NCBI GenBank assembly: GCA_050124795.1 | Contig: JASFEO010000015.1 | Span: 1-30,432 of the forward strand | Direction of reading: 5' to 3' | Origin: Candidatus Pacearchaeota archaeon | Lineage (GTDB): Archaea; Nanobdellota; Nanobdellia; Pacearchaeales; GW2011-AR1 | Length of the DNA stretch: 30,432 nucleotides | In this document: piece by piece, positions 1 to 30,432 of the stretch | How the letters are laid out: every line of letters begins with the position of its first letter | Position numbering within the stretch: position 1 is the first letter of the stretch | Program-made: the position numbers and the translations under genes | The notes under the pieces: model-generated | Told to the model about the DNA's origin: nothing | The model's database searches: none | Seen by the model: the letters and a program-made list of their open reading frames with translations, nothing else

Positions 1-105
1 ATCAAAAGAAAGTACGGCGGAGAAGTTCGGGCAAAGAAAATTAAGGGAATGCAAGCAGAAATATTTTTGAAAGGGATTGCACACAATTTAAGCCTTGCGG
101 CTTAG
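1..105 (+). CDS. C-terminal fragment of an IS5-family (DDE) transposase, truncated by window start
   Basis: Frame +1 reads IKRKYGGEVRAKKIKGMQAEIFLKGIAHNLSLAA* (TAG 103-105). This matches the typical IS5-type C-terminal pattern KRxxG...R/A....Q..E...K...HN. Absent from the supplied ORF track because it is partial. Confidence 0.7.
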   Translation: MKRKYGGEVRAKKIKGMQAEIFLKGIAHNLSLAA

Positions 106-123
106 GAGATTTTCAGTGGAGCC
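106..123. mobile_element. Putative right terminal inverted repeat of the IS5-like element
   Basis: GAGATTTTCAGTGGAGCC lies directly after the transposase stop. Its reverse complement GGCTCCACTGAAAATC resembles GGC-initial IS5/IS903-group ends. The left end is outside the window, so it cannot be confirmed. Confidence 0.55.
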
Positions 124-194
124 TATCTAATCAGATTTACAATTTAAAAAAATTTATCAAAACCTATATTAACCAACTAAATTTTAAAATTTTC

Positions 195-1751
195 ATGCCA
201 AAAGAATTTTTAAAAAATATAACTCCAAGAGAATATCAGCAAAAAATTTTTTCTTCATGCATTGACAAAAATTGTTTAGTTGTTTTGCCAACGGGAATTG
301 GAAAAACTCTCATTGCTCTAATGCTTGCAATCGAAAGAATAAAAAAATTTCCCACACAAAAAATTCTTTTTCTCGCCCCAACAAAACCATTAGCTGAACA
401 GCACCTGAATTATTTTAAAAAATATTTGCCAGAACTTTTTTGCGAAATTGAACTTTTCACAGGAGCAGTTAATTCAAAAAAAAGAAAAAAAATTTTCCAG
501 ACTGCAGATATTATTTTCTCAACTCCGCAGTGCATTGCAAATGATTTAAAGAAAAAACTTTACAATTTAGAAAATATAAGTTTATTAATCGAAGATGAAG
601 CCCACAGATGCACAAAAAATTATGATTATAATTATATTGCAAGAGTTTACAACCGTGAGGCAAAAAATAAAAGAGTTTTAGGTTTAACAGCATCGCCGGG
701 AAGTGAGACAGAAAAAATAAAAGAAATTTGCAGGAATTTGTTTATAGATGCAGTCGAAATAAGAACAAGGGATTCTGAAGATGTGCGGGAATATTTGCAG
801 GAATTAAAATTTGAAAAAATCGAAGTTGCCTTTCCTGCAGAATTTGAAGAAATGCGTTATATGTTAAATAAACTCTATAACCAATACATTGAAGAATTAA
901 AAAAAAGAAAAGTTCTCTTCGGAATTATCAACAAAACAAGACTCCTTAAACTGCAAAAAGAAATTTCTTCAAGTCTTGCAAGAGGAAACAGAAACTTCAA
1001 TTATATGCTTGCGGCTTCAGCATGCGCTCAGGCAATAAAACTCCAGCATGCAATTGAATTATTAGAAACCCAAACACTCTCGAGCCTCAATAAATATTTA
1101 AAAAATTTATTTAATCAGGCTGCAAAAAAACAATCAAAAGGCGTTGTAAAATTAGTTGCAAAACCAGAATTTAATTTTTTGTTTATGAATTCAAATGAAT
1201 TATTAGCAAAAGAAAAAGAACATCCAAAGATTGAAAAGTTATATGAAATAATAAAAAATGATTTCTCGCAAAGCGAGAAATTAAAAATTATTGTCTTCAC
1301 GCAATTCAGAGATACTGCCACAGCAATTTCAAAAAGATTAAATAAAATTGAAAATGTAAATGCAAAAGTTTTTGTAGGACAAGCAAAAAAAGCAGACACT
1401 GGTTTATCGCAAAAAGAGCAAAAACAAATGATTGAAGAATTCTCCGACGGCAAAATCAATGTTCTTGTCGCGACTTCAATTGCAGAAGAAGGCCTTGACA
1501 TACCCGAAGTTAATGCAGTAATTTTTTATGAACCAATTCCCTCAGCAATTCGCGCAATTCAAAGAGCAGGCAGAACCGCAAGATTAATGAAAGGAAAACT
1601 AATTATCCTAATCACAAAAAACACACGGGATGAATCTTATTATTATGTCTCACGCGCCCGAGAGAAAAAAATGGCTTCAGCAATTTCTTCTGTAAAAAAA
1701 GATTTGGAAAATGGAAAATTAGAAAAAGAAGAGAAGCAGAAGAGATTGTAA
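195..1751 (+). CDS. hef: Hef/FANCM-type (ERCC4-related) SF2 DEAH helicase, helicase-only form
   Basis: Q motif PREYQ, motif I LPTGIGKT, LAPTKPL, DEAH, GLTASPG, VATSIAEEGLDIP, IQRAGRTAR. There is no C-terminal nuclease domain. Confidence 0.9.
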   Translation: MPKEFLKNITPREYQQKIFSSCIDKNCLVVLPTGIGKTLIALMLAIERIKKFPTQKILFLAPTKPLAEQHLNYFKKYLPELFCEIELFTGAVNSKKRKKIFQTADIIFSTPQCIANDLKKKLYNLENISLLIEDEAHRCTKNYDYNYIARVYNREAKNKRVLGLTASPGSETEKIKEICRNLFIDAVEIRTRDSEDVREYLQELKFEKIEVAFPAEFEEMRYMLNKLYNQYIEELKKRKVLFGIINKTRLLKLQKEISSSLARGNRNFNYMLAASACAQAIKLQHAIELLETQTLSSLNKYLKNLFNQAAKKQSKGVVKLVAKPEFNFLFMNSNELLAKEKEHPKIEKLYEIIKNDFSQSEKLKIIVFTQFRDTATAISKRLNKIENVNAKVFVGQAKKADTGLSQKEQKQMIEEFSDGKINVLVATSIAEEGLDIPEVNAVIFYEPIPSAIRAIQRAGRTARLMKGKLIILITKNTRDESYYYVSRAREKKMASAISSVKKDLENGKLEKEEKQKRL

Positions 1752-1804
1752 TATATATTCTCTACCACAACAATTCTTTATAAGTTAGTTTTTTTGAAAA
1801 GATT

Positions 1805-2368
1805 ATGAAAGAAGGATTTTCTAAAATAACTATTTCCGGAATGCCTGGTTCTGGGAAAACTACTCTTGCAAAAAACTTAGCTAAAATATTGGGATACGAA
1901 TTTATTTCAATTGGCAACCTCCAAGGTTTAACTGCAGAGAAATTAGGAATGACAATCAATAAATACATGGAACTCTCAAAACAAAAACCCGAATTACACA
2001 AAGAAATGGATAAAGTGACAACAGAGATTGGAAAAACAAAAAACAAAATAGTTGTTGAGGGTTGGGCAGCATACTATTTTATTCCTGATTCAAAAAAAAT
2101 TTATTTATATGCCAATGAAAAAATTGCTGCAGAAAGAATATTCAAAAACCAAAGACCTGATGAACCAAAATACAAAACTGAAAAAGAAGCAAGAATAAAA
2201 ACCAGGATAAGATATGAAACTTCAAAACAAGGAATTCAAAAAGCCCATGGAATTGACATTTCAGCTCTTTCAAATTTTGATTTAATTTTAAATGTATCAA
2301 ACAGAGATGAAAAACAAACTTTAGACAGGATACTCAAAAAAATTAAACAATACCAAAACAGAATATAA
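1805..2368 (+). CDS. cmk: Archaeal cytidylate kinase-like (Cmk/COG1102) P-loop nucleotide kinase, divergent
   Basis: ITISGMPGSGKTT P-loop, then AEKLGM, VVEG, ERI and GID...FDL segments typical of archaeal Cmk. Several usually conserved arginines are replaced. Confidence 0.72.
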   Translation: MKEGFSKITISGMPGSGKTTLAKNLAKILGYEFISIGNLQGLTAEKLGMTINKYMELSKQKPELHKEMDKVTTEIGKTKNKIVVEGWAAYYFIPDSKKIYLYANEKIAAERIFKNQRPDEPKYKTEKEARIKTRIRYETSKQGIQKAHGIDISALSNFDLILNVSNRDEKQTLDRILKKIKQYQNRI

Positions 2369-2402
2369 ATACTTATAAATATTTGACAATTAAAAAATTA
2401 AA

Positions 2403-3455
2403 ATGCCTGTTGATATAGTTCTTGGAGGTCAGGGAGGAGATGAAGGAAAAGGAAAAATTGCAGAATATCTTGCACACTCAGGAAATTATGAAATAGCCTT
2501 GAGAGTTCCGTCGCCTCAGGCAGGCCATAGTGTTATGATGAATGGAAAAAGAATAGGGCTTGCAAATCTTCCAAGTGCAGTTACAAATCCTGATATAAGA
2601 CTTCTCATCGGGATTGGAGGATTGGTTTCCCTTGAAAGATTAATCCTCGGAGAAACAACTGCCCAAGGAATAAAACATAATGCAGAAATAAAAACTACAG
2701 GCATAACAAAAGAAAGACTGGGAATTGACTATAATACTAGAGTTGTAACAAGTGACCAAAGAAACAGAGAGCAAAATGATGAACATTTAATGAAAAAAAT
2801 CGGAAGCATTGGCTCAGGCACAAGCGGCTGCAGAGTTGACACAATCATGAGATACCCTGATTTAAAAAAAGCAAAAGACTTCCTTGAACTGGCCCCTTAT
2901 TTAACAGACACAAAAAAAGAATTATTTTCTGCATTAGAACAAAGAAAGAAAATATTATTAGAATCAGACCATGGAGCAAAATTAGATATGATTCACGGAG
3001 AATATCCATTCGTCACAACGCGAATTGTCAATGCAGCAGGATTTTTATCAGAAGCAGGAATTTCACCAAAAGAAGTAGAAGATGTTTACTTAGTATTAAA
3101 ACCTTATACAACAAGAGTTGCAGATGGTCCACTGGAAAACGAAATTTTTGATAAAAAAGTTTTAAATTGGACGGTTAATAAAGGTGGAGAACAGGGCTCA
3201 ATAAGTGGAAGAGACAGAAGAATAGGTTCATTTGAATGGGAAAATGTAAGCGAAGTTATAAAAATGAATGGGGCAACAAAACTAGTAATAACCCACATGG
3301 ATGCGCCGAATTATGTATGGAAAAAAATAGGATTTAAAGATGATAAAGAATTTTTAGACCAAATTAAAAATAGATTATGCAAAAAATATCCTTATCCAAA
3401 AATATCCTTATTATCCTATGGGCCAGAATTAAAAGATATAATGGAACTTAAATGA
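2403..3455 (+). CDS. purA: Adenylosuccinate synthetase-like protein (short archaeal-size PurA), divergent active site
   Basis: GDEGKGK, AGH, HGEYPFVT, YTTRVADGPL, GRDRRIG, NGATKL and SYGP motifs; 350 aa. Confidence 0.85.
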   Translation: MPVDIVLGGQGGDEGKGKIAEYLAHSGNYEIALRVPSPQAGHSVMMNGKRIGLANLPSAVTNPDIRLLIGIGGLVSLERLILGETTAQGIKHNAEIKTTGITKERLGIDYNTRVVTSDQRNREQNDEHLMKKIGSIGSGTSGCRVDTIMRYPDLKKAKDFLELAPYLTDTKKELFSALEQRKKILLESDHGAKLDMIHGEYPFVTTRIVNAAGFLSEAGISPKEVEDVYLVLKPYTTRVADGPLENEIFDKKVLNWTVNKGGEQGSISGRDRRIGSFEWENVSEVIKMNGATKLVITHMDAPNYVWKKIGFKDDKEFLDQIKNRLCKKYPYPKISLLSYGPELKDIMELK

Positions 3456-4768
3456 AAAAGATTGCAATTATCGGCGCGGGACCAGCTGGTTTTTTCGCAT
3501 CTCATGAACTTATAAAAAAAAATAATTTTGACATTACGATTTTTGATAAAGGAAAACCAATTAATAAAAGAAAGTGCTATAGAGAAGAAAAAGAAAAATG
3601 TATTGAATGCAAACCCTGCAATGTTCATTGCGGAATCGGCGGAGCAGGATTAATGTCTGATGGCAAATTATTATTCCACACAAAAATAGGAAACAACTTA
3701 GGAGAAATCCTCTCAGAAGAAGAAAACCAAGGATTAGTTGATGAAGTGGAAAAAATATTCAGAAATTATGGAATTTCGCTTCATGAAAAAAACCCAACTA
3801 AAATTCAAGAATTAAAAACAAAAAGCCTGCAAAACGGAATTGATTTTATATATTCAAAGCAGGCGCACATTGGTTCAGATAAACTTCCTGGATTAATGAC
3901 TAAAATGAAAAATAACTTAGAAGAAAAAGGAGTTCAGTTTAAAGAAAATATGGAAATAAAAAATCCGGATATTTTAAAAGGAAATTTTGATGAAATTATT
4001 ATTGCTCCCGGAAGAGGAGGATCAAGTTGGCTTGAAAAAATCTTAAAAAAACAGAGTATAGAATATAATTATAGACCAGTAGATATCGGGCTAAGAGTTG
4101 AAGTTCCAAAAGAGATAACTAACCATATAACAAACATCACAAGGGACATGAAATTTTATACCAGGTCAAAAACATTTGATGATTTAGTAAGAACTTTTTG
4201 TGTCTGCCCCGGAGGATATGTTTCCCAGGAAAATCACTCAGGATTTAATTTAGTAAATGGCCATTCTGTTTCAGGAGACCCGTCGCCAAACACAAACTTT
4301 GCAATATTAACAACAATTCCTCTTGAAGGTTCATGCACAAATGAATATGCTGAACTAATGGCAAAAATGGGAAAAGTTCTTCGAGGAGGAGATAAAATAA
4401 CAATCCAAAGATTAGGAGATTTGAAAAGGGGAAGAAAAAGTAAAAAAAGTTCAAAACACTTTTTAGAACCAACATTAAAAGAAGCAGAATGGGGGGACAT
4501 AGCTCTTGCATTGGGAGCAAGACATTACATAAATCTAATGGAAGGTCTAGAAGAATTTAATAAAATCATCCCAGGACTCACAAATGACTCTACTCTTTTA
4601 TACGCACCGGAAATGAAATTTCATGGACTTAAAATAAATACAAACAAATATTTGCAGGCAAAAAAAGGAATTTATGTAGCAGGAGACGGCTCAGGATTTA
4701 GCAGAGGAATCGTCGGAGCAGCAGCAACAGGAATTTTATGCGCTAAGGGGATTTTAAGTGAAGAATAA
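3452..4768 (+). CDS. NAD(P)/FAD-dependent oxidoreductase (COG2509-like) with an N-terminal Cys cluster
   Basis: IIGAGPAG Rossmann motif, C..C..C.PC cluster, GIGGAGLMSDGKL, VDIGLRVE, RTFCVCPGG, NGHS, AGDGSG.SRG. ATGA overlap with the purA-like stop. Confidence 0.88.
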   Translation: MKKIAIIGAGPAGFFASHELIKKNNFDITIFDKGKPINKRKCYREEKEKCIECKPCNVHCGIGGAGLMSDGKLLFHTKIGNNLGEILSEEENQGLVDEVEKIFRNYGISLHEKNPTKIQELKTKSLQNGIDFIYSKQAHIGSDKLPGLMTKMKNNLEEKGVQFKENMEIKNPDILKGNFDEIIIAPGRGGSSWLEKILKKQSIEYNYRPVDIGLRVEVPKEITNHITNITRDMKFYTRSKTFDDLVRTFCVCPGGYVSQENHSGFNLVNGHSVSGDPSPNTNFAILTTIPLEGSCTNEYAELMAKMGKVLRGGDKITIQRLGDLKRGRKSKKSSKHFLEPTLKEAEWGDIALALGARHYINLMEGLEEFNKIIPGLTNDSTLLYAPEMKFHGLKINTNKYLQAKKGIYVAGDGSGFSRGIVGAAATGILCAKGILSEE

Positions 4769-4820
4769 ATATATTCTCCCTCACATAAATATTTATAAAT
4801 GATTCATCTCAAATAATTAC

Positions 4821-5027
4821 ATGACTTTACAAATAGATGACTGGATGACTTTTGGAATTCCTGGTGAAGAAAGAATAATTGCAAATAGATATGGTTTAAA
4901 TGAAAGTGAAACCCCCTCGGACGATGAAATAAACTCTCTTATTAAAAAGTATAAAAAAGAATTAGAGCAAAAAGAAGAAACAAATAAATACATTGAGTTG
5001 AGAGAATATCATTCTATGTGGGAATAA
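4821..5027 (+). CDS. Small hypothetical protein (68 aa)
   Basis: ATG-initiated ORF filling an intergenic gap, with a TTTATAAA box about 22-28 nt upstream. No recognisable motif. Confidence 0.55.
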   Translation: MTLQIDDWMTFGIPGEERIIANRYGLNESETPSDDEINSLIKKYKKELEQKEETNKYIELREYHSMWE

Positions 5028-5087
5028 TCTCATAAAATAATTAATACCACATAAAAACCTTTAAACTGTTTTTCTTTTCAGTTTTCT

Positions 5088-5777
5088 ATGAAAACTATTC
5101 ACAACATCTTCTCAACTGAGAAAATTATTTCAAAACCAAAAAAAGAACCTCCGAAGGAATCAATTATTATTGACTATCGCGAGAAAAATTCCTTGGTTGC
5201 TTCAGAACTTGTTTCATTAGGTTTTAAAATAAAATTCAAAGAATTAAAAGTTGCTGACTATATTATTAAAGACACTGCAATTGAGAGAAAAACAGTAAAT
5301 GATTTTTTGTCTTCAATGATTAACCATCGATTAATCAACCAACTCGAAGAACTCAAACAATATGAAAAAAAATTATTGCTAATTGAGGGAATAGATGAAC
5401 AGGAATTATATAATGATGAAAATAAAAAAATAAATGCAAATTCAATTCGCGGCTTTCTCCTATCGATTGCATTAAAACATAAAGTGCCGATAATTTTTAC
5501 AAAAGACTATTGCGACACTGCGAAATTCATTGAACTTATTGCAAGAAAAAAACAAACAAACTTTGGAATAAGACCAAACAAAAAAACTAAAAATAAATCT
5601 GAACAAATACAATTTATTCTCGAAGGCTTTCCAGGAATCGGCCCAACTCTTGCAAAAAAATTATTAACTGAATTTGGAAATTTAAAAAACATTTTCAATG
5701 CAAATTCTAAAGAACTTGAAAAATCAATCGGCAAAAAAGGAGAAATAATCAATAAAATTCTTGAGATAAAATATTAA
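5088..5777 (+). CDS. xpf: ERCC4/XPF-family structure-specific endonuclease with C-terminal helix-hairpin-helix
   Basis: IIIDYRE, VADY, ERKTVNDF (ERKxxxD), LLIEG, and HhH motif FPGIGPTLAKKLL. Confidence 0.9.
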   Translation: MKTIHNIFSTEKIISKPKKEPPKESIIIDYREKNSLVASELVSLGFKIKFKELKVADYIIKDTAIERKTVNDFLSSMINHRLINQLEELKQYEKKLLLIEGIDEQELYNDENKKINANSIRGFLLSIALKHKVPIIFTKDYCDTAKFIELIARKKQTNFGIRPNKKTKNKSEQIQFILEGFPGIGPTLAKKLLTEFGNLKNIFNANSKELEKSIGKKGEIINKILEIKY

Positions 5778-5998
5778 TACTTTAATTTAATCTGTCGAAG
5801 ATTTATTTCATAAGCATCCTCGCTTCTTATATTTTCTCGCCCAAAATGATAATCCCAAAATCCTTCTTCAAACAAAATATTCTCCAAAGGATGTATATGC
5901 TGAGAAAAATTAAATCCCTCCTCAGGAATAATCCTCACTGGAAGACCAGATTCTTTTGCTTCCCTTACAACCGCCCTTGCATCTAATTTTATTGCCAT
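5774..5998 (-). CDS. Small hypothetical protein (74 aa)
   Basis: ATG start, plausible composition, convergent stop overlap with xpf, TTTAAA box upstream. Confidence 0.5.
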   Translation of the reverse strand: MAIKLDARAVVREAKESGLPVRIIPEEGFNFSQHIHPLENILFEEGFWDYHFGRENIRSEDAYEINLRQIKLKY

Positions 5999-6146
5999 TA
6001 AAAAAACTTAATTCAAATTTCTTTTTTAAATCTTTCCTTAATAAAAAATATATTTTCAAAACCAATAATCATTTAAATGAATAAAAACTTTTTATTTTAT
6101 ATTTTCTTTTTTATATCTTCAGGAATATTAATTAAAACAAAACATC

Positions 6147-6386
6147 TCATTTTCCCTTATTCTTTCTTAAGTCATCCCGTCTTAGAGTAATCTTAATAAT
6201 AACCTCTCTGATTAAAAAGAACAACAAAATTACAATAACCAATAAAATAAAAATTCCTGAGAAAAAAATTATCCGAATATCAATTTCTTCCAATGTCTCA
6301 ACAAACCTATCAATAAAACCCAAGGTCGCTGAAAGAATAGAAGTAATAACTGAAAATACAACAAGTTTTCTGTCAGTTGTTACCAT
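6147..6386 (-). CDS. Small membrane protein with two predicted TM helices
   Basis: Two hydrophobic stretches (LVVFSVITSILSATLGFI; IIFFSGIFILLVIVILLFFLI) and a basic C-tail. TTTATAAA about 25 nt upstream. Confidence 0.6.
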   Translation of the reverse strand: MVTTDRKLVVFSVITSILSATLGFIDRFVETLEEIDIRIIFFSGIFILLVIVILLFFLIREVIIKITLRRDDLRKNKGK

Positions 6387-6442
6387 AAAACAAAAAAGAA
6401 AATATAATTTATAAATTTAATTAGAAGATTAATAAAACAAGA

Positions 6443-7246
6443 TTAAATTAATTCACTCAAAATCTTAGCACCTAACTTAACAGTCTCTTCACCACCTTTC
6501 TTAGTGGGGTTAATTTCGACAATATCAACTCCTTTCAAATTCTTAATTTTATTAATTCTCTGAATCAAATAAATAAAATCCCTCGAAGAAATTCCTCCGG
6601 GTTCAGAATATCCAGTTGCAGGAGCAAATGCCGGATCAGTAACATCAATATCAATTGAAACATAAGTCTCGCGTGAATTCGCAAACTCAGTAATTGTATC
6701 AGCAATATTTTGTATATCCTCGATAATAGAATTAACACTAATCTTTTGAATTTTCTTCTCATTCATAAATTTAATCTCTTCACGATCTGAATTTCTAACA
6801 CCGACCAATAAAATATTTTTTGCAGGAAAACCTTCATCAATTAATTTCCTAAGCCATTCTTCATGAGTTGGTTCATTCATCGCAGGCATTAAATCGGGAT
6901 GCGCATCAAAAACAATTAAACAAGGTTCCTTCTCCTCTTTCCTGCAATAATCATATAATGATTTAACAAGAGAATAACTAATTGAATGATCTCCTCCAAG
7001 AAAAATAGTCTTTGGTTTATCCTCATAAGCCTCATAAGAATTTTTATAAATTAATTTATTTGTTAATTCCAAATTAAAATTATCAAGATGAATTTCTTCT
7101 AAATCAAATAATGAAGTATCAATTGGCACACCCTTTTCATTTGAATGAATTTCTTTTATTGACCTTATTATTTCATTGCCTGCATTCTCACAACCTTGAG
7201 TTTTTCCAAGTCCGTTTATCCCGGGAACCTTCACAATAAATACCAT
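6443..7246 (-). CDS. speB: Arginase/agmatinase (ureohydrolase) family protein
   Basis: GGDHS, DAHPD, SIDIDVTDPAFAP.TG..EPGG and DIVEINP metal-binding motifs. The exact substrate cannot be determined from sequence. Confidence 0.85.
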   Translation of the reverse strand: MVFIVKVPGINGLGKTQGCENAGNEIIRSIKEIHSNEKGVPIDTSLFDLEEIHLDNFNLELTNKLIYKNSYEAYEDKPKTIFLGGDHSISYSLVKSLYDYCRKEEKEPCLIVFDAHPDLMPAMNEPTHEEWLRKLIDEGFPAKNILLVGVRNSDREEIKFMNEKKIQKISVNSIIEDIQNIADTITEFANSRETYVSIDIDVTDPAFAPATGYSEPGGISSRDFIYLIQRINKIKNLKGVDIVEINPTKKGGEETVKLGAKILSELI

Positions 7247-7325
7247 AAAAATAATTAGAAGAGGAGTTTTAAATTGTTTTGTTTATCACAATAATGCTTA
7301 AATAGCTCTAAAACATTTAGTTTAT

Positions 7326-8939
7326 ATGAATAAAAGAGATGAAGAGATTCTTAGAGTTCTAAAAAGAGAATTAAAAAATTTAGAAAAGATGACTTTATCA
7401 GACCCTCTTTCAAAGAAAAGAAAAATTTCACCTTTTTTTGTTTCAATAACTTTGAAAGATAGTTCATCTTATCAATCCGAATTATCAGAAGGAGCAACTA
7501 TAATAAGTCTCAAAAGAGATCCGGATATAAAAACAAGGGTTCAAATTGTAGTCGGAGACTATGGCCGTGGTTGCAAAGGAGTTATGATTAACCCTTTTTT
7601 CCCTGAAGATAGAAATTTAAACGTCTTTACAAAATTTTTAAGAAGAGATGCAAATGAATCATTTTACGAAGCTGTAAAAGAGTTACAATACAGCATAACT
7701 GATTCTATTGGAGTTCCGGATGAATTTAATTCTTTTTCCTTTTTTTCTAAAGAAAAAAAATCAAAATATTACTCTAATAAAATAAGATTTCAAATAAAAA
7801 AGATAAAAGAGATGGAAGTAATGTTAAAAGAACTTTCAAAAAAATTCATTCATCCTGAAATATATTCATCAGAAATAGGCCTTAAAGCGAATAAAACAAG
7901 GAGATATTTTATTAATTCAGAAGGAACAGAAATTGTAGATGATTGCCTTACTTCATGTATAAATCTTGAAGCAATTGTAAGAGATGAAACTAACCTACTC
8001 CTAGAAAATGGGAAAACATTCAATGTTAGGGATCCAAAGAATTTTCCATCAAAAGAAAATCTAGAAAAAACAATAAAAAATATAATTAAGGAATCAATTA
8101 AAATAAAAAACTCCCCGATTCAGGAGGCAGGAATCTATCCAACCTTAATGGATGGAATAAATTGTATAGTTAATTGGCATGAAGCGATTGGTCATGGATT
8201 AGAGGCTCAAAGAACTTCTGATGATGAGGATGAGGATGAAGATAACAGAGATTTAACTTTTTATAAAAAAATAGGAGAAAGAATAGCCCCGGATTTCATA
8301 AAAGTTACTGAGAACCCGCGATTAAAAGGTTATTATGGTAGCTATGAATATGATGAAGAAGGAATTCCTTCGCAAGAAACAATCTTAGTAGAAAATGGAA
8401 TTCTAAAAAATTATTTGCATTCAAGGTCTACTACGGGAAAATTTACAAAAAAATATAAAATAAAAACAAAATCAAATGGACATTCAAGGTCAGAAAAAGC
8501 AGAAGACCCTGTGCCAAGAATGGGGGTACTAAAAGTTGAATCTAAAAGGGTTTTTCCCTTCAAAAAACTAAAAGAAATGTTTATTGAAGAATGTAAAAGA
8601 AAAAAAGCTCCCTATGGAATTTTACTTCAAGATACCTGGGGGGGATTCACTCTTGGGGGATATTTTAATGCATTTCCAAAAAACATTTTTAAGGTATATC
8701 AAAATGGAAAAACAGAACGTGTAAGAGGAATTTACATTTCTAGTACACCTTATCAATTGCTAGAAAAAATAGAAGCAACTTCAGACGAATATAGCGTCTC
8801 TGAAGGACATTGCGGAGCAGAATCAGGGACAGTTCCATTTACAGGGATCGGTCAAGATGCATTTTTCAAATCAGTTGAATTCGGAAGAATTCCTAGAGAA
8901 GAATATAACCAAGCCTATCCGTTACTCTTAGATATTTAA
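7326..8939 (+). CDS. tldD: TldD/PmbA-family metalloprotease (TldD-type)
   Basis: HEAIGHGLE (HExxGH), NSEGT, YDEEGIP, LVENGILKNYLHSR, NGHSR, PVPRM, C-terminal CGAESG.VP. Confidence 0.88.
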   Translation: MNKRDEEILRVLKRELKNLEKMTLSDPLSKKRKISPFFVSITLKDSSSYQSELSEGATIISLKRDPDIKTRVQIVVGDYGRGCKGVMINPFFPEDRNLNVFTKFLRRDANESFYEAVKELQYSITDSIGVPDEFNSFSFFSKEKKSKYYSNKIRFQIKKIKEMEVMLKELSKKFIHPEIYSSEIGLKANKTRRYFINSEGTEIVDDCLTSCINLEAIVRDETNLLLENGKTFNVRDPKNFPSKENLEKTIKNIIKESIKIKNSPIQEAGIYPTLMDGINCIVNWHEAIGHGLEAQRTSDDEDEDEDNRDLTFYKKIGERIAPDFIKVTENPRLKGYYGSYEYDEEGIPSQETILVENGILKNYLHSRSTTGKFTKKYKIKTKSNGHSRSEKAEDPVPRMGVLKVESKRVFPFKKLKEMFIEECKRKKAPYGILLQDTWGGFTLGGYFNAFPKNIFKVYQNGKTERVRGIYISSTPYQLLEKIEATSDEYSVSEGHCGAESGTVPFTGIGQDAFFKSVEFGRIPREEYNQAYPLLLDI

Positions 8940-8975
8940 ACCTAAACAATTATTAAAAATCCCCCTCGGAGACTT

Positions 8976-9644
8976 TCACCCAAACCATCTTTTAAGCCAA
9001 TTCAAAATCTTTCTAATCAACCCTTCACTTAAACATTCACCAGAAACACACAAATTAGTTTTGCATTCAAAATTATTTTCACATACTGAATCATCCTCGC
9101 TTTGATTAACAAACTCTAAATTCTCAGAACAATACATCCCATTTTTTCTATAACCTAAAGGATAACAAGCCTGCTCTAATAAACAACCCTGATTGCAAAC
9201 ATCAATCTCCTTAATTCCTGAATCCCCTTCTGTTTTTTTCTCATCTTCCTTAATCTCCTCTTTTTTCCCTTCCTTTAAATAAACTTCAACCTCATTAGAA
9301 TAAATTCCGCACTTGCCTCCGAGATATTCGCAAACCCGAGCATAATAAGTTCCCTCGCCGTCAAATGCTTCTAACTTATCTTCATGAGCACTCGGACTTG
9401 AATAATAATGATACTTGTCCCCGTTTCTCAATGGATAAGTTGGCGAAGAATTCCTGCTCCAAACAACCTTGAATCCCATTTTAGAATACCCTTCAGTAAT
9501 CCATTGTAATTCATTTCCCTCTGCTTTAAGAGTTATACTTGTTACACTATAAAATTCATCATCTGTTTCATCAACATGCGGCGCAATAATTCCAGGGAGT
9601 AAAACCAGAAAAAATACAAAACTAATTAATAACCACTTTTTCAT
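8976..9644 (-). CDS. Secreted/surface protein with a C-terminal Cys-rich module
   Basis: N-terminal signal peptide, beta-rich domain, charged linker, CENNFECKTNLCVSGEC, amphipathic tail (LIRKILNWLKRWFG). Confidence 0.75.
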   Translation of the reverse strand: MKKWLLISFVFFLVLLPGIIAPHVDETDDEFYSVTSITLKAEGNELQWITEGYSKMGFKVVWSRNSSPTYPLRNGDKYHYYSSPSAHEDKLEAFDGEGTYYARVCEYLGGKCGIYSNEVEVYLKEGKKEEIKEDEKKTEGDSGIKEIDVCNQGCLLEQACYPLGYRKNGMYCSENLEFVNQSEDDSVCENNFECKTNLCVSGECLSEGLIRKILNWLKRWFG

Positions 9645-9679
9645 AAACTAACTAATAAAAGATACTTTAAAAAATTTAC

Positions 9680-10129
9680 TTAAGAAAATCTTCTCTTATT
9701 AGAAAAATCCCTCGCCATTTCAAGAAACTCTTCATAACTTTTATTCCAAATTTCTTCTTCTTGTTTTTTAAATTTCTCCTTATACTCACGTTTACTCTCT
9801 AAACCCAAATAATCATTAACAGACACTTCATAACTCTCAACTAATTTATCATAAATATTAATAAAATGCTCTCCAAAAGAATCAAGACTAAATCCCCATT
9901 TCCAGTTTACCCCGATATCCATAATTTGCAAAGCAAAAATTCTATCAATTTCATCCTCATTTAAATCTCCTTGAAGAAGTTTAAAATCATTAAGCGCATA
10001 GCCATAATACCATTTTTGATATTTTCCCTGAATACCTTTTTCCCAACCTTTTTTCTTATCAATCTTTCTAAAAACCCTTTCAAGTATTTTCCTATTTTCT
10101 CCAGTCAATTTCTTAACTATATCTACCAT
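9680..10129 (-). CDS. Hypothetical protein (149 aa)
   Basis: ATG start with a TTTAAATA box upstream and typical K/E-rich composition. Confidence 0.65.
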   Translation of the reverse strand: MVDIVKKLTGENRKILERVFRKIDKKKGWEKGIQGKYQKWYYGYALNDFKLLQGDLNEDEIDRIFALQIMDIGVNWKWGFSLDSFGEHFINIYDKLVESYEVSVNDYLGLESKREYKEKFKKQEEEIWNKSYEEFLEMARDFSNKRRFS

Positions 10130-10187
10130 ATTTTACAAAAGAATTCTATTATTTAAATATCCCTATTCAAAAAAATTAAAAAATCAT

Positions 10188-11402
10188 CTACTTTGGAACT
10201 AAAGCAAAAAAACTAAACTTCTCAATTGCAGATTTTGCTATTTTCCTAACATCCTCTAACTTAACATTTTTTATATTTTCTTCAAACTCATAAAACTCTT
10301 CTGCCCGTCCATTAACTTCACTTGCCAATAAATTAACCATTTGAGACTGCGAGTCTTCCATAGAAATTTTATATTGCCCGATTATTTGGGTTTTCACTTC
10401 TTCCAACTCTTTCTCATCTAATTCTTCAGAGACTTTTTTAAATTCTTTTAAAATTAATTCCTTGACCTTCTCAACATTCTCTTTCATTGTTCCGACATAA
10501 ACAAAACTAAAAGCATAATCTGAATTTATATCATCATCTGCCTTAACTGCATAAGCTAAATTTCTTTTCTCCCGAATTTCAGAAAATAATCTTGAAGACA
10601 AACCCCCGCCCATCATTGTTGACAAAACACTTGCTGCATAATTTTTTTTATCCCCTGCTAAAGAAACATGATAAGCAAAAACCAAATTCGCCTGGTCAAT
10701 TCCCCCCCTCTCTTCAACTTCCTCAGAATTACTTAATTCAAATTTCTGTTTGGGTATTTCGCCTTTTTCATTATTAAAATTATCCTCACAAAATTTTATT
10801 AAATTATCAAAATCACAATCTCCAACAACACAAAGAATCATATTATTTGGTTTATAAATTTGCTCAAACTTTTTTTTCATTGTTTCATTAGTTACATTTT
10901 TCAAAGTTTCATAAGTTCCTAAAACATCTAACGCCATTTTTGGTTCATAAAGAAATTGCCCAATCTTATGGAAAACATGCCTCATCGGAGTGTCATGATT
11001 CATTTTAATTTCTTCAAAAACAACTTTTCTTTCTTTTTCCAACTCTTTTTGATCAAACAAAGGATTCCTAACCATATCACCTAAAACATCCAATGCAACA
11101 TTAATTTTTTCACTCGGCATCTTGCACCAATAAGCAACAATTTTCTCACTTGTAAAACCATTTAATTCCCCGCCATTTCTCTCAATTTCTTCAGCAATCT
11201 TTTTTGTATTTCTCGTCGGAGTTCCTTTGTAAAGCATATGTTCAGTAAAATGAAAAATTCCTTTTTCTTCAAGAGTTTCATTTATGCTTCCTGCCCTAAC
11301 TGCAAAAGCGCAACTAACAACAGGCACACTTCTTTTCTCAAACAAAATTGTCATGCCATTATCTAAAACTTTTTTTCTAAAATTCTCTTTTATATTTTTC
11401 AT
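10188..11402 (-). CDS. M16-family (pitrilysin/insulinase-like) zinc peptidase
   Basis: HFTEH (HxxEH), NGFTS, SSRLFSEIREKRNLAY. Confidence 0.93.
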   Translation of the reverse strand: MKNIKENFRKKVLDNGMTILFEKRSVPVVSCAFAVRAGSINETLEEKGIFHFTEHMLYKGTPTRNTKKIAEEIERNGGELNGFTSEKIVAYWCKMPSEKINVALDVLGDMVRNPLFDQKELEKERKVVFEEIKMNHDTPMRHVFHKIGQFLYEPKMALDVLGTYETLKNVTNETMKKKFEQIYKPNNMILCVVGDCDFDNLIKFCEDNFNNEKGEIPKQKFELSNSEEVEERGGIDQANLVFAYHVSLAGDKKNYAASVLSTMMGGGLSSRLFSEIREKRNLAYAVKADDDINSDYAFSFVYVGTMKENVEKVKELILKEFKKVSEELDEKELEEVKTQIIGQYKISMEDSQSQMVNLLASEVNGRAEEFYEFEENIKNVKLEDVRKIAKSAIEKFSFFALVPK

Positions 11403-11482
11403 AGTTAAAACTAAAAATAAGACTATATAAAACTAATGCTTAATAAAAAACTTTCAATAAAATAAAAAATTAAAATCAGAAT

Positions 11483-11677
11483 TTACATTAACCAAAAATA
11501 AATTCCAACCCCTGCTCCAATAACAACGACTGCAATTATTAGCCACATCCACCATGTCATTTTCATTCCACCTTCTGTTGGTGTCTGCATGCCGCTATTC
11601 CCCGCCATTGGTTGTCCTGCAGGTGCAGTTGCTGCTTCCTTAGTAGCCGCTGGTTTTTGCATTTGCGCTTGCGCCAT
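11483..11677 (-). CDS. Small protein with a low-complexity N-terminus and C-terminal TM helix
   Basis: The ATG at 11677 follows an AGGAG SD-like motif, so it is preferred over the GTG at 11686. A/P/Q/M-rich N-part, then WWMWLIIAVVVIGAGVGIYFWLM. Confidence 0.75.
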   Translation of the reverse strand: MAQAQMQKPAATKEAATAPAGQPMAGNSGMQTPTEGGMKMTWWMWLIIAVVVIGAGVGIYFWLM

Positions 11678-11705
11678 CTTTTCCACTCCTTTTAATTAAA
11701 CTAAC

Positions 11706-11736
11706 TAAGAAAACTTTTTTTATAAACCTGTTGGTT
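11706..11736 (-). promoter_or_regulatory. BRE/TATA promoter, copy 1 of a 31-bp duplicated element
   Basis: Minus strand AACCAACAGGTTTATAAAAAAAGTTTTCTTA; 30/31 identical to 12781-12811. Confidence 0.7.
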
Positions 11737-11758
11737 TTGTTAACAAAAGAAAAATAAA

Positions 11759-12757
11759 TTAATTAACAATCACCTCAGTCTCTCCCAAGATAGTAGATTC
11801 AATTCCCCCTTCAAACATATAAATCCCATCAAAACTATAAGTTCCAGATTCATAAGGAGCCTGCACTGAATAAGTGATTTGAATATCAGGCAAAACATTT
11901 ATTTGGTCAAAAAAAACCCATGCCAACCTATTGGGGTTACTAGTATTACCTCCACTATCATCAACAACAGTCCATCCTGCAGGAACATATTCTTCCAAAG
12001 CATAATAAGTTTCCCCGCCAAGCACAGATACATAAAGAGTCACATCAATAACTTCTCCAGGTGAAACAGAACTTGATGAAAAATCCCGGAGAATATTTGA
12101 AGTTGTCCCTCCAACAAGGCATGAATCTCCAACCCATTGACAATTGCCAAACCCGCAAGGATCATCATAACAAGTTACCTGATCAGTTTCATAAGAAGAA
12201 CAAGTCGCACCAGTGCATGAAATGCATTCATCAATTAAAACATTATCTATAAAATAACAACTTCCACTAGTGCAGGAATAACATTCTGCCCTATCGCATA
12301 AATTAAACAAACCTCCTCCGCAAGTTGCGCAAGTTGTGCATGTAGGAATCTCACACTCCTGATTGCAACACCTATCAGTATCAATGGAAATTAAATTACT
12401 CCCCGGACAATACTCTTCCTCAGAACAGATATATCCTTGCTGTTCAGAACATGTGCAGCTTCCATCAGCACAAGGGTTGAAAGAACCTGTTTCATCATTA
12501 TCATTTTTATCAGAACAATCAGAGTCCCCAGGTATTGAACCATCTGTGCATTTTACTTTTCTCCAAATAAAATCACAATATCCATCGCCGTCATTATCTA
12601 TTCCATCATTGCACTGTGGAGGAGTTTTACCATGTCCGGCATGCCCCTTGCCCCCTTTTGAAGCATACCCTGTTATTGAAAAAGACAAAATCACTGCTAA
12701 AAAAACTATCATCAAAAAAACAGCCGACAAAAAAATTAATTCCTTCCTCTTTTTCAT
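11759..12757 (-). CDS. Cys-rich exported protein with a CxDGxDNDGDG motif and C-terminal Ig-like domain
   Basis: N-terminal TM/signal ending in SITGYA, QCNDGIDNDGDGYCD...DSDC, numerous Cys, beta-sandwich-like C-terminus (EEYVPAGW...GTYSFDG). Confidence 0.8.
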   Translation of the reverse strand: MKKRKELIFLSAVFLMIVFLAVILSFSITGYASKGGKGHAGHGKTPPQCNDGIDNDGDGYCDFIWRKVKCTDGSIPGDSDCSDKNDNDETGSFNPCADGSCTCSEQQGYICSEEEYCPGSNLISIDTDRCCNQECEIPTCTTCATCGGGLFNLCDRAECYSCTSGSCYFIDNVLIDECISCTGATCSSYETDQVTCYDDPCGFGNCQWVGDSCLVGGTTSNILRDFSSSSVSPGEVIDVTLYVSVLGGETYYALEEYVPAGWTVVDDSGGNTSNPNRLAWVFFDQINVLPDIQITYSVQAPYESGTYSFDGIYMFEGGIESTILGETEVIVN

Positions 12758-12780
12758 TTCAACATCCTAATTATTCATAA

Positions 12781-12811
12781 TAAGAAAACTTTTTTTATAA
12801 ACTTGTTGGTT
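12781..12811 (-). promoter_or_regulatory. BRE/TATA promoter, copy 2 of a 31-bp duplicated element
   Basis: Minus strand AACCAACAAGTTTATAAAAAAAGTTTTCTTA, upstream of the ATG at 12757. Confidence 0.7.
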
Positions 12812-12856
12812 AAATAAATTTTTAAAAATTATCCTGTCTCTTCAACTTTTTTAAAA

Positions 12857-13273
12857 TTAAAAATCAAGAGGGTCATGTAATTTTGAACATAGAGAAATAG
12901 GGGGATTAATATCAGAGAATCCTTCATTAAGACTACAATCCCTGCATACTTTTTCAAAATTTTCCCATAAGCAATCAATTTCTTCACTAATCTTTCTCTC
13001 TTGATCTTGATTAATCTGAAAAAAGGCTCCTTTTTTCTTTTCCAAAAAATATTCAGAAATATATCTGTTACAATCGCTTTCTTCCTTTCCGCTGATAATT
13101 CTTAAAGTCTTAAGATCAATTTTTTTTAAAGCGTGCATTGTACAGAGTATTGAATATTTTTTTACATCCTCGCTCAAACTTGAAAAATAAGGACATTCAC
13201 AGGTCGTAATAAAATAATCTAATTGGAATTTATAAAGATTATGCTTTGCAAAACACCAAATATCTCTCACCAT
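12857..13273 (-). CDS. Hypothetical Cys-containing protein
   Basis: ORF overlapping the 3' end of the methyltransferase, with several Cys (CEC, CRDC). Start uncertain (ATG 13273 vs TTG 13282). Confidence 0.5.
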   Translation of the reverse strand: MVRDIWCFAKHNLYKFQLDYFITTCECPYFSSLSEDVKKYSILCTMHALKKIDLKTLRIISGKEESDCNRYISEYFLEKKKGAFFQINQDQERKISEEIDCLWENFEKVCRDCSLNEGFSDINPPISLCSKLHDPLDF

Positions 13274-14018
13274 TAATTTCAAAATCTTTTTCTAAATTAA
13301 AATTTTCCTTAATAAAATTAATAATCCACCCTCGCTGAACTGAAAACTTTTTTCTGCTGCCCATTGACTTGGTTGCAAAACTCAAAATCACTCTCTCAGA
13401 CATTAGAACAATTTCTTTTAACAATTCCCTTGTATAATTTCTTTTTAACAATTCCAAAGAATCCATAACTTTAAACAAGATTATAACTCTTGGTTCACTA
13501 ACTTTTTGAATTATTCCTTTAACTTTTTCAATTTCAAATAAACTCTCATGAACAACTCTTGCATTTTTTATTTTATTTTTTTTAAAATAATTATTTTGCA
13601 AGGTGGCTAACTGCCCGACTGCCTCAACGCCCAAATAACTTTTAATATATTTTTTGAAATATTCATAACTTAAACCATTAATCCCGCTTCCTAAATCAAT
13701 TAAATTAAATTTTCCTAAATCAAAAAAACATTTTTCATAAACCTGCTTGTAGTTTTCAAACCTCTCTTTAGTTGACTTATGTTTTCCTAAAAACCAATTT
13801 AAATTATTTCCCTTTTCCAAAACATTTTCTCCTAATAATTTCCTCGAAGAAAAACTTGAAAATAATCTTCTTAAAAACTGACGGCTTAATTTTAATTTTT
13901 GATAATCATTAATATTTCTCTTGTCAAACTTTTCATAAACCAACTCAACATCTTTTTTTGGCAATTTTGAAAATTCTTTTTTCTCAGTTATTTTTTTTAT
14001 TAATTCTTCCTTTTTCAT
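13239..14018 (-). CDS. ArmA/Rmt (FmrO)-like class I SAM-dependent 16S rRNA methyltransferase homologue
   Basis: HKSTKER (cf. HxSTxER), DLGSGIN SAM motif, ILFKVMDSLE (cf. LLKxLPxLE), VILSFATKSMG (cf. VVSFPTKSLG). Start placed at 14018, which gives an ATGA overlap with the rsmH stop. Confidence 0.72.
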   Translation of the reverse strand: MKKEELIKKITEKKEFSKLPKKDVELVYEKFDKRNINDYQKLKLSRQFLRRLFSSFSSRKLLGENVLEKGNNLNWFLGKHKSTKERFENYKQVYEKCFFDLGKFNLIDLGSGINGLSYEYFKKYIKSYLGVEAVGQLATLQNNYFKKNKIKNARVVHESLFEIEKVKGIIQKVSEPRVIILFKVMDSLELLKRNYTRELLKEIVLMSERVILSFATKSMGSRKKFSVQRGWIINFIKENFNLEKDFEINGERYLVFCKA

Positions 14019-14893
14019 TTTTTCTGTGCTATCCAAAGTCTTGCTCTTTTTGCTTTGGGATTTTCCCGAATTTCTTTATTTGCCGCGAGAATTGGTTTTT
14101 TAGTTATAACCTTTATCTCATTTTTCTTTAACTCATGAAATTTCCTTTTTATTATCTTGTCCTCAATTGAATGAAAAGTTATTATTGATAAGATACCTTT
14201 CTCATTTAAAAAATTAAAAAAATTATTTAAGAAGTTTTCTAATCCTTCCAAATCATTATTAACTTCTATTCTTAATGCCCGAAAAAAAGGAGTTGCCCAA
14301 TGATGCTTTCTTGAATTCCTAAAAGCCGGAGGTAAACTTGATTTAATTATTTCAAGCAACTCTTCACCTGTTTTAATTTCACTCTCTTCTCTTGAATTAA
14401 TAATTCCTCTTGCAACCTCTCCTGCATAAACCTTCGCCCCCTGACGATTAAAAACTTTCTTTAACTTTTTATAAGAATAATTATTCACAATCTCTTTTGC
14501 ATTTAACTTTTTATCCTCATCCATTCTCATATCAAGTTTTCCAGAAAAACCAAATCCTCTTTTTTCATCCTCCAACTGATAAGTCGAAACTCCAAGGTCC
14601 AATAAAATCCCGTCGGCCTTTTTTATTTTTAATTTATTAAAAATCTCTCCAAGAAAAAAAGAATCACCCTGAACAAAAATAATATTTTCAAAACCTCTCA
14701 AGTTTTCTTTAGACTTTTTTATTGCATTAATATCCCTGTCAATTCCAATAACCAGAAATCCTTTTTTTAATAATTCTTTAGAATGCCCTCCCATTCCCAA
14801 AGTCCCGTCAACAATTAGACTTCCTTTTTTTAAATTGCTAAAACTTTTCATTACCCCATTAACTAACACAGGAATATGTTTTCGCTTATCCAT
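14015..14893 (-). CDS. rsmH: 16S rRNA (cytosine1402-N4)-methyltransferase RsmH/MraW
   Basis: HIPVL, VDGTLGMGGHS, GIDRD, DLGVSTYQL, LDMRMD, ALRIEVN, ITFHSIEDKIIK, ENP. Confidence 0.93.
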   Translation of the reverse strand: MDKRKHIPVLVNGVMKSFSNLKKGSLIVDGTLGMGGHSKELLKKGFLVIGIDRDINAIKKSKENLRGFENIIFVQGDSFFLGEIFNKLKIKKADGILLDLGVSTYQLEDEKRGFGFSGKLDMRMDEDKKLNAKEIVNNYSYKKLKKVFNRQGAKVYAGEVARGIINSREESEIKTGEELLEIIKSSLPPAFRNSRKHHWATPFFRALRIEVNNDLEGLENFLNNFFNFLNEKGILSIITFHSIEDKIIKRKFHELKKNEIKVITKKPILAANKEIRENPKAKRARLWIAQKK

Positions 14894-15024
14894 AAATTAG
14901 TTTATAAAAAACAAAATATAAATTTATCTAAAACACAATCCTGTTAATTTTTTAACCAAATATTTTTTTAAAAAGAGACTATTTCATTAAAAAATTATTT
15001 AAGTGCCTAAGCACTTATCTTCAG

Positions 15025-15942
15025 ATGCCAATTAATGTTAACGATCCGGAATATGTAAAAGCAGAAAAAAAATACTATGAAGCAGATACTTTAGAGCAGA
15101 AATTAAATGCCCTTAAAAAAATGATTTCTCACATGCCCGGGCACAAGGGCGCTGAAAACTTAAGGGCCCAATTAAAAACCCGCATGAAAAAATTAAAAGA
15201 ACAAATTGCAAAAGCAAAAAAATCAGGCAAGTCAACAAAAATAGGAATAAAAAAAGAAAACCATCAGGTTGTGATAATTGGAAAAACTAATTCAGGAAAA
15301 TCAACTCTTGTAAATTTACTGACAAATGCAAAACCAATTATTTCCCCTGTAAAATTCTCAACAACTCAGCCTGTCGTCGGCATGACAAAAATTGAAAACA
15401 TAAACATGCAGATAATTGAAAACCCTGCAATTTTTTCAGAGTATTATGACAAAGGAATTTCAAACTCTGCAGATGCAATTATACTTTTAATTAATTCCCT
15501 CGAGGAAATAAACGATCTAAAACCACTTTTAGAAAAAGCTAGCAAGAAGCAAATAATTCTTTACAATGATAAAAACAACTTATCAGAAAAACAATTAAGA
15601 AAATTAAAAGAAACAATGAAATCAAAAAAATATAATTTTGTAATAATTAATCTTTCCAATCCAACTAACCAATCCAGTGAAAATTTAAAAAACAAAATCT
15701 TTGAAACATTTGATAAAATAAGAATTTACACAAAAGAGCCAGGACAAAAAAAAGAAAAAAAGCCAATGATTCTAAATCCTGATTCAACTGTTAAGGATGC
15801 AGCTGAAAAAATTCTAAAAGGTTTTTCAAAAAATATTAAACTAACAAAAATTTGGGGGCCCTCTTCAAAATTCCCAGGACAAGTTGTTGGATTAAATCAT
15901 AAATTAAAAGACTTGGATGTTGTAGAATTTAAAACAAGATAA
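15025..15942 (+). CDS. DRG/OBG-like GTP-binding protein with C-terminal TGS domain
   Basis: N-terminal PGHKGAE helical region, G1 GKTNSGKS, G2 FSTT, IYTKEPG, TGS (IWGPSSKFPGQVVGLNHKLKDLDVVE). G3 and G4 are degenerate. Confidence 0.88.
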   Translation: MPINVNDPEYVKAEKKYYEADTLEQKLNALKKMISHMPGHKGAENLRAQLKTRMKKLKEQIAKAKKSGKSTKIGIKKENHQVVIIGKTNSGKSTLVNLLTNAKPIISPVKFSTTQPVVGMTKIENINMQIIENPAIFSEYYDKGISNSADAIILLINSLEEINDLKPLLEKASKKQIILYNDKNNLSEKQLRKLKETMKSKKYNFVIINLSNPTNQSSENLKNKIFETFDKIRIYTKEPGQKKEKKPMILNPDSTVKDAAEKILKGFSKNIKLTKIWGPSSKFPGQVVGLNHKLKDLDVVEFKTR

Positions 15943-15944
15943 AA

Positions 15945-16763
15945 TTATTTTCCGAAAACTTCTTCATAACTTTTAGAAACTTCTAACATGCCTATAATCC
16001 CTGAAGAAGGATGTGAAATATTAGTCTGAATAAAAAGAGGTCCACTCTGAAGACATCCATTAATAAAAAGCCCATTGCAATCAGTAACCTGAATAGCTTT
16101 CTCTCCCTGCCCAACCTTTTCTTTTAATTCTAAATATTTTTCATATGAATCATTGCTGACTTTTATCCCCTCATTAGAATCTAAATTAACCCATTCCCTC
16201 AAAACAAGAAAACTCTTTTTTTCTTCAGACCAAATTAAATCCTTAAAAGATTCATCTCCGCGAGCATTATATCCCCCTGCTCCGAGCAATTCATGAAGTG
16301 ATGCATAACCCCCCACATAAGTATTATCTAAAACTAAATATTCAGTAGATTTCTTTTTGGAATTCAAACTGGAATTATAAATATTTAAGAAAAAAGAATT
16401 ATCCAAATCAACATCTGATTCAAGTTTATTTAAAAAAAGTTTTTTAGTTTTCATAAATCCATGATAATTATTTCCTCCCTTAAAATGATCAAAATTTCTT
16501 AATAAAAAATAAACACCTTCTCCAAAAGAAATTGCAGAATTAATTCTTTCATGATTCACCTTTTCCTTAACAAGTCTTGCCTTATTAAATATGGCTTTTG
16601 TTTTTGTAAACCTCCTTCTATTATGATAATCATAAGAAAGAGTAGAACCAAGTCTTCCTTTTTCAAAAGTCAAAACCTGCGAATCATTTGCATCAACAAC
16701 AATCCTTGTTATATCTTTCATAAAATCATTTAGAAAAAATCGTTTATAAAAATTTATATTCAA
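15945..16763 (-). CDS. Hypothetical protein
   Basis: Long ORF with no recognised motif. The real start is possibly the downstream ATG (MKDITRIV). Confidence 0.65.
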   Translation of the reverse strand: MNINFYKRFFLNDFMKDITRIVVDANDSQVLTFEKGRLGSTLSYDYHNRRRFTKTKAIFNKARLVKEKVNHERINSAISFGEGVYFLLRNFDHFKGGNNYHGFMKTKKLFLNKLESDVDLDNSFFLNIYNSSLNSKKKSTEYLVLDNTYVGGYASLHELLGAGGYNARGDESFKDLIWSEEKKSFLVLREWVNLDSNEGIKVSNDSYEKYLELKEKVGQGEKAIQVTDCNGLFINGCLQSGPLFIQTNISHPSSGIIGMLEVSKSYEEVFGK

Positions 16764-16767
16764 AAAT

Positions 16768-17274
16768 TTAACATTTAATTTGCGATAAATCTACAAAATA
16801 TTCTTTAACAATTCTATTCCTGCAACCAACATAATCGTACATAAAATTAATAACCTGATTAAATCTGCCAAACCCCCTGCTCAAATTACCGGCTAAATCT
16901 TTTTTACTAAAATTTTCAGAAACAGGAAAATTAACTATATTCCAATCAAAAAATAAATTGGTAACCTCACTTTCATCAAAACTTGCAACTTTCAATTTAT
17001 TTACCAAATAATTATATTTTGCAAAAAAATCTTCTGTATTTAGACGAGTTTCTAATTTTAAAGATATATCCATCCTTTCATTTGGCAAAAATAACAAACT
17101 AAATATCGCCTGATTAATCAGTGAATCATCAAATTTAAAGTCTTCAAAGAACCAATAATCATTTTTAGATATCAACGGAATATTATTATAAATTTTTTCA
17201 GGATTTAAAATCCCCTCAAATAAATCTCCTTCATTTTTAGTTCGAAACAGGGGTTTAATCATAGTTAGGTTCAT
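16768..17274 (-). CDS. Hypothetical protein (168 aa)
   Basis: ATG start 4 nt after the tyrS stop; no recognised motif. Confidence 0.65.
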   Translation of the reverse strand: MNLTMIKPLFRTKNEGDLFEGILNPEKIYNNIPLISKNDYWFFEDFKFDDSLINQAIFSLLFLPNERMDISLKLETRLNTEDFFAKYNYLVNKLKVASFDESEVTNLFFDWNIVNFPVSENFSKKDLAGNLSRGFGRFNQVINFMYDYVGCRNRIVKEYFVDLSQIKC

Positions 17275-17278
17275 TTTT

Positions 17279-18304
17279 TCAATCTATTTCATTAATCTTT
17301 TCTCTTAATTTCAAAATTCTCTCCTGAGTCATATGACGCCTTACTGGTTCTAAAACTTTAATTAAATTTTCTGCAACTGTATTTTTCAAATCAAGTGGAT
17401 GAAGTTTTCCATCTCCAAAACTTTTTTCAAGTTCTGCATAAGAATTAAATTCTAGGTTCCCTCCAAACTTTTCACTTCTTTTTAGAATTATTTTTTCGCA
17501 TCTAGGAAAAATTATAAATTTGCAAATTTGTAAAATCGGATTATCATTAATTTGTTTTTCAGGGCAAAATGCTCCTTTAATTTTTTTCTTAATTGAATTT
17601 GGTTCTTCATCAATTAAAATTCTTGAATTAGGAATACTCGAAGACATTTTCCCGCCTGTAAGACCGATCATATCGGCATGATGAATTGCAACAGGGGATT
17701 TGTAATCCAGTTCAGGCAAATTCTCTCTCATTAACATATGAATTTTTCTCTGAGGCATGTCACCAAAAGCAGCATCAGAATTCAAATACTTTAAATCAAG
17801 TGTCTGCATTAAAGGGTAAATCATTTGCGCAACAGGAGGATTGTCGTCTTCCCTTGCAATAACTGACATTGCCCGATTCGCTCTCTGGCTGCTAACTTTC
17901 AAAGACAATTTCATAACATCTAAAAAATACTCTCCCTTAAGTTGAAAATCACTTCCCAAAACATAATCTGCTTTTTTCATATCAACTCCCAAAGCCTCAA
18001 AACCCTCTTTATAAAGTTGTGCAATTAATCTAATTTTTTCAAGACTCCCTTTTCTATTCAGATAAGCATGCAAATCAGCGCAAAGAAGTTTTAACTTTAA
18101 TCCTGCATTTTGAAAATCAATATGCTTTCCAATTCCAATCATTGCCCCGATATGAAGCCCTTCACCAGACGGTTCAAAACCATGATAAACTGCAAAACCT
18201 TTTCCAGCCTCTAAAGATTTTTTCAATTCCTCTTCGCCAACTATCTCAACAATATTTCTCTTAATAAGTTCAAGCTTTTCATCAACACTTAAATTTCTTT
18301 TCAT
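17279..18304 (-). CDS. tyrS: Tyrosyl-tRNA synthetase, archaeal type
   Basis: YHGFEPSG, HIG (HIGH-like), ADLHAYLN, IYPLMQ.LD, QRKIHML, KMSSS, AFCP, LHPLDLK. Confidence 0.95.
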   Translation of the reverse strand: MKRNLSVDEKLELIKRNIVEIVGEEELKKSLEAGKGFAVYHGFEPSGEGLHIGAMIGIGKHIDFQNAGLKLKLLCADLHAYLNRKGSLEKIRLIAQLYKEGFEALGVDMKKADYVLGSDFQLKGEYFLDVMKLSLKVSSQRANRAMSVIAREDDNPPVAQMIYPLMQTLDLKYLNSDAAFGDMPQRKIHMLMRENLPELDYKSPVAIHHADMIGLTGGKMSSSIPNSRILIDEEPNSIKKKIKGAFCPEKQINDNPILQICKFIIFPRCEKIILKRSEKFGGNLEFNSYAELEKSFGDGKLHPLDLKNTVAENLIKVLEPVRRHMTQERILKLREKINEID

Positions 18305-18361
18305 AACAAACCCTAAAAAATTATCATTAATAAATTTATCTAAAAAACTTCAAGGCAAATT

Positions 18362-19366
18362 TCAACATGGTTTCTTCATACCTTTTTTTCCATTTCTCCA
18401 TTTAAAATGTTCAACAACACCTTTTCTTCCTTCCTCAACCAAGGCATTAATTTTTTCCTGTGACAAATCAAAATCAGTTGTCTTAACTCCGATAGTATTA
18501 ATAAAAACAGTTCGATTCCAGTCATTACGATGCAAGTGCCTTTTGTTTGCCCCCTCCATCATAAACCCCAACAACGCAAAAGAATAATCTTTTAAATTTT
18601 TAATAATCCTCGGAACACTTCTCCACCCTTCAGAATTATAATTAATTTCATTAACACTGTCAAGCCGAAAACCCAAAGTCTCGTGATTAAATAAGTAATT
18701 CTCATCAGAATTATAATTAACTCTTTCCCCGTTCTTTTTATCCTCAAGATATTTCAAATTATCAAAAACATTAATTGCATAATTTAAAACAACTCCTCCG
18801 TCAGCCATAATATCATTCTCTTTTTTTACAGACTTAAAATATAAAGGTATGCTCATTGAAATTCTCGCAGCCTCTCTAATCTGCATGTCTGGGCTCGTTT
18901 CATATGAATAAACTTCTGAAAACTGTTTTGACAAATTAGTCCCGACAATATATAAATCCCTAAAATTATTTTTCCCGATTAAATTATGCAATTCCAAAAA
19001 AGTCAAATCCTCTTTTCCGGCTCTTGCTTTAATTAGTTCTCCGATCCAATTATAAAATTTATTTCCCTTGTTCCATCCGAACTTTCTAATAACCCTCAAA
19101 ACATCAAACAAAAAACCAAAATCATTATCAGCAAAATTATTGAAGTTGGTCTCAGAAATTATTTTTGTTACTTCCTTTGCAGAATATCCTAATGAAATTA
19201 AAATAGCAGTTATCGCCCCTGCAGAAGTTCCTGCGACTCTTTTTATTTTTTGTAAAATCTTTTTTTTCTCAAGTTCTTCAAGTGCTCCGCCATAAGCAAT
19301 TCCTTTAACCCCACCACCTTCAAAAACTAAATTCCTGAATTCATTAACTCCTCTTTTCTTAATCAT
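18362..19366 (-). CDS. Patatin-like phospholipase
   Basis: LVFEGGGVKG oxyanion motif, GTSAG nucleophile, SMSIP, DGG. Start set at ATG 19366, with a TATA-like box about 25 nt upstream. Confidence 0.9.
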   Translation of the reverse strand: MIKKRGVNEFRNLVFEGGGVKGIAYGGALEELEKKKILQKIKRVAGTSAGAITAILISLGYSAKEVTKIISETNFNNFADNDFGFLFDVLRVIRKFGWNKGNKFYNWIGELIKARAGKEDLTFLELHNLIGKNNFRDLYIVGTNLSKQFSEVYSYETSPDMQIREAARISMSIPLYFKSVKKENDIMADGGVVLNYAINVFDNLKYLEDKKNGERVNYNSDENYLFNHETLGFRLDSVNEINYNSEGWRSVPRIIKNLKDYSFALLGFMMEGANKRHLHRNDWNRTVFINTIGVKTTDFDLSQEKINALVEEGRKGVVEHFKWRNGKKGMKKPC

Positions 19367-19410
19367 ACAAATAAAGAACATCCCACATTAATAAATATTT
19401 CTAAGATTAT

Positions 19411-20412
19411 TTACGCATCCTTCACTGCACCGAAAACAATATTCCCTGAACAAGTTCCTGCAACATCTCTTGGAACATAAATTCTCCAATAAGTTGCATT
19501 AATTTCTCCATTAATAATATCGTCATCCTTGTAATTCAAATTAAATTGATTCATACTTGGAGAAGAAGTCAGATTAACATAAGTAGCCTCAAATTCAGTT
19601 AAACTCAATGCCCCTGCAGTAGAAGAAGTTACATTATATTTTTCATAATAAACATTAAAAGCAGTATTATCCCCCAGTGTGCAATTCATTGCATAGCCAT
19701 CTCCCTCTGACTGAGCATAGCCTGACAAAAATAAATCAGTCGCAACATTCCCTACATTTGTGACATTTGTAATTTGTTCATCTGATACCTCTGTTGAATT
19801 TACTATTCCATAATTAATTGAATCTGGCAGACCCAAAGCAAGAAGCTCAAGAACACTTTGATTTGCTGAAAGCGTATCACTTCTATTAGTGGAATCATTA
19901 ATTTCCATCCTGCATGTCCACGTTGAAGGATTTGAATAATATTCCAAATCAAAAGTGCAATTAATAATCGCAGTATAATTGTCATCAGAAGACCAACTCA
20001 AAGGAGGAGAGGTATAATTGTAATTAATACTGCATGAATAATTAGAATAGTGATCATTATTATCATCCGCTGCTCCATAAGAAGAATTTGACGCATCAAA
20101 AAGTTCTGCTGATGCATAAGTAATATCAGTATCATTATTATAATCCCTTACTAAAGCCGCGCAATCAACTCTCGTCGTAGAATTAGCAGTCAGAGTTATA
20201 TCTGAATCATAATTCAAAGAAATATTTAATATTTCAGGATAAACCGCTCCGACTTCCAAATAAGTTGTAACTGTTACATTTCCTCCGGTCCCTCCGCTCA
20301 CAAACTCCCCAAAAAAAGGAATTGAAAAAAATCCGGCAAGAATAAATTCCAGAATAATTAGAACTGCTAAAACTAAACTTACTCTATATTTTAATTTGCC
20401 TTTTTCTATCAT
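19411..20412 (-). CDS. Exported beta-rich glycoprotein (candidate filament anchor/adaptor)
   Basis: N-terminal hydrophobic helix, many NxS/T sequons, paired Cys, acidic composition. Co-oriented with the subunit genes, 18 nt after one. Confidence 0.8.
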   Translation of the reverse strand: MIEKGKLKYRVSLVLAVLIILEFILAGFFSIPFFGEFVSGGTGGNVTVTTYLEVGAVYPEILNISLNYDSDITLTANSTTRVDCAALVRDYNNDTDITYASAELFDASNSSYGAADDNNDHYSNYSCSINYNYTSPPLSWSSDDNYTAIINCTFDLEYYSNPSTWTCRMEINDSTNRSDTLSANQSVLELLALGLPDSINYGIVNSTEVSDEQITNVTNVGNVATDLFLSGYAQSEGDGYAMNCTLGDNTAFNVYYEKYNVTSSTAGALSLTEFEATYVNLTSSPSMNQFNLNYKDDDIINGEINATYWRIYVPRDVAGTCSGNIVFGAVKDA

Positions 20413-20430
20413 TTTTTTCCATTTGAAAAT

Positions 20431-21159
20431 TTAACTAAGTTCAACATAAAGGTAATATAAGGTATAACCTGAAAAACCTAAATCTGCATTTTCTGGAACA
20501 ATCATCTGAAAGTCGTAATCCTGACCATCATAACCTGTCGAATCCTCTTCGAGAATAGTCGCATATACAATATTCGAACTATCATACAAAACCATTTCTT
20601 CGAAAGTTGAATCCTGAGTTTGATTGTTCACAAAAGTATTCAATGTAGGGCAACTATTTGCAGTAATTGAAGTGGAACCCACCCAGAATAAACTATGAGT
20701 AGTATCATCGAAAGTAGTAGTAATATTATCATCTATGCTTGTGTGATTAAGCGCAGAATTTTCTGCTTCCATCGTAGTCTCATTTGCACATTCAATTGAA
20801 GACCATGTAACAGTAGTATTTGCCCTCGTTGTATATACTCTTCCACTAATAGATGACAAACTCCAATTATAAATAGTTGCTCCATCCGAATCATCCAAAG
20901 TAAAAGTTCCAGTAACACTACCAATAAAAGCTTTCCAATGGGGGTTCTGAGTAGTAGCGGAAATATTAAAAGACAAGATTCTCCCACCTGAAAGATTAAT
21001 AGCCTGCGCAGAACTAGCAGTCTTAGTTTCATTAGTACCAAAAATAATTGAATCAGGACCTGTCGGATCAGCAGCCAATACAAAATTAATTAATAAAACA
21101 ATAAGTATAACTCCTGATAAAAACCATTCTCTTTTTTTTATTGACTTTTCTTTTTCCAC
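20431..21159 (-). CDS. Secreted ~240-aa protein, paralogue 2 (candidate minor filament subunit)
   Basis: GTG start, signal peptide ending VLA. Full-length similarity to 21211-21930 (YNWSL, FEE, ILEE, DF.M.V, YY.YVEL). Confidence 0.85.
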   Translation of the reverse strand: MEKEKSIKKREWFLSGVILIVLLINFVLAADPTGPDSIIFGTNETKTASSAQAINLSGGRILSFNISATTQNPHWKAFIGSVTGTFTLDDSDGATIYNWSLSSISGRVYTTRANTTVTWSSIECANETTMEAENSALNHTSIDDNITTTFDDTTHSLFWVGSTSITANSCPTLNTFVNNQTQDSTFEEMVLYDSSNIVYATILEEDSTGYDGQDYDFQMIVPENADLGFSGYTLYYLYVELS

Positions 21160-21210
21160 AATCTCTTTTCCTTTTTTTTAACAAAATGTAAAAACAAAAA
21201 TAAAATAAAT

Positions 21211-21930
21211 TTACTCTAACTCTACATAAAAGTAATATGTAGTAGTATCCAAATCTGTTCCATGACCATCCTCTAAAACAAGCATTTCAAAATCATGATC
21301 TACATCATCAAAACCTGCAACACTTGCTTCCTCAAGTATTGAAGCGAACACTGCGTTTGTTGTATCAGTCAATATAACTTCTTCAAAATGCTGGTCCACA
21401 CTTGCCCCGGTATCATCATACAACTGAACACTATCGCATGAATCTGCAACAATCTGTACACTATTCGTATAAAACATATCATGATTTTTTACTGCAAAAG
21501 TTTCATTAAGACCATCAACATCATCAGACGCAATATTATAAGTAGCTTCAAGACCTAAACTATCAGTATCCACATCATAACACGCGATTGATGCCCACGC
21601 AATTGTGCCTGCTGTTGAAGCATAAACTTCACCTTCTGGATCGGCCAGTGACCAATTATACATCACATTATCACTTGCATCAGCCAATTGAATTGTACCT
21701 GAAACATTTCCGTAATAACCTTGCCAACTTTGTGTTGTTGTATAACCTGTGATTGTTATTTCGGTTACATTTCCTGCAAAAGCCGGATTTGTATCAGGAG
21801 CATCTGCTGGTGCAGTTGCGTTTGTTCCTCCAACCACAGTTCCACCTGAAGGAATAATTGCCATTACAACTGACAAAGATAATGTCATAACTAAAACAGA
21901 CATTAAAACTAAACTTCTAAATTTTTCCAC
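21211..21930 (-). CDS. Secreted ~240-aa protein, paralogue 1 (candidate major filament subunit)
   Basis: GTG at 21930 preceded by a GGAGG SD motif; signal peptide ending VMA; motifs AGNVTEITI, QSWQGYYGNVSG, YNWS, GEVYAS, DFEMLV, YYFYVELE. Confidence 0.85.
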   Translation of the reverse strand: MEKFRSLVLMSVLVMTLSLSVVMAIIPSGGTVVGGTNATAPADAPDTNPAFAGNVTEITITGYTTTQSWQGYYGNVSGTIQLADASDNVMYNWSLADPEGEVYASTAGTIAWASIACYDVDTDSLGLEATYNIASDDVDGLNETFAVKNHDMFYTNSVQIVADSCDSVQLYDDTGASVDQHFEEVILTDTTNAVFASILEEASVAGFDDVDHDFEMLVLEDGHGTDLDTTTYYFYVELE

Positions 21931-21967
21931 CCTCTTTTTTCCTCCTTTCATTGATATTAATGAACTC

Positions 21968-22030
21968 ATGCACATTATTGTGCATAATATTTACTCTTTC
22001 AAAGTAAAAATATCTTTATAAACATTTCTA
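21968..22030 (-). promoter_or_regulatory. Promoter (TTTATAAA at 22015-22022) and 5'-leader inverted repeat (21968-21985) of paralogue 1
   Basis: TATA box about 85 nt upstream of the GTG; perfect 7-bp-arm palindrome ATGCACA-ttat-TGTGCAT. Confidence 0.5.
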
Positions 22031-22099
22031 AAAATTTTTTCGGTTTAATAAAAATCCGAATCACCACTGAAAATAAATTTTTATCTTCGAAAAATCAAT

Positions 22100-25000
22100 T
22101 TACCAAACCTCTGCATAAAAAACAACAGAATCTGAATTTGAATCATCATACTCTCTTAATCTTGCAGGAACTCTTAATTCATAATCATAAGTTCCATAAG
22201 CGCCTAACGAATCAGGATTCACCTTTGCAACATAAACTAAATCTTCTTTATCAGCAACATCAAACTCTCCATCAGCGTCGTCAAAACTATCCCATAAAAC
22301 TCCTGTAATAAAATTTGAATTATTAATTGAATCTGCAACAGGAACTAAAGTTAAAGTTTTTCCAAAGACAATAAAACTGCCAAAACCATTTATCTCTCCT
22401 GCCGTCGTATAAACTTCATAAACAGAATCACTTAAATCAGCCATATTAAGCAAAGAATCTATCTCGCTAAAATCATTTGATGAATTATCTCCGTTAGTTT
22501 TCTTGCCAATAGAAATTAAATCCCCCCAGGAAATACTGGACTCAGAATCTGCAACAAAAAGATTTCCGTAATTAAAATTTGTCGCATTCCATGAAATTAA
22601 TCGATCTGTTTGATTGCCTGCTAACTCATACTCGCTCGACGACAAAATATCCCCGTAAAAAAACTGCCATGAACCGATACTAATATTCTGGTTAAGCTGA
22701 TTATTTGTTTCATCAGATTCATTAAAAATATCTCCATAATCAATAGTTACAAAGATTTCATTCACTCCGATCTCTCCGGCAAACTCACTTGTTAAATAAA
22801 CAGTTTCATTTTTATCTAAATCAATAGTTTCATTCTCAATATTAATCCCTCCGCTTGAAGGATTCCCTTGATAAAACCCGACAATAACATTATTAGTATC
22901 TGCGCCCCCTAAATTTTTTACAGTTGCATTGATTAAAATAATCTCTCCCTCATAAGGGTTTGTTGCATTAAAACTAAAATTCTCAATAGTAAAATCAGGA
23001 TAGGTTAGATTGAAAAATCTTGATATACTTGTATTGGCATTCTTTAATTGGTCCCAACAAGTTACATTCCATTCATAATAACCTTCATTTAATCCTGTTA
23101 TTTTTTCTGAATGAGAAATATTGCTTGAAACCCACTGATCCTCCTCGACAACTTGCCCTCCGACAGTCAAATTGCATTGCAGCACATCATCATAAGTATC
23201 AATTGCAGTCCAATTAAAATAAACTTCTCCGTCGTTAATATCAATTCCGGACTCATTATCAGGAGAATTTAAAATAATATTCGGAGGACTTACATCGCGG
23301 ATAAAAATAAAACGGCTTGCATTTACTGCATTTGAATCAGCATCAACACAACCAACAGTCCAGTTATGAATACCTTCACTAATTCCGGAAACAGGATTAA
23401 AAGAATTTTTCTCATTCTTTGTAATATCATAATCAGTCTGATTTAAAATATCATCAATATACAAGCTGCATTCAAGCAACCCAACTGCATCCTGAGGAAG
23501 ATAACTAAAAGTTATTGTAGAATTTGTCGCAGCAGAATCATTAGAAGGGGAAATGAGATTAACTGTTGGCGGGGCAACCATGGAAAAATTTTGCTCATCA
23601 GTCAAATTAACATTCCCTGCTTCGTCCTTGCATTGCACCTGCCAACTATAATTTCCATCATTTCTCAAAACATACTGAATCTCATCTGTTCCATTAGTAA
23701 CATTAATTCCCTCTATTTCAGGATAAGAATCAATAATCAAACTGCAATTCAAATAATCATCAAGATTATCTATAACACTAAAATTAAAAGTGATATTATT
23801 CCAGGTCAAAATTTCATCCGGTTCAGGTTCATTCAAAATAACCCCGGGGATAGTTGTATCAACATAGAAATTTCTTTCTCCATCTGTTCCTGACAAAGAA
23901 GTATCATCAATACACTCAACAGTCCAGTTATGCAATCCCTCTTCAACGTTAAGTGTAAAATTGTTCAATGCCCCGTTCTCGACTGCAGAAGAATTTGTCT
24001 GATTTAAAATTCCATTTATATACAATGAACAATTTACTATGTTATTATCTCCGTCATAAACATTATAAGTAAAAGTAATATTTGAATAATTCATCCAGGT
24101 ATTATTATCAGGCTGATCAAGACTGACTCCCGGAGCTTCATAATTTGTAAAATTTCTTGTCTCACTGGTATTAGCTGTTCCAACATTATCCCAGCATGTA
24201 ACATTCCAAAAATGAACTCCCGGCGAAATAGAATTCACCCTGTTAGTTAAATTCCCATCGAGCACACTAAAATTTGAATCAACCACCTCGGAATCAACAG
24301 TTAAATTACAGGACATATTCGGAGAAAGATTATCTGTAACTGTAAAATTAAATTCAACATTTCCTGAAAAAACATCATCTCCATCAAGAGGTGTAGACAG
24401 ATTTATTAAAGGCGCCACATTATCCCGATAAGCAGTTCTTGATTCAGATGCATAACCAGTCAAGCCGTAAAGATCAGAACACTCAATAGTCCAATTATAA
24501 ATTCCATTTCCAAAATCATTAACTACAAACTCATTCAAATCCCCCTTCATAATCTCAGTTTCATTAGTTCTGTTAAAAGCCCCGTCAATAATTAAAGAAC
24601 AATTCTTCAAATCACTATTGTCATCAGGAGTATACTCAAACTGCAAATTTTCATAAAACCAGGAATCATTAGCAGTATTCAAAACAATATTCGGAACCTC
24701 TTCAATTGTTAAATCTCTTGTTTCACTAGTGTTAACATTCCCCGCCTCATCAGTACAGGTTATATTCCAATTCTGCTCCCCGTCAGTAAGGTTATAAACT
24801 CCTCGGTTAGTCAAATCCCCGCTATTAGCAGTGAAATTAACATCAACCACACTTCCTCCCACAGTCATATTGCACAATAATTCAGAATCAAGAAGATCTG
24901 TAACAGTAAAATTCAAATTCAAATCAGAAGCTGAAGAAACAAACTCATCGTCGGGTAAATTCAAATCAATGCTGGGGGGGGTTGTATCGATATAGATAGC

Positions 25001-28000
25001 TCTCTTCCCTGTCAAAGAACTTAAATTTGCATTATCAGTACAATTAACACTCCAATTATATCCTGAATCAGCAAAACCACTTAAACTAAAATTATTAACC
25101 TCCCCTTCAACAATCGCACTTGTATTAGTTGAATTAAAAACATCATTAATATAAACAGAGCACTCACTTACATCCCCGTTATCAGTAACATTATATTCCA
25201 AAACAATATCACTTGAATTAACCCATGTTGAATCATTAGTCAATTGGGTTACTATCGGGGGGAAATCACTAATACTAAAATTCCTCGTAGAACTGGTATT
25301 AACATTCCCTGCCTCATCAACACAAGTTACATTCCATAAATGGTCCCCGAGATCAACACTATAACTAATCAAAGTGGAATTTCCGCTCTCCGCACTAAAA
25401 CTCTCATTCACTACAGTTTCATCAATAGTTAAATTGCAAACCAAATTTAAATCCAAATTATCTGTAACAGTAAAATTAAAATCCACATTAATCGAAGTCA
25501 AAATTTCATCAGGAACAGGATTATGCAATTCAAAAACAGGCTTTGTGGTATCAACAGTAAACGTCCTAACAGTTTCATCAGTTGCATTCAGCCCCCCGGC
25601 GTCAGTAACATTAACAGTCCAATTATAAACTCCGTCATTAAGAACAAGAGTAAAATTATTTATCTCCCCATTAAGAATTTCTGTTTCATTACTAATGTTT
25701 AGAACATCATTTAAAATCAAAGTTGAATTAATCACATTATCATTTACATCAGTTACATTATAGAATAACTCCACATTGCTTGTATTAAAGTAATAATTAG
25801 TTTCAGGAGAATACAAAATAACCTCCGGTGCCAAATTAGCATCAAGAACTTCTAAATTTCTTATATCTCCGTCATAAGATGAAGAATAACTTGAAATTCC
25901 AATGCATCTTAAATCATTAAAAGAAATGGTATTTGCCTTTAATGAAAAATTTGTATATTGCATGCTGGACACACTTCCAAGTGAATGGGGATTGCTCTCT
26001 CCTGCATCAAGACTCATATTTCCCGACGAAGTCATATCTTCCCAGGATGAACCATTATAATACTGAACATAAACATTTGTATCTGAACATGCCCCAATTG
26101 AACAATTCGCACTGCAAGTAAGATTAAAGACTTCTCCCAAATCAACAGTAGAATTAGTAGCAGGATTTGTCAAATTAACCTCCAAACTCCCCAAAAGATT
26201 AAAATCTGCAAACTGCAAAAAAGACAATCTTAAATCATCCCACGAATGAGAAAAACTCAAATTAGAAGTATCTGCATTATAAACATTGATAACTAATTTT
26301 ATTCTATCTGACTTTTTTAAAACCCAATCATAAGAAGGAGAATCACACGAACCAGTCCATGTTCCGGAGGCAGAACTAATCCTTGTTCCGCCGGTAAAAT
26401 CATCCCCATACTGACAAATTAAAGTTTCTCCTGAACTATTTTTTACATAAGCCTTCCATGTAATATAGCCAACATTATTTGTCGACGCTGTTGCATAAGC
26501 ACTAAAATCCACAAGAGTTGAAGAAGGTATAATCGCCCCGTCGTTTCCAAGATAAGGCGACAGTGCAATAGTCGTCGTGGTTAATTGACTTGGTAACAAA
26601 TCCATGCTAACACCATTCTCTGTTCCGTCTCTGTCAGCATCAAGGGAAATACTTGCTTCACTCGTAAAATCACTAATAGAAGTTTCATAAAACCGATTCT
26701 CCCAGGAATAAACATCAGGCCCGTCAATAGTAATCATCCTCTTTTCACTCGCGCCCTCAAGTCCTCCGGCATCACTGCAATTAATACTCCAATAATAAAC
26801 TCCGTCATCTAAATACACTTCAAAAAATTGAGAAATATTCATAGTAACAGAAGTATCATTCCAAACCTTTTCATCATCAATAACCAAAGAACAAACACTA
26901 ATCTCTCCGTTGTCAGTTGCATTGTATGTAAACATGACAGTATTGCTATAATTCGTTGTTTCATTCACAGGATCAAGAGATGTGACAGTAGGATAACTGG
27001 AATCAATATCAAAAACAATATTGCTTGACGAATACATTACTCCAAGAGTATCGTTGCAATAAAAAGTCACATTATGCTCACTAACACTTAATCCAGTCTC
27101 AGTATTAGAAAAATAAGTAGAATTCACACTAGACATAGTGGTATTGCTTTCCCCATCCAAAGAATAACCACACCAATCTCCCGCACTATCCAAACTAACA
27201 TTAAAATCAATAGTTGTATCAGAATATGTTTGCTCAAGAGGAGAAACCACAGTCAAAAAAGTTACAGGTGCCTCGCCAATTTCCACAACAAACCATTCCA
27301 CATCCTGAGTCTGAGTCGGAGTCCCTTTTAAAAATCTCAGATTTGTCTCACTAGTTAAAGAGTTAACTAAAAAAGCATTAGCAAAAGTTGTTCCGCCGCC
27401 AGTGCTGTCGTGCGACTCAAGTGAAAAAGTCTGATTTAACTGAACAGAACTTATTGTTTCATCAACTGCAGAAGAACCTGATACGCTCCTTGAACCGCTC
27501 TGAACATAAAACTGGTCTTTCTCAACAACAAAATACTCAATCTCATAAGTTACTGATCCGCCGTTTTTTGAGAACTCAATATCATCTTCATCAACAAAAT
27601 AACCTCTAAAATGAGTGTCCTGCAAAGAAGTTGCTCCGCTAATAGCCCGTGAAAACAACAAAAAACTCCTTGAAGTATTCACAGAAGTTCCAAGAGTATC
27701 AGAAGGAGTTGTTCCGGAACCCGATAAAGATCCTGACTGAACAAATGCCTCATCCCATTCAATCGCCTGATAATGAAGTTCCCCCGCTGTTCCGGTTGTT
27801 CCCCTTGAAAAATCAAGACCAGTAGTTCCACCATACTCAACTGTCCAAAAACCCCTTACATTCTCAGAAGTTGTTCCGGAATTAAGCCGATTGCTCACAG
27901 TTGCAAAACTCTCACTCAAATCAACTGAATTTATCGTCGCAGACTCACTTCCAGAAGAAGTACCATACTCAACATTTCCTCTTTGAACATAAATATCCGG

Positions 28001-30432: not shown

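Follow-up and report, generated by a model that had tools for sequence, protein, structure and literature searches.

A conserved DPANN subfamily of short archaeal-type PurA with altered IMP-pocket residues and a COG2509 flavoprotein partner

The window analysed here, a stretch of 30,432 nucleotides from a Candidatus Pacearchaeota archaeon (contig JASFEO010000015.1), carries a PurA-like gene at positions 2403..3455 on the + strand. Its product, 350 aa read from ATG to TGA, is a ligase of the short archaeal type and belongs to a DPANN clade marked by Q38/I129/D223/H224. Directly downstream on the + strand lies the conserved partner of this gene, a COG2509-type FAD-dependent protein of 438 aa (3452..4768; PF21688, 49.6 bits against a cut-off of 27). 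The start codon of the flavoprotein gene falls on the stop codon of the PurA-like gene in an ATGA overlap (3452..3455, +), an arrangement read from the sequence that suggests translational coupling. Further genes on the + strand are a Hef-type helicase (195..1751; Pfam DEAD/Helicase_C and synteny), which borders the module on its left side in Woesearchaeales-like genomes, an archaeal (d)CMP kinase as the upstream neighbour (1805..2368; TIGR02173, 105.4 bits, cut-off 102.1) and, on the right flank of the module, an XPF/ERCC4 nuclease with HhH (5088..5777; Pfam ERCC4 and synteny). With Hef helicase, CMP kinase, flavoprotein and XPF around it, the gene sits on a cellular contig and lacks the DatZ/MazZ setting of phages. 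Only this genome has the CMP kinase at this place; related loci lack it. We rejected the idea of a UMP-to-CMP amination, drawn from the CMP kinase neighbour and a contracted pocket, as having no specific signal: that neighbour is unique to one genome, and the CTP synthase N-domain, missing in seven of the eight clade genomes, is present in only 31 of the 121 genomes of the order.

The reading frame encodes a genuine PurA homologue. It matches PF00709 with 173.1 bits (E = 1.1e-50; cut-off 27), and its top PDB matches are 2d7u and 5k7x. The AlphaFold2 model (pLDDT 89.8) is predicted to have the PurA fold, with Pyrococcus horikoshii PurA as the top Foldseek match (5k7x; E = 2.5e-31, TM 0.81/0.84). 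On NF003295, the equivalog model that describes the short archaeal adenylosuccinate synthetase (AdSS), it scores 267.9, far below the curated cut-off of 368; an intermediate with D223/Q224 scores higher (340.6), as does even a PurZ-like protein (291.7), and a member from Elusimicrobia reaches 370.2. On the PurZ model NF038379 it scores 123.3 against a cut-off of 300.

For the comparison of residues we aligned the protein with E. coli PurA (L003:2688-3986) and numbered the reference without Met1. The P-loop reads QGGDEGKG (2430..2453, +): W11 has become G11, while D13, E14 and K16 are kept. In the QAGHS motif (2517..2531, +) N38 is replaced by Q39 and T42 by S43, and the catalytic H41 is retained as H42. 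The GSI motif (2802..2810, +) has S135 and I136 for T128 and T129, and in ESDHGAKLD (2961..2987, +) the residues G222, A223 (T in other PurA) and Q224 are replaced by S188, D189 and H190; the pLDDT falls to 67-68 directly after this motif. The aspartate loop GSISGRDR (3195..3218, +) reads I267-S268-G-R270-D271-R272 against T300-T301-G-R303-x-R305, so that R304 has become D271; the T301S exchange is conservative, and V/I for T300 is also found in P. horikoshii. The guanine motif THMD (3291..3302, +) has H298 in place of K331, with D333 kept as D300. The remaining ligand positions are kept as well: R143 (R150), T239 (T205), V273 (V239), R303 (R270), R305 (R272) and S414 (S338).

What these positions do is taken from E. 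coli PurA. D13, K16 and H41 are presumably the catalytic residues, and N38, T129 and Q224, which we take to be the residues that contact IMP, are Q39, I136 and H190 here. R143, contributed by the other subunit, and T239 are assumed to be ligands of the 5'-phosphate; the positions V273, S301, R303 and R305 are taken to contact the 2'-OH and aspartate, and D333 and S414 to contact guanine. The 5'-phosphate and ribose ligands R143, T239 and R303 are thus all in place (the role of R303 is given in PMC8342488). At the positions for guanine specificity, D333 and S414 are preserved and K331 is replaced by H, which the sister clade shares; P. horikoshii has M at this position. A first-pass annotation of this DNA had listed four altered motifs (QGGD, QAGH, GSIG and ESDHG) and the retention of D13, H41, R143, T239 and R303/R305, and the alignment bears out both lists.

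In one tree the short archaeal-type PurA radiation forms a clade of 143 rows with support 100. In a separate, careful IQ-TREE phylogeny, the proteins that combine Q38 with V or I at 129, D223 and H224 make up a conserved DPANN clade of their own (UFBoot 97; 97/88), a point that the first-pass annotation had asked to be tested for Q38/I129/H224. This clade is nested with Elusimicrobia PurA, its sister, in a group of 35 rows with support 100/100. It is separate from PurZ, the clade of which (8 rows, 100/96) leaves out the PurA-like protein; together with the retained D13 and the low score on the PurZ model, this upholds the earlier statement that the protein is not PurZ. Q38, D223 and H224 are invariant in all 41 rows of the DPANN clade, which has 38 invariant columns altogether, while N38 and Q224 are equally invariant in the sister clade (12/12 rows) and among canonical short PurA (27/27). 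W11G and the change of T129 to V or I are also present in the Elusimicrobia clade, and only N38Q and T223D/Q224H are specific to the DPANN clade; outside it, Q224H occurs sporadically (4 of 159 rows).

Between the PurA-like gene and six clade members dN is 0.33-0.56 and dS is saturated (at least 1.06), which makes the dN/dS of at most ~0.3-0.5 an upper bound only. Since Q38, D223 and H224 never vary in the clade and dN/dS is low, the residue pattern is, judged from the alignment, not due to chance, and a switch from invariant N38/Q224 to invariant Q/H reads as the mark of a functional shift. The ligase, PurA-like in fold, is thus intact and under purifying selection, in line with the first-pass annotation. 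Decay of the gene, which the first-pass annotation had named as the opposite case, with sporadic substitutions and relaxed dN/dS, is contradicted by these same data. A decaying or non-catalytic remnant left after loss of purine metabolism might suit a small genome without purB, GMP_synt_C domain, PyrG or A_deaminase, but with an open frame, all catalytic residues, the new residues fixed throughout the clade, dN well under a saturated dS, a confident model and an operon coupling conserved in two domains of life, we give it almost no credence.

Three sets of known enzymes frame the comparison. The adenylosuccinate synthetase of P. horikoshii (PH0438; 2D7U, 5K7X; 339 aa) is the best PDB sequence match (177.5 bits), although identity is only ~34%. 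The two share the fold and the residues D13/K16/H41, R143, T239, R303 and D333, and both lack K331 (TMLD in P. horikoshii, THMD here); however, W11, N38, T128-T129 and T223-Q224 of P. horikoshii correspond to G, Q, S-I and D-H in the PurA-like protein. E. coli PurA (EC 6.3.4.4; 1ADE, 1CG0), a long enzyme of the bacterial type with 432 aa, belongs to the same family and has the same catalytic residues, at 20-22% identity in the fold alignment; its W11, N38, T129, Q224 and K331 are canonical, and PurB is its partner enzyme. PurZ and PurZ0, the dGMP-dependent succino-aminodeoxyadenylate synthases of phages (6FM1, 7ODX, 7VF6), belong with the PurA-like protein to the short archaeal-type radiation, and according to Czernecki et al. 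2021 (PMC8342488) PurZ arose near archaeal PurA. In PurZ, Ser replaces D13, N38, T129 and Q224 are kept, and K often stands for R303 and F, G or H for K331, whereas the PurA-like protein keeps D13 and R303 and stands in a cellular context, not a phage one. A literature search on adenylosuccinate synthetase in DPANN, Woese-, Pace- and Nanoarchaeota returned nothing relevant.

The short PurA of Elusimicrobia (for example Elusimicrobium posterum, NZ_CP152277) has G/A11, V129, S301 and H331 in common with the DPANN clade and, unlike it, keeps N38, T223 and Q224. Its gene directly adjoins purB in five Elusimicrobia genomes, of which the three checked have no other PF00709 gene, and it is an Elusimicrobia protein, from E. 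posterum (L043), that reaches the AdSS equivalog cut-off where the DPANN protein does not. From its sequences and gene order, the sister clade looks like ordinary PurA. One further bacterium (G125) carries a copy of the D223 type with a flavoprotein gene besides an adjacent canonical purA-purB pair, which suggests that the two types of PurA are not redundant there.

All eight distinct DPANN genomes that have the clade carry the flavoprotein gene immediately downstream of its PurA, on the same strand. The gene also adjoins a canonical long PurA in ten further DPANN genomes of four families, in varied arrangements, and eight of these ten PurA have N38/T129/Q224. It follows the Elusimicrobia short PurA in 4 of the 74 non-DPANN loci fetched, and the order purB-purA-flavoprotein occurs in one DPANN genome and two Elusimicrobia loci. 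The pairing of PurA and flavoprotein genes thus spans two domains of life and persists through rearrangements. Elsewhere among DPANN genomes, neighbours of the flavoprotein gene include an XPRT-like phosphoribosyltransferase, and Ham1 with a methylpurine-DNA glycosylase. In a tree of 132 rows (FastTree) the PurA-linked flavoproteins do not form a clade of their own, an unlinked copy is sister to a linked one, and a DPANN subclade of 38 rows has no contig match to a PurA-like protein; the flavoprotein is thus not specialized for the PurA-like protein of the window.

The flavoprotein model (AlphaFold2, pLDDT 90.9) has one close fold match, 3nlc (Foldseek E = 4.8e-24, TM 0.76), the other matches having TM below 0.5, and a sequence search of the PDB likewise returned 3nlc only (phmmer, 66 bits). 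The protein has a Cys-rich stretch near residues 41-61, where a metal or Fe-S centre might sit. The 3nlc structure is that of VP0956 of Vibrio parahaemolyticus, a COG2509/PF21688 protein with an additional N-terminal domain of ~105 aa, and it is the closest known relative of the partner, with a function assigned to neither. There are more than 5,700 COG2509/PF21688 homologues of the flavoprotein at E <= 1e-10. NCBIfam gave generic Rossmann matches only, the ESM Atlas only clusters named 'uncharacterised FAD-dependent', and a phage collection only unannotated faecal contigs; two plasmid contexts held no functional clue. Judged by titles and abstract openings, literature searches on COG2509, 3NLC, VP0956 and K07137 brought up no paper about its function.

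To our knowledge, the conversion of IMP to AMP by PurA followed by PurB is standard textbook biochemistry and assumed to hold everywhere; PurB also serves the SAICAR step. The genome of the PurA-like gene, that of a small symbiotic archaeon (1.06 Mb, 90% complete), has no match to the PurB models TIGR00928 and PF00206 (Lyase_1) and no second PF00709 gene, so the search for purB or a canonical purA elsewhere in the genome, proposed along with the first-pass annotation, returned neither. That annotation had also reported the window to be free of purB; Pfam scans, with eight ORFs giving no match and a few short ones left out, agree. No GMP_synt_C domain, PyrG or A_deaminase was found in the genome either. 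It does encode GuaB (483.6 bits), which makes IMP a metabolite of this organism. PurB or another Lyase_1 protein was not found in seven of the eight genomes with the clade, nor in any of five further genomes in which PurA and flavoprotein genes are adjacent. Lack of a PurB match is common in the phylum, however, affecting 50 of the 124 high-quality genomes that carry PurA (40%). The flavoprotein is present in 15 of these 50 and in 10 of the 74 PurA genomes with PurB; conversely, 35 of the 50 lack it, and 22 of 47 flavoprotein genomes lack PurA. In the order sample, complementarity of PurB and flavoprotein (4/1 against 2/5) is not significant (Fisher p = 0.24).

On balance, we think it somewhat probable that the PurA-like protein is still a ligase of IMP, aspartate and GTP, followed by a second step that may not rely on PurB. 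Its clade is a distinct, conserved DPANN subfamily of short archaeal PurA, and the protein would act as a GTP-dependent ligase of the adenylosuccinate-synthetase type. D13, K16 and H42 would phosphorylate a purine ribonucleoside 5'-monophosphate, in the likeliest case still IMP, at its 6-oxo group with the gamma-phosphate of GTP, and the amino group of L-aspartate would then displace the phosphate to yield adenylosuccinate. W11G and T129I would be older changes, common to the sister clade, while N38Q and Q224H with T223D would retune the IMP pocket and not abolish it, the clade-specific exchanges N38Q and Q224H keeping an amide or a hydrogen-bond donor. The gene would be co-translated with that of the COG2509 flavoprotein. 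As flavoprotein genes accompany PurA of several kinds in DPANN archaea and Elusimicrobia, we infer that both proteins act in the same branch from IMP to AMP. With PurB not found, the adenylosuccinate would have no known fate and the second step may be unconventional; the flavoprotein is the leading, though unproven, candidate for it. Against an IMP ligase speak the low score on NF003295, the invariant switch at N38 and Q224, the missing PurB in the clade genomes and the double set in G125.

These same points favour the conclusion of the first-pass annotation, which had assigned the protein a substrate other than IMP and possibly a new modified-nucleotide pathway. PurA chemistry would be kept but act on a different nucleotide, with XMP, GMP and purine nucleotides that are deaminated or modified as candidates, and with the flavoprotein making the substrate or processing the product in a new nucleotide-conversion pathway. 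All three exchanges, N38Q, Q224H and T223D, lie in or beside the IMP pocket, and the flavoprotein gene is found near 6-oxopurine genes in other DPANN genomes. In the form in which it was put, the conclusion is not supported. Part of the residue signature, W11G and V/I129, is shared with a sister clade that has purB next door, is the sole PF00709 protein in the genomes checked and has a member at the AdSS cut-off; the residues that bind phosphate, ribose and aspartate are still present, and N to Q and Q to H preserve hydrogen bonding. Q224H also arises sporadically elsewhere. The flavoprotein accompanies canonical PurA, and purB, in other genomes and is thus no marker of a new substrate, while genomes with PurA and no PurB are frequent in the phylum. 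No positive pointer leads to any particular substrate. A changed substrate is possible, and the NF003295 score and the D223-type copy beside a canonical purA-purB pair in G125 leave room for it, but we consider it unlikely.

If the PurA-like protein does make adenylosuccinate, one bolder extension, which we regard as speculative and rather improbable, is a pathway of two enzymes, PurA and the COG2509 flavoprotein, that leads from IMP to AMP without PurB. By analogy with L-aspartate oxidase and cytokinin oxidase, the flavoprotein would oxidize the aspartyl C-N bond of adenylosuccinate and give AMP and oxaloacetate, not fumarate. Such a route, if true, would explain why DPANN so often have PurA without Lyase_1, and the clade would be PurA tuned to the flavoprotein. 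The pairing across two domains and through rearrangements, the five adjacent pairs without Lyase_1 and the higher share of flavoprotein genes in PurB-less genomes argue for it. However, flavoprotein genomes without PurA and PurB-less PurA genomes without the flavoprotein are both numerous, and purB-purA-flavoprotein operons occur.

Direct amination of IMP by ammonia or a small amine in place of aspartate would make a lyase unnecessary and would account for the lack of a purB match in clade genomes and elsewhere in the phylum. E. coli PurA takes hydroxylamine instead of aspartate, a point in favour. However, the aspartate loop G-S/T-V/I-S-G/K-R-x-R-R is equally conserved in the clade and in its purB-linked sister, and the flavoprotein partner would be left unexplained; we therefore judge this explanation very unlikely.

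The locus thus presents a conserved PurA subfamily with apparently retuned IMP-pocket residues, tied to a widespread flavoprotein family that has no described function in the literature searched. Should the protein prove an ordinary PurA after all, the result would be a modest refinement of annotation. Otherwise, either these symbionts use an undescribed second step, or PurA does something else there, and either outcome would give COG2509/PF21688 its first function and change the reconstruction of nucleotide salvage in DPANN genomes.

The PurA-like gene (2403-3455, + strand) belongs to a real, undescribed subfamily of the adenylosuccinate synthetase (AdSS) PurA. Its 350-aa product matches PF00709 with 173.1 bits. 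The genome is 1.06 Mb in 38 contigs (estimated 90% complete); the window has a GC content of ~31%, and its proteins have their closest named relatives in MAGs of Woesearchaeota, Pacearchaeota and Nanoarchaeota, which makes the organism a DPANN archaeon. Among PDB sequences, the short archaeal-type PurA of Pyrococcus horikoshii (2d7u/5k7x, 177.5 bits) matches best; the phage relatives PurZ0 (7vf6, 75.3 bits) and PurZ (6fm1, 62.9 bits; 7odx, 44 bits) score much lower. An AlphaFold2 model from a 29-row alignment (pLDDT 89.8) superposes best on 5k7x (TM 0.81/0.84).

A word-index search retrieved 562 homologues at E ≤1e-5, and a full HMMER scan 5,989 at E ≤0.001. In a FastTree phylogeny of sequences of 300-480 aa, thinned of near-duplicates to 200 rows, the short archaeal-type family is a single group (143 rows, support 100), inside which a single clade of 53 rows holds the Ser13, PurZ-type sequences. 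Another clade, of 65 rows (support 99) and distinct from it, has G/A11, V/I129, S301 and H331; it splits into a 12-row branch with N38, T223 and Q224, mostly from Elusimicrobia, and a 53-row branch in which D223 comes first (52 rows, support 99) and Q38 next, with H224 last (41 rows, support 98). A second tree (IQ-TREE, 62 chosen rows, LG+C20 PMSF; UFBoot/SH-aLRT supports) recovers the Q38/D223/H224 clade at 97/88, the D223 clade at 100/99 and the union of this lineage with the Elusimicrobia clade at 100/100, with PurZ sitting apart (100/96). The first-pass annotation had held that the gene is not a PurZ and had asked whether Q38/I129/H224 marks a clade; the trees bear out the first and show that it does. 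Q38, D223 and H224 are invariant in all 41 rows of the window's clade, as are N38 and Q224 in 12/12 sister rows and 27/27 canonical short PurA rows. The well-conserved differences between the window's clade and its sister are few: N38Q, T42S, T223D, Q224H, T244N, R295G, I106V, V204T and two surface positions. Compared with six members of its clade, the window gene has a dN of 0.33-0.56 against a saturated dS of at least 1.06; the state is a constrained, functional one rather than decay.

In E. coli PurA, N38, T129, T239 and R143 contact the 5'-phosphate, Q224 and D13 contact the base, and H41 and K16 act in phosphoryl transfer. Alignment to this protein (L003, numbered without Met1) confirmed the retained and changed residues picked out by eye and added others: in all, D13, K16, H41, R143, T239, V273, R303, R305, D333 and S414 are kept, and the substitutions are W11 to G, N38 to Q, T42 to S, T128-T129 to S-I, G222-A223-Q224 to S-D-H, T300-T301 to I-S, R304 to D and K331 to H. 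The role of R303 is given by Czernecki et al. 2021 (PMC8342488).

Several of these changes predate the window's clade. W11G, T129V, T301S and K331H are already present in the Elusimicrobia clade, whose short PurA is, judged from context, the working PurA of those organisms, since purB directly adjoins it in genomes G126 to G130, it is the sole PF00709 match in the three searched (G126, G129 and G128, the complete Elusimicrobium posterum chromosome), and the E. posterum protein reaches the NCBI AdSS equivalog cut-off (370.2 vs 368). The earlier proposal of a ligase acting on a non-IMP substrate is thereby narrowed: among the flagged changes the window's clade has only N38Q and T223D/Q224H to itself, while W11G and T129V occur already in purB-linked proteins. 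N38Q preserves the amide and Q224H a hydrogen-bond donor, and residue 223, as the sequence neighbour of 224, probably faces the other way. We lean towards a protein that still joins aspartate to IMP using GTP. Against an ordinary PurA counts the stepwise fall of the NF003295 score, from 370 in the sister clade through 341 in D223/Q224 intermediates to 268 here. A ligase with an altered nucleotide substrate is unlikely, though it draws on the bacterial genome G125, where the contig that carries a D223-type gene with a flavoprotein (L028) also has, 18 kb off, a canonical long purA adjoining purB. No other single observation hints as strongly that the D223 lineage does more than duplicate PurA; the pairing of the flavoprotein with canonical-type long PurA elsewhere speaks against an altered substrate. 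Direct amination by the enzyme, or decay, has small odds, and the remaining probability falls to roles we have not thought of.

The partner gene (3452-4768, + strand; 438 aa, Pfam match) encodes an FAD-dependent protein of COG2509/PF21688, with its first codon overlapping the stop of the PurA-like gene (ATGA). Among solved structures only the uncharacterised VP0956 (3nlc) comes close, and a literature search found no publication on the function of COG2509, 3NLC, VP0956 or K07137. The family is large (5,744 matches at E ≤1e-10 among 7,999 candidates scored), and 7/14 control genomes carry PF21688. The flavoprotein gene lies downstream on the same strand in all eight distinct DPANN genomes with a visible clade locus (L006, L007 = L022, L008 = L023, L009 = L089, L010, L024, L025 and L026), a 127-aa ORF intervening in one; 16 further pairs come from contigs of identical size, an indirect hint of shared contigs. 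It follows PurA in 4/74 non-DPANN loci fetched: L027 and L028, with D223/Q224-type PurA, and L035 and L096, with sister-clade PurA in the order purB-purA-flavoprotein. Just 2/151 sampled Elusimicrobiota genomes have the flavoprotein, both at this last position. Because the L027 and L028 flavoproteins nest among DPANN copies in the flavoprotein tree, the pair probably moved between domains together.

Across 401 genomes of the phylum, each at least 90% complete, a PurA homologue is found in 124, PF21688 in 47 and a purB match at E ≤1e-30 in 118. Three of these genomes are unpublished (G515 and G615, with PurA and PurB; G646, with PurB only); dropping them changes the counts for PurA, purB and both from 124/118/74 to 122/115/72 and leaves everything else as it was. 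Genomes with PurA have the flavoprotein more often (25/124) than those without (22/277), a naive odds ratio of 2.9 that ignores relatedness, and the genes are neighbours in 11 of the 25 genomes carrying both, window included. In the ten others, all fetched and spanning four GTDB families, the adjoining PurA is always of the long, bacterial type, and N38, T129 and Q224 are present in eight. The order is purB-purA-flavoprotein in G350 and flavoprotein then purA, with overlapping codons, in G538 and G322; the genes are divergent in G579, G452 and G640, and separated by a single gene in G536, G504, G557 and G520. Because the link survives so much rearrangement, it speaks for a function shared with PurA at large and gives no argument that the window's clade has a new substrate. 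In the DPANN family f32, three long-type PurA proteins beside the flavoprotein (L127:3443-4831, L128:2691-4079 and L133:1159-2544) have NAGTTY for NAGHT, catalytic His41 becoming Thr, and all three have E221 changed to Q; one such genome, G520, retains purB adjacent.

Hef helicase and XPF nuclease are fused as one Hef protein in many archaea. In the window they are separate genes (Hef, 195-1751, +; XPF/ERCC4, 5088-5777, +) with the CMP kinase, PurA-like and flavoprotein genes between them, and a split with insertion recurs in the related L022, L024, L025, L116 and L117. Woesearchaeales-like genomes hold the PurA-like/flavoprotein module in this slot; in L116, L117 and L118 the PurA-like gene is missing and the flavoprotein is still there, with DUF7768, XPRT-like phosphoribosyltransferase, aspartate kinase and dCMP deaminase among its neighbours. 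A small protein is encoded immediately upstream of the flavoprotein in two unrelated arrangements, L116 (5320-5652, -; DUF7768, PF24963), where it fills the slot of the PurA-like gene, and L133 (4083-4478, +), which resembles the L116 copy by eye only. In L119 (G007:C1:223500-233000), from a genome without any PurA, a methylpurine-DNA glycosylase gene follows the flavoprotein gene by 66 bp and a Ham1 (ITP/XTP pyrophosphatase) gene is near; these neighbours hint at a link with hypoxanthine or xanthine nucleotides.

The window's genome encodes a RuBisCO large subunit and a full-length IMP dehydrogenase (GuaB, G000:C4:44226-45719, -; 483.6 bits). At 90% completeness it gave no match for the GMP_synt_C domain, so XMP would also be without its usual next enzyme; A_deaminase and CTP synthase likewise had no match. 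A 464-aa ORF (G000:C10:17230-18624, -) is an apparent MTAP-APRT fusion, with an MTA/purine-nucleoside-phosphorylase-like N-terminal half (by eye) and an adenine phosphoribosyltransferase C-terminal half (PF00156, computed); G121, G122 and G022 have ORFs of 366-480 aa with PF00156 matches. A 2,767-aa window ORF (22100-30403, -) carries Big_13, CARDB and H-type lectin domains, and its product is probably one of the giant surface or adhesion proteins common in DPANN. G088, a relative in the GTDB family of the window's organism and 90% complete, encodes a PurZ-type homologue (L124, G088:C5:30000-48000, ORF 8695-9717, +; P-loop GLQWGSEGKGK, Ser at D13) that falls within the PurZ clade in the trees. 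Its gene lies between those for PolD subunits DP2 and DP1, with an HTH-NUDIX protein and Cdc6/Orc1 adjacent; with a PurZ-like gene in its replication core, a cellular archaeon might use 2-aminoadenine or edit its dNTP pool in some other way.

The absence of purB, noted at first for the window, extends to its whole genome (90% complete): neither TIGR00928 nor PF00206 has a match there, nor in G103, G022, G092, G121, G122 or G123. G030 carries a clear PurB, leaving 7/8 genomes with the window's clade in which PurB was not found. Orphan PurA is a general feature of the phylum, beyond this clade: of the 124 PurA-bearing genomes in the survey (completeness 90% or better), 50 gave no purB match at E ≤1e-30, and in the order sample purB is missing from 5/9 genomes with long-type PurA. 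Among PurA-bearing genomes the flavoprotein is present in 15/50 without purB vs 10/74 with it (naive p 0.04; 0.37 under a stricter purB threshold). Five more genomes in which the PurA and flavoprotein genes adjoin (93-99% complete) were searched, and none has a Lyase_1 protein; one of the five, G536, shares its genus with G520, where purB sits between purA and the flavoprotein. This distribution fits a scheme in which the flavoprotein would take over the second step where purB is missing. Three facts oppose its being the whole story: PurA is missing from 22/47 flavoprotein genomes, the flavoprotein is missing from 35/50 purB-less PurA genomes, and three-gene purB/purA/flavoprotein operons occur. 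The more interesting result is that the PurA-COG2509 pairing recurs in lineages often without PurB, and for this reason a putative PurB-independent release step after PurA, improbable as we judge it, is testable.
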